From the NCBI GenBank assembly GCA_019058445.1, contig JAHPZA010000003.1, forward strand, positions 160,001 to 224,000: a stretch of 64,000 bases of DNA, in the 5' to 3' direction. Origin of the DNA: Promethearchaeota archaeon (GTDB lineage Archaea > Asgardarchaeota > Lokiarchaeia > Sigyniarchaeales > SOKP01). A program made the position numbers and the translations under genes. The stretch's first letter is position 1. Each line of letters begins with the position of its first letter. Of the stretch, positions 1-64,000 are shown one piece after another. Below the pieces are notes generated by a model. The model was not told where the DNA came from. It ran no database searches and saw only the letters and a list, made by a program, of their open reading frames with translations.

Positions 1-622
1 TTTCATAGGGTTTAAGACCAATAATCACTGAAACATGGCCAGGTGAGATGAAACCATCAATATTTAAGAGAGACTGGCTCATTAAGAGTTCTAAGGCTGC
101 AGGAATTAATTTATGAGCACAAATTACCGAGAAATTTGAGGGGGGATTTGACTGAATTTCATATCCTATTAAAGGTGCAGTAGTTTCAAAACCTATAGCA
201 AAAAAAATTACTTCCTTATCAGGATTTTCCTTGGCGATCTTAATAGCATCATTAGGACCATACACTATACGTACATCAGCCCCTTTAGCCTTTAATTCAG
301 CCAGAGATATATTTGTGGCAGGTACTCTTATCATATCCCCAAAAGTTGTTAAGATTGTGTTATCTCGCTTTCCTATTTCTATTGCCTTGTCTATATCTGC
401 TGCTGGGCATATACATACAGGACATCCTGGACCGGAAAGAATTTCGATTTTTTTAGGGAGTAAAGTTCTAAGTCCAAATTTCGATATTGTATGTTCATGA
501 GTGCCACATACATGCATAAATTTTAATGGTCTATTAATTTCTTTTGCTAAACGATTGATCGAATTAATAATCTTTTCAGTAAAATCCTTTCTTCTCAAGA
601 TATCTATACCTGGTACGTCCAT
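1..622 (-). CDS. hypD: Hydrogenase maturation protein HypD (5' part; runs off window start)
   Basis: Manual translation from ATG at 622: MDVPGIDILRRKDF...FMHVCGTHEHTISKFGLRTLLP...SGPGCPVCICP, containing the HypD CGTH and GPGCPVC motifs; near hypE/hypF. Absent from the ORF track because truncated. Confidence 0.95.
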   Translation of the reverse strand, partial: MDVPGIDILRRKDFTEKIINSINRLAKEINRPLKFMHVCGTHEHTISKFGLRTLLPKKIEILSGPGCPVCICPAADIDKAIEIGKRDNTILTTFGDMIRVPATNISLAELKAKGADVRIVYGPNDAIKIAKENPDKEVIFFAIGFETTAPLIGYEIQSNPPSNFSVICAHKLIPAALELLMSQSLLNIDGFISPGHVSVIIGLKPYE

Positions 623-751
623 TCAATCAAACCTTTCTTTTTCAATTAAGAATTGTTTTGAATATTTGAGATTAATACTTAAAATCGTAAAAATTTAATG
701 ATTTTAATTAATATAAAGCCTAAATAATGCAAAAGCCGTAGAAATGTTAGA

Positions 752-934
752 TTACCAGATCTGATTACTTTTTCTCATCTTCTTTTTAAAATCTTTTTGA
801 GCTTTCCTCTTATTTTTTAAACTTCGGTTGTTTTTCTTATGTCTTCTATTAGCATGATGCCCTTTTCCTTTATTTGATTTATGCTCCTCTAAGACTTCTA
901 TTCGATGCTGGTATTTTTTACTCATTGTTAACAC
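752..934 (-). CDS. Small very basic Lys/Arg/His-rich hypothetical protein
   Basis: 60-aa ORF filling the hypE-hypD gap on the same strand; probable start MSKKY; low complexity. Confidence 0.5.
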   Translation of the reverse strand: MLTMSKKYQHRIEVLEEHKSNKGKGHHANRRHKKNNRSLKNKRKAQKDFKKKMRKSNQIW

Positions 935-999
935 TTAATAATTATTTCTTTAATGAAAATAACAGATAATCATCTATTTAAACTGAATTGTTAATATTT

Positions 1000-2049
1000 T
1001 TAACATATTCTTGGAATGGGTTCCCCAAGGGGCATATCAATAAATCGGGTTCCTCCAACTATTGTCTTTAATAAAACTCTACCTGGATTATCTTTTTGAA
1101 CTTCTCCTATTATCATTGCATCTCTTCCTAATTTAGTTTTTTTTATTTTTTGAAGAATTATTTCAGATTGATTAGAATCAACCGCCATTAGAGCTCTTCC
1201 CTCGCATGCGATATTAAAGGAATCAAGGCCTAGCATGTCACATATGGCAGAAACCTGTTTTTTTATTGGTATCTTTTCTTCATCAATTACAATGCTAACA
1301 TTAGATTTTGAAGCCCAATCGTTTAACGCACCTGCCATTCCCCCCCGAGTAGGATCTTTCATCGCATGAATTAGATTTTCATCAATTTCCTTTTTAATCG
1401 CATTAAAGATTTCAATTAATATTGACACATCAGATTCTAAATCGGTTGAAATATTAAGGCCCTCTCTATTGGCCATTAAAGCTGTTCCATGATCACCTAT
1501 ACTACCAGTTATGATTATATTATCACCTGGCTTTAGACCATTATCAACAATTTTTATTTTTTTATCTTTAATTCCTATACCAGTCGTAGCGATAATTATT
1601 TCATTTAAAGTACCTCGGGGCATAACCTTGGTATCTCCTGCGATGATAGCAACGCAGGCCTCTGTCGCAGTAGAATTTAAGGAGTGCACAATTTTTTGTA
1701 GGGTATCAAAGTTAAAGCCTTCTTCTATGATAATTATGGAAGTTAAGGCTAGTGGTTTGGCACCCATCATTAAGATATCATTAACAGTTCCACATACGCT
1801 TAACTTTCCAAGATCTCCACCAGGGAAAAATAAGGGAAAAACTGTATGTCCGTCAGCTGTGATAACAATTTCCTTATCATAATCTTTTAATGGAATTGTA
1901 GCGCCATCATCTAATTCTTCAACTCCAATACCGTTATTAACGTTTTTCAAGGTGATGTCTTTAGTGATGAATTTTATTAACTCCTCTTGTAGAACTCCAC
2001 CAGCGCCATGGGCTAATCTTATTATTTTCGAGCTCTCTTCCTTTTCCAT
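1000..2049 (-). CDS. hypE: Hydrogenase maturation protein HypE (carbamoyl dehydratase)
   Basis: HGAGG, FFPGGDLGKLSVCGTVND, GDTKV, KDPTRGG and C-terminal PRIC motif. Confidence 0.97.
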   Translation of the reverse strand: MEKEESSKIIRLAHGAGGVLQEELIKFITKDITLKNVNNGIGVEELDDGATIPLKDYDKEIVITADGHTVFPLFFPGGDLGKLSVCGTVNDILMMGAKPLALTSIIIIEEGFNFDTLQKIVHSLNSTATEACVAIIAGDTKVMPRGTLNEIIIATTGIGIKDKKIKIVDNGLKPGDNIIITGSIGDHGTALMANREGLNISTDLESDVSILIEIFNAIKKEIDENLIHAMKDPTRGGMAGALNDWASKSNVSIVIDEEKIPIKKQVSAICDMLGLDSFNIACEGRALMAVDSNQSEIILQKIKKTKLGRDAMIIGEVQKDNPGRVLLKTIVGGTRFIDMPLGEPIPRIC

Positions 2050-2130
2050 ACTTAAATGAAAGTAGAAAAAATTAAAAGAATTTAGATTATATTTAAAAAA
2101 TTTTACAACTTAAATTCATAATTTTAAAAT

Positions 2131-2946
2131 TTATAACAACTTTTTGATGGAATCCATTGAATCGTTTGCTACATTATAGGGATCCTCTTCCCATAACCTT
2201 TGATTAAAAAGTTCTAAAGAAATCCATTTGTTGTAGCCAATTTCTTTCAATTTCTGAACAAACATCTCTAAGTTGAAAAATCCTCGACAGGGCAATACTC
2301 TATTGGAATCTTGTAATTCCTTAAATGGTTTTTCAATCGCATCATTGAGATGAATTAACCATAGTTTTTCGGGCTCAATTTTATCTAACTCATTAATAGA
2401 ATGTTCACCAACAAAAAAATGAAAGGTATCTATAACTAATCCCATTTTGGGTAGTTCCTCATTTTGAATAATCTTCAGTGCCATATCTACCTTTCTTACA
2501 GAACAATTAGGGAACCCTAATGGTTCAAAACATAATTTAAAATCATATTTTTCTGCCAATTTAGCAAGGAGCTTTAAACGATCAATTGTTTTTATAATTA
2601 TAGTATTATCATTCATATTTGGCTCATCGAGAAAACTTGGGACCGTGATTATAGTATCACAGCCAATTTGGTTGCCAATATCCATTAGTTTTTCAGTATA
2701 TCTCATTATTCTTTTAAACTCTTTTTCCGGACAAAGGGAAAATAATTCTATAGCATTAAAGGTGACACATTCAAGATTATTTTTTTCTAATGTAGTTTTT
2801 AAATTTTCAATGGTGTGATTCTCTAAATAAACAAACGTTTCATCCCTTCTTAATTCCACACCTTTAAAACCTGCTATGGAAATAGCTCTCAAAAAAATTT
2901 CCATTTCAGTTTTCATTAATGTGGCTTGATTTACTGCTAATTTCAT
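2131..2946 (-). CDS. Sugar phosphate isomerase/epimerase (IolI-like TIM barrel)
   Basis: EPLGF, DTFHF, IHLND, R-x-LP-x-G and SLELF metal-binding motifs. Confidence 0.85.
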   Translation of the reverse strand: MKLAVNQATLMKTEMEIFLRAISIAGFKGVELRRDETFVYLENHTIENLKTTLEKNNLECVTFNAIELFSLCPEKEFKRIMRYTEKLMDIGNQIGCDTIITVPSFLDEPNMNDNTIIIKTIDRLKLLAKLAEKYDFKLCFEPLGFPNCSVRKVDMALKIIQNEELPKMGLVIDTFHFFVGEHSINELDKIEPEKLWLIHLNDAIEKPFKELQDSNRVLPCRGFFNLEMFVQKLKEIGYNKWISLELFNQRLWEEDPYNVANDSMDSIKKLL

Positions 2947-3117
2947 TTTACATTCTCATCTTATTATGTATTAGAGTATATTCTTCTTTATGCTTATAAT
3001 TTATTTCATTACTAATCCAATATGCTTGTTCTTACTTTATCTGTTTTTTAAAAAATTCTCTCGATGATTTTTCAAAAGCATTTAATTTATATAATTTTAA
3101 GTTTTTGTTCTACTTGA

Positions 3118-5523
3118 ATGAATAAGAAAACCGTTGAAATTAATATATCTGGCATCGTCCAAGGAGTAGGATTCCGACCTTATTTATTTAATTTAGCAAG
3201 AAATTTTGGACTTAAAGGATTTATTCTAAATCGTGGAAATGCTGGAGTTAGGCTTGTAGTTCAAGGTGATAATGAAAGAATCAATAGATTTATTGAGAAT
3301 ATTGAGAAAAAAAGCCCAAAAATCTCATATATTGAAAGTTTAGAAACTAAAGAACTACTCACAGAGGAGATATTTAGTGAATTAAATATTAAGAAAAGTG
3401 AAAAGGGGAGGGGTATAAGTTTGACACTCCCTCCGGATATAGCAATTTGCGATGATTGTTTAAAGGATATGAGAGATTCAAAACTAGCCAAATATTATAT
3501 GTATCCCTTTATTGCATGTGCAGTATGTGGTCCGCGATATACAACCGTTAAAGAGTTACCCTATGATAGGGAGAGATCCACTATGATTCAGTTCCCTTTC
3601 TGTAGAAACGCTAATCCAAGTTCATGTATTCAAGAATATTCCGACTTTAGCAACAGACGATTCCATGCCCAAACTTTTGCCTGTTCAGTATGCGGTCCAA
3701 ATTATTCACTTTATAATAAATCTAGAGACATCATTGAAAAGGATTCTATTAAAGAGATTTTAAAGTTATCCGCAAAAAGAATAAAGAAAGGTGAGGTTGC
3801 TGCCGTGAAGGGAATTGGTGGAGTTCATTTAGTTTGCTTAGCTGATAATGATGATATCATTCTTAAATTAAGAAAAAGAAAAGGTGAAAGAAAGTATAAA
3901 CCATTTGCGTTAATGGTTCCAAATTTAGATTTAGTTGAAGATTTTTTAAAAATATCTCAAAAAGAAAGAGAGTTATTGACTTCTTTTAGGCGCCCTATTG
4001 TTTTGTTAGAAAAAAAGAATGATGAAACAAAAGGATTTATTAGCAAGCAGGTAGCTCCGGGCTTAAATAACATCGGCGTAATGCTACCATATTCAGGAAT
4101 TCATTATTTGCTTTTCGATTTTATAGGAGAAAAACCATTAGTCTACACCAGTGGGAATAAATCAAATATACCTATGGGTATAGAAAATGATACAATTTTT
4201 GATCAACTTGAGCATCTTGCCGATTTTTTCCTCCTCCACAACAGAACAATACATCAAAGAGCAGATGATAGTGTCGTAAGGATTCACGATAATAAAGTAA
4301 AACTAATTAGAAGATCAAGGGGCTATGTTCCCGAATATATACCGTTACCGTTTAATGTTGATGTTTCTGCCGCTCTTGCAACAGGACCTGAACTATCTAC
4401 GACAGGAGCCGTGCTGAGGAGAAACCGAATATTTCCCACTCAGCATATAGGTAATGTAACGCATCTGGAAACCTATGATTTTTTAAAAAATGCCTTGTTT
4501 CATATGAAGAATCTACTACAGATTAAGGATTCTGAAGTAGAATTTATTACCTGCGATGCCCATCCAACACTTATAACCAGCAAGTTTGCCCAAGAACTTT
4601 CAATGAAGTATAATATCCCTTTCTACCCTGTTCAACATCATTTCGCGCATGCATTAGGATTAATGGCTGATAATAAGGTAGAAATAGAGGAAAGTATTGT
4701 TGCGATTAGTACCGATGGAGTAGGTTACGGTGATGATGGGAATGTATGGGGTGGTGAAATATTATTATGTTCATATAAAGGATACAAACGTTTTGGGCAC
4801 TTAGAATATCAACCCATGATTGGAGGGGATCGATGTACGAAATATCCCGCTAGGATGGCGGCCTCAATCATACTTAAAAATCTTGGAATAGAAGATTCCC
4901 TCAGATTATTCGAACAAATTGAATTATCAAGGGACCTAGAGTATGGACAAAATGAATTACAAACTTTAATTTCTCAATATGAAACAAGTAATAATCGCTA
5001 TCTAGATGGAAATATTCCGTTATCCAGTTCTACTGGTAGAATTTTTGATACTGTTTCTTATCTCTTAGGGGCGTCAAACATAAAGACATATCGAGGGGAA
5101 CCTGCTATGCGGCTTGAAGGATTGGCTGCAAATGGAAATCCTGATAAGATTAAATTAGATATAAAATGTAAAAAAAAAAATAATACTTTTGTCATCAATA
5201 CATCAGATCTAATATTAGATATTTTACGTTTAAAAAAAAACCCATGCATAAAACCTGAAGACATTGGTGCTAGCTTTCATAAAGCCCTTGCTAATTCTTT
5301 TGCGGAAATTGCAATCATAATAGCTCAAGAGAATCATATTAAAAATGTTGGCCTTACCGGGGGCGTTGCATTTAACTATTTTTTTTCGCGTTCTATAAAG
5401 GAGAAAATAACTAAAGAAGGTTTACTCTTTTTAGAACACAATAAAGTTTCACCTGGAGATGCTGGAATAAGTACAGGGCAATTAATCGGTGGTCTATTTA
5501 AACATAATCTAGAGAATTCATGA
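3118..5523 (+). CDS. hypF: Carbamoyltransferase HypF
   Basis: Acylphosphatase GIVQGVGFRP, zinc fingers CDDC/CAVCGPRY, YrdC KGIGG, QHHFAH, DGVGYG, PGDAGIS. Confidence 0.97.
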   Translation: MNKKTVEINISGIVQGVGFRPYLFNLARNFGLKGFILNRGNAGVRLVVQGDNERINRFIENIEKKSPKISYIESLETKELLTEEIFSELNIKKSEKGRGISLTLPPDIAICDDCLKDMRDSKLAKYYMYPFIACAVCGPRYTTVKELPYDRERSTMIQFPFCRNANPSSCIQEYSDFSNRRFHAQTFACSVCGPNYSLYNKSRDIIEKDSIKEILKLSAKRIKKGEVAAVKGIGGVHLVCLADNDDIILKLRKRKGERKYKPFALMVPNLDLVEDFLKISQKERELLTSFRRPIVLLEKKNDETKGFISKQVAPGLNNIGVMLPYSGIHYLLFDFIGEKPLVYTSGNKSNIPMGIENDTIFDQLEHLADFFLLHNRTIHQRADDSVVRIHDNKVKLIRRSRGYVPEYIPLPFNVDVSAALATGPELSTTGAVLRRNRIFPTQHIGNVTHLETYDFLKNALFHMKNLLQIKDSEVEFITCDAHPTLITSKFAQELSMKYNIPFYPVQHHFAHALGLMADNKVEIEESIVAISTDGVGYGDDGNVWGGEILLCSYKGYKRFGHLEYQPMIGGDRCTKYPARMAASIILKNLGIEDSLRLFEQIELSRDLEYGQNELQTLISQYETSNNRYLDGNIPLSSSTGRIFDTVSYLLGASNIKTYRGEPAMRLEGLAANGNPDKIKLDIKCKKKNNTFVINTSDLILDILRLKKNPCIKPEDIGASFHKALANSFAEIAIIIAQENHIKNVGLTGGVAFNYFFSRSIKEKITKEGLLFLEHNKVSPGDAGISTGQLIGGLFKHNLENS

Positions 5524-5650
5524 GAATCTAAAATTTAAAATCAAGAAAAAAAATATATATATTTTAATCGAAATTTATTTGATATTAACAACAATTATTA
5601 TTTTTACTAAAATTAACGTGTATTTATTATAAAATTGGGGTTGAAATGTT

Positions 5651-7330
5651 ATGACTGAAGATTTCCAATTCATTTATAAAGAAGAGTTTTGGTATATTAG
5701 TGCGTTCTTGAATACGGTGCTCGTTGATAGCATTGCAAAAAGTGCTGAAATTGAAATCCTCATAAAAAATGAATTTAGTAAATTAAAACCAGAAGATATT
5801 TTTCGCCAAGATTTAAAAGATGATATCATCGGTATGGTAAACAATATATCTCTTAATTGCAAATGGGTCCCGTTTTTGAAAAGTTTTCCCTATAAGGATG
5901 AAAATTCTGAGAGAGAGTTTAACACCTTAGGCTATTTTCAGTTTGAAGTTGAGTATTACAAAAATGATCAAGCAAAAAAAGAAGCTTTAAATCCCTTATT
6001 AATCCAACAAGTCCCTTATATCGTTTTAAATATTTTAAGAGAATATGGTAAAAGACCTGAAAATAAAGGAGTTTACTTTGATACTGAGAGTCCTATATAT
6101 GTATTTGCGACGTCTAATAAGACAAAACCTACTGAAATCCAATGGACCAGAGAAAATGTTGAAAAATATAAAAAGACCATAGCCTATTGGACGGTTATCT
6201 ATTCTGGTCAATGGCCTGATTATTCAGAGAAGTTATATGATCAACGGATTCAAAACAATCTTTCCAATCGTCTTTCTGAATTGCATTTTATTTACCGTAA
6301 TTCGGGATTTATTTACATGGCAGAAGAAAATTATGAGAGATTCTTTGAATCTTACATGAAACAATTTGTGCTTGAACCCACTCCTAAAATGCGAGCAGTT
6401 CTTTTCGTGTTAAGATCAATAAACGAGTCTCTGGATTTATTATTCTTAAAAACTTACTCGGGTACTTTTACAAATATGAAGACGATTGAAGATAAAATTA
6501 AAAATCTCAGATTTCTAAGAGGACTAGTCCAAACGCAATTAAGTTTAATATATAATGAATTAGATTATAATAGGAGACAACACTATACCAGTGTCTTGAA
6601 GCATTTGATTAGTCAATTCGATCTAAATGATGTAGTGAATAGAGTGAATGAGAAATTTAATTTGATATATGGAGCTATGCAGGAGCTATATCTCAAAAAG
6701 AGTGAAGAAGACGCACAAAGAACCGAAAGAAGATTAAACCTTCTAAACTTACTCTTTGGCGCAGGTATTTTAGCAGATTTAGCTGGTGTGATTATGATTG
6801 CGTTTAGTTTACAAGAAAGTGATTCACCCGCAGTATTGCTCCATATTTCTATATTCATCATTATATTAGGAATTTTAGTCCTTACCATTGGATATTACAT
6901 CTATTCAAAGATAAAGATCATAGAAACTGAAGTCGGAAAAACGGTGGATGCTGTAATAGAGGATGATAGGGGCAATGTGGTTTTGATTAAGCGCAAGTAC
7001 CCTCCTTTCAAAGATTATTATGCCCTTCCCGGAGGGTTTATAGAAAAAGGTGAAACACCAAAACAGGCGGTTATAAGGGAAGTAAAGGAAGAAACCAATC
7101 TTACCATTGAAATACTTAAAAAAATTGGTATCTTTGATGAAGAAGGACGAGATCCCCGCGGTAAAATAATTTCTACCGCGTTTAAATGCCGTATAATTGG
7201 CGACACTTCCCAAATGCAAAGTGGTACCGATTCAGCGAGTGTTGAACTTATCCCTAAGGAAAAAATAGCTACACTCGATCTAGCTTTTGATCACAGAGAT
7301 ATTTTAAAGGATGCAGATATTATTGAATAA
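5651..7330 (+). CDS. Membrane protein: CorA/RMD1(DUF155)-like soluble domain + 2 TM helices + C-terminal Nudix hydrolase
   Basis: Long helical region leading into two hydrophobic helices (~aa 362-420), then intact Nudix box GGFIEKGETPKQAVIREVKEETNL with RDPRG and LAFDH motifs of ADP-ribose pyrophosphatase-like enzymes. The N-terminal fold is inferred. Confidence 0.75.
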   Translation: MTEDFQFIYKEEFWYISAFLNTVLVDSIAKSAEIEILIKNEFSKLKPEDIFRQDLKDDIIGMVNNISLNCKWVPFLKSFPYKDENSEREFNTLGYFQFEVEYYKNDQAKKEALNPLLIQQVPYIVLNILREYGKRPENKGVYFDTESPIYVFATSNKTKPTEIQWTRENVEKYKKTIAYWTVIYSGQWPDYSEKLYDQRIQNNLSNRLSELHFIYRNSGFIYMAEENYERFFESYMKQFVLEPTPKMRAVLFVLRSINESLDLLFLKTYSGTFTNMKTIEDKIKNLRFLRGLVQTQLSLIYNELDYNRRQHYTSVLKHLISQFDLNDVVNRVNEKFNLIYGAMQELYLKKSEEDAQRTERRLNLLNLLFGAGILADLAGVIMIAFSLQESDSPAVLLHISIFIIILGILVLTIGYYIYSKIKIIETEVGKTVDAVIEDDRGNVVLIKRKYPPFKDYYALPGGFIEKGETPKQAVIREVKEETNLTIEILKKIGIFDEEGRDPRGKIISTAFKCRIIGDTSQMQSGTDSASVELIPKEKIATLDLAFDHRDILKDADIIE

Positions 7331-7355
7331 ATTTGTTTTTCTTTTTTTTTTTTCA
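7331..7355 (+). terminator. Poly-T archaeal terminator
   Basis: Long T tract directly after the stop codon. Confidence 0.55.
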
Positions 7356-7476
7356 GTATTGTTTATTATTACTTATTTATCTTTAAAGAGAAATTCTTTT
7401 ATTTTCATTCAGCATATATTTTTTAAATTATAATGAAAAATATAATAAATCCAATAATACAAGTAAAACATGAACA

Positions 7477-8787
7477 ATGAGTCAAAATATGGCATCTAAT
7501 CTTGATGAGATATATAAATCCATTGTAAATGATTCTAAAGATAAAACGGGTATTGTCTGCTTAAATTGCTTATTTAAATACATCACAATTGAAGATTTAC
7601 AAGATTTTGCTAAAGAACATGAAATTCACATTGTTAAAAAAAGTGAGATGAGAAAGCTTGATTATTTTAAATATATATGTCACGCTTTTTATAATGATTA
7701 TCAGAGTAATTCTCAAACTCAAGCACTCTATTCTAATTGTCTAACTTATATAGGTGAAATGTTATTTAGAAATGAGAAATTTTTTGACATCTTTAAGATG
7801 CACGATTTTCTAAGTAAACAAGAAATCATTGAAGTCTTTGCAGATTGGTGTGCTGATCTTGGCATTTCTGTGTTTAATACCTCAGAAATCTCTGAATATT
7901 CATTAGATCTATATTTTACGAAGAGAAAACCTAGACTGAGAACTGAAGCTGTTTTTTTAAGAACTGGAGAAGAAATGGATGAAAAGAATTATGAGAAAAC
8001 ATTAGAATTCATTAAAAATTCTAAGAAGATATCTGCATGGACTGTCTTTGTGACAACGCCATTAGGAGCATTTAATATAGGGCTTTATAAATTAATTGGC
8101 GATATGGAGAGATTAAACACATGGCTATATATAGTTGATCCTTTAAAAATGAGAATTTTTGGAATTATTCGGGGCAAAAAATCTAAAGATCATGATCAAG
8201 ATTTAAGAGATGAATATATCAAGAAATTACCTCGTGAACCAATTAGAGCTCCTTCCCAAGTCATTAAGTTTTCGAAATATGACTTAAATGATGCAGAAAG
8301 GTATAAACCTTCAAACTTTACAATATTTGAACTTATAAGCGAAAGGGAACATGAAGAATTGATTAAAATACCACTAAAAGATCCAAGATATAAAAAAATC
8401 TTTAGAAACCTTCTAATTATAGAAGAAAATTCAGGAATCTCAGTTTTCTCATATTCCAGCGAAATTGTTACGATGGATGATAATTTAATTTCAGGATTTT
8501 TGAGTGCAATTGATCATTTTATGTCAGAAGTAGGAGGCTCCTCATCTTTAAAGGAAATAGATTATAAAGGTTTCTTTGTACAAGCGGCATACGGTGAATT
8601 TGTAAAAATGGCTGTTTTCCTTTCCGAACCTGGGGATCAAATATTAAAAGAGCGTCTTTCTTATTTTATTAAACAATTTGAGGAAAAATATAAGGAACAA
8701 ATAGAAGAATTTAAGTTAACTGGGAATGTTTCAGTCTTTACTAATAAAGAGATAAAATTTCTTGCTCAAGAAATCTTAGAAATTTAG
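7477..8787 (+). CDS. Hypothetical protein with C-terminal longin domain
   Basis: C-terminal ~125 aa LLIIEENSGISVF...LISGFLSAIDHFMSEV...KEIDY...FEEKY follows the Asgard longin pattern; N-terminal CxxC. Confidence 0.7.
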   Translation: MSQNMASNLDEIYKSIVNDSKDKTGIVCLNCLFKYITIEDLQDFAKEHEIHIVKKSEMRKLDYFKYICHAFYNDYQSNSQTQALYSNCLTYIGEMLFRNEKFFDIFKMHDFLSKQEIIEVFADWCADLGISVFNTSEISEYSLDLYFTKRKPRLRTEAVFLRTGEEMDEKNYEKTLEFIKNSKKISAWTVFVTTPLGAFNIGLYKLIGDMERLNTWLYIVDPLKMRIFGIIRGKKSKDHDQDLRDEYIKKLPREPIRAPSQVIKFSKYDLNDAERYKPSNFTIFELISEREHEELIKIPLKDPRYKKIFRNLLIIEENSGISVFSYSSEIVTMDDNLISGFLSAIDHFMSEVGGSSSLKEIDYKGFFVQAAYGEFVKMAVFLSEPGDQILKERLSYFIKQFEEKYKEQIEEFKLTGNVSVFTNKEIKFLAQEILEI

Positions 8788-8807
8788 AAATATTTTATCT
8801 TTTGATT

Positions 8808-9287
8808 TCAAGAGATCGGATGTTTTTCTTTAAAAATTAACTCGATAATTAACTCATCTCTGGATTTGGTTATATAATCTTCCAATTCATGAAATATATT
8901 AATATTTCCATCCCATTTGATTAGCTCTTCTTTTGGATATCTCTGGAAAAATAAGGTTATAACGTGGTCTAATAGTCTCAAGACTTTTTTATGTTTAATC
9001 CTTCTAGAAGAACTTGCTAAAAAAATGAAATTATTTCTTTTAATTAAATCGAACCGGAGGTTACTAAATTCTAAACAATTCAGCTGTTCATGAGTTAATT
9101 CTTGCGTAAAAGAAGTTAATGCACTTATAAGCATACCAAAAACTTGTTCTTCAATTTGCGGATTACTAACTTTACTGGCAACCACTTTTCCACTGTCCGT
9201 TATTATCAATATGTCCTGCAGCGTATCGAACATGATTGTTCTTCCAAACCTAAAGGTCTCTCTATCGAAAAAAATACTTCCAAACAC
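8808..9287 (-). CDS. Standalone longin-domain protein (likely start ATG ~9233, MFDTLQD)
   Basis: ILIITDSGKVV...FGMLISALTSFTQEL...F-F-x-RY...WDGN pattern. Confidence 0.75.
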   Translation of the reverse strand: MFGSIFFDRETFRFGRTIMFDTLQDILIITDSGKVVASKVSNPQIEEQVFGMLISALTSFTQELTHEQLNCLEFSNLRFDLIKRNNFIFLASSSRRIKHKKVLRLLDHVITLFFQRYPKEELIKWDGNINIFHELEDYITKSRDELIIELIFKEKHPIS

Positions 9288-9388
9288 AATAATCGAGTAA
9301 TTTATATTTAAATTTAATGCAAAAATTTGTCAATATATTCAATTTTTTTGACGAATATTAGAAACACTAAAAGTATTAATTTTTATGT

Positions 9389-10582
9389 GTGGGTTGCCAT
9401 GTCTTAAAACATTTATTAAATGGGATATTTAAATACAACAATCAAATAGTAATATATTCAAAAAAATTAAAAAATCAAATTAAAATGATAATAGATGAGA
9501 AACATCGCCAAAATTTATTAAATGTGGCTAGAAAACTTAAGTATGCCTGGTATTCCGTCCCAACTTACGAAGATGGCAAGCCTACAGACACGTATTTGGA
9601 ATATTTAAGCTTAATGTATAATCCAGAAATCGCTGAATTAATCCAAGTTCTTGAACTTTTCCCAAATACTCTCTCTCTTATAAAATTCGCAAAAAAAGTG
9701 AATATGGAAAAGCAGGAGCTAATGGAAAAACTAGAAGATATTACTCAAAATGGATTTGTGGTAAAGTTTGGAAGGCAATATGCCCTACCTTTTCCTTTAT
9801 TTATCCATGATGGCCCTTTTCTCATAGCAAAAACGTATAAAAGCAAAAACGGCTCCAAATTCGCGGAGTTGGGCACTAAATACTTTTATGAAGAGGAATA
9901 TTATAAAAAATGGCAAAATACTAAAGATGGAACCCCCCGAAACCGAATACTTACCGTTAGTGAAAATATTGAACCGGGACAAGAAATAGTACCTGCCGAA
10001 GAAGTATATAGTATTATTGATCAAAATACTGATTTTGCCGTCGTCCCTTGTCCCTGTCGAAATAGAGCTGAACTAGCAGGAACAAGAAAATGTAAAGATA
10101 AGTATCCAATTCATAATTGCCTTTTATTAGGCCCCTATGCTAAAGCTTCATTGGAATTTGGAGATCCGATTATTAAAGCCATTACCAAAGAAGAAGCTAA
10201 AGAGCTTATTAAAGAAGCTTCAGACCTTGGCCTCGTTCATAATACTGATAATAAAGCTAAAAATTGTACTATAATCTGTTCTTGCTGTGAATGCTGTTGC
10301 GGACATTTAACTGGAATGATTAAATATGGCAATCCAAGAGCAATCGGTAAGGCGAATTATCTTGCTCATGTCGATGAAAACTTATGTGTAGCTTGCGGTA
10401 CCTGCATAGACCGATGTAAATTCAGTGCTATTGTTGTTAATGACATAGCAGAAGTAAATTCTGATAAATGTGTAGGATGCGGGTTATGTGCTGTTACATG
10501 CCCAAATGATGCAATCACCATGAGACGGTTTGAAAGAGAAGAAGTACCACTTGACAGAGAAGAAATTGAAATCTTGGATTGA
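9389..10582 (+). CDS. 4Fe-4S ferredoxin-domain protein (likely start ATG 9485)
   Basis: CPCR, CSCCECCCG and two CxxCxxCxxxC motifs at the C-terminus. Confidence 0.85.
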   Translation: MGCHVLKHLLNGIFKYNNQIVIYSKKLKNQIKMIIDEKHRQNLLNVARKLKYAWYSVPTYEDGKPTDTYLEYLSLMYNPEIAELIQVLELFPNTLSLIKFAKKVNMEKQELMEKLEDITQNGFVVKFGRQYALPFPLFIHDGPFLIAKTYKSKNGSKFAELGTKYFYEEEYYKKWQNTKDGTPRNRILTVSENIEPGQEIVPAEEVYSIIDQNTDFAVVPCPCRNRAELAGTRKCKDKYPIHNCLLLGPYAKASLEFGDPIIKAITKEEAKELIKEASDLGLVHNTDNKAKNCTIICSCCECCCGHLTGMIKYGNPRAIGKANYLAHVDENLCVACGTCIDRCKFSAIVVNDIAEVNSDKCVGCGLCAVTCPNDAITMRRFEREEVPLDREEIEILD

Positions 10583-10657
10583 ACTTTTTATTATTAAAAA
10601 AGCTAATTCCTTTTGTATTACAATAATTATTTAATAGTTAAATATATCTGAATAATA

Positions 10658-11371
10658 ATGTTGCAACAAACTTTTACATTGAGTAGAATTCTACAAGTTT
10701 ACGTACTTCAGCTCGGAATGGGAATGTATTTCTTGATACTTGCCATTTTAGTTCTTAAAAGAAATACCAAGAGACTAAATCTGATTTTCGCTGGATTTTT
10801 TATATTTACATTTATAGGAGCCTTATTGAATGTTATTTACGCGCCAATTACAGATATTCCAATCGCTACAGTTTTAGCTTATCTTACAGTTTATTTTGCA
10901 TATTTTGCTCAAATTTTTTTATTAGTATTTAATCTCGTGCTATTAAAATCAACCAAAATCATTGATACTAAAAAGCAGTTCATGATTATAATTGTGTACG
11001 CTGTACTACTTTCCTTCGCCTTTTTTATTCCTAATGGTTTGACGATTAGCCAAAGCAATAATTACATTCCCTATTGGAATTTACCTTACTTTTTGTACCT
11101 TGTAATCTTGTCTCTTTCGGTTACTGTTGTACCATCAATTTATACATCGATAAAAATATATAATAAATTCGAAGATGAAGAAATAAAACGCAAATGGAAA
11201 TTCTACGTTTTTGGAATTTCGACATATTTTATAGCTTATTTGGGAATTTCTGTTTGTAATTATATTAACCATCCGACAATTAGGCTCATTTGGAACTCAT
11301 TTGCGCTACTGCTTTTTATTTGCTCGTATTTTATGTATTACGGCGTTGTAAAACAATTAAAATCAGAATAA
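10658..11371 (+). CDS. Standalone seven-transmembrane protein (HisKA_7TM-like)
   Basis: About 7 hydrophobic segments, no soluble output domain; paralog of 28889..29596. Confidence 0.75.
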   Translation: MLQQTFTLSRILQVYVLQLGMGMYFLILAILVLKRNTKRLNLIFAGFFIFTFIGALLNVIYAPITDIPIATVLAYLTVYFAYFAQIFLLVFNLVLLKSTKIIDTKKQFMIIIVYAVLLSFAFFIPNGLTISQSNNYIPYWNLPYFLYLVILSLSVTVVPSIYTSIKIYNKFEDEEIKRKWKFYVFGISTYFIAYLGISVCNYINHPTIRLIWNSFALLLFICSYFMYYGVVKQLKSE

Positions 11372-11485
11372 GCATAATTAATTCATTAATTTTTTTAATT
11401 TTTTTTAAGGAGAAAATTTTAATAGAAAATCTATAATATTTTGAAATGTTTTATTTCTTAGAATAGGAAAATTAGAAATAAAATT

Positions 11486-12304
11486 ATGCCTCTCACTAAA
11501 CGTATAATTCCGTGTTTAGATGTAACAGAAGGTCGAGTTGTCAAAGGTACTCGCTTCATTAATCTTAGAGATGCGGGGGATGCTGTTGAGTTAGGTGCTT
11601 TTTATGATGACCAAGGTGCAGATGAACTAGTTTTTCTAGACATTACCGCATCGTCTGATAAAAGAAAAATACTAATTGAACTAGTAGAAAGAACTGGTGA
11701 GCAGGTATTCATACCTTTTACTGTTGGTGGAGGATTACGTACAGTAAAAGATATCAAAGAAATCTTACGGGCTGGGGCAGATAAAATTTCATTAAATACA
11801 GCAGCAGTAAAAAATCCGAAGTTAATTTCTGAAGGCGCAAAAATTTTTGGTGCTCAATGCATTGTAACTGCCATTGATGCAAAAAGAGTGTATGTTGAGG
11901 CTCCTGAATATGCGAAAGATAAAGTTATAATAAAAATTGATAATGATAGATATTGTTGGTGGGAAGTATATATTCACGGAGGACGAACCCCCACTGGGAA
12001 AGATGCCATCCTTTGGGGAGAAGAAGCAACTAATTTAGGGAGTGGTGAAATTCTTTTAACGAGCATGGATAAAGACGGAACTCGTGATGGCTACGATTTA
12101 GAATTAACAAAAGCTTTTAGTGAAAGATTAAATGTTCCAATTATAGCTTCAGGTGGAGCAGGGAATCCTCAACATATTATCGACGCATTTAGTTTAGGTA
12201 AAGCAGATGCAGCATTGGCAGCTTCCATATTTCATTATAATGAATATCCCATTAAAATAGTTAAACAAGAGTGTAAAAAATCAGGAATTTCTATGAGGTT
12301 ATAG
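11486..12304 (+). CDS. hisF: Imidazole glycerol phosphate synthase, cyclase subunit
   Basis: [41 protein letters not shown]. Confidence 0.98.
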
Positions 12305-12307
12305 CTT

Positions 12308-12937
12308 ATGCCACTTAATATTACTATCATTGATTATGAAATGGGCAATCTTAAAAGTATTTATAAGTGTTTAAAGCACTTAAACATTGAAGCTAAGATT
12401 ACAGATAATCCCAAATTGATATTAGATTCGGATGGCGTTATTTTACCGGGAGTGGGCGCTTTTGGTGATGCTATGATGCACTTGAAAGAGAAAAACCTAA
12501 TCCCAATCATTAAACAACTGATTAAAGATAATAAACCTCTATTTGGAGTTTGTTTAGGATTGCATCTGTTATATTCAAAAGGATATGAGATGGGGGAATT
12601 TGAGGGATTAGATATAATACAAGGTGAGGTCATTATTTTTGATAATTCAAAAGTAGATAAAATTCCTCAAATAGGATGGAATAATGTTGAATTTCAAAAT
12701 GATAAGCATTTTTTAATCCAAGGAATCCCAAACAATTCCTATTTCTACTTTGTACATAGTTTTTATGGAATCCCCAAGAATAAGGAGCAGGTTGTTGGTT
12801 TAACAAAATACGGTGAGATTGAATTCTGTTCAATTGTTAGTAAAGACAACGTTTTTGCTACTCAATTTCATCCAGAAAAATCGAGTAAATATGGAATTCA
12901 AATCTATCAGAATTTTGTAGATTTTTGTAAGAGATAA
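12308..12937 (+). CDS. hisH: Imidazole glycerol phosphate synthase, glutaminase subunit
   Basis: GNL, LPGVGAF, GVCLG, YFVHS, QFHPEKS. Confidence 0.97.
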   Translation: MPLNITIIDYEMGNLKSIYKCLKHLNIEAKITDNPKLILDSDGVILPGVGAFGDAMMHLKEKNLIPIIKQLIKDNKPLFGVCLGLHLLYSKGYEMGEFEGLDIIQGEVIIFDNSKVDKIPQIGWNNVEFQNDKHFLIQGIPNNSYFYFVHSFYGIPKNKEQVVGLTKYGEIEFCSIVSKDNVFATQFHPEKSSKYGIQIYQNFVDFCKR

Positions 12938-13012
12938 GGGCTTATCAGATTAATAATTGGATTTAAAAATTTAGCTTGAATTAACAATGTTTAACTTATT
13001 AATTGCTTATAA

Positions 13013-14566
13013 TTAGTATATCCCATTTTGTTCTGATTTCTTATATCTTTCTTTTAAAATGGATTCTTCTAAATGTTTAATTTTGTCAGTATGTTTTAAA
13101 GGATATTCCCCGGTTAAGCATGCTAAACATAATTGACTTTCATCTTTTCCAATAGATTTTTTTAAATCATCAAGAGTTTGATAAAGAAGGGAATCAGCAC
13201 CAATGGTATTCCTAACTTTATTAATATATTCCTTTTCTCCATATTTCTCTTTATTCTTTCCAGCAATTAATTCTTTGGTTGTAGGAAAATCAATACCCAT
13301 ATAACACGCACTGACTACAGGTGGGCAACTTACTCTAACATGAACCGATTTGGCTCCTCCCTTTTGTCTTAATAAAGAAACTATTTGTTTTGTAGTAGTA
13401 CCTCGCACAATAGAATCATCAAATAGAATTACATCTTTTCCTTGAATAACACTCTTAATAGGGTTTAATTTTTCTTTTACAGCTGCTTTTCGTGTTTTTT
13501 GTCCGGGCATAATGAATGTTCGCCATACGTATCGATTTTTCATTAACCCTTCTACATAGGGTAATCTCGATTGTTTTGCATACCCTACTGCAGCACTTCT
13601 TCCTGAATCAGGCACAGGTACAACGATCGCATTCTTTTTAAATTCTTGATCTAAAAGTTGAGGGTCTTTTACTGCTAAATTTTCGCCCATTCTCAATCTG
13701 GCTTGGGCTACAGAAACTCCATCAATAATGGAATCAGGTCGGGCAAAATATACAAATTCGAATTGACATAACGCAGTTCTTTCTGCTTTTAAAACCAATT
13801 CCGATTGAATATCCTTTTGATGGCTTAAATGTACTATTTCTCCTGGTTTTACATCTCTTAAAAAATTAGCTCCTACAGTATCAATCGCACAAGATTCAGA
13901 GGCAACAAAATAGAGATTTCTTTTTTCAGTCTTTAATTCCCCAATACATAAGGGTTTAAAGCCTTTTGGATCTCTTATTGCATAAATATCTCCATCAGCT
14001 GTCATGATGACCAGAGAATAAGACCCATCTAATAGTTTACTAGCAATTTTTAAAATTTCTGGCCATTTTTCAGTCCCTATGGCAATAGACGCAATTAATT
14101 GAGCTATAACTTCAGTGTCCGTATTAGTAACAAATATTCTACCTAAATCATCCATTTTTTTCTTAATGTCATCATATACAGGAATTGTTCCATTAAATGC
14201 TAATGAAAATTCTATATCATTATTCTTAAAATGAAAGGGTTGAATATAATCGAGCGATTCATATTCAGAGCTTCCTGTTGTCGCATATCTATTATGCCCA
14301 ATTCCAACATTACCCCAAAATTGACTTAATTTGTTATCGGTTAATACTTGTGACACTAATCCTTTTCTTTTATAAGTATAGATTTTGCCGCCTGTTTTTA
14401 AAATAGATATCCCCGAACTTTCTTGACCCCGATGTTGTTGAGCAATTAATCCTTGATATAATAATTTAGAGACAGAAAAAGCAACATCATCACAGGTAAC
14501 CCCAAAAATTGCACAATGTTCGAGAGGTTTATCTCGCATGAGGTTTCCTTTTCTTTTTAAAAACAT
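13013..14566 (-). CDS. purF: Amidophosphoribosyltransferase (likely start ~14539)
   Basis: Propeptide then CAIFG Ntn nucleophile, QHRGQES, GHNRYAT, PVPDSG, DDSIVRGTT, CLACLTG. Confidence 0.97.
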   Translation of the reverse strand: MFLKRKGNLMRDKPLEHCAIFGVTCDDVAFSVSKLLYQGLIAQQHRGQESSGISILKTGGKIYTYKRKGLVSQVLTDNKLSQFWGNVGIGHNRYATTGSSEYESLDYIQPFHFKNNDIEFSLAFNGTIPVYDDIKKKMDDLGRIFVTNTDTEVIAQLIASIAIGTEKWPEILKIASKLLDGSYSLVIMTADGDIYAIRDPKGFKPLCIGELKTEKRNLYFVASESCAIDTVGANFLRDVKPGEIVHLSHQKDIQSELVLKAERTALCQFEFVYFARPDSIIDGVSVAQARLRMGENLAVKDPQLLDQEFKKNAIVVPVPDSGRSAAVGYAKQSRLPYVEGLMKNRYVWRTFIMPGQKTRKAAVKEKLNPIKSVIQGKDVILFDDSIVRGTTTKQIVSLLRQKGGAKSVHVRVSCPPVVSACYMGIDFPTTKELIAGKNKEKYGEKEYINKVRNTIGADSLLYQTLDDLKKSIGKDESQLCLACLTGEYPLKHTDKIKHLEESILKERYKKSEQNGIY

Positions 14567-14687
14567 AATACTTTTTCCATTCAGAGAAAGTTTAAGAGAA
14601 ACAATTTAATTAACTTCAATTAATTAGAATCAATTATATTTTTTAACAATTAGTTTAATAGATTATTAACAATTTAATCAAAAAAAA

Positions 14688-15362
14688 ATGTCAAATATAA
14701 GCGGTAATAATAAATATCTAGCTTTTGTCATCCTCATTGGAGGAAAAAGTACCCGCTTTGGTACTGATAAAGGTCTTTATGAATTTTTAGGAAAACCATT
14801 AATTGTGTACCAACTGGAAGTTTTAGCTCGATTTAATAATGATATTTATGTGGTTGCTCATTCTCAAAACCAAGTTCAAAAGTATGTAAATGATATTGAT
14901 TATAGGAATATAACCGCTTTTATCTTAGACGATAAAGAATGTACCTCGGGAAAAAAAATACGATCACCTTTAATCGGAATATGCTCCGCATTTAAAGAAA
15001 TAGAAAAATTAGGATATGAAAAGGCTTTTACTCTATCATGTGATTTGCCTCTTATTAATCCTGAAGTAGTTAATTTATTATTAAAGCATTCTAAAGATGT
15101 CGATTGTTGTGTTCCAAGATGGAATAATAACTATTTAGAACCATTATTTGCCATATATCCTGTTAAAAAAGCACTTCAAGAAATAGAGGAAAATCTTCAG
15201 AATGAAACCTATAAATTGACAAGCATTTTAAATAGGGATTGGAGTATTAAATATATCTCGATTGAAGAGGAAATTCAACCATTAGACGATAAATTACTTA
15301 CTTTTTTAAACATTAATAATCATGTTGATATAGACAAATTATTAGAAATATACCAAAATTAA
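14688..15362 (+). CDS. mobA: Molybdenum cofactor guanylyltransferase
   Basis: LIGGKSTRFGTDK, PLIG, CDLP, EPLFAIY, NIN. Confidence 0.9.
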   Translation: MSNISGNNKYLAFVILIGGKSTRFGTDKGLYEFLGKPLIVYQLEVLARFNNDIYVVAHSQNQVQKYVNDIDYRNITAFILDDKECTSGKKIRSPLIGICSAFKEIEKLGYEKAFTLSCDLPLINPEVVNLLLKHSKDVDCCVPRWNNNYLEPLFAIYPVKKALQEIEENLQNETYKLTSILNRDWSIKYISIEEEIQPLDDKLLTFLNINNHVDIDKLLEIYQN

Positions 15363-15376
15363 GTGATCAGAAGTAT

Positions 15377-15754
15377 ATGGAAGATTTTAATTGGAAAGAG
15401 ATTAAAGAAAAGCTCCAAAAAGCTGTAGAAATAGAAGTTAATGAGAAAGAATTGGCTGTTAAAATTAAAATTTTAGAGCCAAATGTCGAAGAGGCCCAAA
15501 TGGTAGGAAATATGTTGAAAAGTGAAGATGAAATGAAACAATCATTATCAGCCTTTATTAATCAAAATCAACCCATTGATTGCGATGTTGAAGTAAATCA
15601 AGAAGAAAAGTTTATTGAAATTAAATTCAGAGAGAAAGAATTTTGGGAAAAAACTCATCAATTATTTAATGAGATGTTTTTCGGAGATTATCTTAAAAAA
15701 ATGATTGAAGCCATGATGGGTGCTTTTGGAGGAATTTTTGGTAAAGAGGATTAA
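15377..15754 (+). CDS. Hypothetical acidic protein
   Basis: 125-aa ORF 14 bp after mobA with GTGAT SD-like motif. Confidence 0.7.
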   Translation: MEDFNWKEIKEKLQKAVEIEVNEKELAVKIKILEPNVEEAQMVGNMLKSEDEMKQSLSAFINQNQPIDCDVEVNQEEKFIEIKFREKEFWEKTHQLFNEMFFGDYLKKMIEAMMGAFGGIFGKED

Positions 15755-15773
15755 AATCTATCTCTTTTTTTAA

Positions 15774-15918
15774 ATAAAAATTATTCTTTTATCTCTTTTA
15801 TTATTCTGAAAAAAATCTATTACTTTAATACTTTAATAATTATAGAATTTAAGTCAATTCAGTGAAATATTGAAAAACATTGGTAACACACTATAAAAGT
15901 AATAGAATCTTCAAAATA
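15774..15918. repeat. 145-bp direct repeat, copy 1 (internal inverted arms)
   Basis: Ungapped match to 17933..18077, 17 mismatches counted by hand (~88%); TCTATTACTTT (15816-15826) is the reverse complement of AAAGTAATAGA (15896-15906). Confidence 0.9.
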
Positions 15919-16032
15919 ATTTTGGTTTTCAAATCCAAAATTTTTTAATAGTCTAAAGATTAATCTTTTGAGTTAATTATAAAAGATTGCTAAATGCCTA
16001 AAAGATAATAAAATAAATTTGTTGAAATCATT

Positions 16033-17637
16033 ATGATATCAGCAATAATAATACCAATCGTCTTTTTTTTGATTATTTTTTTTATAATTACTGGTAGGAA
16101 AAATCGCCTTCAAATTGCGTTTGCTGGCGCTATTATGTCCATAATTTCTTTAATGTTTTTTGATCAAACGGATACCTCCCTAATAATTGAGTTCATTATT
16201 GGCAAAAATTTTGTTAACTTGCATACAGTTTTCTTTATTTTAGGGATGATGATTATAATAGCTAAATGTCAAGAAGAAGGTGTTTTTATATATATTGCAT
16301 TTAAAATAGTACAAAAAACAGGACATAATCGATATTTACTACTTTTCAGTTTATGTTTCTTAACTTTTACGTTTTCATCATTCCTAAATAACATTTTATG
16401 TATTTTTCTTATAATTCCTCTTACTATAACAATTTGTAAAATTCTCGATGTAAATCCTATCCCCTATATATTAGCTGAAGCAATGGTTGTAAATCTGGGG
16501 GGGTTATTATTTGTTATTAGTTCTATTCCTAATATCATAATAAGTCATACAATTAACTGGACGTTTTTTCAGTATTTTATTGATGTTGGGATTTTTGCAA
16601 TAATACTATTTGTATTAACTTCTACATTACTGTATGGTTATAACAAATACAAATTGGATATCGCTGATAAGAAGCGGATTGAAATTTTAATCCAATATGA
16701 TGCTTGGACATTCGTCCAAAATCGTGTTAATTTTTATAAATCTTTAGTTGTGTTAATAGTTTCTCTCGTAATGATAATAGCTTTACCTATAATTTTCACA
16801 ATTGATATTGATATAATAGCTCTTTCTGGTGCTGCTTTTGTTATGGTAGTGCTTGTAAATAAAAAACAGTTTGTTGAGTTCTGGAAAAGTTTAGATATCG
16901 AATTAATTTTTTATTTGATGTGTATTTTATTTATCTCAGAAGCGCTCGAATATACTGGTGTTTTAAAGTTCCTTTCTGATTTTATAAATGGAGTATCAGG
17001 CGGAAATTTTTTAATTTCATTAATTTTAATTCTTTGGTTATCAGCTATAATTAGTTCATTTGTACATAACGCAGCCGTCACAAAAGTTCTAATTCCTGTC
17101 GTTGAGGATTTAACTACTCTTGAAAACCAAAGAGACGGTTTTTCAGCTTTATCAATAGGAACTATTTTAGGCGAAAATTTATCGATCATGGGAGATAATT
17201 TAGTTATAATTACAATGACTAATAATTATGGGTTTAAACTTAAATTTTCTACATTTCTTAAATTAGGAATATCTATAACATTGTTACAATTGATAGCAGC
17301 AACTTTCTTCCTTATGATGAAAATCAATATACATTTCTTCTTTATAGGACTTATTTGTTTAATTGCATTAATATTTGGCATTATATTCCTTATTTCTCTC
17401 ACTACTTATTCTGCATATGTGGTCAATGAGAAGTGTGATAGATGCGGCCTCTGTGTTAACTCATGTCCGGTAAATGCTATAAGTTTAAACGAAGACAAAT
17501 TAAGAATTTATCAAAAAATATGCGTAGGATGTGGTAATTGCATTAAATATTGTAAACATAATGCCATAGAAATAAAAAGATATGGTCCAAAAAATATCTT
17601 AGTTCCACCTCCTACCATAAAAGAGAATGGAACTTAA
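16033..17637 (+). CDS. ArsB/NhaD/SLC13-like permease fused to C-terminal 2x[4Fe-4S] ferredoxin
   Basis: Multi-TM body with SSFLNN and SSFVHN repeats typical of the IT superfamily; tail CDRCGLCVNSCP / CVGCGNCIKYC. Confidence 0.8.
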   Translation: MISAIIIPIVFFLIIFFIITGRKNRLQIAFAGAIMSIISLMFFDQTDTSLIIEFIIGKNFVNLHTVFFILGMMIIIAKCQEEGVFIYIAFKIVQKTGHNRYLLLFSLCFLTFTFSSFLNNILCIFLIIPLTITICKILDVNPIPYILAEAMVVNLGGLLFVISSIPNIIISHTINWTFFQYFIDVGIFAIILFVLTSTLLYGYNKYKLDIADKKRIEILIQYDAWTFVQNRVNFYKSLVVLIVSLVMIIALPIIFTIDIDIIALSGAAFVMVVLVNKKQFVEFWKSLDIELIFYLMCILFISEALEYTGVLKFLSDFINGVSGGNFLISLILILWLSAIISSFVHNAAVTKVLIPVVEDLTTLENQRDGFSALSIGTILGENLSIMGDNLVIITMTNNYGFKLKFSTFLKLGISITLLQLIAATFFLMMKINIHFFFIGLICLIALIFGIIFLISLTTYSAYVVNEKCDRCGLCVNSCPVNAISLNEDKLRIYQKICVGCGNCIKYCKHNAIEIKRYGPKNILVPPPTIKENGT

Positions 17638-17932
17638 TATCTCTTGTTTAATTTCCCCTATCTTCATTCTTACCTTAAAGATACTTCTAATTTATACATT
17701 AATCCACTCTAAATAATTTTCTTTTGCCAAAGGTAAAATTTCTACGGTTATAAGTAATATAAGCATTCGATGAACCCCCCGTTAAAGTTTTTGGAAAAGA
17801 ATAACCTACTTTCAATCTCCCTCGTTTTAATAAAAATTGCTCAATTTCTTGATTTAAAGTAATTTCATATTCACCCGACTAATTTATTCAAATCCTCTTA
17901 TTCCCTTAAAATAAACTCTCTATTTATTTTTT

Positions 17933-18077
17933 ATAAAAATTACTTTTTTATCTCTTTTAATATTCTGAAAAATATCTATTACTTTAATACTTTAAGAGTT
18001 ATAGAACTTAAGTCAATTCAGTGAAACAATGAAAATTGTAAGTAAAACACTATAAAAGTAATAGACTCTTTAAAATA
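17933..18077. repeat. 145-bp direct repeat, copy 2, upstream of fwdA
   Basis: See copy 1; offset 2159 bp. Confidence 0.9.
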
Positions 18078-18148
18078 TTAGAATAATCTTAAAAGTTAAT
18101 AACTATAAAATTCTATTAAAATTATAGCTACAATTAAGGAAGATTACC

Positions 18149-19870
18149 ATGAAAGATCTAATTATTAAAAATGGTATTGTATTTGACCCATCAAACGGAA
18201 TTGACGGCGAGAAAAAAGAGATTCACATTAAAGACGGAGCTGTTGTTGATAAAGTTAACGGAGATGCCAAAGTCATTGACGCCTCGGGGATGATTGTGTT
18301 TCCGGGAGGGGTCGATCCTCACACTCATATAGCTGGGGCAAAAGTTAATACAGGACGGGCTTTCAGACCGGAAGATAAACCAATGGAAGCGACCATGAAA
18401 AAAACTAAAACTACTCGAAGCGGTACCGGATTTTCTGTTCCAAGCACATGGATGACAGGATACAAATATGCTCAATTAGGGTATACCACTGCCGCAGAAC
18501 CCGCTATGCCTTTACTTGAGGCTAGACATACACATGAGGAATTTTTAGAAATGCCCATTTTAGACAAATTAGCATTTCCTCTCTTGGGGAATAATTGGTT
18601 TGTGCTCGACTATATTAAAAATGGCGATATTGACAAATTAGCAGGATACGTCGCATGGGTTCTCAAAGCGACCAAAGGGTATGCCGTGAAGATTGTAAAC
18701 CCCGGAGGGGTTGAAAACTGGGCCTGGGGAAAAAACGTTGAATCTCTTGACGACCAGGTATATCATTGGGGGGTCACTCCGAGACAAATCGTTGAGAACT
18801 TAGCAAAAGTTAATGAAATATTAGAATTACCACACTCCATTCACGTACATTGTAATAATCTTGGCCATCCGGGAAATGTTGCCCATTCACTTGATACGTT
18901 TAAGATTTGTGAGAATATTGAGCCAAAAGGAGGAAAAAAGACAAGCCTTCATATAACACATTGCCAGTTTAATGCCTATGGAGGTACGAATTGGGGTAAT
19001 TTCGAATCGGGTGCCTCTGAAGTTGCCGAATATATAAATTCACACAAACACATTACAATTGATAGTGGACAAGTGGTTTTCACTAAATATGCTACCACTA
19101 CAATGACTGGGGACGGACCTTGGGAATTTGCGCTCCACCACCTTGGTGGAATGAGCCCTTGGGGTGCGAAACCAGGCATAAAATGGTGCAATGGTCAAGT
19201 AGAAGGAGAATCAGGCTCTGGAATCGTACCATATTTCTTTTCGCCAAAAGTTGCAGTGAATGCGATTCAATGGGCAATTGGGCTGGAATTACTTCTTTTA
19301 GTGAAGGATCCATATCAAATACTTATGACTACTGACCATCCTAATGGCGCACCCTTTACAACATATCCTATAGTCTTTAAATGGCTTATGGATAAGAGTA
19401 CAAGGAAAGACATGCTTGAGAATGTAGTTTCCAAAAAAGCTAGTGAAAAAACAGTGCTCCCCGATCTTGATAGAGAATATACACTTAACGAGCTCTGTAT
19501 TTCTACGAGAGCTGGACCTGCTAAATTACTAGGCTTAAAGGATAGAGGGCATTTAGGAGTTGGAGCAATCGGAGATGTCGCAATCTACAAGCTTGATCCA
19601 AATAAATATGATGGACATGCGATAGAAAAAGCATTTTCGGCAGCAGCTTATACGATTAAAGAAGGTCAAATCGTTGTCAAGGACGGAGAAATCATGGCGT
19701 CTCCTGCGGGGACTCTGATCTGTGCGGAAGGTAAAATAAAAGAGAGCACATACGAGGCAACTATAGAGGACGTTCAATCCCATTGGAGGGATCATTATAG
19801 TATTAATTTTAACAACTATGCCGTCCAAGACGCATATGCTCCAAAAGTTAAAATTGTTAATGGTATCTAA
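18149..19870 (+). CDS. fwdA: Formylmethanofuran dehydrogenase subunit A
   Basis: GGVDPHTHIAG, KIVNPGG, SIHVHCNNLG, AIQWAIGLEL, TTDHPNG. Confidence 0.95.
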   Translation: MKDLIIKNGIVFDPSNGIDGEKKEIHIKDGAVVDKVNGDAKVIDASGMIVFPGGVDPHTHIAGAKVNTGRAFRPEDKPMEATMKKTKTTRSGTGFSVPSTWMTGYKYAQLGYTTAAEPAMPLLEARHTHEEFLEMPILDKLAFPLLGNNWFVLDYIKNGDIDKLAGYVAWVLKATKGYAVKIVNPGGVENWAWGKNVESLDDQVYHWGVTPRQIVENLAKVNEILELPHSIHVHCNNLGHPGNVAHSLDTFKICENIEPKGGKKTSLHITHCQFNAYGGTNWGNFESGASEVAEYINSHKHITIDSGQVVFTKYATTTMTGDGPWEFALHHLGGMSPWGAKPGIKWCNGQVEGESGSGIVPYFFSPKVAVNAIQWAIGLELLLLVKDPYQILMTTDHPNGAPFTTYPIVFKWLMDKSTRKDMLENVVSKKASEKTVLPDLDREYTLNELCISTRAGPAKLLGLKDRGHLGVGAIGDVAIYKLDPNKYDGHAIEKAFSAAAYTIKEGQIVVKDGEIMASPAGTLICAEGKIKESTYEATIEDVQSHWRDHYSINFNNYAVQDAYAPKVKIVNGI

Positions 19871-20067
19871 TCTTTTTTTTTTAATTTTCTTTATTTATCA
19901 TCAGATTAATTATGGTACTACTAAAGTTGTTCAAATCTGAGCACAAATATTTAAAAATAAGCTTATTCTAATTTACATTTATGTACAAAATTTACTTTAA
20001 ATCCAAATTTTCACAAATCTTTTATTCAGTTAACTTAAAGTTTGTAAAGAATAATAGTGATTAAAAC

Positions 20068-21510
20068 ATGAGTAGCATTCAAAATGATAAAAAAACACTT
20101 GCAGTTATAATATCTGATGTTCATCTGGGAGCATCTAAAACAGAATACATCTTATTTTGGGATTTTCTTGACAATCTTAAGAAAGGATTTTTAGGAGAGC
20201 ATTTAAAGGCATTAATAATAACGGGGGATTTTTTCGATTTATGCATGAAATCTCCTAATCAAATTAGTACAATTTATAGCATGTATTTTCAGGCTTTAAA
20301 TAATATTCAACAAAATGGAATTGATGTATATTTCACTTTAGGCAATCATGAGATTGAAGTCTATGATGAAATTAATAAAAATTATGATAAACTGTTTGCT
20401 TCGAGGAAGAAGGATTTCTTAACAGCTTTTAATGCTGGTATCTTGAATAATAATAATGTTTCTCAATATGTTTTGTTGACGATAAAGGACAGCAGTTTAG
20501 ACGTTCTTTCTAGCGACACACTCAATCAACTAGTAAGCCAAATACAAGTAAGTGATGGTGATTATTTGTGTCTAGTTGTGCACGGGTTTCAATACGATAG
20601 CAAAACTCATCGTAATATGTTTAGTCGTATTTTCTGGGGACCTATGATTAATTCAAGAGTGAGTTGGATTAAGTCTACTGTAAACTTTCTCTGGAATAAT
20701 GTGTTAAGCAGTATACGAAAAACAAGAGCGATATCTACCATAGATATGCTCAGAGAACTAAAAAGATGCAATATTAAGAGGGACAGATTTGAAATTTTCC
20801 GTTATCTTAAAACCATACAGTTATGGCAGGATTTTCTTTTTAGGCACAGAAACCAGGATTATTATAGAAGAATAATTAGATTTTTAAATCCCTATCCTCT
20901 CTCTAAAATAAAGAGCGTAATTTTCGGTCATAGCCATAAAGGTGAAATATGTAAAGATAAAAAAATAAAAACAAATAAGATTATAATGAATTCTGGAGCA
21001 TGGCAGAAGACTTATAAACCACCATATGTGCTAGTTCAACTTGATAATAACAAAGTTAAATTATCTTTCAAAAGATATAAAATCTCGCCCGATCTACGAC
21101 TATTGAAATTTTATTTTGAAGTTGTAGATTTTCTCGAAACCAAAATTAAAGAAATCTTTTATAAGGAATCGGAAGATTCTATTAAAGAGGCTCAGTTGCA
21201 TAAGAGGGCTCTACTACTTGACAGGGCAAAACAAAGAGGGATTATCACTCAGAACGAATTTAACCAAATTGAATTTTGGAGAGCGCAAAAACAAAAGGTC
21301 TTTGGTAAGGCAGGTTATGATGTAAAAACGGTTTTAAGCCAAATTAACAGAGAGAAATGGGAGCAGTTCCCCTCCCAAGCTAAAAATTTGTATCAAAATA
21401 TAATTGATAGCACTCAAGATGGTGGAGGCGCGGGTGCACAGAAAAGAAAAGCTCTACTATATTACTTCACTCCTAAAAGACGAAGAGTTTTTCACCATTT
21501 CATCCCATAA
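20068..21510 (+). CDS. Calcineurin-like metallophosphoesterase with C-terminal helical extension
   Basis: SDVHLG, GDFFD, GNHE, VHG and GHSH motifs; ~140 extra C-terminal residues. Confidence 0.8.
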   Translation: MSSIQNDKKTLAVIISDVHLGASKTEYILFWDFLDNLKKGFLGEHLKALIITGDFFDLCMKSPNQISTIYSMYFQALNNIQQNGIDVYFTLGNHEIEVYDEINKNYDKLFASRKKDFLTAFNAGILNNNNVSQYVLLTIKDSSLDVLSSDTLNQLVSQIQVSDGDYLCLVVHGFQYDSKTHRNMFSRIFWGPMINSRVSWIKSTVNFLWNNVLSSIRKTRAISTIDMLRELKRCNIKRDRFEIFRYLKTIQLWQDFLFRHRNQDYYRRIIRFLNPYPLSKIKSVIFGHSHKGEICKDKKIKTNKIIMNSGAWQKTYKPPYVLVQLDNNKVKLSFKRYKISPDLRLLKFYFEVVDFLETKIKEIFYKESEDSIKEAQLHKRALLLDRAKQRGIITQNEFNQIEFWRAQKQKVFGKAGYDVKTVLSQINREKWEQFPSQAKNLYQNIIDSTQDGGGAGAQKRKALLYYFTPKRRRVFHHFIP

Positions 21511-21651
21511 ATAATTTTTATAAAAACTAGAACCCTAAATTCTTTTTTTTTTATTTTTTGCTAGTTTATAATAGGAATTTATTTTTTGTTTTAGAAACTT
21601 TAATAGCAATCTAATATTGCTTTTAAATTATAGAAATAATTTCGAGTTAAA

Positions 21652-22830
21652 ATGCCGGTTGATTGGGAATATATTAGAAAAGATCAATTTCCTGCCTTAG
21701 AAAATTATACTTATTTAATTACCGCAGGTTCAGCGCCAATTAGTAGAAGCGCTTATGAAAGTGGAATAGATTATTTTAATAGGATGTTGAATTATGGCGA
21801 TATTGACCATGAGCTGTTTTTTCTGGACATTGCCGAACCCCGAAAAATGATTGCTGAATATCTTAATACAAACCATGAGAATATTGCATTTATGATAAAT
21901 ACTTCCTCCGGACTTGCGACAATCGCACACATTTTAAAACATCACAAAAGTGGTTTGTTATATCCCGGGATTGAGTTCCCTGCTACTGTCCACTTATTTA
22001 AACGATTGGGATTTCCTACTAAAAGAATAGAAGGTACAAATTATTCATTTCTAATTGAGGATTTTAAAAAGGGAATAACTGAGAACACTAAATACTGTAT
22101 TCAAAGCCATGTACAATCCTTTAATGGTTTCAGACAAAATCTTGAAACATTTGGAAAATTTTGTAGAGAAAACAATTTAACAAATATAATTAATGCCACA
22201 CAATCATTCGGAGCATTTGAAATTGACGTTGAAAAAGATAATATCGATTTTCTCGTATCGAGTGGATTAAAAAACATTGCATGTGGGTGGGGAATTGGGA
22301 TTTTATTTGTCCGCGAAAAATTTATCGATGAGAATATACCTTTTACGAGTTGGCTAAGTGTGGAAGATCCCTTCTCTATGGATTGTGAAAACTTGAGAAT
22401 ATTTAAAAAGACGCTTGCGATGGATTCCTTTGGGGGGTGTCCTAATTTTGCGGCGTTATTATCCTTAAAGGGAGGATTGGAGTTGGTTCATAACGTTATT
22501 GGTCGAGGAAGTATACGTACGGGAATTAAGAAAATTCAAAACCGTGTGATCTCCCTTACTGATCAATTTTTTCCTGAAATTCAAAATTTAGATTTTAAAA
22601 TTATAACTCCACTTGAAAAAGAATACAGATCTGGAATAATTACAGTTGAACATCAAAAGGCTAAGAGGATTTATCGTGAATTAGTTAAGAATAAGATATA
22701 TGTTACTTTAAAGAGATATCCACAAAATACCAAAGAAACACTCTTAAGATTCGCAATTAATTATTATAATAATATTGACGATCTTAATAAGACCATCAGC
22801 GTATTAAAAGGAATTTTACAGAAATTCTAA
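21652..22830 (+). CDS. Aminotransferase class V (PLP-dependent)
   Basis: QFP, NTSSG, EFPA, SHVQ, ATQS, SSGLK (PLP lysine), C-terminal R-x-x-x-x-YYN. Confidence 0.85.
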   Translation: MPVDWEYIRKDQFPALENYTYLITAGSAPISRSAYESGIDYFNRMLNYGDIDHELFFLDIAEPRKMIAEYLNTNHENIAFMINTSSGLATIAHILKHHKSGLLYPGIEFPATVHLFKRLGFPTKRIEGTNYSFLIEDFKKGITENTKYCIQSHVQSFNGFRQNLETFGKFCRENNLTNIINATQSFGAFEIDVEKDNIDFLVSSGLKNIACGWGIGILFVREKFIDENIPFTSWLSVEDPFSMDCENLRIFKKTLAMDSFGGCPNFAALLSLKGGLELVHNVIGRGSIRTGIKKIQNRVISLTDQFFPEIQNLDFKIITPLEKEYRSGIITVEHQKAKRIYRELVKNKIYVTLKRYPQNTKETLLRFAINYYNNIDDLNKTISVLKGILQKF

Positions 22831-22907
22831 TCTAGACTTTAAGTCTTTTATCGTTTTTTATGGATTTTATAAATTTAAAATCCCTTCTTTTATATTAGAT
22901 AATGATT

Positions 22908-23423
22908 TCAAATTAAGAATTGATTTGATGTACTGCAACCGCTGCAAGTATCGGACGATTTAGGGATTGATTTTCTCTCGTACAATCCAAAAAGCTCAGC
23001 ATATTCAATAATATGTTGGTTTATTATTCTTCTAAAGTTTTGATTATTTAATCCTTCTAATTTCTCAACATCTAAAGCATAAATTCTAAAAACATATTTT
23101 TGCATTCCTCCCGCAGCATTCGGACCTTCATAATTTAAAGTATAAAAATCATTTTGAACTTCTATTCCGGGGATAATCCCATCTTGTTGAATTTCATTCA
23201 CATCTAAAGGAATATTATAAACATACCAATGATATATTTCACCAACCTCTGGATCTCGGCGAGAAAAGGAAATTGCATAGCTTTTTGTTCCATCTGGAGG
23301 ATTCTCCCATCTCAAATGGGGAGAAAAATCTTCTCCATCACATGTAAACTTTTTATCCATTATCTCATTGTTTTTAAAATTATTGCTTTCAAGAATCATC
23401 ATGAAAAATAAGAAAAAGAGCAA
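22908..23423 (-). CDS. YbhB/YbcL (PEBP) family protein, divergent copy
   Basis: TCDGEDFSPHLRW, HWYVYNIP, FRIYALD; likely start ~23402. Confidence 0.85.
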   Translation of the reverse strand: MLFFLFFMMILESNNFKNNEIMDKKFTCDGEDFSPHLRWENPPDGTKSYAISFSRRDPEVGEIYHWYVYNIPLDVNEIQQDGIIPGIEVQNDFYTLNYEGPNAAGGMQKYVFRIYALDVEKLEGLNNQNFRRIINQHIIEYAELFGLYERKSIPKSSDTCSGCSTSNQFLI

Positions 23424-23438
23424 ATTTAAAGATTTCCT

Positions 23439-23867
23439 CTATGCGCTATAAAGTCCAATTAATTCCGCAGATTCTATTGTGTGTTCCTTTACTTCTTTCA
23501 TAAAGGTTTTCTTCGTAATATCCTCAAGACTTTTAACATCAAGAGCATAAATTCGAAAAAAATATCTATGTGTTCCACTGGGGGGTGCAGGACCACCATA
23601 ACCTATTTTTCCATAATCATTCTTTAATTCTGTCCCGGGAACAGGTCCTCCCTGAGAGATTTCATTAGTTTCTGCTGGAATATTGCAAACTAACCAGTGT
23701 ATCCAATCACCTACAGGTGCATCAGGGTCATTACACGATAGAGCAAAGCTTTTAGTTTGATTCGGAGCATCTTCCCACTTAAGATGAGGAGAGATATTAT
23801 CTGCGCGGAAAGAAAATTTCTTATCCATTGATTCTTTATGTTTAAAATCATTACTTATGAGTTTCAT
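23439..23867 (-). CDS. YbhB/YbcL (PEBP/Raf kinase inhibitor-like) protein
   Basis: DPDAP, HW, GYGGPAPP, HRYFF canonical motifs. Confidence 0.92.
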   Translation of the reverse strand: MKLISNDFKHKESMDKKFSFRADNISPHLKWEDAPNQTKSFALSCNDPDAPVGDWIHWLVCNIPAETNEISQGGPVPGTELKNDYGKIGYGGPAPPSGTHRYFFRIYALDVKSLEDITKKTFMKEVKEHTIESAELIGLYSA

Positions 23868-24008
23868 AAGTACGAACTAAGTTTAGAATGTATTTATTTA
23901 TTTTGGCTGTTATCATAATATGTGAATATATAAATACGTTATATTTACTTTTTTATAATAGAAACTACCTTAGATCTTCACGTATTGTGATTTTAGGATT
24001 AATTTAAT

Positions 24009-27000
24009 ATGATTGATAATGAAGAAGAATCATTTGAGCTCATAGAAAAATATCGAGTTATAATTGAGAATGTTAATGACCTAATTTGTATAGTTGAAAA
24101 AGATCATCCGTATAAAATTAAATTTATAAATGAAACAATATTTTTGAGCGTTTTAAATTACTCAAATGAGGATTTAATTGATAATTCAATTTTAAATTAT
24201 ATTCATCCTGAAGATCTTAAGGAATTTGAAAAGTTCTTGAAAAAGGGAACTGATGGAAAGATCGAATTACAGGAGATAAGAGTCAAGAATAAAAATAACA
24301 AATTTATCTGGTTTGAATATAAAATAAAAAAATATAAGGACTCAAACGAAAATAATAAACTTCTCATAATCTTAGAAAACCGTTCTCAGAATAAGACTTT
24401 AGAGAAAAAAATAAGTGAAAGTGAAGCTAAATTAAAAAATATAATGACCTCCTTACCTGAAATTCGGTTTTGGAAATTATTTTATCCTAAAAAGTATGAA
24501 GAAGCATTGAGAACATCATATGAAATGCTTCAAAAAGTAATAGATAACATTCCTGAAAATATCTTCTGGAAGGATACAAATTTAGTATATTTAGGATGCA
24601 ATCAAAATTACTCCAATTTTATAGGCGCTGATAATCCAGAATACGTAATTGGTGAGACGAATAGAGACCTTTTATTGGAAGATTTATTATCCACAGAAAA
24701 ACTTTTGGAATTGGAGGAAAACGAATCAAAGGTTATAACTTCAAATCAACCAGAATTTCATATTATTGAATACTGGAATTTAAAAAATGGAGAAAGATTA
24801 TGGTTTGATACAAATAGAATACCCCTTCATGATTCAGAGGGAAATGTCGCTGGAATTCTCGTGACTTATGACGATATAACAGAATTAAAGAAAGCAGAAG
24901 AAGATTTAATAGAGTCTGAAGAAAAATTTAGGACTATCAGTGAGAGAACTTCATTGGGCTTATTTATTTTACAAGATGATGTCCTTACTTACGTTAATCG
25001 AGGGGCCTCAATAAGCCTTGGATATTCTTTTTCAGAAATGAAAGAATGGAAGCCTGGAAAATATCTCCAGTTATTCTTTCCAGAAGATCGAGATTTGATT
25101 GCTAATCTTGCGAGCCAATTACAAGGAGGAATAAGGCCAGATAGAGCCAATATTCAAGTTCGGTGTATAAAAAAATCTAAGGATATAATGTGGGTAGAAT
25201 TATTTGGTCAAACTATAAATTATAGAGGTAAACAAGCTGGATTAATCTCAGCTATCGATATTACTCAAAGAAAAAAGGCAGAAGAAGATTTAATTGAGTC
25301 TGAGGAAAAATACCGCCATTTATTTGGAAACTCTCCAAATATGATATGTTTAATCGACACAAATAGAAGAATAATTGATTTAAATGCTGCATTCTTAAAA
25401 TTCTTTAATTCTAAAAAAGATGAAATGATAGGAAAAGATGTTCTCGAGGCCTATAATTTTTCTCAAAAAGAGTTGTCTTTAATTGATAAAAAATATAAGG
25501 AACTTCTCAAAAAAGGGAATATAAAACCATTCGAAATTGAATTTAAATTTGAAAATGATAGATCTGTATGGGTTAATGTTCAAGCCTCCTTTGTAGAAAC
25601 TGGAATTAAAACTCTTATAGAAATATTAATGCAAGACATCACAGATAGAAAGCGATCTGAAGAAATTTTACAACTTAATGAGGCTCGTCTTGAAGCATTA
25701 CTTAAGCTTAGTCAAATGGGAGATTTATCAGAAAAAGAGATTGCTGATTTTGCAGTAGTAAAATGTGTTGATCTCACAAATAGCAAACTTGGGTGTATCT
25801 TCTTTTTTAATGAAGAGAAATCTAATTTAAAAGTGGTTTCTTGCTCAAATCAGTTGGAAGATCAATGCAATATTAAGCAATTACAAGAATTTTCATCAAA
25901 AGAATTTAATATGTGGAATGAAATACTTATTCAGCGAAAGCCAATTGTTAATAATAATTGTACGGAAAATACAAAATTATTTATATGCATATCCAATAGA
26001 GGAGAAAGAATAATTCGGTATTTATGCATCCCTATCTTAGAGGGAGAGCATATTGTTGCGGTGACAACTGTTATTAATAAGAAAAATAATTATAATGAAT
26101 CTGATATAAATCAATTAACATTATTCATGGATGGTGTCTGGAAAAATATCCAACGTAAGAGAGCCCGAGATGCGCTAGAAAGGAGTGAGGGAAAATACCG
26201 CGATTTACTTGAGACTTCTTCAATGGGGATATTAGAATATAATTTCACTCTCAATGATTATTCATATGTTAATCCTAAATTGTTGGAAATGTTGGGCTAT
26301 GATAAAAACGATGATTTCAATGTGAAAATCTTTTCTAAAAGCATACATCCGGATGAAATAAAAAAATTTAATAGAGTTGTCGAAAAAGACCAATTAGAAT
26401 TCAGAATATATGATAAACAAGGGAATTTAAAATGGTTCCTTGGAAAACTCATTAATCAATTTGATGATGAAGGGAATAATCTTAGTTTTAGAGTATGGTT
26501 GGAAGATATCACAGAGAAAAAGATTTATGAAGAGCTTATATATGAGTTAAATATAAACTTCTTAAGTTTTACCACGGATATTCAAAAAAATATTGATATG
26601 CTAATTCAGACATGCGGTAAATTGTTAAGTGCAAGTGCTGTCCTATATGTTCACAAAAGAATCCAAGATGGAAAAGAAATTTATCAGTTAATGGATAGCA
26701 ATAAAGACGTCTTTCTCTATAATTCAGAAGAGTTTACTAAGAAGTTTTTTATTAGCACTTTGTTTGACGAAAACCATGATTATATTCAGACCCTTTTCGA
26801 TGTTCATAAATCAGATTATTCAAAAATTGACCCTTACTTAATAAAATATGAGGTAACTGGTTGTTATGGAAAATTAATTAAATCTCAAGACGAATATAAT
26901 AGTGCCATATGTGTTTTCTACAAAAAAAATCCTATTATCTCACATCAAGACAAACTAGTCTTGTTTTTAATTTGCGACGCGATTGAAATTGAACAACGTC

Positions 27001-27734
27001 GCTGGAAAGTTCAACAAGATTTAGAAGAACAGAGTAGTCTTAAGACTGAACTACTTTCAAGAACTTCACATGAATTAAAAACTCCCCTCATATCAATTAA
27101 AGGATTTACTGAACTTTTACTTACAGTGCATAAACCTAATTTAGATACCGATATGATTTCCATTTTGGAAGAAATAAAGGAGGGAAGTAGTCGATTAGAG
27201 AAATTAGTTAACTCACTCTTAGAAAGTTCACGATTAGATCAAGGCCAGTTAAAACTAAATATCACCACCGAAGATTTAACTTTCCTAATAAAATTTTGCG
27301 TTAAAGAATTGCAAGCTTTAGCAGAACTGAGAAATCAAACAATAATACTTAATGTACAGGAATATTTAACTTGCAGCTTTGATAAAGAGAGAGTTTATGA
27401 AGTATTGACTAATCTCCTGCTTAATGCGATTAAATATACCCCTCCAGGAGGAGAAATAACCATTAAATCTGAAATCAGAGAAAAATTCTATATAATATCC
27501 GTCGAAGATACGGGAATCGGGATTACTGATGATGAAAAGAGTCAGCTTTTCAAACAATTTGGAAAAATTGAGAGATATGGTAAAGGATGGGATGTAGATA
27601 TAGAAGGTTCTGGTCTTGGCTTGTATATCTCGAAAAATATTGTCAATTTACATGGCGGAAGCATTTGGGTTGAATCAGAAGGAAGGAATAAAGGTAGCAA
27701 ATTTTATTTTTCTCTTCCAATTATATCTGAATAA
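24009..27734 (+). CDS. Soluble multi-PAS/GAF sensor histidine kinase
   Basis: Several PAS repeats ending in DITxxK, a GAF region, H-box SHELKTPL, NAIKYT, DTGIG, GSGLGL. Confidence 0.93.
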   Translation: MIDNEEESFELIEKYRVIIENVNDLICIVEKDHPYKIKFINETIFLSVLNYSNEDLIDNSILNYIHPEDLKEFEKFLKKGTDGKIELQEIRVKNKNNKFIWFEYKIKKYKDSNENNKLLIILENRSQNKTLEKKISESEAKLKNIMTSLPEIRFWKLFYPKKYEEALRTSYEMLQKVIDNIPENIFWKDTNLVYLGCNQNYSNFIGADNPEYVIGETNRDLLLEDLLSTEKLLELEENESKVITSNQPEFHIIEYWNLKNGERLWFDTNRIPLHDSEGNVAGILVTYDDITELKKAEEDLIESEEKFRTISERTSLGLFILQDDVLTYVNRGASISLGYSFSEMKEWKPGKYLQLFFPEDRDLIANLASQLQGGIRPDRANIQVRCIKKSKDIMWVELFGQTINYRGKQAGLISAIDITQRKKAEEDLIESEEKYRHLFGNSPNMICLIDTNRRIIDLNAAFLKFFNSKKDEMIGKDVLEAYNFSQKELSLIDKKYKELLKKGNIKPFEIEFKFENDRSVWVNVQASFVETGIKTLIEILMQDITDRKRSEEILQLNEARLEALLKLSQMGDLSEKEIADFAVVKCVDLTNSKLGCIFFFNEEKSNLKVVSCSNQLEDQCNIKQLQEFSSKEFNMWNEILIQRKPIVNNNCTENTKLFICISNRGERIIRYLCIPILEGEHIVAVTTVINKKNNYNESDINQLTLFMDGVWKNIQRKRARDALERSEGKYRDLLETSSMGILEYNFTLNDYSYVNPKLLEMLGYDKNDDFNVKIFSKSIHPDEIKKFNRVVEKDQLEFRIYDKQGNLKWFLGKLINQFDDEGNNLSFRVWLEDITEKKIYEELIYELNINFLSFTTDIQKNIDMLIQTCGKLLSASAVLYVHKRIQDGKEIYQLMDSNKDVFLYNSEEFTKKFFISTLFDENHDYIQTLFDVHKSDYSKIDPYLIKYEVTGCYGKLIKSQDEYNSAICVFYKKNPIISHQDKLVLFLICDAIEIEQRRWKVQQDLEEQSSLKTELLSRTSHELKTPLISIKGFTELLLTVHKPNLDTDMISILEEIKEGSSRLEKLVNSLLESSRLDQGQLKLNITTEDLTFLIKFCVKELQALAELRNQTIILNVQEYLTCSFDKERVYEVLTNLLLNAIKYTPPGGEITIKSEIREKFYIISVEDTGIGITDDEKSQLFKQFGKIERYGKGWDVDIEGSGLGLYISKNIVNLHGGSIWVESEGRNKGSKFYFSLPIISE

Positions 27735-27779
27735 ATATTTTATCAAAGAATTAAAAGATAATCAAAGAAGATTTAAAAA

Positions 27780-28844
27780 TTATTGAATTTTATATTCTAA
27801 AATTAAATGTCGTCGATCCCTAATACCTTGCATTTTTTGTGCCATAGTCGCATTTGCAATATTTTCTGATCCTACAGGCCAAGAACCATATCGCATACCC
27901 TCTTTATAGATTTTCTTTGCTCCTACACCGTACATTAGCATTGCAAGTCCAGCTCGTCGATGTTCTGGATGAACCACCCAATCATGGAAGCTAGCTGAAT
28001 TTAAGCGATTTCTTTTATCTCTAGAAAAAGGATTGGGGATAATATATCCACAAGCAACCATCTCTTTTGTAGGTTTATAAAAAACAGACCAAATGTGTGA
28101 TTCTAAGCCGAATTTGTGTATAAATTCAATATGTACTTCTGGATGAATAGGATTCATAGGAGAAATTTGAGCAGATGGAGGCATATACTTCAAATGTAGA
28201 TCAACCATTTGATTAAGCTGATCCCAGACCTCTGTTTTTGATGGATTAGTGTATTCGTAATCAGAATAGTCATAATAAGTACCATTTTTTTTTTTAATAC
28301 TGTAAGGATCAAATGGCAAAACCGGTACATTATATCGGTCTTCTTCAAATTTAACATAAAATCCATTATTAAGAAAAACTTTTTGATATATTGGGGGATT
28401 TACAGGACAGCAAATAAATAATGATTTATTACTTCCTTCGACCATAAAACCCCATCCAAATATAACTGCAGGGATATTTACTGGTCCCCTAATATAATCA
28501 TAATCGTTTTCTACAGCGTATTTTATAAGACTATTCATCAGAAAAGCAATTTTCCCTTCATCATGATCGTATGTGCCGAAAAATCCGAAAAACAGAGTTT
28601 TATTTCCTCCATCATATATGATTGTAATTCCTACAACTTTATCAATAAAATCCGTTTTATCGATAAAAATGCTATTCTTAATATTTTCTTCTAAAAGGAT
28701 TGCTTTAACATTAAAACCATTAAATGTCTTTATTATTATTTTTTTAAATTCTGGTAATATGGGAATGTTTATACCAATTTGCAGGAATTTTATAATTTCA
28801 TTTGGATTAGTCAATATCTTCATAGTAAATTGTAATTTTGTCAT
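27780..28844 (-). CDS. YghO-like tandem GNAT-fold protein
   Basis: FFGFF, RGPVN, NPPIY...GF and acyl-CoA motif VHPEHRRAGLA. Confidence 0.75.
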   Translation of the reverse strand: MTKLQFTMKILTNPNEIIKFLQIGINIPILPEFKKIIIKTFNGFNVKAILLEENIKNSIFIDKTDFIDKVVGITIIYDGGNKTLFFGFFGTYDHDEGKIAFLMNSLIKYAVENDYDYIRGPVNIPAVIFGWGFMVEGSNKSLFICCPVNPPIYQKVFLNNGFYVKFEEDRYNVPVLPFDPYSIKKKNGTYYDYSDYEYTNPSKTEVWDQLNQMVDLHLKYMPPSAQISPMNPIHPEVHIEFIHKFGLESHIWSVFYKPTKEMVACGYIIPNPFSRDKRNRLNSASFHDWVVHPEHRRAGLAMLMYGVGAKKIYKEGMRYGSWPVGSENIANATMAQKMQGIRDRRHLILEYKIQ

Positions 28845-28888
28845 AATTTTTCACGCCTCACAAAATAGAAAACTGTTAGTTAGTTGAA

Positions 28889-29596
28889 TTATATATTTTG
28901 TCCAATTCCATAATAAATTAAAAGTCCAGAAGGAATTACTAAGTTAAATACTATTAAAGCCCATACTGCTCTAAATAGAGGATCATGCCATGTATTATAT
29001 AATATTAATCCATAAAAGGCAAATAACATCCCAAAAATTCCACAGAAAAAATACTTTAGTTTCTTTTTTAGCTTAGAATCGATAAATGTCTTATACAATT
29101 TAATTGACAAAAATATGGATGGAAATGTAATAAATACTGTAAAAAAGACATAAATTATTAGGAAAAAATGCCAACTAAATAGTGGTGCCCAGTTTGTCTT
29201 TTCAGATATGATAATCCCTCCCGGATAGCTAAATATTATTAAAATAATAATCGCATAAACAACTATAATTAACACATCTTTTCTATTGGAAACACTTGAT
29301 TCTAAATAAACCAGGTTTTTAATGAAAACTATAAGAAATATAAATCCAAATAATATTAAATAAGCAGCAATAAAATACAACACATAACCTAAAATAGTAG
29401 TACTATAAAGTAAAAATATTAGATTTAATAAAAAACCCGTTGCTGGTAAAATATAGAACATACTTAAAGTTAAAGTAGTCTTATTATAGCTTCTTTTGAG
29501 AATTCTTAACGCTAAATAGTATAATAGAAGCACTAAGAAAGTATGTATAATAAGAATTAAAAAAATTCTTGACCAAATTGTATTTTGCAGTATCAA
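28889..29596 (-). CDS. Standalone seven-transmembrane protein (paralog of 10658..11371)
   Basis: About 7 TM segments; shares LA-x-x-(I/V)LKR, SIK(L/I)Y-x-x-F-x-D and terminal YYG motifs. Confidence 0.75.
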   Translation of the reverse strand: MILQNTIWSRIFLILIIHTFLVLLLYYLALRILKRSYNKTTLTLSMFYILPATGFLLNLIFLLYSTTILGYVLYFIAAYLILFGFIFLIVFIKNLVYLESSVSNRKDVLIIVVYAIIILIIFSYPGGIIISEKTNWAPLFSWHFFLIIYVFFTVFITFPSIFLSIKLYKTFIDSKLKKKLKYFFCGIFGMLFAFYGLILYNTWHDPLFRAVWALIVFNLVIPSGLLIYYGIGQNI

Positions 29597-29699
29597 GATA
29601 ATTCACAATATTTTTTTATAATAATATTAGACTTTTCAAAATATAAATAATCGCTCTTATTCCATAATTATTATAAAATTTGTATAATCAAATATAAAT

Positions 29700-30560
29700 C
29701 TATAATGGTTTCATTTTCAAATAATCATATCCAATGATTTGGGGTGCAAGAATCATTTTCTTTATTTCTAGTATTCCTGATACAATTATCTCAAAACTTA
29801 AGTAAGCGGCAGTCATATGGACGACTGGGGCAAGAGATACTAATGCAATTTTTCCTTCAATCATTCCATCAACAGCTCCTTTTTCCCTATCATAGGTTTT
29901 TCTTATATTAGGAAATTTTAATAAATAATTTAATTGAGCTATTTTGATTTCTTGTAATATACTTTTTGATTTTTGAATATCTTCAATTTTCATATTATGA
30001 GTATTTAAACCATAACAGTTTTCATAATCGATACTTTTTGATGTAAACCACCACGCGAACAAGTAGGGGATGCCCCATGACTCGATCATAGGTATAGACC
30101 TTTTCCGACACTCTCTTGAGATTAAAATAGATATAATTGGATCATCTAAAGTTAAAGCTACAATATGCGTATTTTTTAAAACTTCTATCAGATTGTCTTC
30201 AATAATTTCATAATATTTATTAATATTCAAATCAGGATTGATTTTATACAAAAAATTTTCAATTACATCTACTTTATACTCACCAATATCTTCTCTTGTG
30301 CACAGTTGTCTATTTAAATTTGATTCTGAAAATATATCATTATCACATATTACAAGATTTTCACATCCTGATCTAACTAGATTTTCAATAAGAGGTCCTC
30401 CAAGACCACCTAAACCAAACACACCCACTCTTGTTTTTTTAAGTTTTTCTTGCTCTGTAAACTTAATAATACCAATATTTCTTTTTATATGATTCCAGTA
30501 TTGGGTTGACCAATTTTTAGGAACTTTAGATTCAAACAAGTTCACATTACCAGTTTTCAT
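29700..30560 (-). CDS. ThiF/E1-family adenylyltransferase
   Basis: RNIG...EQEKL, GLGGLG, D-x-D-x-F-x-x-SNLNRQ; no C-terminal CxxC zinc pairs. Confidence 0.9.
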   Translation of the reverse strand: MKTGNVNLFESKVPKNWSTQYWNHIKRNIGIIKFTEQEKLKKTRVGVFGLGGLGGPLIENLVRSGCENLVICDNDIFSESNLNRQLCTREDIGEYKVDVIENFLYKINPDLNINKYYEIIEDNLIEVLKNTHIVALTLDDPIISILISRECRKRSIPMIESWGIPYLFAWWFTSKSIDYENCYGLNTHNMKIEDIQKSKSILQEIKIAQLNYLLKFPNIRKTYDREKGAVDGMIEGKIALVSLAPVVHMTAAYLSFEIIVSGILEIKKMILAPQIIGYDYLKMKPL

Positions 30561-30719
30561 TAGAAAGTTTTATAATTTTTTAGATTGTTAATTATGACAT
30601 GAGAGGGGTTATCATTTTAAAATAATACAAAGCTTAGTAATTTTAATTAATCCAAATTATAGTAAAATTGATATTTTTTTTTTCCACATCTTATCATTTA
30701 GGATAATTGTTATCGAATA

Positions 30720-31946
30720 TTAAGGAAACAACTCTTCTTTATAAAAATTTAAGGATTGAAGCATTTTCTCACTCTCAGGTATTAATTTTATATTTTTAAC
30801 AGCATTACCAGTAAAATAATTAAATACTATTTTATCCTCAAATACATTTAAATTTTTTTTATAATTCCAACAAGGCACGTACCCTCTAGGTCGAAATCCT
30901 TCTTGATAGAAGATTTTTTGATGAACAGGATTATAAGCAGAAACAAAACATTGAAAATAGTTAACATCCATCTTCTTTATTAGGTCCTTCACTTTTTTTA
31001 GAAAAATATTTAATTCCTCTGGTTGATTAACTTTGTATTTAGTTTTTTCAAAATGCTTACTATATGGATTATATGAAAATTTAAAATAAGAATCAGAATT
31101 TTTAATAGATATAATTATATTTTCGTATCCAAAATCTTTATTCTCAAACACAACATCAATTTTTTTTTCGAGTTCAATTAATTTTGACTTGTTAAGGTTA
31201 ATTGTAGGATTTTCAATATGAGGAACTCCCAAATTATATCTTTGATTAGAATAGGTATAGCAGTTTAAAACTTGACGAATGAGCCGAGGGTTTGCTTCAC
31301 ATCGATAATTAGTAAAAACCTCTTCATTATAAGAAGTAATCATAAAATCTGATTCTATCCTATTAAAAAATATATCTTTATTCGGAAAAAAAGCAATTGG
31401 TTTTAAACCACATAACGAAGTCGCAAATTGTGCAGTAGCATCATTTGTACGGACTTCTCCTGACCATACTAAAATTTTGTCTTTATAATAAGTCCAGAAG
31501 TAAATAAGTGAAGCAACAAATGCTTTTAATGAATCAACATTATTCTGATAAGATTTTTTTATTAAAAATCCATAGAGAATTCCTTTTTTGTTTTTAAAAT
31601 CTAGATCTGCTCCAAAACAACCAACAGTCATTTTTAGATTCGCTTTATATATGACCCAAGCGTGATTTTCATCCTTTATCATTCTGCGAACTTCTTCTTC
31701 ATCTTCCATTTTCTTATATGGATATGTTCCATGGTATACATCCCTGAAAAGTGAAGCGATTACCTCTGCATCTTCTGGCTCTGCAATTTGGAGGGTTGTT
31801 CTAATCTTTTTAGAATCACGTCTTTTTTTTAATTGAAAATCAAGTTTAAATAAATGTTGGATGTCAGAGTTTATACTATCTTCATACTGTTCTAAAAAAG
31901 CATTAATTGTAATGACTGATTTCCTGTTTATTTTTAAACTTTGCAT
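30720..31946 (-). CDS. Putative tandem GNAT-fold acyltransferase
   Basis: IAEPEDAEVIASLFRDVY-x-x-TYPY GNAT start; two G(L/F)-x-P-x-(A/G)-(F/Y)-x-P motifs. Confidence 0.65.
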   Translation of the reverse strand: MQSLKINRKSVITINAFLEQYEDSINSDIQHLFKLDFQLKKRRDSKKIRTTLQIAEPEDAEVIASLFRDVYHGTYPYKKMEDEEEVRRMIKDENHAWVIYKANLKMTVGCFGADLDFKNKKGILYGFLIKKSYQNNVDSLKAFVASLIYFWTYYKDKILVWSGEVRTNDATAQFATSLCGLKPIAFFPNKDIFFNRIESDFMITSYNEEVFTNYRCEANPRLIRQVLNCYTYSNQRYNLGVPHIENPTINLNKSKLIELEKKIDVVFENKDFGYENIIISIKNSDSYFKFSYNPYSKHFEKTKYKVNQPEELNIFLKKVKDLIKKMDVNYFQCFVSAYNPVHQKIFYQEGFRPRGYVPCWNYKKNLNVFEDKIVFNYFTGNAVKNIKLIPESEKMLQSLNFYKEELFP

Positions 31947-32371
31947 GAAGAGTCGCCTTATTATTTTATTATTTCAATAGCAATTCTTACTGAATAATGT
32001 TTATTTAAACTCCTATATAAATATATTACTTTTTACACACAAAATATATTGATTTGGATTAGGATATTGACCTATTTGAATATTTTTTTATGATTCAAGT
32101 TTCATGATCTTTTTGAAATGAGAATCTAAAAAGCTTAAGCTAAAAGATTTAATAAAATGATTAAAATTATTAAATTTTTTAATATAAAAAATGCATATTT
32201 TTAGAGAACCTTATTGATTTATATCAAGTGCTAACAATGTTCTAAGAGTATGGATTGATCATCTCATTATTAAATTGAATAAAATTTTAAAATGTGGTAA
32301 AAAAAAATATAAGTATATAAATAAATTCAAATAAGTATTAATTAAGGATTTATAACGGAATTGAGAATATA

Positions 32372-32764
32372 ATGCAAATAAATAAGCTAGAATACGAGAG
32401 AAGAGTGGATGCTGCTACTAAGTACTTAGCCAATGGTAAAAACTTCAAGGCAATAAAATTTCTCAATAAATTGTTAGATAAAGAACCCTCAAATGATGAG
32501 GCCTGGCTGTTATTAGGAATCGCAAAGCGACGAATTGAAGAATTGGATGATGCTATTAAATGTCTAAAAACGGCAACCATAATCAATAGTTCAAAAATAG
32601 AAGCATGGGGATTACTAACCATGTGTCTTATAGATAAGGGAGCCCTTAATGAGGCGGAGTCTGTTATTGAAAAGGCAGGCCGTCTAAATCCATACAATCC
32701 TAAAATCCAATTCTTTCGGGAAAATTTAGTAAGAGTTTATTCTAAGTTTGGTCCGTTTTTCTAA
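32372..32764 (+). CDS. TPR-repeat protein
   Basis: AWLLLG...A...A...P repeats. Confidence 0.85.
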   Translation: MQINKLEYERRVDAATKYLANGKNFKAIKFLNKLLDKEPSNDEAWLLLGIAKRRIEELDDAIKCLKTATIINSSKIEAWGLLTMCLIDKGALNEAESVIEKAGRLNPYNPKIQFFRENLVRVYSKFGPFF

Positions 32765-32847
32765 TTTATTTTTAAATCTTATTTAGCAGATTGAATATAA
32801 GATTGATAGGTTACAGCTTAGAACTTATGGTAATATAGATATAAGAT

Positions 32848-33120
32848 TTACTTGAAAAATTCAGGATATCTCCTCTCGATATTATTCAAAGCAGAGACTA
32901 AAGGAAAAAGCAGTTTTTCGTCGCGATATTCATTTATAGTTTCAGATAATCTGTCTAAAATTTGATTTGCAAGCTTTATATCATCTTTTGTATAATGATG
33001 GGTCTTATTTTTAAAAATTAAATCAAGTTCTTCTTCGAACCATCTCAATTTTTGCTTAAATTCTATCCTAACTTCAGTATCATCTATATTTAGATTCATA
33101 TGTCTCCTCTGAAACCTCAC
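32848..33120 (-). CDS. Hypothetical helical protein (likely start ATG 33099 after GAGGAG)
   Basis: ORF with a clear SD-like motif. Confidence 0.65.
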   Translation of the reverse strand: MRFQRRHMNLNIDDTEVRIEFKQKLRWFEEELDLIFKNKTHHYTKDDIKLANQILDRLSETINEYRDEKLLFPLVSALNNIERRYPEFFK

Positions 33121-33400
33121 ACGACGAAAAGATTGTTAAGAATCTTTTGCGTACTATCATCAATAATAGGGTACGACTATTTAAACCTATAGAAACCGAT
33201 AGTTTTTCTAAAAAGTAATGTGAAAAAAAGGAAATTTATCTGCATTTTTTTTTGAAGAAAAACAATAAAAAATTGAAGAAATGGACTCCTAATATTTTAT
33301 TACATGAAATCAATTTTCTCTTAATAGGACAATTATATAGTTTAAAGATTTATAAGTTGAAATTGTGTGTTGTTGAATTGGGATAAAATTTCAATTTGAA

Positions 33401-33634
33401 TTGGTGGGAGCAATTACTGACGATTTAGACGAGAATTTCGAAGATATTGGAGTGGTTAAAAAATATTTTTCAAGAATCTTTACGGTTTTATCTAAGGAGG
33501 TTCGAGAAAAATTGCTGAATTTAAATCTATCAGAAAAGGTGAAAAAAATCGTAATTAAGGACTTAGCATTTCTCACAGAAGAGAAACAAAAGGAATATTT
33601 AAATGAATTAAAAAAGAAAAAAATGAATCATTAA
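33401..33634 (+). CDS. Small helical protein homologous to the C-terminal tail of 38793..42689
   Basis: Manual ungapped alignment of ~44 aa (see findings); start codon uncertain. Confidence 0.6.
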   Translation: MVGAITDDLDENFEDIGVVKKYFSRIFTVLSKEVREKLLNLNLSEKVKKIVIKDLAFLTEEKQKEYLNELKKKKMNH

Positions 33635-33975
33635 ATCAGAGGTAAAAGTGATTAAATAATCAGGCACGCTATAATTAAATTTTTCCATAATCGGTTCTAA
33701 TTGTGTAATGAGATATTGTTGCCTATGCTCATCTTAGATAATATCTCTCCAACTATATTCTTTTTCATTTTTCACTTTTGATTTATATAATATTTCCACC
33801 ATTTTTAATTCACATTTTAATTAGATTCAATCTTATTAAATAAAAATGTCAAATATTTATTTCATTATTAAGCTTTTTTGATTACAAAATAATTTTGAAA
33901 AAAGTAATTAATTTAAACCTTTTTTATCATTTATTGGAGTTTTAAATAAAAATAATAGCTTAGATTAAGAAAAGA

Positions 33976-34680
33976 ATGCCAGAAAAGCTTAACAGACAGA
34001 CTCTTTTCGAATGGCTTGAATTAGGTAGTAAGTATTTTAAAGCGAAAAATTTTCAAAAAGCAATAGATGTTTATAAAAAGGTGGTAGAGCTTGATCCAGA
34101 AAATAGCGTAGCTTGGAGCAATATGGGTGTTGCATATGAAAATCTCAAGAATTATGAAAAAGAAGTCGTGTGCTGTTTAAAAGCAATTGAAGCCGATTCC
34201 CAAGACAGTTGGGCTTGGTATAATTTAGGTGTAGGTTATGGTAAACTTGGGAAATATCTAAAAGCTATTGAATCCTATGAAAGAGCAGTAAATATTGATC
34301 CCCGTGATATAGCATCCTTTTTTAATATGGGATTAATGTACACCAAAATTGGTAATTATATGAAAGCAATCGAATCTTGGGAAAGAATACTGGAGATTAA
34401 TCCAAGAGATACTAAAATCTTATTCAATATAGCTCTCGCTTACACTAAACTGGCTAAAGATAAAAAAGCAATTGAAGTTTATGAAAAAATTATTGACATT
34501 GACCCAGAAAATGTTAATTCAAGAATTAGAATTGGAATTTCTTATTTAAATTTAGAAAATATAAAACGTGCTATTGAAAATTTTAAGCTTGTCATAAAAA
34601 TTGATCCGAAAAATCAAGTAGCTTTAGACTATTTAAAAAGAATTAAACAAGATTATAAATCAGGCAGTTTAGATATTTAA
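33976..34680 (+). CDS. TPR-repeat protein (about 6 repeats)
   Basis: Regular 34-aa repeats AWxNxG...AI...Y...IDP. Confidence 0.93.
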   Translation: MPEKLNRQTLFEWLELGSKYFKAKNFQKAIDVYKKVVELDPENSVAWSNMGVAYENLKNYEKEVVCCLKAIEADSQDSWAWYNLGVGYGKLGKYLKAIESYERAVNIDPRDIASFFNMGLMYTKIGNYMKAIESWERILEINPRDTKILFNIALAYTKLAKDKKAIEVYEKIIDIDPENVNSRIRIGISYLNLENIKRAIENFKLVIKIDPKNQVALDYLKRIKQDYKSGSLDI

Positions 34681-34904
34681 AAGTAATTATTTATTCTAAT
34701 AGATTTATATAATTGGATTTAAGAATTTAATTTAAAATCCTTTTATTATAAAAATATTGAATATCTCTAAATTTTGGAATAATAGAATAAAATTCTTAAT
34801 ATTTAAATAATTATGCTACTATTTTCTCTTTTTCACATGAAAATTGGCAATTAAATTTAAATATATTATCTATTGTTATATATAAAAGGGTATGGGGTTT
34901 TTTT

Positions 34905-35438
34905 ATGGAAAGTGCGATTTTTAAGATATGTGTCTTTGGCGACGGAGGAGTCGGAAAAACAACATTGGTCAATAGATATCTTTCTGGTCTCTTTTCAGAA
35001 AGCACAAAAATGACCATTGGTGTCGATCTTGCCACAAAACATTTTATTTGGGAAGGTATAGATATCACACTTCAATTATGGGATTTAGGAGGGGAGGAAC
35101 GATTCAGGTTTTTTCTACCGGGTTACGCAAAAGGTTCTTTTGGTGGAATTTTCATATATGATATTACACGATGGAATAGTTTAATGAATTTAGATGAATG
35201 GTTAAACGTTTTCAAAAAAGGAGCTGAAACCGAAAGTTATGGTGTTCCAATCCTCATGGTTGGCTCAAAATTAGATCTCGAGCACAAAAGAAGTGTCAGT
35301 CCTGAAGATGCTTTTAATAAAAGTCAAAACCACGAGATTTATGATGTTATTGAATGCTCATCAAAGACAGGTTATAACGTTGATGAAATATTCGCAAATA
35401 TTACTGAAGAAATATTGTATTCTACAGGATTAATTTAA
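34905..35438 (+). CDS. Rab-like small GTPase
   Basis: G1 GDGGVGKTT, G2 TIGVD, G3 WDLGG, G4 SKLD, G5 CSSK; no CAAX. Confidence 0.95.
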   Translation: MESAIFKICVFGDGGVGKTTLVNRYLSGLFSESTKMTIGVDLATKHFIWEGIDITLQLWDLGGEERFRFFLPGYAKGSFGGIFIYDITRWNSLMNLDEWLNVFKKGAETESYGVPILMVGSKLDLEHKRSVSPEDAFNKSQNHEIYDVIECSSKTGYNVDEIFANITEEILYSTGLI

Positions 35439-35449
35439 TTACTTCTTTT

Positions 35450-35959
35450 TTAAAATCTCTCATCAAAAGTCCAACCACAATTAGGGCAATGTTTTTTTGA
35501 GCTGTTCAATTTTACATATTGTTTTAATAAATCTTCGAGATTCTCATTAATATTTGTAAACATAATATCTTCGATGGAGATTAGTTTTAATTTTCCTTTT
35601 TTATATAATCTAATCTTTTCTTCTTTTCTCTTCATATAATCCTTTCCATAAAAGCCCCAATATTCAATATAAACCTCAAATTCAGGCAGATACCAATCAG
35701 ATAGGATTGGTTTTCCATGAACTTTTATTTTTCTTTCATATTCATGAGTAATATTGTGAGCATAGAGAAAATTATCAATAATTAACTCTGCTTTTGATCT
35801 TACAATATGTCCATCGATACATTTGAAACTTGTGGCCGTTTCGGGAAGATATTTTCTGTCTAAGTATCTTCTGAGCTTTTTAATAATATATGAAAGTATT
35901 ATAAAAATTGTTATGAAAAACACTCCACCCACTAAAATATAGATTAGAGTTCCATTCAT
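35450..35959 (-). CDS. Membrane-anchored PD-(D/E)XK-like domain protein with C-terminal zinc knuckle
   Basis: N-terminal TM; DGHIVRSKAELIIDNFL...YE...SDWYLP...YIEYWG; CPNCG. Confidence 0.65.
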   Translation of the reverse strand: MNGTLIYILVGGVFFITIFIILSYIIKKLRRYLDRKYLPETATSFKCIDGHIVRSKAELIIDNFLYAHNITHEYERKIKVHGKPILSDWYLPEFEVYIEYWGFYGKDYMKRKEEKIRLYKKGKLKLISIEDIMFTNINENLEDLLKQYVKLNSSKKHCPNCGWTFDERF

Positions 35960-36176
35960 AATTACTTTAAAATCGCCTTTTATAATAAAGAATAAACATC
36001 CATTCTATTATGAAATTAATAAAAGTTGGATTATAAAATATTAAGGGGGCATTGAATTAAAGTGAATTAGTAATCCATAATTTAGGAAAATAATTTACTT
36101 TTTGAAGAAAAAAAGGTGAATTTAAAGCGACATTTTTAATTATTAGACTTAAAACAGTTTCAATTAATCACGTTCA

Positions 36177-37112
36177 TTACTTCAATAAATTCCGTTTTAT
36201 ATCTTTAATCCTCGACCTAAGTGTGACTTCCGTTATTTTAGCAATTTCGGATATTTCAGCTTGGGTTTTTCGTTCACCCATTCTTTTAGCAGTTATATAT
36301 ATCACAGAAGCCGCGAATCCCCGAGGATCTTTACCTGTACGCATTAGTCCATTTTTAGTTGCTTCTTGAAGCATATTCATTGCTTTCTTTTGAGATTCCA
36401 TTGATAGTCCGAGATCAACTCCAAATCGAAAGATTAACTGCTCTGCCGTTATTGGCCGATATTTTAAACCCAATTCAGGAAGTACTTCTTTAACAATCAA
36501 TCCCAGTGAATGATGCACAACACGCCTTGGACTCATCGAAGCATTACAAACCTCATCAAGCAATCGAGGAGATTCATGTATTCGTATAGCCGCATATAAT
36601 GATGCCGTAATAAAACCCTCTATGGATCGGCCCATAGTAAGTTTTTTCTGAGCAGCATAAGAGTATATTTTCCAGGCAGTCTCCTCGATATAACTTGGGA
36701 TATTCATTTTCGAAGCAAGCAGCTTTAATTTCGGCTTAGCTTCCCAAAAGTTCCTTTCTATGCTTGAAACTAACGAATTTTGAATTTTTGATAATCGTGA
36801 AAAGAGATGTTTTCCTTTAGAATCGATTAAATTCCCCTTAGAATCTGTTTTGGTGTTTGGAAGTATAGTTCTAGGACCAAAATCTCTCCATCTGATTTCC
36901 GTTCTTTTTCTCTGATCGATTTCCTCAGCAGTATATGCTCGTAATTCAGCTTCAATGATGTCATTTCCTAAAACTAATCCACAATTTGTACATACAATTT
37001 CTCCCTCATTTGATGTTATATTTGGAGAATCACAACATTGTTCATTATCTTGATTTTCATATATCTCATTATTATCGATTCTAATCCGATTCTTATATTT
37101 TTTATTCATCAT
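36177..37112 (-). CDS. tfb: Transcription initiation factor IIB paralog
   Basis: Zn ribbon (CC...VCTNCG), E-x-R-AY B-reader, cyclin repeats GRSIE / GKDP, TEVTLR. Confidence 0.93.
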   Translation of the reverse strand: MMNKKYKNRIRIDNNEIYENQDNEQCCDSPNITSNEGEIVCTNCGLVLGNDIIEAELRAYTAEEIDQRKRTEIRWRDFGPRTILPNTKTDSKGNLIDSKGKHLFSRLSKIQNSLVSSIERNFWEAKPKLKLLASKMNIPSYIEETAWKIYSYAAQKKLTMGRSIEGFITASLYAAIRIHESPRLLDEVCNASMSPRRVVHHSLGLIVKEVLPELGLKYRPITAEQLIFRFGVDLGLSMESQKKAMNMLQEATKNGLMRTGKDPRGFAASVIYITAKRMGERKTQAEISEIAKITEVTLRSRIKDIKRNLLK

Positions 37113-37521
37113 ATCATATACCTACTGTTTCTCTTTTTATTAATAATTACAAATTTAATTTTACAAAAATCCAAAAACTAATCCGTTATTGAAAAAGAGA
37201 TTGAATTCATTTCTTTTTGATTGCTCAATCCAATTCAGTCAAAGATAATTGTCCTATGTCATGCTATATTTTGGATTAGTGCAAAAATTCTAGAGATATA
37301 AGAAAATACACCTATATATTTTTATCGATTTTCTACAGTTTCTGAAATAAAATTTACATTTTCCATATTAGTACTTTTGAAGCTTTTAAATATGACTGCA
37401 AAAAGGCTTCCTATAATTTCGTTCCAATCTGTTTTATTAATGATTTGTAAATATTAATAAATAAAATAGTAAAAGGTAAGCATCACATTTCTAAAGGGAT
37501 TTTCTAAAAATATCCAATAAT

Positions 37522-38223
37522 TTGATATCTTATTTAATAGGAGCGCTTAACTTGAGTAAAAATATTTTAAATAAAGACGAGCAGGAGATTTTTGGAATTA
37601 TAAAGGAATATTTACAAAAGAAACCAATTGTTAAAATCATAGAGCTCGTAGCTTTTATAGACAACCGACTTAGATTTAATCCTAATTATACTAAATATAA
37701 AATTGAGATAATTGTTAAATCCCTAATTAAGAAGAAAATAATCTTAGTTGGAACTAAACTTACGAAACACGATATTCTCCGTATTCAAATAAGAAAAGAT
37801 ATCTATAATTACATTCTAAAAAAACCCGGAATTAATATAAATGAAATCAAAAATGAATTCAACTTAGGAAGCAATCAAGTCTTATGGCATTTAAGAGCTT
37901 TAAATGATTTTGAATTTATTCGAATGGTTAAAATCGGAAATCAAAAGGCCCTCTTTGGTTTTAACTTCGATAAAACTCACACTAACGCCGTATTCCATCT
38001 GAGAAACGAAAAAATACAGGAAATCATTAAATTATTAATAACGAGTAATGTACCTGTAAAACCCACCAAAATATCAAAAAAACTAAATATCCACTACAAT
38101 ACTGTTAAAAAATACCTGATTATCCTTTTGAAATTTGATTTAATCTCAAAAGTAAACGGAAATAAAAAGAAGGGATATAATTTAAATAAAACAGTCTATT
38201 CAAACTTAGAGAAATTTATATAA
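37522..38223 (+). CDS. Multi winged-helix transcriptional regulator (likely start TTG 37552)
   Basis: RKDIYNYI-x-x-x-PG...WHL and C-terminal HTH (PTKISKKLNIHYNTVKKYL); AGGAG upstream of 37552. Confidence 0.8.
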   Translation: MISYLIGALNLSKNILNKDEQEIFGIIKEYLQKKPIVKIIELVAFIDNRLRFNPNYTKYKIEIIVKSLIKKKIILVGTKLTKHDILRIQIRKDIYNYILKKPGININEIKNEFNLGSNQVLWHLRALNDFEFIRMVKIGNQKALFGFNFDKTHTNAVFHLRNEKIQEIIKLLITSNVPVKPTKISKKLNIHYNTVKKYLIILLKFDLISKVNGNKKKGYNLNKTVYSNLEKFI

Positions 38224-38292
38224 ATAAGATTAGAAGTTTTCTAAACGAAATTCCAGGACCAAAAAGTAAATAAAAATTTCAAGGTTAGTCCA

Positions 38293-38790
38293 ATGGGTTT
38301 TATAAATTCTTGCTTGTGTGATTCTAGCAAACGAATACTCTTTGTGAAAAATTTAATGATAACAATGTATACTGAATTAGAAGATGAAATTTCTAAACGT
38401 GTAAAACAATTATTGATAAGACAGTCTAATCTAACGATAAAACAAATAATTAAAAAAATCAATAAAGATATCGGTAAAATTTTTTACGTAAATAAAGCAA
38501 ATATAGAACACATCATTAAATCCATGATAAATGATAAAGAGATTTTTATTACAACTGAACAGTCCGAGGATTCTTTTCTAAATATCGTAGATAGAAAATC
38601 CATCTATTATTGCGTTGATAATAATCCTGGTAAAACTATTGAAGAACTATGTATATTGCTAAATCTTACTAAAAGCCAAATGATATGGCATCTTACGTTT
38701 CTAAAAAAGATTCACTATATATATAGTGCAAAAAAAAACAAGCAAATCGTTTATTATTCGAATAATCATCATTTAAAGGGGGCAAATTAA
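38293..38790 (+). CDS. Winged-helix protein, shorter paralog of 37522..38223 (likely start ~38356-38365)
   Basis: RKSIYYCV-x-x-NPG...WHL; ends 2 bp before the next gene. Confidence 0.72.
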   Translation: MGFINSCLCDSSKRILFVKNLMITMYTELEDEISKRVKQLLIRQSNLTIKQIIKKINKDIGKIFYVNKANIEHIIKSMINDKEIFITTEQSEDSFLNIVDRKSIYYCVDNNPGKTIEELCILLNLTKSQMIWHLTFLKKIHYIYSAKKNKQIVYYSNNHHLKGAN

Positions 38791-38792
38791 AA

Positions 38793-41700
38793 ATGCATAA
38801 GAAAAAATTAGAAATCATATTTATGTTGCTCATCTTCTTGGTTTTAATTACAGCAGTAGTTAAAAAGGATACTTCAGATGAGAGTAAAAATAAATCCTTT
38901 GATTCTGAATATAATTCTAATCCTATGCCTTCTGATAATTGGATTCTTACAAGTCCTATATTCGTTAATGATACTGATCCTTCTAATAACTGGGCAACAA
39001 TTAATTCCACTTACGCTTGGTGTAACGGGGCTGGTACGTGGAATAATCCTTATGTAATAGAAAATGTAACGATTGATAGTCAGAACAGTGGAAGTGCAAT
39101 TACTATTTTAAATTCAGATATACCTTTCCAAATTAGAAATTGTACAATTCGCAATACTGGAACTTTGTCTGAAGATGCTGGAATTAAATTAATTAATGTT
39201 AATAATAGTAAGTTATCAGGAAATATTTTCTTAGATATTGATAAAATCGGAATTTATCTTAAATTGTATTGCAAAAATAATACAATAAAAGATAATTATA
39301 TATTTGAAGATCTTACCTATTCAGTCAACAAAATACAATATGGCATCTACTTATATGATCAATGTAGCGGAAATATCATAAAGGAGAATTACTTACACGG
39401 GGTTAATATATTTGGTTCCTCTGATAGAGGTGGAGTTCATTTAGAGGATGAATGTAATTCTAATACTATTGAGAATAATTGGATTAACCGGAGCGATCAG
39501 GGGATATACCTCATTAATAAATGCGATGACAATACTCTTTTCAATAATACAATCATTAACAATGATGAAAATGGAATAATTTTTGAAAATGATTGTGATG
39601 CAAATAAATTATTAAATAATACAGTTTCTAATAATGATCACCATGGAATATACGGATATGATGGTAGCGATGATAACATTATTGCGAATAATATTGTTAA
39701 TGATAACAGGTATAATGGAATATATATCGTAACTGGCTGTGAAAATAACACTATTGTGAATAATATAGTCAACCAGAATGAGGTGGGTATAAAAATCGAG
39801 TCTGCTATTAGCTTCTGCCAATATTTCACAATCATAGGAAACTTCATAAATAACAGCGCTGAATATGGAATTTATATACAGTCTGTTACAGACGTAGATT
39901 TATGGGAAAATGAACTTTATGGATGTGGCTTTCTGATACAATCAACAAATGTACTGCATCATGAATCTATTTCATTATCAACAAATAATACTGTAAATGG
40001 AAAACCAGTTTATTATTGTGTAGAAAAATCAGGGTTGGATTCCACTGATTTTCCTAATGCCGGACAAATAATTCTAATAGATTGCAATCATACTAGGATA
40101 GAGAATTTTGAGTTTTTTGACTGCTCAATAGGAATATACGACTATAGCACCTTTTATCCATTTCCTAGACCACTTTCCTATAATCATACTTTCTCAAATA
40201 TAACATCTCGAGGAAACATGATAGGAATATATTCACATAGATGTCATAATTTGACTATGTCGGATATAACTGCAAAAAGAAATGAAATTGGTATAAAACT
40301 ATCAGATTGTATAGATTCTAACATTAATAATAATACTTTAAATGAAAATGTTCACTATGGTTTACAATTGTATGATTGTAATAACACTATCATAATGAAT
40401 AATTATATTCAATTTACTATGGGAACTGTTTTTGATTATGGTTTATCTAGTTCAGGTGGATATTCTAATAAGATTATAAATAACACTATAACTCATAATG
40501 CTATTAATGGGATCTCGTTAAATGGTGGGAAGAATCACTATATTTCTGGAAACAATATTTCTCATAATAATAAAACAGGGATAAATTTCTGGTCTAGCAA
40601 TTGTGATTACCATACTATCATAAATAATACAATATCCTATAATAAGGAGCATGGAATTTACCTCGAGACAAATTGTAATTATAATCTCATAACAAATAAT
40701 ACTATTTATAACAATACTGAAAATGGGATTTATCTGTGGGATGACTGTGATAGTAATAATATAACACTAAACCGTATCTACGATAATTGTGATAATGGGA
40801 TTTTTATTGAGTATAATTGTGATAATAATAATTTAATCTTAAATCAAATCCATAACAATAGTGGCAATGGGATCTATATTACATCCACTAGTATTAATAA
40901 CTACGTATTTAACAATACAATCGAGATTAATCTTCAAAACGGGATTTATATAAAAAATGCCAATGATAACAATATTACAAGGAATTATATTAACGACAAT
41001 AAACAATATGGAATTAATATTGATACGAGTACAACTATATCCCTTTCCCAAAATTACCTTAACTTATGTGGATTATATATTACAGGGTTTTCTTCACAAC
41101 ACTATGACTCCCACCAAATTCAAGCATCCAATATGGTTAACGATAAAAAGTTATGTTTTTATACTAATCAAAATGGATTAGTCATTAATGTTGCTACTAA
41201 TCCCGGTCAAGTTATTCTAATTAATTGTTCTGATTCAATTATCTCAAATGCAAATGTCTCAAACGGTTCAATTGGAATTATGTTATACCTTTGTGAAAAT
41301 ATCTCAATAATGGAAACAAATAGTTCATATAATAAAATAAATGGAGTGTATGTAAAAGATTCAGAGAATTGTACATTAGCGGGTAATATTATTAATTATA
41401 ATGGGCTAGAGGGAATTTATGTGGATTGGAGCTGTAAATATATAAATTTCACCGGAAATTACATAAGGCATAATTCAGAAGACGGAATTCATCTGGAAGC
41501 TCCATATTGTATAATTGATCTCAATCAAATTACTAATAACGGTGATAATGGAATTTACATTTTTGACGCAGCAAATATAAACATTACTAGAAATACAATT
41601 GAAAATAATGTTAACGACGGAATCTATACGATCAGTTGGTGCGATTATCTTATAATTTCAAATAACTCATTGTCATATAATATTGGAAATGGATTCAGTT

Positions 41701-42689
41701 CAAACGATATGGGGAATTATAATGAAATATCGTTAAATCTGATAATTAACAATCAGGAGAATGGCATATATTTGTTATGGGCTTATCAATTCAATATTAC
41801 AGGTAATCGTATTCAATCTAATATTCAGAGAGGGATTTTTATTGATTCTGCAGGTGACTGTCAAATATGGAACAATAATTTCACGAGTAATGGAATAAAT
41901 GCTCTAGATAATGGAATTACTAACTCCTGGGATAATGGGTCTATAGGTAACTATTGGGATGATTATACCGGAGGAGATAATAATGGTGATGGAATAGGAG
42001 ATACTCCTTATAATGTGCCTGGATCAGCTTTATCTATTGATAATTACCCCATCTGGGGAATCCCTCCTTCTAGTCCTATCGAAGCGGGAGGAGGATCATC
42101 TGGGAATGAAGATGCAAAATCTCCATCCGAAATTAATATATCTCTTATAATTTTAGGAGCTGCAATCATTGGGAGTATTGTTGCCGCATATTATGCGATG
42201 CATGTTTATTCTAATAGATACTCCTCAAAACCAGGAAAGTATGCAATAAAAAAGGAACCTCTTCTACGACCACCTTCAGAAAAACAAGAACTCTCAACAC
42301 TTAGACCTAGAACATCGAGAACCTCACAGAATGTCAGAATTTCCTCAAAAGAAAAATCTGAAACGGATTTAAAGTTTAAAATGGATGATTTTGACCAATT
42401 TTTCATCCAAAATCAGTTAGGTAATATTTCAGGCAAAATGAGAGAAATCTATGAAGAACTTTTAAGAGAAAATTCTACAATAAGAGAATACCTTGAAAGC
42501 GATGTATCTGTTGAAGATATGCCGAATGGTGAAAGATTAATAACAACCATAATTGATGATGTTGATCTGCGCAAAATAGAGAAAATAAACTTGCCGTATG
42601 ACCAAAAGAAAATTTTCTTAATGGAAATAATCTCAATGAATAAAAAGGATAGAAAACGATTATTAGATGAAATGCTTGAAAATGCTTAA
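38793..42689 (+). CDS. Large cell-surface parallel beta-helix (NosD/CASH) protein with TM anchor and cytoplasmic tail
   Basis: N-terminal signal/TM, GxGT-x-x-NPYVIE, many N-x-I-x-x-N...GIY repeats, GNYWDDY-x-x-x-DNNGDGIGD, TM ~aa 1115-1138, ~160-aa tail. Confidence 0.9.
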   Translation: MHKKKLEIIFMLLIFLVLITAVVKKDTSDESKNKSFDSEYNSNPMPSDNWILTSPIFVNDTDPSNNWATINSTYAWCNGAGTWNNPYVIENVTIDSQNSGSAITILNSDIPFQIRNCTIRNTGTLSEDAGIKLINVNNSKLSGNIFLDIDKIGIYLKLYCKNNTIKDNYIFEDLTYSVNKIQYGIYLYDQCSGNIIKENYLHGVNIFGSSDRGGVHLEDECNSNTIENNWINRSDQGIYLINKCDDNTLFNNTIINNDENGIIFENDCDANKLLNNTVSNNDHHGIYGYDGSDDNIIANNIVNDNRYNGIYIVTGCENNTIVNNIVNQNEVGIKIESAISFCQYFTIIGNFINNSAEYGIYIQSVTDVDLWENELYGCGFLIQSTNVLHHESISLSTNNTVNGKPVYYCVEKSGLDSTDFPNAGQIILIDCNHTRIENFEFFDCSIGIYDYSTFYPFPRPLSYNHTFSNITSRGNMIGIYSHRCHNLTMSDITAKRNEIGIKLSDCIDSNINNNTLNENVHYGLQLYDCNNTIIMNNYIQFTMGTVFDYGLSSSGGYSNKIINNTITHNAINGISLNGGKNHYISGNNISHNNKTGINFWSSNCDYHTIINNTISYNKEHGIYLETNCNYNLITNNTIYNNTENGIYLWDDCDSNNITLNRIYDNCDNGIFIEYNCDNNNLILNQIHNNSGNGIYITSTSINNYVFNNTIEINLQNGIYIKNANDNNITRNYINDNKQYGINIDTSTTISLSQNYLNLCGLYITGFSSQHYDSHQIQASNMVNDKKLCFYTNQNGLVINVATNPGQVILINCSDSIISNANVSNGSIGIMLYLCENISIMETNSSYNKINGVYVKDSENCTLAGNIINYNGLEGIYVDWSCKYINFTGNYIRHNSEDGIHLEAPYCIIDLNQITNNGDNGIYIFDAANINITRNTIENNVNDGIYTISWCDYLIISNNSLSYNIGNGFSSNDMGNYNEISLNLIINNQENGIYLLWAYQFNITGNRIQSNIQRGIFIDSAGDCQIWNNNFTSNGINALDNGITNSWDNGSIGNYWDDYTGGDNNGDGIGDTPYNVPGSALSIDNYPIWGIPPSSPIEAGGGSSGNEDAKSPSEINISLIILGAAIIGSIVAAYYAMHVYSNRYSSKPGKYAIKKEPLLRPPSEKQELSTLRPRTSRTSQNVRISSKEKSETDLKFKMDDFDQFFIQNQLGNISGKMREIYEELLRENSTIREYLESDVSVEDMPNGERLITTIIDDVDLRKIEKINLPYDQKKIFLMEIISMNKKDRKRLLDEMLENA

Positions 42690-42755
42690 TAAAGCGCTAA
42701 AATTGATAATTTTAAAATTTTATTTTTTACAATATTTTTTAATACTTATTTAAAC

Positions 42756-44135
42756 CTAATGTAGAAAGCTGGAATATTTATCTAGGTATTTTTGAAATAA
42801 ACCTTGCCAACCGTAAGCACCTCTTATCTTCTCTGAGTATTCTTTATCTTTTACTAGTAAATCTGTACCATCGAGAAATTCTTTTATTTTATACTTTAAA
42901 TTACTAATAAATACAGGCAATTCTTCCTTTATAGGCTCGTCGATTGTTTTCATTTGAGGGAGTGGTAGGAATTTAACTTTTCCTTCAACCCCTATTGAAC
43001 AATTTAATTCGTTTTTTACACCTGGTAAATCAGTAATGATTGCTTTACATCCACAAGCTAGGGATTCTAAAAGGACTTTTGGAAATCCATCATAAAAACT
43101 AGGCAAAATAAATAAGTCACAATCTCGAAATTTTTCTGATAACTCGTCTTGATTTAAATGACCAAGAAAGGAGATATTTTCTGTAAAATTTTCACCCATT
43201 TTAAGAATATTTTCTTTTTCTGGGCCATCACCAGAGCCTACTATAAAGAGATGAAGATAATAATCTGTTTCATTACAGACATTTTTAAAAGCTTCTAGAA
43301 GTTGTGGCACACCCTTTGAATTGCTTAATTTTCCCACAAAAATTAGGTTTATAGCGCTTTTCGATTTAGATCTATTGTTTTTATCAGGGGGATAAAATAT
43401 ATTTGTATTAATTCCTTGACCAATAGTAAAGAATTTTCTATTTAATTTTCTATTTTCTGGAAAATTATAAAGTTTTTTAACTCGAATGCTTTGTTCCTCA
43501 TTATTAACAGCTATAAAATCAATATCCTTTATGGGTTTAAGAATAAATTCCTTTAATTGAGGCGCTAATATCATTTGTCTAAGAGCAGTATTATGGCAAG
43601 TAGAAATGATCGGAATATTAGGATTTAAAACGCGATTTAATGCAGAAACTAGCCAGAGATGATGAGAATGTATTATAGTAGGTTCAAATAAATCTACTGC
43701 TGAATGAATCTTTTTAGCAAAGGCTTCTAAATATTGCTCGAGCATGAGTTCATTAAATTCAGAAAATTTTGTAGATTGATAGGGCATTTGATCTGACATA
43801 CCAGCAACAGGAAAGGGAATATCAGGAGTTAAATGAGTTAGTTCGGATTTAAAAGTTACAGAAAGTGTCTTTTCTAAATCAATCACCTCATTAAAGGGAT
43901 TATCATCTCCGACTGGTTGTCCATAAATCACAAATTGGTCTATCCCTTCATTTTGAGTTTGTTTTGTCAAATGTATTAAATTTACTCCAGAACCCGTAAA
44001 ATAGGGTCTCTGACATATAATACGCAGTACTTTTATTGATTTTATCCTTTTATATTTAGGGTTAGGGATATAATTTTTAAGCTTTAAAGAGTATGGTCCT
44101 AAATTAGCATCTTCAAACATTTTCTTCATCTTCAT
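42756..44135 (-). CDS. Glycosyltransferase family 4
   Basis: TGSG, HSHHLW, FVGKL-x-x-x-KG, DGFPKVLLESLACG. Confidence 0.88.
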   Translation of the reverse strand: MKMKKMFEDANLGPYSLKLKNYIPNPKYKRIKSIKVLRIICQRPYFTGSGVNLIHLTKQTQNEGIDQFVIYGQPVGDDNPFNEVIDLEKTLSVTFKSELTHLTPDIPFPVAGMSDQMPYQSTKFSEFNELMLEQYLEAFAKKIHSAVDLFEPTIIHSHHLWLVSALNRVLNPNIPIISTCHNTALRQMILAPQLKEFILKPIKDIDFIAVNNEEQSIRVKKLYNFPENRKLNRKFFTIGQGINTNIFYPPDKNNRSKSKSAINLIFVGKLSNSKGVPQLLEAFKNVCNETDYYLHLFIVGSGDGPEKENILKMGENFTENISFLGHLNQDELSEKFRDCDLFILPSFYDGFPKVLLESLACGCKAIITDLPGVKNELNCSIGVEGKVKFLPLPQMKTIDEPIKEELPVFISNLKYKIKEFLDGTDLLVKDKEYSEKIRGAYGWQGLFQKYLDKYSSFLH

Positions 44136-44341
44136 ATATCCTTGTTATATAATATCTTTTCCTATATGAATTAGTTTTTCCACGTCTATTTATTATCAAA
44201 GTCATATCATTAATTTTTTAATAAAAAATACTTTTACATTCATAAGATTATTAAAAATGTTTGATCAAACAAACGAAAAAGTAATTTCTATACTTTTTAT
44301 TGAAATGCTAATGAAATTTTAAATAGATAAAAAGATTTGAA

Positions 44342-44974
44342 GTGATAATGAGCGATAATGTAGAGAAATATATTAAACGAAAAGTACACAAGGGAATGAG
44401 TACTAAGATTTCTCAAAAATTCATCGATGCTGGTTTGGAAAAGATTCGGGCATGTATTAATTGCGGCACATGCACTGGGAGCTGCCCTTCAGGAAGACGT
44501 ACAGCTTATAGAACACGCTCTGCTATTCGTAAAGCTTTAACAGGAGATGAATCTGTTTTAGAAGATATTGATATTTGGATGTGTTCTACATGTTATTACT
44601 GCTATGAAAGATGTCCTAGAGATATTCCTGTGACAGACATGATAATTAAACTAAGAAATATTGCCGTGGAAGAGGGTTTTATTTTGGATTCACATTTTAC
44701 TTTAGCCAGCGACATATTTTATGCCACAGGCCATGGAGTTCCTGCTAATGACCCTGAGGCGCATAAACAATGGAGAGCCTTACGGGAATCATATGGTTTA
44801 CCTCCTTTGCCACCAACAGTTCATTCATATCCAGAAGCAGTTAAAGAATGCCAAACTTTAATGAATGAGGTTGGATTTAGAGCATTATTGGATAATGCGG
44901 CAAAACTTAAAGCTAAAAGAAAAGCAGAAGCCGAGAAAATAGCAAAAGAAAAAACTGAGGAGGAGAAAAAATAA
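44342..44974 (+). CDS. hdrC: Heterodisulfide reductase subunit C (likely start ATG 44348)
   Basis: CINCGTCTGSCPSG and CSTCYYCYERCPR. Confidence 0.95.
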   Translation: MIMSDNVEKYIKRKVHKGMSTKISQKFIDAGLEKIRACINCGTCTGSCPSGRRTAYRTRSAIRKALTGDESVLEDIDIWMCSTCYYCYERCPRDIPVTDMIIKLRNIAVEEGFILDSHFTLASDIFYATGHGVPANDPEAHKQWRALRESYGLPPLPPTVHSYPEAVKECQTLMNEVGFRALLDNAAKLKAKRKAEAEKIAKEKTEEEKK

Positions 44975-45921
44975 TGAGTGAATATAAGTGGAGATATGCA
45001 TTCTTTTTGGGATGTGTCATCCCTAATAGATATCCTATGATTGAGCGAAGTATACGAGATGTATTTGAAGAGCTTGGGGCAGAAATATTGGATATGCCAG
45101 GAGCATCATGTTGTCCTGCACCAGGTGTATTTCGAGCATTTCATATCCCAACATGGCTAGTGATTGCTGCTCGTAATATTTCCATTGCGGAAGAATTAGG
45201 TGTTAGTCCTCTAACTGGTTGCAACGGATGCTATGGTACACTTCGGGATGCATGGTACGATTTAGAACATAACCCAGAAGAGAAAAAGCATGTCAATGAG
45301 CTTCTCGCTAAAGTTGGTCGTCAATATAAAGGGAATTTTGAACCAAAACATGTAGTTCAAGCCCTTTATTTAGATATGGGATTAGATTATCTTAAGGATC
45401 ATATTAAACATAAATTTGATGATCTAAAAGTGGGTGTTCATTACGGATGCCATATAGTTAAACCCAGCGATAAACGACCTTGGCATGGTGAATATGAAAA
45501 CCCCCAATTCCTAGATGAGATTGTTGAAATCACAGGTGCTAAGAGCATAGATTATAAAGATAAATATATGTGTTGCGGAGCAGGTGGAGCTGTTAGAACT
45601 GCTGTCAAAGAAGTCGCAGCAGATTTCACTCGTGAAAAATTAGTCAATATGCGTGATGCAGGTGTGGATATTATTATAAATTGCTGTCCCTTCTGTCATC
45701 TTCAGTTGGATCTCGGTCAGGTTGAGGTAAATAATTTTTATAAAGATATTATTGGAGAGCCATTCAAAATTCCTGTTATCTATATAACACAGCTTCTTGG
45801 AGTTGCAATGGGTATGGATCCTAATAGATTGGGTTTAATAAAAAATCATGATTTAAAGGGAGTGTCCCCATTTATACCTATTGATAGGTTTTTAGATATA
45901 GTAAAAGAACAAATAATATAG
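44974..45921 (+). CDS. hdrB: Heterodisulfide reductase subunit B
   Basis: FLGC, SCCPAPG, CNGC, HYGCH, CCGAGG, CPFCHLQLD. Confidence 0.96.
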   Translation: MSEYKWRYAFFLGCVIPNRYPMIERSIRDVFEELGAEILDMPGASCCPAPGVFRAFHIPTWLVIAARNISIAEELGVSPLTGCNGCYGTLRDAWYDLEHNPEEKKHVNELLAKVGRQYKGNFEPKHVVQALYLDMGLDYLKDHIKHKFDDLKVGVHYGCHIVKPSDKRPWHGEYENPQFLDEIVEITGAKSIDYKDKYMCCGAGGAVRTAVKEVAADFTREKLVNMRDAGVDIIINCCPFCHLQLDLGQVEVNNFYKDIIGEPFKIPVIYITQLLGVAMGMDPNRLGLIKNHDLKGVSPFIPIDRFLDIVKEQII

Positions 45922-45934
45922 GAGGAAAGAAGAA

Positions 45935-47953
45935 TTGACTGAAACCAAAAAAGAAATAATTGTTACTGGTAAGGAAAAACCCAGAATTGGGGTGTATGTT
46001 TGCCATTGTGGAATTAATATTGCTGGTGTAGTTGATGTCGTTAAATTAAAAGACTATGCTTTAACTTTACCAGATGTGGTATTAGCAAGAGAATATAAAT
46101 TTATGTGTTCTGATAATGGACAATCCATGATTAAAGAAGATATAGAAGCAGGATTAATTAATAGGGTCGTTGTCGCAGCGTGTTCACCAAGGATGCACGA
46201 ACCTACATTTAGATTAGTATGTAAAGAAGCGGGGTTAAATCAATTCCTTTTTGAACAAGCGAATATCCGAGAACACGCGACTTGGGTAAATATGTATGAT
46301 CCTGAGGGTGCGTATGAAATTGCTAAAGATCATATTAGAATGTCGGTAGCAAAAGCTCGAAAACTATTACCGTTAGAAGTTCAAAAAGTTAAAGTTGACC
46401 CATCTTGTTTAATCATAGGTGGCGGGATTTCAGGGATGAATTCTGCTTTAGATCTCGCAGATGAAGGGTATAAAGTGTATCTTGTTGAGAGAACCCCCAC
46501 AATAGGAGGTCACATGGCCCAATTAGATAAAACATTTCCAACTATGGACTGCTCAGCATGTATATTAACACCAAAAATGGTCGATGTAGGACGGAAAGAA
46601 AAAATTGAGATCATGACGTATTCCGAGGTTGTAGATGTTTCTGGATATGTAGGTAATTTCGAAGTAACTATCATGAAAAAACCTCACTATGTTGATCAAG
46701 AAAAGTGTACCGCATGTGGTTCTTGTGCAGAAAACTGTCCCATAACTTGCGGAAATGAATTTGATCTTGGTATGGGTACAAGGAAAGCAATCTATATTCC
46801 ATTCCCTCAAGCAGTTCCAGGAGAATATACAATAGATATGGAAAAATGCATTAAATGCGGAATATGCGCCAGAGAAGATGTATGTGAACCAGGTGCGATT
46901 AAATATGATGACAAACCTGAATATGTTACAGTAAAAGTTGGGACGATAATCGTCGCAACAGGCTGGGATTTATATGATCCAACAGAATTAGGACAATATG
47001 GTTATGGAAGGTACCCCAACGTCATCACAGGACTTCAGATGGAGCGCTTACTAAGTTCTTTTGGACCTGTATTAGGAAAACCTGTTCGCCCCTCTGATCT
47101 CGAAGCCCCTCATAGTATAGCATTCCTACAATGTGTGGGAAGCAGAAACTTTAGAGAGGGAGGACATTCGTATTGTTCTAGAGTCTGTTGTATGTATGCA
47201 ACTAAACAAGCACGGCAATATAAAGAAAAACATCCTGAAGCAGAAGTATATATCTTTTATATGGACATCAGAGCTTTTGGTAAAGGGTATGAAGAATTTT
47301 ATGAATCTGCGGCTGAAAATTTCGGAATCAGTTATGTTCGAGGGAGAATTGCCGAGGTAAGAGAAGGGGAGAATCATAACATAGTCATAAGAGCTGAAGA
47401 TACATTGTTACAAACTCCAATTGAACTCGAAGTTGATTTGTTCGTTTTATCATGCGGTTTAGAAGCTAAAGCTGATGCAGATCAAGTAGCATCATTATTG
47501 AGCATTCAAAGATCTGCAGATGGATTCTTTATGGAGGCCCATCCAAAATTAAAGCCTGTGGATACTCTAACAGACGGAATTTTTGTCGCGGGAGTTGCCC
47601 AAGGACCGAAAGATATTCCTGATGCAGTTGCTCAGGCAAAAGGAGCAGCTTCTAGTGCAGCAGCGCTAATGGCTCAAGGTGAAGTAGAAATTGAACCTTA
47701 TTATTCTGTTGTCATTGAGCATCTCTGCTCGGGATGTAGAACTTGCCAATCTTTATGCCCATTCGGCGCGATTGATTTCGATGAATTCAAAAAGATAGCA
47801 GTGGTAAACCCTGCGTTATGTAAGGGTTGCGGAACGTGTGTGTCAGCTTGCCCATCAGGAGCGATGGTTCAAAATCATTTTGCTAATTTTCAATTAAACT
47901 CCATCATTAATGTTGCTGTAAAACAACCCACCGTTGAAAACGGAGGAAAATAA
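45935..47953 (+). CDS. hdrA: Heterodisulfide reductase subunit A
   Basis: GVYVCHCG-x-NI, AACSP, GGGISG, KTFPTMDCSAC, QCVGSR, CSRVCC and ferredoxin motifs; TTG start after GGAGG. Confidence 0.97.
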   Translation: MTETKKEIIVTGKEKPRIGVYVCHCGINIAGVVDVVKLKDYALTLPDVVLAREYKFMCSDNGQSMIKEDIEAGLINRVVVAACSPRMHEPTFRLVCKEAGLNQFLFEQANIREHATWVNMYDPEGAYEIAKDHIRMSVAKARKLLPLEVQKVKVDPSCLIIGGGISGMNSALDLADEGYKVYLVERTPTIGGHMAQLDKTFPTMDCSACILTPKMVDVGRKEKIEIMTYSEVVDVSGYVGNFEVTIMKKPHYVDQEKCTACGSCAENCPITCGNEFDLGMGTRKAIYIPFPQAVPGEYTIDMEKCIKCGICAREDVCEPGAIKYDDKPEYVTVKVGTIIVATGWDLYDPTELGQYGYGRYPNVITGLQMERLLSSFGPVLGKPVRPSDLEAPHSIAFLQCVGSRNFREGGHSYCSRVCCMYATKQARQYKEKHPEAEVYIFYMDIRAFGKGYEEFYESAAENFGISYVRGRIAEVREGENHNIVIRAEDTLLQTPIELEVDLFVLSCGLEAKADADQVASLLSIQRSADGFFMEAHPKLKPVDTLTDGIFVAGVAQGPKDIPDAVAQAKGAASSAAALMAQGEVEIEPYYSVVIEHLCSGCRTCQSLCPFGAIDFDEFKKIAVVNPALCKGCGTCVSACPSGAMVQNHFANFQLNSIINVAVKQPTVENGGK

Positions 47954-48225
47954 TAATTTAACTTTTTTATTTTTCACTTTTTTTACATTTATTTTAAATT
48001 TATTTAAATCATTTTAGAGAATCAATCTAAATCATTTTTCTTTTAATGTAGAATATACCTTTCCAGAATAAATATTATATAAAAAGAATCTGCTAAATCG
48101 TTATCAATATCTTAAAAAGCTGCTCTATCCTTTATTTTACATAAAGAAATAATTAAAATGCTCATAATTACTTTTTAATATCAATACAATCCAATAGTTC
48201 ATTACTTTTTGGTGAATTTATACTT

Positions 48226-48609
48226 ATGAATGATGATAAAAAATTAGTATTCATCTATAATGCAGACTCTGGGCTTATTAATGCGGTGAAAGATTATTTT
48301 CACAAAAAACGTAGTCCCGAGACTTATCAATGCAATCTATGTATGCAAACATTTGGCGCAATCTCTATGAAGAAGGACTGGAAAAATTATGTAAATAATT
48401 TAGATATTCCTGCCGAATTTCTTCATAAAGACGAATTTGAAAAGAAATATGCTGAACAAGTTCCCATTCATGAAGTGAAATATCCTTCAGCTTACTTTAA
48501 AAATGGCTCAAATATGAACTTATTTGTGTCCCAAGATGAGATGAATGCGGTAAAATCATTAGATGAATTGAAAGACATGATAAGCAGGAAGTTGAAATCA
48601 ACTTCTTAA
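48226..48609 (+). CDS. Conserved hypothetical protein with CxxC
   Basis: FIYNADSG...SPETYQCNLC...FLHKDEF. Confidence 0.75.
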   Translation: MNDDKKLVFIYNADSGLINAVKDYFHKKRSPETYQCNLCMQTFGAISMKKDWKNYVNNLDIPAEFLHKDEFEKKYAEQVPIHEVKYPSAYFKNGSNMNLFVSQDEMNAVKSLDELKDMISRKLKSTS

Positions 48610-48680
48610 TGATTTTTATTAATAATTTTTATGTTCAAAAATTTTTTTTCTTTTTAATGTTTTCTAGGGTTTTACTCATT

Positions 48681-49634
48681 TTATTCGATTTTTCTAGTCA
48701 ACCCAGACCATTTTACATTTTTTACTCCTGTTTTTTTAGCAAGCTCTAAAAAATGTTCCATTTCTTGTGTTGTCATTAATGGTTCATCTTTAAGAATCCA
48801 TGATCTTCCTAATCTTGAATATTTAATTTCACAGAGTTTATTAAAACTTAACAAATCCCATTTTTCAGGTATATTATTCAAATTAAATGTAATGAATTCT
48901 CCAATTGCTTTAATATTTTCATTCGTGGCAGTATATTTTGGAATTAATGGTGTCCTTATCCACAATTTTTTTCCATTTTCTTTAACATAATTCGAGATCC
49001 ATTTAGCATTTTCTAATATTAATTCATTTCTTACTCCTGTATATTGTTCATGTTTATCAGGATCAATAAGTTTTATATCAAGAAGAATTAAATCGACGTA
49101 TGGTAATAATTTTTGATATATTTCTTTACTTGAATAACCACATGTATCTAAAGCTGTAGAAATACCATTTTTTTTGCATAATTTAAAAAATCTTAAAAGA
49201 AAATCGGATTGTAAAGTAGGTTCACCACCTGAAACAGTGATACCTCCTTTTGATTTAGTAAAAAATATTTTTTCTTTCTCAATTTCATGAAAAAGATCTA
49301 TTAATTCCCACCACTCTCCAAGCATAGATAATGCTGTACTAGGACAGGCTGCTACGCAGTCTCCACAACTATTACAATTTTCTCTACGGATATGTAAACC
49401 ATCTTCTTTCATAAGTAATGCATCTTTTGTACAGATCTCCACACAGCTATTACAACCTATACATTTTTGTTCTACCCATTGAATTTGAGGTTTATTCGGA
49501 ATGGACTCAGGGTTATGGCACCATACGCAGTTTAATGGACATTTATTGAAATAAATAGTTGTACGAACACCCGGACCATCATCTGTAGCCATTCTCTGAA
49601 TTTTAAAAATTAATGCTTTAGATTTTGACTCTAT
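48681..49634 (-). CDS. Glycyl-radical enzyme activating protein (radical SAM + ferredoxin insert); true start upstream of ATG 49592
   Basis: DGPGVRT, CPLNCVWCHNPE, two ferredoxin motifs, SGGEP, LDTCG. The conserved IF-x-IQR segment lies upstream of the ORF-track start. Confidence 0.9.
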   Translation of the reverse strand: MESKSKALIFKIQRMATDDGPGVRTTIYFNKCPLNCVWCHNPESIPNKPQIQWVEQKCIGCNSCVEICTKDALLMKEDGLHIRRENCNSCGDCVAACPSTALSMLGEWWELIDLFHEIEKEKIFFTKSKGGITVSGGEPTLQSDFLLRFFKLCKKNGISTALDTCGYSSKEIYQKLLPYVDLILLDIKLIDPDKHEQYTGVRNELILENAKWISNYVKENGKKLWIRTPLIPKYTATNENIKAIGEFITFNLNNIPEKWDLLSFNKLCEIKYSRLGRSWILKDEPLMTTQEMEHFLELAKKTGVKNVKWSGLTRKIE

Positions 49635-49701
49635 AATACATCACATTATTAACCTATAAAATTTATATAAAATTCAAAAAAATAGTCCTTTAAAGTAGGA
49701 T

Positions 49702-52149
49702 TTAAAATTTATCGAATTCAGTTCGATTAATAATATCATCCTGAAGACTTCTGCTAAGATCTATAAAACGAGCAGAGTAGCCCGAGACTTTAACTGATAA
49801 ATCTTTATAATTTTCAGGATGGGCTTGTGCATCCCTCAGTGTATCAGAATCTATAGGATTAATTTGAATCTCCTTTCCGCCTAATTCAAAATAAGCTTCA
49901 ATTATAGAAGCCAATCTATCTACACCTTCATCTGTTTCAATTATACTTGGGGATATTCTTACATTCATAGCTAATCCATCGGTTATGAGGGGTTGACCTG
50001 CTTTTGTTGCTGAGAGGAGCGCCATAGTAAGACCGCTACGATCTGTACCATTAACAGGAGAAAGACCATTGGAAACAGGTTCACCAGCTTTTCTTCCATC
50101 GGGAGTTGCTCCTAGATTTCTACCCTCAATAACTTGGGATCCTGCAGCAGACACAAAACTAGAACGATATATGCCTTTACCTCCTCTCACATGATATTTT
50201 CTAGTAATTTCAGTAAAAATTTCCGCAACCCATTTCGCAAGGTTATCTACTCTTTCATCACCATTACCATATTTAGGAGCTTTATTAAGTAATTGTTCCC
50301 TGAGCGCCCTCGCTCCCTTAAAATTATTTCGGAGGTGTTTTACTAATTCTCCCATTGTGAGTAATTTTTCTTCAAAAACAGCCCATTCTATTGCTGCCAA
50401 TGAATTTGCCACTGTTCCTAAAGCTTGTCCATTCATACAACTATTGTTATAACGTGCCCCGTTTCGTGTTATATCTTGTCCACTCTCTAAACATCCCTCT
50501 ATTGTAGATGAGAGTAATGGTGATGGAAAGCTTTCTGCAAATGCTTTATCCTTTAATTCAGCCATCTTCACAACTCTTTCCACTGCGAAAGAGAGTTGTT
50601 CTACAAAAGCTTTCTTTACATCTTCAAAGGTTTTAAAAACACTGGGATCGGGAGTTTTCGCACCAACTTGGCGTTTTCCTAATAAATGAACACGTCCTTC
50701 ATTTAAAGCCATAGAAAAAACGATTGCCATCCAAATACCATTACCTCCGGTGTAGGAGAAATCATTACCAGTTCCTGTAGGTTCCACACAACCTACTATT
50801 GAATAGTCGCGGGCATCTTCTAGTGAATACCCATCTTCAATAAATTGTTCTACAATCATATCGTCATTGTGAATGCCAATTCCCCCCGTATATCGGTGTA
50901 TTTCACAAGCTCTGAGCAGAAAATCACGAGGAGTTTTTGAAGAGATTCTGATTGATAAGGAATTCAATAAACTTTTAACATTTGCAGTTGCTTCGAGAAA
51001 AAGGTAAGATATTTCATTTGTAGCGTCTTGTCCATCATGTCCGAGCCCACCAATTGTTATATTATTCTGACCTGCTATCACGACCGAAGCTAGCTTAACT
51101 AAATATTCCTCAATGGCTTCTAAGCATTTTTCATTGGTTATCTGCCCCTCGGCTATATCAGAAATATAATAAGGGTACAGATATTGATCTACTCGACCTT
51201 GAGAAAAAACATTCCCATCTCCATAACTCATTTCCATAACAACATTCGTCATCCATATCGATTGAAGAGCCTCCATGAAATTTCTTGGAGGATAAGCAGG
51301 TACTTGTCTTGTGCGTTCAACTATTTCTAATAGTTCAGCTCGTCTTTCTTTATTTGCTTTTTCGGCCATTTTCATGGCGAGATCTGCATAGCGATTAGAA
51401 TAATTACAAACTGCTCTCGCAACCACCTGAACTGACTCATAAAAATCCTTGCGTTGTTCGTAATCTTTATCATCTTCTTTAAGTTTCTCAAGTTCTATTC
51501 TAGCTTTCTCCTCAATTCCTTTAAAACCCATTTTAAGAACTCTTCTAAAACCTGGAATAGTATGTCCCTGACCATCAAAAAGCAATGTATAAGTATCGGG
51601 AATACCGGTCAAGAATGTATTAAAAATTCGAGCCATAGGTCCTCTATAATCCTTGTATAAACCTGCTTCCTTTAAAAGTTCTATCTTCCGGTCTTTTAAT
51701 GTCTTTCCCTTCCAAAAGGGGATAATCTCATTTTTCAACTCGTGAATCTCTTGCTCTGTTAAAGGAGTAAAACGTTGCATTGCTGTTCCTCTACGTATTA
51801 ATTTTTTAGCTTGCTCCTCAATTGTATCATCCAAAAGCAAATCCCACACAGAAACATGTCTTCCAAGTTCTATTTCGAAAGGATCTGCTCTTATTTTACT
51901 AGATTTTACTCCTACAAGAACTTCATCTTCATCTATTCTTATTGGAATTTTACGCAAAAATTCCTCTAATGCTTTAGCTTTTCTCATACAAGGAGGTGAA
52001 TCTTCCATGGATTTCCATATTCTAGTATAGCATCGTGCTCGCTCAAGATCACACTCAAAAGGGCTATCTAACATTTTATCTCTAATTCTTCGGACCCTCT
52101 CGGATGGTGTTCCTTGAAGTGGTACCATTTTGTAATTTTGAACAACCAT
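49702..52149 (-). CDS. Glycyl radical enzyme (PFL superfamily), substrate unknown
   Basis: GRVDQYL, Cys loop VGCVEP, ATPDGR, Gly loop VKVSGYS. Confidence 0.93.
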   Translation of the reverse strand: MVVQNYKMVPLQGTPSERVRRIRDKMLDSPFECDLERARCYTRIWKSMEDSPPCMRKAKALEEFLRKIPIRIDEDEVLVGVKSSKIRADPFEIELGRHVSVWDLLLDDTIEEQAKKLIRRGTAMQRFTPLTEQEIHELKNEIIPFWKGKTLKDRKIELLKEAGLYKDYRGPMARIFNTFLTGIPDTYTLLFDGQGHTIPGFRRVLKMGFKGIEEKARIELEKLKEDDKDYEQRKDFYESVQVVARAVCNYSNRYADLAMKMAEKANKERRAELLEIVERTRQVPAYPPRNFMEALQSIWMTNVVMEMSYGDGNVFSQGRVDQYLYPYYISDIAEGQITNEKCLEAIEEYLVKLASVVIAGQNNITIGGLGHDGQDATNEISYLFLEATANVKSLLNSLSIRISSKTPRDFLLRACEIHRYTGGIGIHNDDMIVEQFIEDGYSLEDARDYSIVGCVEPTGTGNDFSYTGGNGIWMAIVFSMALNEGRVHLLGKRQVGAKTPDPSVFKTFEDVKKAFVEQLSFAVERVVKMAELKDKAFAESFPSPLLSSTIEGCLESGQDITRNGARYNNSCMNGQALGTVANSLAAIEWAVFEEKLLTMGELVKHLRNNFKGARALREQLLNKAPKYGNGDERVDNLAKWVAEIFTEITRKYHVRGGKGIYRSSFVSAAGSQVIEGRNLGATPDGRKAGEPVSNGLSPVNGTDRSGLTMALLSATKAGQPLITDGLAMNVRISPSIIETDEGVDRLASIIEAYFELGGKEIQINPIDSDTLRDAQAHPENYKDLSVKVSGYSARFIDLSRSLQDDIINRTEFDKF

Positions 52150-52170
52150 AATATATATTTAGTTTTTTTA

Positions 52171-52200
52171 ATATTTAAATCTACATAGTAGACTTATTTA
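52171..52200 (-). promoter_or_regulatory. Palindromic operator plus TATA box of the GRE gene
   Basis: 27/30 identical to 53073..53102 in inverted orientation; core TCTAC-N3-GTAGA overlapping TTTAAATA. Confidence 0.8.
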
Positions 52201-52227
52201 TAAATTATAATTTTAATATATTTATTT

Positions 52228-52956
52228 TTATTTATCTTCATCCAACATCAAATTGGGATTAGTTAATAGCGCTTGGATTTTTCTTAAAGTATATTCTCGA
52301 AATTCCTTGCTTGTGAAAGTTTGAGTTCCAAATTGGAGTCGCTCGTCTATTTCCTTTCCCGTTTTATCAATGGTATTTTCAATATCCCGCATAGCCTTTT
52401 CCACTAGAGTTGCACCTAATATTATACTAAATAAATAGAATGATAGTAATGCAGCATTGTTATCTTTAATCTCATGTTTATCAATGCCTTTTTGAATTAA
52501 CTGAGTCGTTCTGTCTAGAAAGTTAAATTGTTTATATTCTTTTTCAAACGGTCCTACTTTTTTCGATGGAGGGGAAGGAATAACATGCATCATTCTAAAA
52601 GCAGCAAAATCTTTTTCTGCAAATTCAAAAAAGTGTTCAGAAATTATCAATAATAACTTTACGATTGAACCACTAAAATTCTTAATCATTTCTCGGTTTT
52701 CATTCCGATATTGTTCATAAAACTTTTTCCTTATCGCAATCCATAGTTCTCGTTTACTTTCCACATAATTATAAAGATTATTAGGATCCATTTTTAATCT
52801 TTTTGCTAATCCACGCATACTAAAACCATCTCGACCTTTTTCAAGAAATAATTGCTTCCCTACTTCCAAAATATTATCAAATTTTTGAGCTTTCTTTTCA
52901 GGCGATCTATGTCTTGTTTTTTTCCTTTTATTTGAATCTGCTTTTTTGCCAACCAT
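52228..52956 (-). CDS. TetR/AcrR family regulator
   Basis: ILEVGKQLFLEKG...FSMRGLAKRL...LYNYVESKREL. Confidence 0.92.
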   Translation of the reverse strand: MVGKKADSNKRKKTRHRSPEKKAQKFDNILEVGKQLFLEKGRDGFSMRGLAKRLKMDPNNLYNYVESKRELWIAIRKKFYEQYRNENREMIKNFSGSIVKLLLIISEHFFEFAEKDFAAFRMMHVIPSPPSKKVGPFEKEYKQFNFLDRTTQLIQKGIDKHEIKDNNAALLSFYLFSIILGATLVEKAMRDIENTIDKTGKEIDERLQFGTQTFTSKEFREYTLRKIQALLTNPNLMLDEDK

Positions 52957-53072
52957 TATTATCCAAGAACCTTACAAAACTTTTAATTGTATTTAATCAA
53001 TTTAAAAAATATTTATTCCTCAATCTAGATCATTCTTTCTTCAGAATGATAATATAGTAGTAACAAAATTCC

Positions 53073-53102
53073 TAAATAAATCTACTATGTGGATTTAAAT
53101 AA
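53073..53102 (+). promoter_or_regulatory. Second copy of the palindromic operator, between tetR and the flavoprotein gene
   Basis: TAAATAAATCTACTATGTGGATTTAAATAA. Confidence 0.8.
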
Positions 53103-53156
53103 TAAAAAACTTTAGTTGAATTATAAAAAATTTAATTTTGAAATAGTGAGTTATGA

Positions 53157-54719
53157 GTGGTTAATATGGAAAAAATAATTATACCACAAAAAGAAATTGA
53201 TGTACTGGATGATGTGGATGTAATTGTTGTTGGTGGTGGGCCAGCGGGGATTGGCGCAGCTCTGGCATCCGGGCGAAATGGAGCCAAAACAATTTTAGTA
53301 GAAACAATGGGAAGCTTAGGAGGTTTACAAACGCAAGGTTATAGCCCTATTTTTAGTTTTATAGATCCGGGAATACATGGAGGAATCGTGCTAGAGATTC
53401 TTAATCGCCTCAAGGAAGCTGGAGCGTTAAAGAATTTGGAGAATGCACCTTTAAATGTTAGAGCCGAGATGAAAGCACGTTTAATTTCTACTTTAGGAGA
53501 AAAAAATTTACCGAAACGGCTGCTTGAGACCGAGGTAGGTTACTGGGGAGCTTGGGGTAAGGCCTTTGACATAGAATATTATAAATTTTTAATGGAGACT
53601 ATGATGGTAGAGGCTGGAGTTGGGATTTTATATCATACATTTGCTACCGATGTAATAAGGGAAGATAATATAATTAAAGGAATTATCATTGAGTCTAAAG
53701 AAGGCACGCAGGCAATTTTAGGGAAATCTGTAATCGATTGTACAGGAGTCGGAGATATTGTTTGGAAATCAGGGACACCTTGCTTAGGCGATGAAGGTGT
53801 TGAAATAGGAAGGCATAAAGGAGATCCTGGCGGAAACCTGAACTCATTCTATATTGGAGGAGTAGATAGGGAGAAGTTTGAGAAATATAAAAAAGAAAAT
53901 AGAGCTGATTGGCGTGGAATGTATGGCGGCAGAGAACTAATTAAGAAAGCAAAGAGGGAGGGTGCTCATATCAAAAGCGAAGCCATGATTGTTGCTGATA
54001 TATTCGATGTATTTGAAAGAGGAAGGCTCTATGTGATGAATCCTGTGCATCGGACTCCCAAAGATAAAAAAGGTTGGATGGTAGGAGAAATAAGTAATGC
54101 TGAGATTGATATGAGGAGACAAGCGTGGGCAGTTTTCACGCTTCTAAAGGAAAACGTACCTGGTTTTGAAAAAGCTTATATTGAGAGAACATCACACATC
54201 CCTGTCATCGGAATCGGACACAGAATAAAAGGAGATTACATCTTAAATGTAGGAGATATGCGAGAAGGTAAATCATTTGAGGATTCTATTGCAATAAACA
54301 ATATGCCACCGGATTTATACGAGCGTGTGGGGCGATTTGGTTACGAAATACTTCCTCATGATATCCCGTATCGTTGTTTAGTATCCAATAAAGTTGAAAA
54401 TCTTCTTGCTGCTGGAACTACACTCTCATCGGGATCGTTTGCGAATAGTGGTTTGAGATATTGTACACCGAGCATCTGTCAGGGACAGGCAGCAGGAACT
54501 GCTGCTGCATTAGCATCCAAAACCAATGTTACTCCAAAAAATATTGATATAAAACTCTTACAAGACACTTTACGCGAGCAAGGTGTAATAGTAACAGTTA
54601 AAGATGTACCAAAGGAAATTCTTGAACCGTATAAGCTTATCAAAAAGCTGAAGATTTATGTCAAAAGACAGGACGTCAGAGAAATGGCAGCAACTGAAGA
54701 AGAAATTGCTCAGTTTTAA
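53157..54719 (+). CDS. FAD-dependent oxidoreductase (FAD_oxidored family)
   Basis: VGGGPAG, IDCTG-x-GD, IPYRCL, GQAAGTAAAL. Confidence 0.88.
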   Translation: MVNMEKIIIPQKEIDVLDDVDVIVVGGGPAGIGAALASGRNGAKTILVETMGSLGGLQTQGYSPIFSFIDPGIHGGIVLEILNRLKEAGALKNLENAPLNVRAEMKARLISTLGEKNLPKRLLETEVGYWGAWGKAFDIEYYKFLMETMMVEAGVGILYHTFATDVIREDNIIKGIIIESKEGTQAILGKSVIDCTGVGDIVWKSGTPCLGDEGVEIGRHKGDPGGNLNSFYIGGVDREKFEKYKKENRADWRGMYGGRELIKKAKREGAHIKSEAMIVADIFDVFERGRLYVMNPVHRTPKDKKGWMVGEISNAEIDMRRQAWAVFTLLKENVPGFEKAYIERTSHIPVIGIGHRIKGDYILNVGDMREGKSFEDSIAINNMPPDLYERVGRFGYEILPHDIPYRCLVSNKVENLLAAGTTLSSGSFANSGLRYCTPSICQGQAAGTAAALASKTNVTPKNIDIKLLQDTLREQGVIVTVKDVPKEILEPYKLIKKLKIYVKRQDVREMAATEEEIAQF

Positions 54720-54799
54720 AATAAATCTATTTTAAAAATTTTTATTAATTTTTTTAAAAAGCTTCAATTTTACTATATTGCGTCCCAATGTACTTATTT

Positions 54800-56359
54800 T
54801 TAGTAAATATATAGATCTTTCAAATTCATACTCTTAAAATCAAAAACTCGTATAAGATGGTTGTTAGTATCGGCAATATACAAATTATTATTATAATATA
54901 CAACATCATTAGGTTCAAACAGTGGTAATTGATCACAGTTTTTATCTTCTATTTTACAAATCCCTTTTCTTGGCCTATAAATTAGATTAGTCAATTGTTG
55001 TGTCTCCAAATCGGCAATTCTAATTGCATGGTTGTAAGTATCGGCTATATATATCCTCTTCTTTTCTACATCAACGCCAAGTGGATGTTGTAAAAGGGCT
55101 TGATTGAAAGAACCTTCCTTCATTCCGAAGGTGAATAGTCCTTTTCCGATTAACGTTTCAACTCGCTTGTTTTTAAGATCGATAAACCTTAATCCAGAGA
55201 CTTCACTATCTGCAAAGTATAACCTATGATTCTCTTTATCTAATGCTAAACCACTTGGTTGGGCTAATGCAGCTTCAGATAGGTTTCCATCTATGATATC
55301 TTCCCTTCCACTCCCCGCGAAATCTCTAATGGTGCTTTCATCTAAATTAATTCTCCATATTTGATGAGTACCTGCCATAGCAATATAAAGAAAGTGCTCC
55401 TTAATAGCTAAATCCCATGGAGAACTCAAGGCAATGTTTAAAGGATCTCCTTTGTATTTCCTAATGAAACCTTGTATTCCAGTTCCGGCAATGGTTTTCA
55501 CGATGTTAGTTTTAAAATTTATTTCTCTTATTGCGTGATTTTCAGTGTCAGCTACATATAACTTATTTTCTTTATAAACAATCCCTTGGGGTAAATTAAA
55601 TTGAGCCTCGTCAAATTTACCATCCTTAAAACCCTTTTGGCCTTTCCCAATAATATCCAGAATTTTCCCAGTGTCATCCTCCTCTAATTGGACTCTTAAG
55701 ATCCTATTATGGTTGGAATCGCTTATATAAAGGTGATTTTTTTCGGGATTCACTGTAATTTTTCCGGGAAATTTAAGAAATGACTCAATAAAAATATCAG
55801 GTTGAATTTCATATTTCTGGCTTGAAATCGTTCCGTCCTTTTTACCCTTATCTAAAGCCCTGCTAATGAAACTATCTAAGAGATCTGTTTTTCCTTCACC
55901 AGCAGCTCTTCCAATAATTTTTCCATCTGTGTCAATAACTATAAAGGATGGCCAAGCGTTGATTTTATATCCACGCCATAATACTAAATCATTATCAATC
56001 AGTACCGGATGTTTAATTTCATAGCGGGATACAGCTGAACGAATGTTATTTTTATCTTTCTCATTATTGAATTTGGCCGAATGAACGCCAATAACAACTA
56101 CGGGCTCATCTTTATACTTATCTTCTAAGCATTTCAAATCATTAAGAACGTGAATACAATTAATACAACAGTATGTCCAAAAATCAAGCAAGATAACATG
56201 TCCTTTTAATTTCTTAAGCGATAAAGATTCAGAAGTATTGATCCATTCTACTTTGTCTGGAAAGTTTATAGCTTCTACAGACATAGCGTTTTTCAATCCT
56301 TTTATCATATTTTTCAAATTTTCTGTCATTTTTTTTTCAAAATCACTCAAATTACCCAC
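54800..56359 (-). CDS. Thioredoxin-like + NHL repeat protein (NHLRC2/SOQ1-like)
   Basis: DFWTYCCINC, GVHSAKF, AWP, repeated YxAD-x-x-NH-x-IR, AGTHQIW. Confidence 0.92.
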   Translation of the reverse strand: MGNLSDFEKKMTENLKNMIKGLKNAMSVEAINFPDKVEWINTSESLSLKKLKGHVILLDFWTYCCINCIHVLNDLKCLEDKYKDEPVVVIGVHSAKFNNEKDKNNIRSAVSRYEIKHPVLIDNDLVLWRGYKINAWPSFIVIDTDGKIIGRAAGEGKTDLLDSFISRALDKGKKDGTISSQKYEIQPDIFIESFLKFPGKITVNPEKNHLYISDSNHNRILRVQLEEDDTGKILDIIGKGQKGFKDGKFDEAQFNLPQGIVYKENKLYVADTENHAIREINFKTNIVKTIAGTGIQGFIRKYKGDPLNIALSSPWDLAIKEHFLYIAMAGTHQIWRINLDESTIRDFAGSGREDIIDGNLSEAALAQPSGLALDKENHRLYFADSEVSGLRFIDLKNKRVETLIGKGLFTFGMKEGSFNQALLQHPLGVDVEKKRIYIADTYNHAIRIADLETQQLTNLIYRPRKGICKIEDKNCDQLPLFEPNDVVYYNNNLYIADTNNHLIRVFDFKSMNLKDLYIY

Positions 56360-56392
56360 ATCTCCTACATTTGAATTTAAAATTTATAAAAT

Positions 56393-58504
56393 TTATTGTG
56401 AATTCCATTTTGAATTCAACAATTCCAGCATTTTATTTATCTGATTTGTGGCAGGTTTACATGTTTGATTGATACAAACGTAAGCCGCGGTTTTACCATC
56501 AACTTTTTCGTAATACTTCGCGAATTCTGCGATATCTATAATTTCTGGGGATGATTGGTTAGTGGGAAGAAAGATTAAAGATTTATTTGGGATAAATTTC
56601 TCTCTAATTGCGTTGAGCATCTCCTTAGTATCCTCACTGGTTGTATCTCCAGCAATCACCAAAGTATATGTAGGACCTACTGCAAAATCAATCGCGACCA
56701 TCAAATAACTATAAGCGGAAGTATTATTATTTACACTTTCAGCAAAAACTCTACTCAAATAATCTGCTTTTTGTTCTAAATCATGATTCCATGTTAATTG
56801 AGCTAGTTTAAGCAAATTTAGCATAGATACAGAATTCCCCGAAGGGATCGCTCCGTCATAAATATCTTTTTGTCTAACTAAAAGTTGCTCTCCATCATCG
56901 GCAGTAAAAAAGAACCCTCCAATATTATTGTCCCAAAAGTGGTCAATTTGAGCTTTATTTAATTCTATGGCAGTTTTTAAATAAAAATTATCAAAAGTGC
57001 TTTCATACAGTTCAAGTAAACCCCATATAAAAAAGGCATAATCATCTAAATAAGCATCAATTTCTTTACTACCATTACGATATCTATGGAGCAACCGCCT
57101 ATTGGGTTTACGTAAGTTGGCTAGAATAAATTTAGCCGCTTTTTCAGCCGCTTTTAAATATAATGGTTCGCATAATATTTCCGCTCCCCTCGCTAATGCA
57201 GCAATCATTAATCCATTCCAATCAGTTAAAATCTTATCATCTTTATGTGGATGAATTCTTTTCACACGGATATTAAAAAGCTTTGCTCGAAATTCTTCCA
57301 ATTTAACTCGAAGATCTTGCTCCTCAAAATTTAACTCTTTTGCTAAACTACTTAATGATTCCTTAAGATGTAAAATATTTGACCCTGTTTTCTTTTTAGA
57401 AGCTTCTTCTAAATAATTCCCTGCTTCTTCAATATTAAATACTTTTTTTATTAAATCCGCTTCGTCTTTATCAAGAAGATCATCAATTTCTCTCGGAGTC
57501 CATATATAAAATTTACCTTCTTCTCCTTCACTATCGGCATCCTCAGCTGAATAAAATCCTCCTTCTGGGGAAGTCATGTCTCTTAAGATATAAGTAAAAA
57601 TTTCAATAGCAGTTTTACTATAAAATGGATTCTTAGTAGCTTGATATACTTCTAAATAAGCAAGAGCCAATAGTGCATTATCATATAACATTTTCTCGAA
57701 ATGTGGCACTAACCATCTGGCATCAGTAGAATAACGATGAAATCCAAAACCAACATGATCATATATCCCACCATTTCTCATAGCCTGAAGCGTTTTTTCG
57801 ACCATGCGGAGGGCATCTCCATTTCCGGTACGTTTCCAAAATCGTAGCAAGAAAAGGAAATTATGTGGAGTGGGAAATTTTGGAGCGCTTCCAAATCCGC
57901 CATTTTTCTCATCAAAGCGCGATCCAAGGTTATTAAAAGCTTTTTGGAGCGTTTTTTCATCAAGTTTTAGTCCTGGATTCTCAACAGTAATATCTAACAG
58001 AGCAGTAGTAATTTGATCACTTGTTTTATAAATTTCATCTTTTTTATCCCTCCAAAGCTCCTTAACTCTATTAATTAGATCTACTAAACCTACCCTGCCA
58101 AATCTACTTTCTTTTGGAAAATACGTTCCAGCAAAAAAAGGTTTTTTATCAGGGGTCATAATAATAGTAAGTGGCCAGCCACCAGAATTTGTCATTAATT
58201 GGCAGACTGTCATATATATCTTATCTATATCTGGACGCTCCTCTTTGTCAACTTTTATTGAAACAAAAACTTCATTCATAAGTTTCGCAACTTGGGGATC
58301 TTCAAAAGATTCATGGGCCATTACATGACACCAATGGCATGTAGAATAACCAATTGACAGAAATATCGGTTTATTTTCCTCATGAGCTTTTTCAAAAGCT
58401 TCATCACCCCACGGATACCAATTCACAGGATTTTTAGCGTGTTGGAGCAAATAGGGACTTTTCTCATGAGCTAATTTATTTGTAATTGTTTCCATTCTTC
58501 TCAC
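56393..58504 (-). CDS. YyaL/SPATA20 family thioredoxin domain-containing protein
   Basis: SPYLLQHA-x-[37 protein letters not shown]. Confidence 0.95.
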
Positions 58505-58516
58505 TATTTAGAAATT

Positions 58517-59077
58517 TTAATCTGAATTATACTCATTAATGTATGCAAATTTATCTAATGATTTTCTAGGAGGTCTTTGTTTTTCTCCTAATTTCATCGC
58601 GTCAGAAAGTACTGGGTTAACTTCATCAGAATGTTTACCTACATTTACAAGAGTAATTAACCTTATTTCATCCGGAATTTTCAGAATTTCTTTAGCTTTT
58701 TCTTCATTGAAACCAGCAATAGGATGTGCCACTAGACCTAATTCGGTTGCCCTTAGGATAATAAATGCCGTTGCCATTCCAGTGTCAAATAAATAATAAC
58801 GACGTTCCCCTATAATACAGTCATGCTCAGGCTTACTAAACACAGCTATGATAAGAGATGCCTTTTCTACCCATTTATTCCCTTTAGATAGAGTTGTAAA
58901 CATTTTTTTTAATTGCTCCTGATCTTTAATAAATACAAAGTTCCAGGGCTGTTTATTACTACATGAAGGGGCTAATTGGGCTTTCTCGGCCAAATCTTTA
59001 ATCAGCTCATCATTTATTTCAATAGGATCGAGGGATCTATACGCTCTCCTATTTTTAATCGCTTCATTCACATTCAT
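58517..59077 (-). CDS. Nitroreductase family protein
   Basis: RRAYR, APSCSNKQPW, DTG-x-A, A-x-x-LGL. Confidence 0.9.
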   Translation of the reverse strand: MNVNEAIKNRRAYRSLDPIEINDELIKDLAEKAQLAPSCSNKQPWNFVFIKDQEQLKKMFTTLSKGNKWVEKASLIIAVFSKPEHDCIIGERRYYLFDTGMATAFIILRATELGLVAHPIAGFNEEKAKEILKIPDEIRLITLVNVGKHSDEVNPVLSDAMKLGEKQRPPRKSLDKFAYINEYNSD

Positions 59078-59309
59078 AAAATCAAATCAAAACCTTTGTG
59101 TATATGTAAGGATTATTTTATAAGATTTCAATAAACTTTTTCTATTATTAATAAAATAAAACTACAAAATATCAATCTACGGCTTATATTCTATTAAAAA
59201 CTGGTATAACTTAATTAACCCTAAAAAGAGCAGATTTAAAATTCTAATAAGTTAAAAATTTAACATTTAAATGTAAATTCTACAGATTTTAAAAGAAAAA
59301 AAAAAAGAA

Positions 59310-59804
59310 TTAAACCATCACAAGTTTTTCACCTAAAACATTCTTAACATCTTCAGCATGTCCTACAACGTTTACTTTTGGCCATATATGTACTATTTTT
59401 CCCTCGGGATCAATAAGAAAAGTGCTTCGAATGACTCCTACAAATTCATTTTCCTTAATTGCAAATTTTCCCCAGACTCCATATTGATTCGATACTTTTT
59501 TCTCTTGGTCGCTTAGTAAAGTAACTTTTAAATTTTTCTTCTGTGCAAATTTAGCATGAGATTTAGGGCTATCTGGACTAATACCTATTACAGTTGCGTC
59601 TAACTTCTGAAATTCAGGTAAAATATTTGTGAAACCTATGGCTTCTGTTGTACATCCAGGAGTATTATCCATGGGATAGAAATACAATATTACGTGCTTT
59701 TTTCCTCTGAAATCCTTTAAACATACTGTTTTGTTTTCTTTATCAGGTAGACAAAATTCAGGGGCATCATCCCCTACTTTTAGATGTGTCTTATCTTCAG
59801 TCAT
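59310..59804 (-). CDS. bcp: Peroxiredoxin, BCP/PrxQ type
   Basis: YFYP-x-D-x-TPGCTTEA, GISPD, RSTFLID. Confidence 0.93.
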   Translation of the reverse strand: MTEDKTHLKVGDDAPEFCLPDKENKTVCLKDFRGKKHVILYFYPMDNTPGCTTEAIGFTNILPEFQKLDATVIGISPDSPKSHAKFAQKKNLKVTLLSDQEKKVSNQYGVWGKFAIKENEFVGVIRSTFLIDPEGKIVHIWPKVNVVGHAEDVKNVLGEKLVMV

Positions 59805-60076
59805 ATTATACTTTCACCTAAGTTGATAATTGTTGATAAACTAGTTAATTTGGATTGATTTATCTAAATAATATCTTTTTTCTCAAAATTTCAATATTAG
59901 CTTTATTATCTATTAATTTTTACTCAATTTCATCTAGAAAAAAATAGATTTAGGAAAAGTTTTCTAATGAATTATAATGTGATTTATAATACCACTCGAA
60001 TTTTCTTGTCTTTTTGAGTCTAAATATTTCTATAAGGTATAATTTTAGTGTAGTAGTAAAAATTTTCAAGATTACA

Positions 60077-60535
60077 CTATCTTTTTTCTAACTTTTGTTT
60101 AAGAACATTATGACGGTGGCGAAATACACGCCTTAAAAACTTCCTAATCAGCTTTGAAGAATGTCGAGGTTTGAATGTTAATTGATCGGTAATCATTGTG
60201 CCTGTCTCAACTTTTTCTATATCCCTCTGATGCCGCCAGAGTTCCATTGAAGTCATGGGGGATTGTTCTATAAATCCCTTGCCTTCTGTATATTCTATGA
60301 GTGTCATGTCGTCATGGCCAATTGGTAGAAACCCAAATAAATAAATATGGCTACGAAATAAAGGTTTTCCTAACTCAAATTTGACATCATTAATAGTCTT
60401 AATACCTTTAGGTGCAGTCATTTTGAAATACGGCATCATTTCTTTTTGTATTCCTTTTAGGGAGGTAATCCATTCCCAAACCTCCTCTATAGGAGCCGAA
60501 ACAATTGTTTGAAACTTTAAATATATGGTATCCAT
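60077..60535 (-). CDS. SRPBCC-fold protein
   Basis: APIEEVWEW...WRHQR...ITDQL...FRHRH. Confidence 0.75.
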   Translation of the reverse strand: MDTIYLKFQTIVSAPIEEVWEWITSLKGIQKEMMPYFKMTAPKGIKTINDVKFELGKPLFRSHIYLFGFLPIGHDDMTLIEYTEGKGFIEQSPMTSMELWRHQRDIEKVETGTMITDQLTFKPRHSSKLIRKFLRRVFRHRHNVLKQKLEKR

Positions 60536-60699
60536 AGAAAGGACCTATTTTAATAAATAATTTACTTAAGAATTTATTTTTTTTCCTAATCTTCAGAGCT
60601 TTAAAGGTTAAATTATTTTGAAACCAACTAAATTTCATCTTGGAAAAAATTGAATCAGGAAACAGAACATAAATCGTTAAAATCTAAATAGGAAATCAA

Positions 60700-61584
60700 T
60701 TATATAAACTCTATGGATATATCTGCATAAGAATCTTCTTTTTTGTCTGATATATGAATTTTTTCAATATTGCATTTAATTGGTACTCCTAGATCATTCG
60801 ACATCTTTGTTTCAATCATTCCCGATATTAAATAAAAATGATAGAGAGAATCAGAATTATTTAAAAATTCTGAATTTTTAAATCTAAATATACCCTTCTT
60901 GCCTGAGCTGTCAATTTTTTGATCCGAAATATGGATTGGTTCAAAAATATAATAAGAGGGAAATACAGTTTTGAATACTTCAAAATGTAATTGTTTGAGG
61001 GGAGAGGTCTTAAAATCCTCCAATTTTTTTATTATATGTTTACTTATTGGAAATTTTACATCACCAAAAATATTGCGTCCGATTTCTTTGAATGTTTTTT
61101 CATTATTCGGAAATTTTATCTTTAAATCTTTAAGGAGAGCCTTATAGAAGGAAACCATAAATTTTTTTGGCACAAATTTCAGTTCTGAACTTTTAAATAG
61201 TGTATATGCTCCAAGTTTATTGCTAAAGATCTTATTCTGGTTTTCAAGAATTACAACATGCTTTCTCACCGAGTCTCTTGGAAACTTAAATTCATATGAA
61301 ATATCTTTAATAGTAACTCCTGATGGATTTTCAGTTATAAAATTTAATATTTTTGACCCAATATCCTTAATAAAATATAAACAGGCCTTACCTATCTCCT
61401 TTTTATACACAATATCTTTTGATTCTAGTCTATTTAAGTATTTAGAAACTGTATTTCTATTACCATTTATCTCTTCTGAAATTTCTGTTATTGTCATTCC
61501 AAAATTATTTTGGTTAAGGCATTCCATAATTTTTTCATTATAGTCGTTAGAGCTCAATTTTGTAACCAATATCTTTAAATACAA
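60700..61584 (-). CDS. Tandem winged-HTH regulator with C-terminal ligand-binding (V4R-like) domain; start uncertain
   Basis: GMTITEIS...RNTVSKYL and GVTIKDIS...RDSVRKHV; FKEIGR...ISGMIE. Confidence 0.75.
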   Translation of the reverse strand: MYLKILVTKLSSNDYNEKIMECLNQNNFGMTITEISEEINGNRNTVSKYLNRLESKDIVYKKEIGKACLYFIKDIGSKILNFITENPSGVTIKDISYEFKFPRDSVRKHVVILENQNKIFSNKLGAYTLFKSSELKFVPKKFMVSFYKALLKDLKIKFPNNEKTFKEIGRNIFGDVKFPISKHIIKKLEDFKTSPLKQLHFEVFKTVFPSYYIFEPIHISDQKIDSSGKKGIFRFKNSEFLNNSDSLYHFYLISGMIETKMSNDLGVPIKCNIEKIHISDKKEDSYADISIEFI

Positions 61585-61594
61585 ATCTATAATT

Positions 61595-61633
61595 AATATG
61601 CATTAATGCATATTTATGTGCGACGATGCATAT
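61595..61633. promoter_or_regulatory. Perfect 20-bp palindrome plus degenerate tandem copy in a divergent promoter
   Basis: AATATGCATTAATGCATATT (61595-61614), then ATGTGCGACGATGCATAT (61616-61633). Confidence 0.7.
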
Positions 61634-61692
61634 ATAAATTATTAATATAAATTAATTTAAAAACTATTGGAAAATTAAGAGAATGAGTTAAA

Positions 61693-63159
61693 ATGTCAAT
61701 CAATTTTGAAAAACTATTTGAAATTATCGATAAAGAAAAAGTAATAACAGATTCAGATTTACTTAGAGAACTTTATTGTAAACCAATATTAGAAAAAACA
61801 AGTGATACTCCAATTATAAGTATTTTACCAGAGAATTCTGACCAGATATCAAAACTAATTCAATATTTCAGAACTTTAATTAATATTAATGTAGTGATTA
61901 TAAGCAGCACGACTTCCCCTAAATTCCTAAACGACACAGTCTGTCATGATAAAACTATAATTTTAGATTTACATGATATGAAACAAGTTCCTTTTATTAA
62001 TAAAAGAAATAGAGTTTGTGTTATAGAGCCAGGGGTAACATGGGCGGAACTAATTCCCAAACTTAAAGAGCATGGTCTTAGGCCATTAGCACCTTTTCTC
62101 CCGAGACCAGGAAAATCAGTTCTCGCTTCCGTTTTAGATCGAGAACCTCATTTAATTGCTAAAAAGCAATGGGATATTTCAGATCCATTGTTATGTATGG
62201 AGGTTGTATTTGGTAATGGAGAAATATTCAGAACGGGAGAAGCGGCAGGTCCATTGGATATCGAAACAAATAGAAAATTTGGGGCTGCTCTAACTAGTCC
62301 CCTAGGCCCTGGTCAAACAGATATTTTTAGAATAATACAAGCTTCTAAAGGTACTTATGGTATTGTATCGTGGATTTCTATGCAATGTGATTTTATCCCT
62401 GCTAAAAGAAAAATCAGATTTATCAATTCAGATTCAATTAAACCACTCACCGAATTTATATACTCCGCAGTAAGAAAACGATGGATTGATGAAATTTTTA
62501 TCATTAATGATAACTTAATGAAAGCTATTTTTCCATCTATAAATGGAAATATTAAGAAATACATTTTGATATTTGCTATAAACGGCTATGAATTATTCCC
62601 TGATGATAAAATCTCTTACCAGATGGAATGTTGCAACGAAATTCTTAGTGAACTTGGCTTTGAAGCAAGTGATAATATCTCAGGGATAACCCAAAATGAG
62701 ATCGAACCTCTTCTTGATGGCAATACAATTGATCCACATCCTAAGTTTTCCGAAACATCCATAGCAATAGATATATTTTATAATACAACCCTAGATCGAG
62801 TGCAAACTCATCTTAATGCAGTCGAAAACATTCTTAACAAGCGTAGTTTTCCAATGGACCGGGTGAATATCTATATGCAACCCTTGATTCAAGCAAGAGC
62901 TGTAAATTTAGAATTTTCAATTATATCAGATAGACCTGATTCTAATAAAATTGAATATTCACTTGAAAAAGTTAGAGCAATAGCTAAGGAAATAGGTCAA
63001 TTTGCGGATTTACATGGGGGATTTTTCTCCCGTTCATATGAACTTATAAATGACTTAGCTTTTACAGATAAAAATCAAGTTTTTCAAGAGGGGCTGAGAA
63101 AATTGAAAAGAATTTTTGATCCTGACATGATTCTCAATAAAGGACAATTAATCTTTTAA
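61693..63159 (+). CDS. FAD-binding oxidoreductase (GlcD/VAO-like)
   Basis: IEPGVT, EVV-x-x-NGEI-x-RTG, GTYGIV, LKRIFDP-x-x-ILN-x-G. Confidence 0.85.
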   Translation: MSINFEKLFEIIDKEKVITDSDLLRELYCKPILEKTSDTPIISILPENSDQISKLIQYFRTLININVVIISSTTSPKFLNDTVCHDKTIILDLHDMKQVPFINKRNRVCVIEPGVTWAELIPKLKEHGLRPLAPFLPRPGKSVLASVLDREPHLIAKKQWDISDPLLCMEVVFGNGEIFRTGEAAGPLDIETNRKFGAALTSPLGPGQTDIFRIIQASKGTYGIVSWISMQCDFIPAKRKIRFINSDSIKPLTEFIYSAVRKRWIDEIFIINDNLMKAIFPSINGNIKKYILIFAINGYELFPDDKISYQMECCNEILSELGFEASDNISGITQNEIEPLLDGNTIDPHPKFSETSIAIDIFYNTTLDRVQTHLNAVENILNKRSFPMDRVNIYMQPLIQARAVNLEFSIISDRPDSNKIEYSLEKVRAIAKEIGQFADLHGGFFSRSYELINDLAFTDKNQVFQEGLRKLKRIFDPDMILNKGQLIF

Positions 63160-63178
63160 TCATTTAAAGGTGATAAAA

Positions 63179-64000
63179 ATGGAAGAAAGCAAAAAATTAT
63201 TAGATAAACATACCGATGAATATTGGAGATGTGCCCGCTGTAGTTTATGTAAATGGCCTCCATTGGCTCAAATAAAATCTGCCGAATTTTCTTCGGTATG
63301 CTGCTCTATGGATTATGGCCTTTTTCACCCTTGGTCTGGAGGTGGAAAAATTGTAATTGGAGCATCTCTGCATTATGATAGATTAGCAATTACTGAGACT
63401 ATGAGGGATGCTGTATTACAATGCACTCTATGTGGGGCATGTGATACATCCTGCAAATACTCTACGGACCTAGAAGTTCTTGATACCATTTTCGATGTAA
63501 GAAGATATATAGTTGAGAGGATTGGTCCTCATCCTTCTCATAGAAAATACGCAGATGCTGCTGAGAAATACAATAATCCTTACGGCGAACCCCATGAGAA
63601 TCGACAAGATTGGATCGGCAAGACGGGCGCCAAATCAAATCCAAATTCAAAAACATTATTTTTTACGGGATGTACCGCTTCATATCGGCAGCAAGATATG
63701 GCCCAAGCTAGTGTGGAAATACTAAATGCTATTGATTATGAGTTCCAGGTCTCTAAAGACGAAATTTGCTGCGGTTCTCCAATTTATAGATCTGGTCAAG
63801 TAGAAACTTCTAAAAAATACATGCAATCTAATATCGAGTTGTTCAATAGATTAGGAGTCGAAGAAGTAATAACTGCGTGTCCTGGATGTTATGCCATGTT
63901 TGTAGCAGAATATCCCCATCAATTAGATGAAGACCACATTAAGTTGTGGAAAAAAATCAAATTCCGTCATATGGTTGAAATAATTGAAGAAGCTATTCGG
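63179..64000 (+). CDS. Fe-S oxidoreductase with CCG domain (HdrD/GlcF-like), truncated by window end
   Basis: Manual translation from ATG 63179 (GGTGA upstream): CARCSLC, CTLCGACDTSC, FTGC, CCGSP, TACPGC. Confidence 0.9.
   Translation, partial: MEESKKLLDKHTDEYWRCARCSLCKWPPLAQIKSAEFSSVCCSMDYGLFHPWSGGGKIVIGASLHYDRLAITETMRDAVLQCTLCGACDTSCKYSTDLEVLDTIFDVRRYIVERIGPHPSHRKYADAAEKYNNPYGEPHENRQDWIGKTGAKSNPNSKTLFFTGCTASYRQQDMAQASVEILNAIDYEFQVSKDEICCGSPIYRSGQVETSKKYMQSNIELFNRLGVEEVITACPGCYAMFVAEYPHQLDEDHIKLWKKIKFRHMVEIIEEAIR

Follow-up and report, generated by a model that had tools for sequence, protein, structure and literature searches.

A CorA-shaped membrane protein family fused to an ADP-ribose-type Nudix domain in Asgard archaea, a possible ligand-regulated pore with a built-in hydrolase

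In the window, the whole 64-kb stretch of DNA that was analysed, a single open reading frame encodes a membrane protein that ends in a Nudix domain (Table 1). The ATG start is correct, as homologue alignments begin at residue 1, and a genome search finds the gene once in its genome. The gap 5' of the gene measures 127 bp and is AT-rich, GGGGT lies 10-14 nt ahead of the ATG, and an oligo-T tract, likely an archaeal terminator, follows the stop codon. From its sequence, the gene seems to be transcribed on its own.

Table 1. Features of the gene and its surroundings, with positions in the window
Feature	Residues	Position	Strand	Basis or remark
Whole gene	559 aa	5651..7330	+	Single ORF, ATG start; CorA-shaped cytoplasmic domain, stalk, two TM helices, Nudix domain
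N-terminal alpha/beta subdomain	1-160	5651..6130	+	AF2 model
Conserved block, putative ligand or regulatory site	161-240	6131..6370	+	Conservation; function inferred
Antiparallel long-helix bundle and cytoplasmic part of the stalk helix	241-358	6371..6724	+	
TM1, continuous with the stalk	362-388	6734..6814	+	Hydrophobicity, alignment
TM2	390-421	6818..6913	+	After an acidic outer loop of 4-8 residues
Nudix domain, about 8 residues beyond TM2	430-554	6938..7312	+	Pfam NUDIX; ADP-ribose pyrophosphatase/NrtR/NadM type
Nudix box GGFIEKGETPKQAVIREVKEETN	462-484	7034..7102	+	Catalytic E477, E480 and E481 present
RDPRG motif	500-504	7148..7162	+	Invariant in 30 homologues; common to 3i9x and 2yyh
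LAFDH motif	544-548	7280..7294	+	Invariant in 30 homologues; common to 3i9x, 2yyh and 2fml
Oligo-T tract		7332..7353	+	Immediately 3' of the stop codon; likely archaeal terminator, inferred

Kyte-Doolittle windows detect two hydrophobic helices, at about the residues listed for TM1 and TM2. In the AF2 model, residues 325-386 form one long helix that runs from the stalk into TM1, followed by a helix of residues 393-425. Read from the sequence, five K/R residues precede TM1, none is found in the 5-residue loop and three follow TM2. This distribution fits an N-in/C-in topology and agrees with the preliminary description of the locus, which placed both termini in the cytoplasm. That description also listed a soluble domain of about 360 residues, a long helix, two TM helices, a complete Nudix box and the RDPRG and LAFDH motifs, all of which are borne out by the ORF, hydrophobicity, AF2 and Pfam, and the peptides it quoted are found in the 559-residue translation.

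A first full-length model gave a poor N-domain from a shallow alignment, and its Foldseek search was dominated by Nudix matches. Residues 1-428 were re-modelled from 52 diverse sequences, which made the N-domain usable for structure search. Residues 1-160 have pLDDT values of 86-98 and form strands at 6-20, 66-76, 92-102 and 141-159, on which helices 27-64 and 107-134 are packed. Conservation peaks in the block that follows: among 52 diverse members, mean identity in residues 161-240 is 57% versus 29-40% in other parts. The conserved residues of this block are W165, K174, W180, YSG184-186, D190, Y191, R199, NLSxR203-207, S209, E210, H212, N217, S218, F220 and Y235. This pattern suggests that the block is a putative ligand-binding or regulatory site. 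The TM hairpin is the region of lowest conservation, with 29% identity in the same members. Polar positions are kept in TM1, with N366 in 43 of 49 members, G370 in 39 of 49 and D/E376 in 34 of 49, and an acidic residue occurs somewhere in 372-381 in 45 of 49. The outer loop has the consensus SLQE(S/G)x, is variable across the family and shows no conserved selectivity motif in the family alignment. A four-copy model of residues 180-428 scores 0.19 against a mark of 0.42, which counts neither for nor against oligomerisation.

The best full-length structural matches of the 1-428 model in the PDB are CorA-superfamily channels, at moderate scores, and in these full-length alignments residues 1-160 pair with the CorA cytoplasmic domain. 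In the model, the order of parts is the one known from CorA, Mrs2, ZntB and CmaX: a cytoplasmic alpha/beta domain, an antiparallel bundle of long helices, a stalk that passes into TM1 and, beyond a short outer loop, TM2. The stalk-TM1-TM2 layout of the CorA type closes the conserved module on its C-terminal side, and members without a Nudix domain terminate directly after TM2, as CorA does. Unlike CorA, the family has a cytoplasmic domain larger by about 100 aa, concentrates its conservation there rather than in TM1, and carries a C-terminal Nudix domain, which is not known from the CorA/MIT superfamily. In true CorA channels, conservation is highest in TM1 and GMN. The hairpin, being the least conserved part here, may be a mere anchor. 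Profile searches match the protein neither to PF01544 nor to DUF155/RMD1 (PF02582) at E <= 0.1, and neither profile has a match at E <= 5 in the 52 members; the DUF155 search was empty in this genome and in 151 Asgard genomes, and equally empty in control genomes. Aligned by hhalign with 10 Asgard CorA sequences, the family profile reaches a probability of 2.2%. All Asgard CorA controls have YGMNF; the GMN/GxN signature of outer TM1 is missing, as the preliminary description had noted, and no G-x-N tripeptide occurs anywhere in the 559 residues. Of the CorA/RMD1-type kinship proposed there, the layout and the best structural matches stand on the CorA side, and a profile match to CorA or DUF155 does not.

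The C-terminal domain matches Pfam NUDIX (PF00293) at 72 bits, where the curated cutoff is 21.1, with an E-value of 6e-20. In 30 close homologues, G462-x5-E468-x7-R476-E477-x2-E480-E481 is invariant, and the box is intact in those archaeal members where it could be located. The lone departure from GX5EX7REUXEEXGU is N483 at the final G, shared with a soluble Nudix paralogue of 141 aa in the same genome that is 52% identical to the fused domain. With this paralogue present, the fused copy is not the sole enzyme of its type in the cell, which speaks for its having a specialised, local task. The best NCBIfam matches are NadM-Nudix and a regulator named NtrR by NCBIfam; the scores stay below cutoffs that were set for these models at full length, which is normal for a lone domain. 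Foldseek pairs the domain with 2yyh (TM-score 0.82, rmsd 1.9 Å over 130 aa), 3gz8 (NrtR with ADPR) and 2qjo (NadM), and PDB sequence matches include 3i9x (2e-20), 2yyh (1e-19), 2fml (EF2700 NrtR, 2e-14), NadM (1e-10) and NrtR 3gz8 (7e-10), with the RDPRG and LAFDH motifs aligned. By sequence and model, the domain is assigned to the ADP-ribose pyrophosphatase/NrtR/NadM-Nudix subgroup (COG1051), in a superfamily whose substrate preference is not reliably assignable from sequence.

Proteins with the fusion and of the same length occur in more than 120 sequence clusters and in about 90 genomes, with identities of 62-89% across the clusters. The fusion is thus not unique to one assembly, which settles the conservation survey called for by the preliminary description, and the same architecture in hundreds of independent assemblies rules out a chimera or assembly artefact. 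With one protist transcript from MMETSP as the exception, the family is confined to Asgard archaea. Three GTDB matches with non-Asgard names (Nanopelagicaceae, Deferrimicrobium, Woesearchaeota), 50-65% identical to the query, are most simply read as mis-binned Asgard contigs. The protist homologue has a decayed Nudix box (RE to RS, EE to ED), and a word-based search with it for more eukaryotic homologues returned only itself. The family core consists of the N-domain and two TM helices, and members without the Nudix domain stop just after TM2. In the tree these forms are basal, and Nudix-bearing proteins form one clade of 27 together with 3 truncated or secondarily shortened rows, from which the fusion appears to have been gained essentially once, in the Lokiarchaeial clade, and then kept. 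No other enzyme fused to the N-domain is seen in 40 diverse members. In every module dN is 0.07-0.37 with dS saturated, even within a genus, so that the qualitative verdict of purifying selection is the one that holds for all modules. Within genera the gene is patchy, present in 3 of 9 genomes of the window's genus and in 0 of 4 (89-100% complete) of another, and one relative's copy is interrupted by a premature stop. Public annotation names members 'NUDIX hydrolase', '8-oxo-dGTP diphosphatase' or 'hypothetical'. The proteins form an undescribed, Asgard-specific membrane-protein family without a Pfam model.

Among 63 neighbours from 11 lineages we find no gene partner or operon conserved across the family. 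In two closely related genera the gene stands head-to-head with nadA (quinolinate synthase), and a linkage to a hexapeptide transferase is likewise limited to two related genera. No separate Nudix gene lies within about 8 kb of the Nudix-less forms, which argues that the N-domain works without one.

Three further systems offer a comparison. In type III CRISPR, CorA effectors are obligately paired, at times fused, with a signal-degrading enzyme, and the residues that they conserve are gathered where the signal is proposed to bind (Chi et al. 2023, PMC10600005). The Asgard family resembles these pairs of CorA with an NrN/DEDD phosphodiesterase or SAM-AMP lyase in joining a CorA-shaped protein with a conserved cytoplasmic domain to a putative nucleotide-degrading enzyme. 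It differs in its restriction to Asgard archaea, in its stable chromosomal positions outside CRISPR or defence context, and in its fusion partner, a C-terminal Nudix instead of a DHH/DEDD phosphodiesterase; CRISPR CorA uses SAM-AMP, whereas the nucleotide of the Asgard protein is likely, from its Nudix subgroup, of ADP-ribose type. As association with cas10 loci is lacking, the fused putative degrading enzyme is the sole analogy. Invertebrate TRPM2 combines ADPR gating at an N-terminal site with an active C-terminal ADPR hydrolase (PMC6461439, PMC4917252), and in vertebrate TRPM2 the Nudix box is decayed (PMC6461439, PMC4917252, bioRxiv 10.1101/2023.03.16.533055). The Asgard protein, whose channel role is putative, would share with TRPM2 the C-terminal cytosolic Nudix of ADPR-hydrolase type on a cation channel, and its one eukaryotic homologue also shares the box decay. 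TRPM2 itself belongs to the tetrameric TRP channels, with six TM helices, and has a Nudix domain of NUDT9 type (NUDT9-H); the likeness is one of logic only. This agrees with the earlier view of the protein as analogous and not homologous to TRPM2, since no TRPM2 or NUDT9 chain is among the PDB sequence matches at E <= 1e-5. NrtR and NadM-Nudix (COG1051) have the same Nudix subgroup including RDPRG and LAFDH, and provide a precedent for a Nudix domain fused to an output module as ADPR sensor, hydrolase or both; NrtR senses ADPR through its Nudix domain (PMC2330246). There the output is a winged-helix DNA-binding domain or an NMN adenylyltransferase, here it is a membrane protein.

Our best explanation, which we hold tentatively and by analogy to CRISPR CorA-NrN fusions and TRPM2, is an oligomeric pore that a ligand regulates and that carries its own hydrolase of ADP-ribose type. 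The ancestral module is the cytoplasmic alpha/beta-plus-helical domain with its long stalk and C-terminal TM hairpin in the inner membrane. Copies of it would join in an oligomer of the CorA kind, probably of five chains, in which TM1 with N366, G370 and D/E376 may line a cation-permeable pore, and the block 161-240 would bind or regulate through a ligand and so control opening. Directly after TM2, the Nudix domain would lie next to the stalks on the inner face of the membrane, where it may cleave ADP-ribose or a related nucleotide derived from NAD. Such local hydrolysis would end or tune the signal acting on the channel, so we infer that enzyme and gating are coupled in a self-resetting channel. 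The pore reading is favoured by the CorA-type layout, the polar residues of TM1, the conserved block, the intact Nudix domain of ADPR type, the single retained fusion, purifying selection, the soluble paralogue and the precedents of CRISPR CorA and TRPM2. Against it count the lack of detectable sequence homology to CorA and of GMN/GxN, the low conservation of the hairpin, Nudix-less relatives with no Nudix gene nearby and the lack of a conserved neighbour that would indicate a pathway. A pentamer also fits poorly, as Nudix domains of the NrtR subgroup are normally domain-swapped dimers (PMC2330246).

It is unlikely, in our estimate, that the protein is a membrane-anchored enzyme or sensor without a pore, in which the hairpin tethers an enzymatic or binding N-domain and the Nudix domain acts, at the membrane, on what this N-domain makes or consumes, e.g. 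a compound derived from NAD or ADPR. Such an anchor would match a hairpin conserved least and a block 161-240 conserved most, the latter rich in invariant D/E/H/R/K/S/N like an active or binding site, as well as the failure to find sequence homology to channel families and the nadA gene head-to-head in two genera. The last point is weakened by the close relationship of these genera, since nadA linkage is found neither in the window nor in 11 other lineages. The top full-length structural matches are CorA-superfamily channels, a simple anchor needs no long stalk helix running into TM1, and polar N366 and D/E376 are retained within TM1. The CorA-like predicted fold and the conserved acidic residue of TM1 would also suit a divergent CorA-superfamily channel for Mg2+, Co2+, Zn2+ or Ca2+ that has swapped the GMN filter for another, with the Nudix domain as an accessory dependent on that divalent cation too. 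Canonical CorA is missing from this genome, which is 92.6% complete, and at the locus of one relative, P-type IIA cation ATPases stand to either side. However, these ATPases occur at 1 of 21 loci only, the outer loop has no conserved selectivity motif, this genome has MgtE-domain genes, and canonical CorA and the family coexist in many Asgard genomes and are not complementary. Replacement of canonical CorA is rejected on the last two grounds, and we regard a metal channel of this kind as very improbable.

Quite improbable as well is an abortive-infection or defence effector, in which an ADPR-derived immune signal, of the kind that enzymes of TIR or SIR2 type make, would open a pore that disrupts the membrane and that the Nudix domain resets, comparable to CRISPR CorA-NrN. 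CorA effectors fused to signal-degrading enzymes are a precedent (PMC10600005), the patchy occurrence within genera and the premature stop would fit, and the Nudix domain matches the PADLOC candidate-system Nudix PDC-S07. But the 63 neighbours in 11 lineages show no recurrent defence family, whether cas, TIR, SIR2 or another, PADLOC families included, and no cas or other defence genes are found in the 64-kb window. The gene keeps stable synteny with housekeeping nadA, ThiF, LSm and Roadblock across two genera, its identity over the clusters exceeds what is usual for defence genes, and its GC content is in line with that of the surrounding genome.

A bolder version of the pore reading, which we consider rather unlikely, is an archaeal 'chanzyme'. 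Having evolved independently of TRP channels, a pore of CorA fold would be gated by ADP-ribose or a related NAD-derived nucleotide at the conserved cytoplasmic site, and the ADPR hydrolase at its C-terminus would reset it. The gene would have passed to at least one eukaryote, where the box decayed to leave a possible pure sensor, and this decay would mirror the invertebrate-to-vertebrate change in NUDT9-H of TRPM2.

If the ligand-regulated pore is correct, no channel-enzyme under nucleotide control has been described in archaea before it, and the logic of TRPM2, a cation channel bearing a Nudix domain of ADPR type, would have arisen a second time, independently. The pairing of a CorA effector with a signal-degrading enzyme, a principle found in type III CRISPR, would then also hold outside defence, in what looks like a housekeeping role, among the prokaryotes most closely related to eukaryotes. 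The sharply conserved cytoplasmic motif invites a search for the ligand, and the family is testable, as its carriers include cultured or closed-genome Lokiarchaeia. Should the pore be wrong, the family would still mark a conserved membrane-associated function tied to NAD/ADPR turnover in Asgard archaea.

The preliminary description of the protein as a soluble domain followed by two TM helices and a full Nudix box with RDPRG and LAFDH motifs agrees with the reading frame, in which all these parts are present. The sole Pfam match is NUDIX at aa 430-554 (E 6e-20). Basic residues lie on the N- and C-terminal flanks of the TM hairpin and none in its 5-residue loop; therefore both soluble parts should be cytoplasmic, as had been proposed. 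The reported lack of a GMN motif is also correct, and no G-x-N tripeptide is found anywhere in the 559 aa. GC content of the gene is about 30%, like the surrounding DNA, and the window's genome holds a single family copy. With gaps of 127 bp upstream and 146 bp downstream and an oligo-T tract directly after the stop codon, the gene appears to be transcribed on its own. The two genes just 3' of it form a convergent pair, and their products are eukaryote-like trafficking-type proteins, which are typical of Asgard genomes.

Coordinates of the gene, its neighbours, its protein segments (aa) and related loci; mean identity is to the window's protein across 52 diverse members
Feature	Position	Strand	Basis	Mean identity
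hypF, upstream neighbour	3118..5523	+		
ORF of 559 aa, uninterrupted, ATG start	5651..7330	+	ORF reading	
436-aa gene, downstream neighbour, family unknown	7477-8787	+	no Pfam family	
159-aa protein gene	8808-9287	-	first longin domain of FUZ/MON1/HPS1, E 2.5e-6	
Alpha/beta subdomain	aa 1-160		AF2 model	34%
Helix/beta-hairpin segment holding the conserved block	after alpha/beta subdomain		AF2 model	
Conserved block	aa 161-240			57%
Three to four long antiparallel helices			AF2 model	
Helical bundle				40%
60-residue helix, stalk and TM1 in one	aa 325-386		AF2 model	
TM1	~aa 362-388		hydropathy	
TM2	~aa 390-421		hydropathy	
TM2 helix	aa 393-425		AF2 model	
TM hairpin				29%
Soluble 141-aa Nudix paralogue, window's genome	L049:1474-1899 (G000 contig 6)			
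Adjacent paralogue pair, second genome	G249:C47:17901-21460	opposite strands		
Adjacent paralogue pair, third genome	G230:C168:480-4173	opposite strands		

The sequence of the N-domain, the cytoplasmic part before the hairpin, matches no Pfam or NCBIfam family and no PDB chain. CorA or DUF155 does not give even a weak match in any of 52 members (E <= 5), and hhalign of the family against ten Asgard CorA sequences yields a probability of 2.2%. AF2 with a shallow alignment models the helical part poorly; with 52 diverse sequences, aa 1-428 are modelled at a pLDDT of 88.6 and a pTM of 0.80. In a Foldseek search of this model against the PDB nothing falls below E 1e-3. CorA is the best match and many of the others (8tme_A, E 9e-3, probability 0.96), and the cytosolic domain of E. 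coli CorA is matched with a probability of 0.99. Three points speak for a real resemblance: all branches of the CorA superfamily are represented among the structure matches, the alignments span the alpha/beta part, the helical part and the TM hairpin, and the linear layout of parts is identical. A CorA-like fold is quite probable, with or without common ancestry. The protein is not to be placed in the CorA family proper, as no sequence match was found and the GMN motif is missing. Of the CorA/RMD1-type assignment made earlier, the layout stands and a structural likeness to CorA is quite probable; at the level of sequence no match to CorA or DUF155 was found.

The Nudix box G462-x5-E468-x7-R476-E477-x2-E480-E481 is invariant in 30 homologues, as are RDPRG (500-504) and LAFDH (544-548). 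The sole departure from the canonical box is N483, which replaces the last G, and the box is intact in those archaeal members where it could be located. The nearest relatives of the domain are the ADP-ribose (ADPR) pyrophosphatase group: NadM-Nudix and the ADPR-responsive repressor named NtrR by NCBIfam, the structures 2yyh, 3gz8 (NrtR with ADPR) and 2qjo/2qjt (NadM), and, as PDB sequence matches with RDPRG and LAFDH aligned, 3i9x (2e-20), 2yyh (1e-19), 2fml (EF2700, an NrtR; 2e-14), NadM (1e-10) and NrtR (7e-10). Members of this group whose box is intact hydrolyse ADPR, and those in which it has degraded only sense it (PMC2330246). With the box intact here, family resemblance suggests ADPR or a close derivative as the most likely substrate. 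The soluble Nudix paralogue in the same genome shares 52% identity with the fused domain, along with RDPRG, (F)AFDH and the N in the box; its gene is preceded by two tandem metallophosphoesterase-like genes and adjoins two small-GTPase-like genes with C-terminal Cys-rich tails.

A HMMER search with the N-domain profile found only 101 proteins among 1.84 billion representatives. By length these fall into two groups: proteins with Nudix span 540-615 aa, those lacking it 380-480 aa. In the midpoint-rooted N-domain tree a single clade of 27, together with three rows that are truncated or secondarily shortened, accounts for the Nudix-bearing proteins, and two Nudix-less clades, with Heimdallarchaeota among the named members, lie outside it. 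The Nudix-less proteins stop just past TM2, and no Nudix gene lies within about 8 kb of them. The ancestral unit is therefore N-domain, stalk and two TM helices, to which Nudix was added later and then retained. Suspicion that the fusion might be a chimera unique to this assembly is dispelled: among 5.8 billion proteins searched, more than 120 clusters share 62-100% identity with it, nearly all of them are 556-580 aa long and include Nudix, and the assemblies they stem from are independent and labelled Lokiarchaeota, Promethearchaeota, Hermodarchaeota or Thorarchaeota, so the fusion is real. Of 400 genomes from the phylum 145 encode the family; within the taxonomic family to which the window belongs the figure is 90 of 134. 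Two diverged paralogues occur in a few of the 400, as full-length pairs of about 560 and 580 aa that are adjacent on opposite strands in at least two genomes. Across 185,579 species (one genome each) there are 106 loci, and all but three of the 80 listed bear Asgard or unclassified-archaeon names. The exceptions, family members that share 50-65% identity with the query, come from MAGs labelled Nanopelagicaceae, Woesearchaeota and Deferrimicrobium; their contigs are probably Asgard DNA that was mis-binned. Against same-genus orthologues dN is 0.07-0.37 with dS saturated in every module, hence the whole protein is under purifying selection. At one locus in a relative (L022, G241:C77) an in-frame TAA breaks the gene into ORFs of 324 and 236 aa, which may be recent inactivation or a sequencing error.

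The only non-archaeal member found is an 849-aa protein (P0135), encoded by a complete ORF in the transcriptome of a marine protist (MMETSP), with a near-identical 956-aa version (P0224) on a 7.8-kb JGI contig of 47-51% GC (L047:175-3045), where it adjoins a gene of the eukaryotic Pho88 family. It has the full N-domain, 2 TM and Nudix layout, an N-terminal extension, a long Ser/Gly/Pro-rich tail and a degenerate Nudix box (KRSIMEDLG), and in the tree it falls within the archaeal clade that bears Nudix (SH-aLRT 97 with the family protein P0127). Transfer from an Asgard archaeon fits better than contamination; searches turned up no other homologue in eukaryotes. On the 7.8-kb record three ORFs share one strand, which would be unusual for a single eukaryotic mRNA.

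In true CorA channels TM1 and GMN dominate conservation. In the Asgard family this pattern is reversed, with the cytoplasmic block conserved above the TM part. At least 85% of the sequences retain W165, K174, W180, Y184, S185, G186, D190, Y191, R199, N203, L204, S205, R207, S209, E210, H212, N217, S218, F220, Y235, D262, N307, H311 and K335. The reversed pattern is similar to that of CRISPR-associated CorA effectors, whose conserved residues cluster in the cytoplasmic domain at the proposed signal-binding site (PMC10600005). The weak conservation of the TM hairpin favours the main rival to a gated pore, a membrane-anchored enzyme or sensor that forms none, which we consider unlikely. Despite this weakness TM1 has conserved features: N366 (43/49), G370 (39/49), D/E376 (34/49), and an acidic residue somewhere in 372-381 (45/49).

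The genomic context was compared across some 18 kb surrounding the gene, in the window and in 20 relatives that represent at least nine genera. No neighbour is conserved family-wide. In two related genera of the window's taxonomic family, paralogue A stands head-to-head with nadA (quinolinate synthase): nadA lies beside the gene at L023, L024, L025, L030, L031, L032 and L018, adjacent and head-to-head in five of these loci and one or two genes off in two. A hexapeptide-repeat gene (gamma-carbonic-anhydrase-like) usually comes next after paralogue A on the same strand, with ThiF, Roadblock/LC7, LSm and HgdB-like genes farther along. This synteny is stable and of housekeeping type with a faint NAD flavour; the nadA linkage is missing from the window and from 11 other lineages. 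The neighbours include no defence family that recurs. A defence effector acting on ADPR-derived signals and a metal channel lacking GMN are both less likely still than the anchored enzyme or sensor. At one locus (L021, G261:C17) a 574-aa paralogue sits between two P-type IIA (Ca2+-type) cation ATPases, each some 950 aa long and on the same strand. Of 400 Asgard genomes 275 encode canonical CorA, which frequently occurs alongside the family; it (PF01544) was not found in the window's genome (92.6% complete), which has on its contig 5 two MgtE-domain ORFs side by side (L050, L051), each about 186 aa long.

The reading we tentatively prefer, which falls somewhat short of probable, is that the protein would form a CorA-shaped oligomer in the cytoplasmic membrane, with an ion pore that a ligand would open or close through the strongly conserved block of the cytoplasmic part. 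The Lokiarchaeial form would have an active Nudix of ADPR type tethered to it; as the tether past TM2 is about 8 residues, the enzyme would sit at the inner membrane face beside the stalks and remove nucleotide locally. Of this picture the analysis shows the architecture, how it is conserved and the likeness in fold, and oligomer, pore, ion, ligand and coupling are inferences from these. Such a coupling is plausible because of two precedents. Type III CRISPR CorA effectors are always paired, and sometimes fused, with an enzyme that destroys the SAM-AMP signal, which the authors suggest prevents desensitisation or resets the system (PMC10600005). In early-branching TRPM2, ADPR gates at an N-terminal site and an active C-terminal Nudix hydrolyses it (PMC4917252, PMC6461439). 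We found no paper describing the family, whose members public records name just NUDIX hydrolase or hypothetical protein. We take the finding to be a membrane module of CorA type joined to an enzyme that would degrade nucleotides, in a family that is new at sequence level.

Follow-up and report, generated by a model that had tools for sequence, protein, structure and literature searches.

Adenylation activates N-acyl carbonyls in the WbuX/N-acetyl-sugar amidotransferase class. In bacteria, an N-acyltransferase and a ThiF enzyme act together to make acyl-oxazolones (PMC12596934; 10.1101/2020.06.11.147165; PMC10404671; PMC12856293). Proteins, peptides or tRNA are the substrates of nearly all ThiF enzymes characterised so far (PMC12596934). 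We analysed a window of 64,000 nucleotides from a Promethearchaeota archaeon, in which a ThiF gene lies among genes for two tandem GNAT-fold proteins and a membrane protein. We propose, with a probability of roughly 0.4, that this four-gene, Asgard-specific cassette would work at the membrane on a small amine or carboxylate, by N-acylation and ATP-dependent activation, giving a product of the acyl-amide type.

Gene set and conservation among Asgard genomes

The genes considered here are as follows, with positions counted from the start of the window.

30720..31946, minus strand: G408, tandem GNAT-fold protein, 408 aa
29700..30560, minus strand: stand-alone ThiF-family adenylase, 286 aa
28889..29596, minus strand: TM235, stand-alone protein of ~7 TM helices, 235 aa, TTG start
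27780..28844, minus strand: G354, second tandem GNAT, 354 aa
24009..27734, plus strand: soluble multi-PAS/GAF histidine kinase (Pfam domains), convergent with the cassette
32372..32764, plus strand: TPR130, TPR protein of 130 aa (Pfam TPR_19, 6e-12)
32848..33120, minus strand: f7, conserved small protein of ~85 aa (consensus), 26 loci
33401..33634, plus strand: f9, conserved small protein of ~76 aa, beside the cassette in 18 loci, uncertain member of the system

The open reading frames of the four co-oriented genes lie exactly where a preliminary description had placed them, on the minus strand and converging on the kinase gene. Its call of a tandem GNAT for the 408-aa product stood; the 354-aa product is a tandem GNAT as well, which had not been noted, and no HMM match showed the YghO likeness claimed for it. 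That description did not include the conserved genes for a TPR protein and small proteins that lie upstream of the cassette. It had also reported no carrier, E2 or JAB gene nearby, and our Pfam scans agree: none was seen within ~10 kb, and across the neighbours from ~18 to 36 kb of the window they revealed no ThiS/MoaD/ubiquitin, E2 or JAB domains.

The cassette is real and restricted to Asgard archaea. Orthologs of G408, G354, ThiF and TM235 are co-located in permuted order in 8 related genomes, and the four occur together in ~26 of 80 loci on genome contigs; the gene set, whose neighbourhood conservation had been put forward as a check, is syntenic in dozens of Asgard genomes, again with its order permuted. 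Counts refer to the 47 G408 loci flanked by 5 kb or more of sequence on either side. A second tandem GNAT is present in 40 of these, an adenylating enzyme in 38 (24 with ThiF and 15 with a WbuX-like PP-loop enzyme, a single locus having both), and a polytopic membrane protein, either TM235 or TM275, in 31. G408 is the anchor of every cassette variant. One locus (L046) holds the four core genes with neither kinase nor TPR.

It is conceivable that these genes are merely kept together by genome relatedness and have no joint function. Extended synteny is common among type A loci and takes in unrelated Hdr-like, PEBP and aminotransferase genes, so that conservation is partly phylogenetic inertia. 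However, the core set is found in three different genomic contexts, with its internal order permuted and its components swapped for analogous ones. Gene pairs are also tightly packed, the G354-type and ThiF genes overlapping by 4 bp in L026 and lying 18 bp apart in L015, and some genomes encode G408 as a fusion with a membrane domain. We consider mere neighbourhood very improbable.

The adenylating enzymes and the tandem GNATs

The ThiF protein matches PF00899 at 8e-35. In a 31-sequence alignment, its ATP/Mg adenylation site is complete, with RNxG, GxGGxG, D73, NLNRQ, K96 and D139 invariant. The alignment contains no zinc CxxC pairs, as the preliminary description had said, and no invariant Cys, Cys182 included; the protein has neither an N-terminal peptide-clamp (RRE) nor a nitroreductase domain. 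Its Rossmann half matches MccB and PaaA among PDB sequences (E ~1e-10). None of the NCBIfam equivalog models for TcdA, MoeB, ThiF and UbaA reached its cut-off, and scores were 88 bits against PRK08223 (curated cut-off 266) and 35 bits against Rv1355c, a TrzS-type model (cut-off 476). In a small tree, a split (98/95) separates the protein from the MoeB/UbaA/E1-like paralogs of its own genome and from a TcdA-like protein, and it groups with PRK08223-like ThiFs, including, over a long branch, a FeeM-type N-acyltransferase-ThiF fusion. Bacterial PRK08223-like ThiFs have nitroreductase, O-methyltransferase and HlyD genes as neighbours, which places them in a secondary-metabolism context. Synteny elsewhere and a ThiF standing apart from TcdA, MoeB and E1 leave the preliminary description intact on the two points at which it had exposed itself to refutation.

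G354 has a weak Pfam match to PF00583 (E 0.0026) and is a tandem GNAT by fold (AF2, pLDDT 88). Its fold neighbours by VIA are 7q3a (Z 21.5), 5kf1 (Z 19.6), 2wpw (Z 19.5; 6e-13 by Foldseek) and MshD (Z 17.9), and the proteins of nearest solved fold have small-molecule amines as substrates (glucosamine N-acetyltransferase, MshD, the clavulanate tandem GNAT). The alignment places a canonical CoA pyrophosphate loop, HRRAGLA, in the C-terminal domain; this makes G354 a candidate acyl-CoA-dependent N-acyltransferase, an activity that we consider probable.

G408 has no Pfam or NCBIfam match. Its AF2 model (pLDDT 91) has two GNAT domains, at ~50-215 and ~260-380, and the canonical Q/RxxGxG/A CoA loop is in neither. 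Foldseek matches single GNATs at 1e-7, the best single-domain matches being RimL/RimJ/Nat-type protein N-acetyltransferases; comparison with tandem GNATs gave Z 12.2 for 7q3a (VIA) and TM 0.78 for bacterial proteins in the Atlas. All 140 homologs in the database are from Asgard archaea. Since G408 has no recognisable donor site, its catalytic role is a guess. In some genomes, G408 homologs carry a fused DUF998 membrane domain, a membrane link of the cassette.

The PP-loop enzyme of sister cassettes matches TIGR03573 (WbuX/N-acetyl-sugar amidotransferase) at 4.9e-35, 122 bits, which is below the 203-bit cut-off. This likeness bears on a second reading, modification of the cell envelope, with the head group of a lipid or a glycan (lipid-linked or of the S-layer) as the target. 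The starting amino sugar or amino lipid would be N-acylated, its carbonyl or carboxylate would be ATP-activated to yield an amidine, amide or lactam, and the membrane protein would handle the lipid-linked substrate. The alternate adenylase does most resemble the WbuX/WbpG/PseA family, the closest solved folds of G354 include glucosamine N-acetyltransferases, MshD and WecD, and the frequent polytopic partner (31/47 loci) and the direct DUF998 fusion fit a membrane substrate. The genome's own second cassette, on C9, moreover lies between genes for a polytopic membrane protein of 571 aa and a SAM-methyltransferase-like protein. Yet the family match is under its cut-off, the PP-loop enzymes have no HisH/HisF-type ammonia donor, glycosyltransferase, flippase and nucleotide-sugar genes were not recognised among conserved neighbours, and there is no precedent for a sugar or lipid as the substrate of a ThiF (PMC12596934). 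We regard envelope modification as unlikely.

A third reading is modification of a protein or peptide, E1-like or RiPP-like, in which ThiF would adenylate a C-terminus and a GNAT-fold protein would form an amide or N-acylate. The known substrates of ThiF enzymes (PMC12596934) and the single-domain matches of G408 agree with it, as does the position of G408 in PP-loop cassettes, directly after a conserved operon of uncharacterised proteins. The candidate targets are a small protein or TPR130, which is the immediate upstream neighbour of G408 in 27 loci, ends in an invariant GPFF (consensus) and accompanies the cassette together with f7. The latter has the motif WFEEEFD...LSETIN and no Pfam family, and is always paired with TPR130. 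However, the distribution of TPR130 follows the type A loci of G408 and not ThiF: loci without ThiF have it, whereas most type C loci with ThiF do not. The absence of a peptide clamp and of a catalytic Cys from ThiF also weighs against this reading, as do the lack of any beta-grasp or GG-ended carrier nearby (Pfam scans of the neighbours) and of a conserved small ORF between the genes at 26 loci. We judge it to be decidedly unlikely.

The membrane protein and the kinase

TM235 has about seven hydrophobic helices by hydropathy and few conserved polar residues in the alignment consensus; its TTG start agrees with the N-terminus of aligned orthologs, MIxQxxxxxR. The family is small (428 representatives) and consists of stand-alone proteins in Asgard archaea. 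The kinase has 5 PAS domains, GAF (GAF_2), HisKA and HATPase (HATPase_c) by Pfam, and no TM segment by hydropathy.

The preliminary description had cast the 7TM protein as the receptor of a quorum-sensing-like system. The product would be a diffusible signal, and TM235 would relay it to the adjacent soluble kinase as one half of a split sensor. Three observations favour this: (i) the kinase adjoins 21 of the 24 TM235-type cassettes; (ii) TM235 weakly but recurrently resembles 7TM signalling modules, with 7TMR-DISM_7TM matches in 5/24 members (best E 0.016) and one cluster auto-named 'HisKA N-terminal 7TM' among its ESM-feature neighbours, which are Promethearchaeota clusters; and (iii) on one bacterial contig, the gene for a FeeM/autoinducer-synthase-like-ThiF fusion lies 19 bp ahead of one for a 9-TM-GAF-HisKA-HATPase kinase, although further scans gave no second example. 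However, TM235-type cassettes sit in a conserved frame, between aminotransferase-PEBP-kinase and f9-Hdr, and inversion of the cassette inside this frame accounts for the kinase adjacency. The kinase is absent from L046 and from all PP-loop or TM275 cassettes. Of the genome's ~9 TM235 paralogs, only the one in the cassette adjoins a kinase, and the best 150 of the 428 family representatives, at ~235 aa, include none fused to a signalling domain. The scarcity of conserved polar residues also fits a receptor poorly. Sister cassettes, finally, have the non-homologous TM275, or DUF998 fused to G408, in place of TM235, which is easier to reconcile with an anchor or transporter than with a specific receptor. 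We think it unlikely that the product is a signal with a dedicated receptor. The kinase, TPR and small conserved proteins may regulate the cassette or respond to it.

Proposed pathway and comparison with known systems

Our preferred reading, acylation followed by activation at the membrane, draws on observed folds, active-site motifs, conserved linkage and the ThiF/PP-loop alternation; from folds and context we infer every chemical step. G354, with its CoA loop, would N-acylate an amine (an amino acid or amino sugar). The Cys-less, Zn-less ThiF would then adenylate the carboxylate or carbonyl of the N-acylated intermediate, giving an acyl-adenylate or a cyclised, azlactone-like activated species; a WbuX-type PP-loop ATP-pyrophosphatase would play the equivalent role in sister cassettes. 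G408 might bind the activated intermediate or transfer it to an acceptor, and the 7-TM protein might anchor the enzymes or export or insert the product. Four type A loci (L029, L041, L047 and L048), which carry no ThiF in the cassette, count against this reading; L041 has a PP-loop gene in its place.

The preliminary description had likened the locus to OxzA/OxzB. As in OxzA/OxzB (Pseudoalteromonas rubra), TyzA/TyzB/TyzC and TrzA/TrzS (Mycobacterium tuberculosis), a GNAT-superfamily N-acyltransferase adjoins a carrier-less ThiF-family ATP-dependent enzyme, and TyzB is likewise a stand-alone ThiF, of ~300 aa. The cassette differs in lacking nitroreductase/FDO both as a domain and as a gene, which excludes formation of the known oxazolone end-products as such, and in its two tandem GNATs, where OxzA and TyzA are single-domain FeeM/AHL-synthase-like proteins (PMC10404671; FeeM/PF13444-type). 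Membership in OxzAB/Tyz is ruled out on these two counts. The cassette also has a 7-TM protein, a second tandem GNAT lacking the CoA loop, and TPR and small proteins, and it shows alternation of ThiF with a PP-loop enzyme.

N-acetyl sugar amidotransferases (TIGR03573: WbuX, WbpG, PseA), together with N-acetyltransferases, share with the cassettes the logic of acylating first and then adenylating the acyl carbonyl, and a similar Zn-ribbon PP-loop enzyme replaces ThiF beside both tandem GNATs in sister cassettes. The cassette of our window has ThiF instead, and the HisH/HisF-like partner and sugar-nucleotide genes of those systems are absent from the cassettes. Microcin C (MccB/MccE/MccC) and pantocin (PaaA) similarly cluster a ThiF adenylase, a GNAT-fold protein and a membrane protein, but the cassette ThiF lacks their N-terminal RRE, no conserved precursor ORF was found in cassette loci, and TM235 is not recognisable as an MFS/ABC exporter.

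Known tandem GNATs (MAB_4324, clavulanate CBG, MshD, Eis, glucosamine N-acetyltransferase, NMT) share the two-domain fold with G408 and G354 at ~10% sequence identity or less, and differ from G408 in that neither of its halves has the canonical CoA loop. NMT ranks only 15th by fold against G354 (Z 15.1); a local HMM match (E 3.7e-6) pairs its N-terminal domain with the G354 C-terminal domain. In MshD and Eis, the CoA loop is confined to the C-terminal domain, as it is in G354.

Gene content and conservation of the cassette

We analyzed a block of four minus-strand ORFs together with its flanking genes. The window is AT-rich (GC 25-33%), and the names of its homologs place the source lineage among Asgard archaea of the Promethearchaeota/Lokiarchaeia type. 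The four ORFs lie at the coordinates proposed in the preliminary description, with gaps of 159, 103, and 44 bp between them.

Features of the cassette and its flanks
30720-31946 (-): G408, a tandem GNAT of 408 aa
29700-30560 (-): ThiF, a ThiF-domain protein of 286 aa
28889-29596 (-): TM235, a membrane protein of 235 aa, TTG start
27780-28844 (-): G354, a second tandem GNAT, 354 aa
24009-27734 (+): PAS/GAF histidine kinase of 1241 aa; gene end 45 bp from the G354 stop
32372-32764 (+): TPR130, a TPR protein of 130 aa
32848-33120 (-): f7, a small protein
33401-33634 (+): f9, a small protein

A Pfam scan of the window neighbours revealed nothing similar to ThiS, MoaD, ubiquitin, E2, or JAB, in agreement with the earlier claim that no such carrier or partner gene is nearby. 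A sigma-70 promoter scan, using a model that is not archaeal, returned 45 sites versus 41.9 expected by chance. We note that a Ras-family small GTPase gene (34905-35438, +; PF00071, 1.9e-38) is 3 kb away from the cassette, and that two tandem PEBP-family genes (22908-23867, -) adjoin the kinase.

Are these genes kept together elsewhere? Searches with tblastn around ThiF orthologs identified G408, G354, ThiF, and TM235 together in eight relatives, in varied order; neighbourhood conservation across Asgard genomes, which the preliminary description had proposed as a check, is therefore observed. A G408 profile scan of species-representative genomes found 135 relatives, and we kept 80 loci, labelled Promethearchaeota/Promethearchaeia, Hod-, Hermod-, Thor-, Odin-, or Sifarchaeota, or "uncultured archaeon". 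Their gene maps resolve into three cassette types: (i) type A, that of the window, in which G408, ThiF, G354, and TM235 occur in changing order, accompanied by the kinase, by TPR130 and f7 on the upstream side, in most cases by f9, and in one arrangement also by the small protein f8; (ii) type B, where G408 is accompanied by a Zn-ribbon PP-loop enzyme, a membrane protein of 275 aa (TM275) that is not homologous to TM235, and a G354-family paralog of about 390 aa; and (iii) type C, with ThiF, G408, and the 390-aa G354-family paralog.

We counted features within 6 kb of G408 at the 47 loci with at least 5 kb of sequence on both sides. A second tandem GNAT was present at 40 of the 47. ThiF was found at 24/47 and the PP-loop enzyme at 15/47; one or the other occurred at 38/47, and both at only 1/47. 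TM235 or TM275 was present at 31/47. The PP-loop enzyme resembles WbuX/N-acetyl-sugar amidotransferases (TIGR03573, 4.9e-35, below the cut-off), and at one locus (L041) a type A cassette has it where ThiF would otherwise stand. ThiF and the PP-loop enzyme are mechanistically analogous ATP-dependent activating enzymes that alternate almost exclusively. At another locus (L026), the G354-type gene shares 4 bp with the ThiF gene. The set recurs in different contexts and with its order permuted, ThiF alternates almost exclusively with the PP-loop enzyme, and gene fusion occurs; together these observations favour a functional unit in which two tandem GNATs work with one adenylase and one membrane protein.

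The window's own genome carries a second cassette on contig 9 (583000-597000), which contains paralogs of G408 and ThiF, a GNAT paralog of 390 aa, a SAM-methyltransferase-like gene, and a WbuX-like PP-loop gene, so that ThiF and PP-loop enzyme coexist there. The gene downstream encodes a polytopic membrane protein (571 aa) that bears a DDAYIHM motif; a PDB sequence search for this protein was empty. Separately, a conserved operon of Asgard proteins, none with a Pfam family, lies co-directionally and directly upstream of G408 in 29 loci (L052-L104, e.g. L079:1-9000); it occurs in PP-loop and type C cassettes and encodes a 616-aa HhH-domain protein, a 240-aa membrane protein, and proteins of 286, 1261, and 124 aa.

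A ThiF protein apart from canonical E1-like enzymes

The only domain in the 286 residues of ThiF is PF00899 (8e-35). In an alignment of 31 orthologs the RNxG, GxGGxG, D73, NLNRQ, K96, and D139 positions are all invariant, so the adenylation site is intact. The same alignment confirms that the zinc-binding CxxC pairs of MoeB are missing, as had been noticed from the window alone, and the cysteine of the crossover region is not invariant. ThiF did not reach any curated NCBIfam model.

Bit scores of ThiF against reference models, with model cut-offs
PRK08644: 96 (cut-off 159)
PRK08223: 88 (cut-off 266)
ThiF equivalog: 80 (cut-off 275)
MoeB: 74 (cut-off 266)
UbaA: 70 (cut-off 450)
TcdA (NF011696): 41 (cut-off 304)
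Rv1355c (NF005901; TrzS): 34.6 (cut-off 476)

The genome encodes seven ThiF-domain genes. Five of the seven are canonical MoeB/UbaA/E1-like; the other two, which diverge from these as a pair, are the cassette ThiF and its paralog on contig 9 (52% identity). Among longer relatives, P0394 (39% identity) consists of two ThiF units in tandem and P0399 is a FeeM/PF13444-ThiF fusion; PRK08223 is the best-matching model for each. A maximum-likelihood tree, unrooted, built from a small sample, and with P0399 on a long branch, splits the Asgard cluster ThiFs, P0394, and P0399 (98/95) from the canonical ThiF-domain proteins of the genome and from a TcdA-like sequence. The phylogenetic question raised earlier, OxzB-like versus TcdA/MoeB/E1-like, is thus answered in part: the protein stands apart from the TcdA-like and MoeB/UbaA/E1-like sequences and groups with the PRK08223-like P0394 and P0399; OxzB, TyzB (Rv2338c), and TrzS (Rv1355c) were not among the sequences in the tree.

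Several established functions were considered for this protein. Sub-cut-off scores, the absence of CxxC, and the lack of a beta-grasp neighbour led us to reject a MoeB/ThiF/UbaA sulfur-carrier or SAMP E1 role, and a score below the equivalog level, together with separation from the TcdA-like sequence in the tree, led us to reject a TcdA-type tRNA ct6A dehydratase. The ThiF domain begins at about residue 20 of 286, and an N-terminal peptide-clamp/RRE domain is absent. Small ORFs in the intergenic gaps of 26 loci, a search that could miss very short or variable precursors, included none common to more than five loci, and those loci were closely related. With neither an RRE domain nor a conserved precursor ORF at these 26 loci, a MccB/PaaA-type RiPP enzyme was set aside as well. 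According to a review, ThiF enzymes act on proteins, peptides, and tRNA only, bar those of bacterial oxazolone lipids (PMC12596934). Precedent of this kind would favour protein or peptide modification as the cassette's function; considered beside the carrier and precursor searches, which found no such genes nearby, that variant appears rather unlikely.

The best stand-alone ThiF-like match in the PDB is 9EGB/9EGC/9EGD. The C-terminus of the window ThiF (29700-29720) is 5-7 residues shorter than in most orthologs (…YLKMKPL versus …MKPIxFxF), and this earlier end is probably harmless. At L120:7254-9767, a 588-aa protein 39% identical to the window ThiF consists of two tandem ThiF domains, a fused pseudo-dimer. 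Its gene is divergent from one that encodes a GNAT of 217 aa, and the surroundings, which include deoxyhypusine synthase and pantoate genes, look archaeal.

Tandem GNATs and membrane partners

G408 has no Pfam match. Its AlphaFold2 model (36-sequence alignment, pLDDT 91, pTM 0.90) comprises two consecutive GNAT folds, at residues of about 50-215 and 260-380. Foldseek matched it to one-domain GNATs, among them RimL, SpeG, and RimJ, at about 1e-7, and the top VIA-align match was the tandem GNAT MAB_4324 (Z 12.2, rmsd 5.0 Å over 253 residues); superposition on tandem GNATs from bacteria, as modelled in the ESM-Atlas, gave a TM of 0.78. As the criterion for acyl-CoA binding we applied the Q/RxxGxG/A pyrophosphate-binding loop between beta4 and alpha3. 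By eye, with sequence placed on the model, the loop positions of G408 read YQNNVDS in the N-domain and span three residues only in the C-domain. Neither half of the model looks like a canonical acyl-CoA site, with CoA binding still possible on this by-eye comparison. E164, R166, K190, D191, E300, and D371 line a cleft in G408. A GNAT without a CoA site, as G408 appears to be, could reveal a new type of donor for this fold.

G354 is likewise a two-domain GNAT in its predicted structure (13-sequence alignment, pLDDT 88). It matched 2wpw at 6e-13, and then 7q3a (Z 21.5), 5kf1 (Z 19.6), 2wpw (Z 19.5), and MshD (Z 17.9); Pfam gave only a sub-threshold PF00583 match in the C-terminal part. With sequence placed on the model, its C-terminal domain carries a canonical CoA loop, HRRAGLA (VVHPEHRRAGLA), which is conserved in type A orthologs. 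The G354-family profile also matched the CoA-loop region of Candida N-myristoyltransferase (1iyk, E 3.7e-6), aligning the C-domain of G354 with the N-domain of NMT, the domain that binds acyl-CoA in NMT. We set aside kinship with NMT, because the match is confined to the CoA loop, unlike domains are paired, and NMT comes no higher than 15th in the fold ranking (Z 15.1). Neither GNAT gene matched a YghO-like or bacterial ceramide synthase family in NCBIfam or Pfam at E up to 1.

TM235 is built of about seven hydrophobic helices, with few conserved polar residues and no Pfam match. An exhaustive profile search recovered a family of 428 representatives, and the best 150 of the 428 are stand-alone proteins of about 235 aa. 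Matches to 7TMR-DISM_7TM are weak (5 of 24 members, best E 0.016). Among ESM-feature neighbours, one cluster was auto-named as a histidine-kinase 7TM region, and PF16927 occurs on 10% of a cluster scoring 0.89. About nine TM235-family paralogs exist in the genome, one of them at 10655-11359 (+) of the window, and only the cassette copy adjoins a kinase. Others lie on contigs 3, 6, and 8 (L108-L112), some in tandem among unannotated genes for membrane proteins of about 280 aa, and the paralogs occur in varied settings, with HisF-like, alanine-racemase-like, and methyltransferase genes.

G408 homologs of 638-650 aa with a C-terminal multi-TM DUF998 domain (PF06197) were also observed (P0088, P0091, P0099, and P0109; e.g. 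L072:7819-9879). Here a tandem GNAT without a canonical CoA loop is joined directly to a membrane module. The DUF998 domain gave no hmmsearch matches to the TM235 and TM275 profiles, and hhalign of TM235 versus TM275 gave a probability of 3%. Hence, we treat the three membrane modules as non-homologous.

The kinase, candidate functions, and known oxazolone systems

The adjoining kinase carries five PAS domains, GAF_2, PF00512 (HisKA, 6.6e-13), and PF02518 (HATPase_c, 1.4e-25); HisKA and HATPase_c assign it by sequence as a two-component sensor histidine kinase. It adjoins 21 of the 24 TM235-type cassettes. The two main arrangements differ by an inversion of the f7-to-TM235 block within one conserved frame, which has aminotransferase, PEBP, and kinase genes at one end and f9 and Hdr-like genes at the other; many related genomes have PEBP and aminotransferase genes next to the kinase. 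For the most part, then, the adjacency is inherited, and we rejected it as independent evidence of linkage. One locus (L046) has the four core genes without the kinase, TPR130, or f7. TPR130 and f7 are always paired, and also occur 5-9 kb from some type C cassettes. Full-length TPR130 orthologs end in an invariant C-terminal GPFF with the stop codon directly after, and such conservation is unusual in a TPR protein.

The preliminary description proposed that the cassette makes a signal and that the 7TM protein is its receptor. One bacterial parallel favours a signal-plus-receptor system: a 4.3-kb Logan contig (L121:268-4044) encodes a FeeM/PF13444/autoinducer-synthase-like domain fused to a PRK08223-like ThiF (526 aa), followed after 19 bp by a 9-TM-GAF-HisKA-HATPase kinase. 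This pair may be a bacterial acyl-amino-acid signal synthase with its sensor. It is a single case, as scans of genome_contigs and metagenome_contigs yielded no further FeeM-ThiF fusions, and the TM region of the bacterial kinase (P0413) matched neither the TM235 nor the TM275 profile significantly. Given this one parallel on one side and largely inherited adjacency on the other, we regard the signal-plus-receptor proposal as decidedly unlikely.

Our best reading, to which we assign a probability of roughly 0.4, is a pathway of N-acylation and activation with all of its chemistry deduced: (i) G354 would N-acylate an amine, which may be an amino acid, an amino sugar, or a lipid head group, (ii) ThiF would adenylate the N-acylated product, (iii) G408 would handle or transfer the activated intermediate, and (iv) a membrane step would follow. 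Because ThiF alternates with a WbuX-like PP-loop enzyme, analogy suggests that ATP-dependent activation of the N-acyl carbonyl or carboxylate is what matters. The recurrent membrane proteins bear on a variant in which the cassette serves envelope modification, which we consider unlikely. Very improbable, in our estimate, is a new, Asgard-specific ATP-driven acyl-amide ligation system. There, an N-acyl amino compound would be produced by G354 and converted by ThiF or, interchangeably, the PP-loop enzyme to an acyl-adenylate or azlactone, and G408, independent of CoA, would use this activated compound in place of acyl-CoA to acylate an acceptor in the membrane or on a protein. Where the kinase is linked, it would act, as a soluble PAS/GAF protein, with the stand-alone 7-TM protein as a split product sensor, in a quorum-sensing-like archaeal circuit.

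A conserved, Asgard-restricted cassette of a partner-less ThiF, two tandem GNATs, and a membrane protein, with ThiF replaced in the course of evolution by a PP-loop adenylase, is unusual, and hints that the archaeal lineage nearest to eukaryotes has an acyl-amide chemistry yet to be characterised. Should the product be a lipid or a signal, it would be a new metabolite class for Asgard membrane or communication biology, and the four genes a target directly testable by expression. Our literature search found no paper joining ThiF, GNAT, and Asgard, or N-myristoyltransferase, Asgard, and GNAT.

The precedent for a partner-less ThiF beside an N-acyltransferase is acyl-oxazolone synthesis by OxzAB, TyzABC, and TrzAS (10.1101/2020.06.11.147165; PMC10404671; PMC12856293; PMC12596934). 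Stand-alone bacterial PRK08223-like ThiFs in Micropepsaceae sit with nitroreductase, O-methyltransferase, and HlyD genes, which is a secondary-metabolism context; a 361-aa neighbour of such ThiFs, considered as a G354/G408 relative, proved to be an O-methyltransferase. The nitroreductase/FDO desaturase is fused to ThiF in OxzB and TrzS and is encoded beside it as TyzC, whereas the Asgard cassette lacks it, and none was found among the window neighbours or conserved neighbour families scanned. The oxazolone systems use a FeeM/AHL-synthase-like single-domain synthase (PF13444/PF21926), in contrast to the two tandem GNATs of the Asgard cassette. The OxzA/OxzB likeness first proposed thus fails for the nitroreductase and the FeeM-type acyltransferase, but holds for the pairing of N-acyltransferase with ThiF. 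The intact adenylation site of the oxazolone ThiFs is also present in the Asgard protein, which, by its grouping with P0394 and P0399 and with a PRK08223 score below the cut-off, may share the clade of N-acyltransferase-coupled ThiFs.
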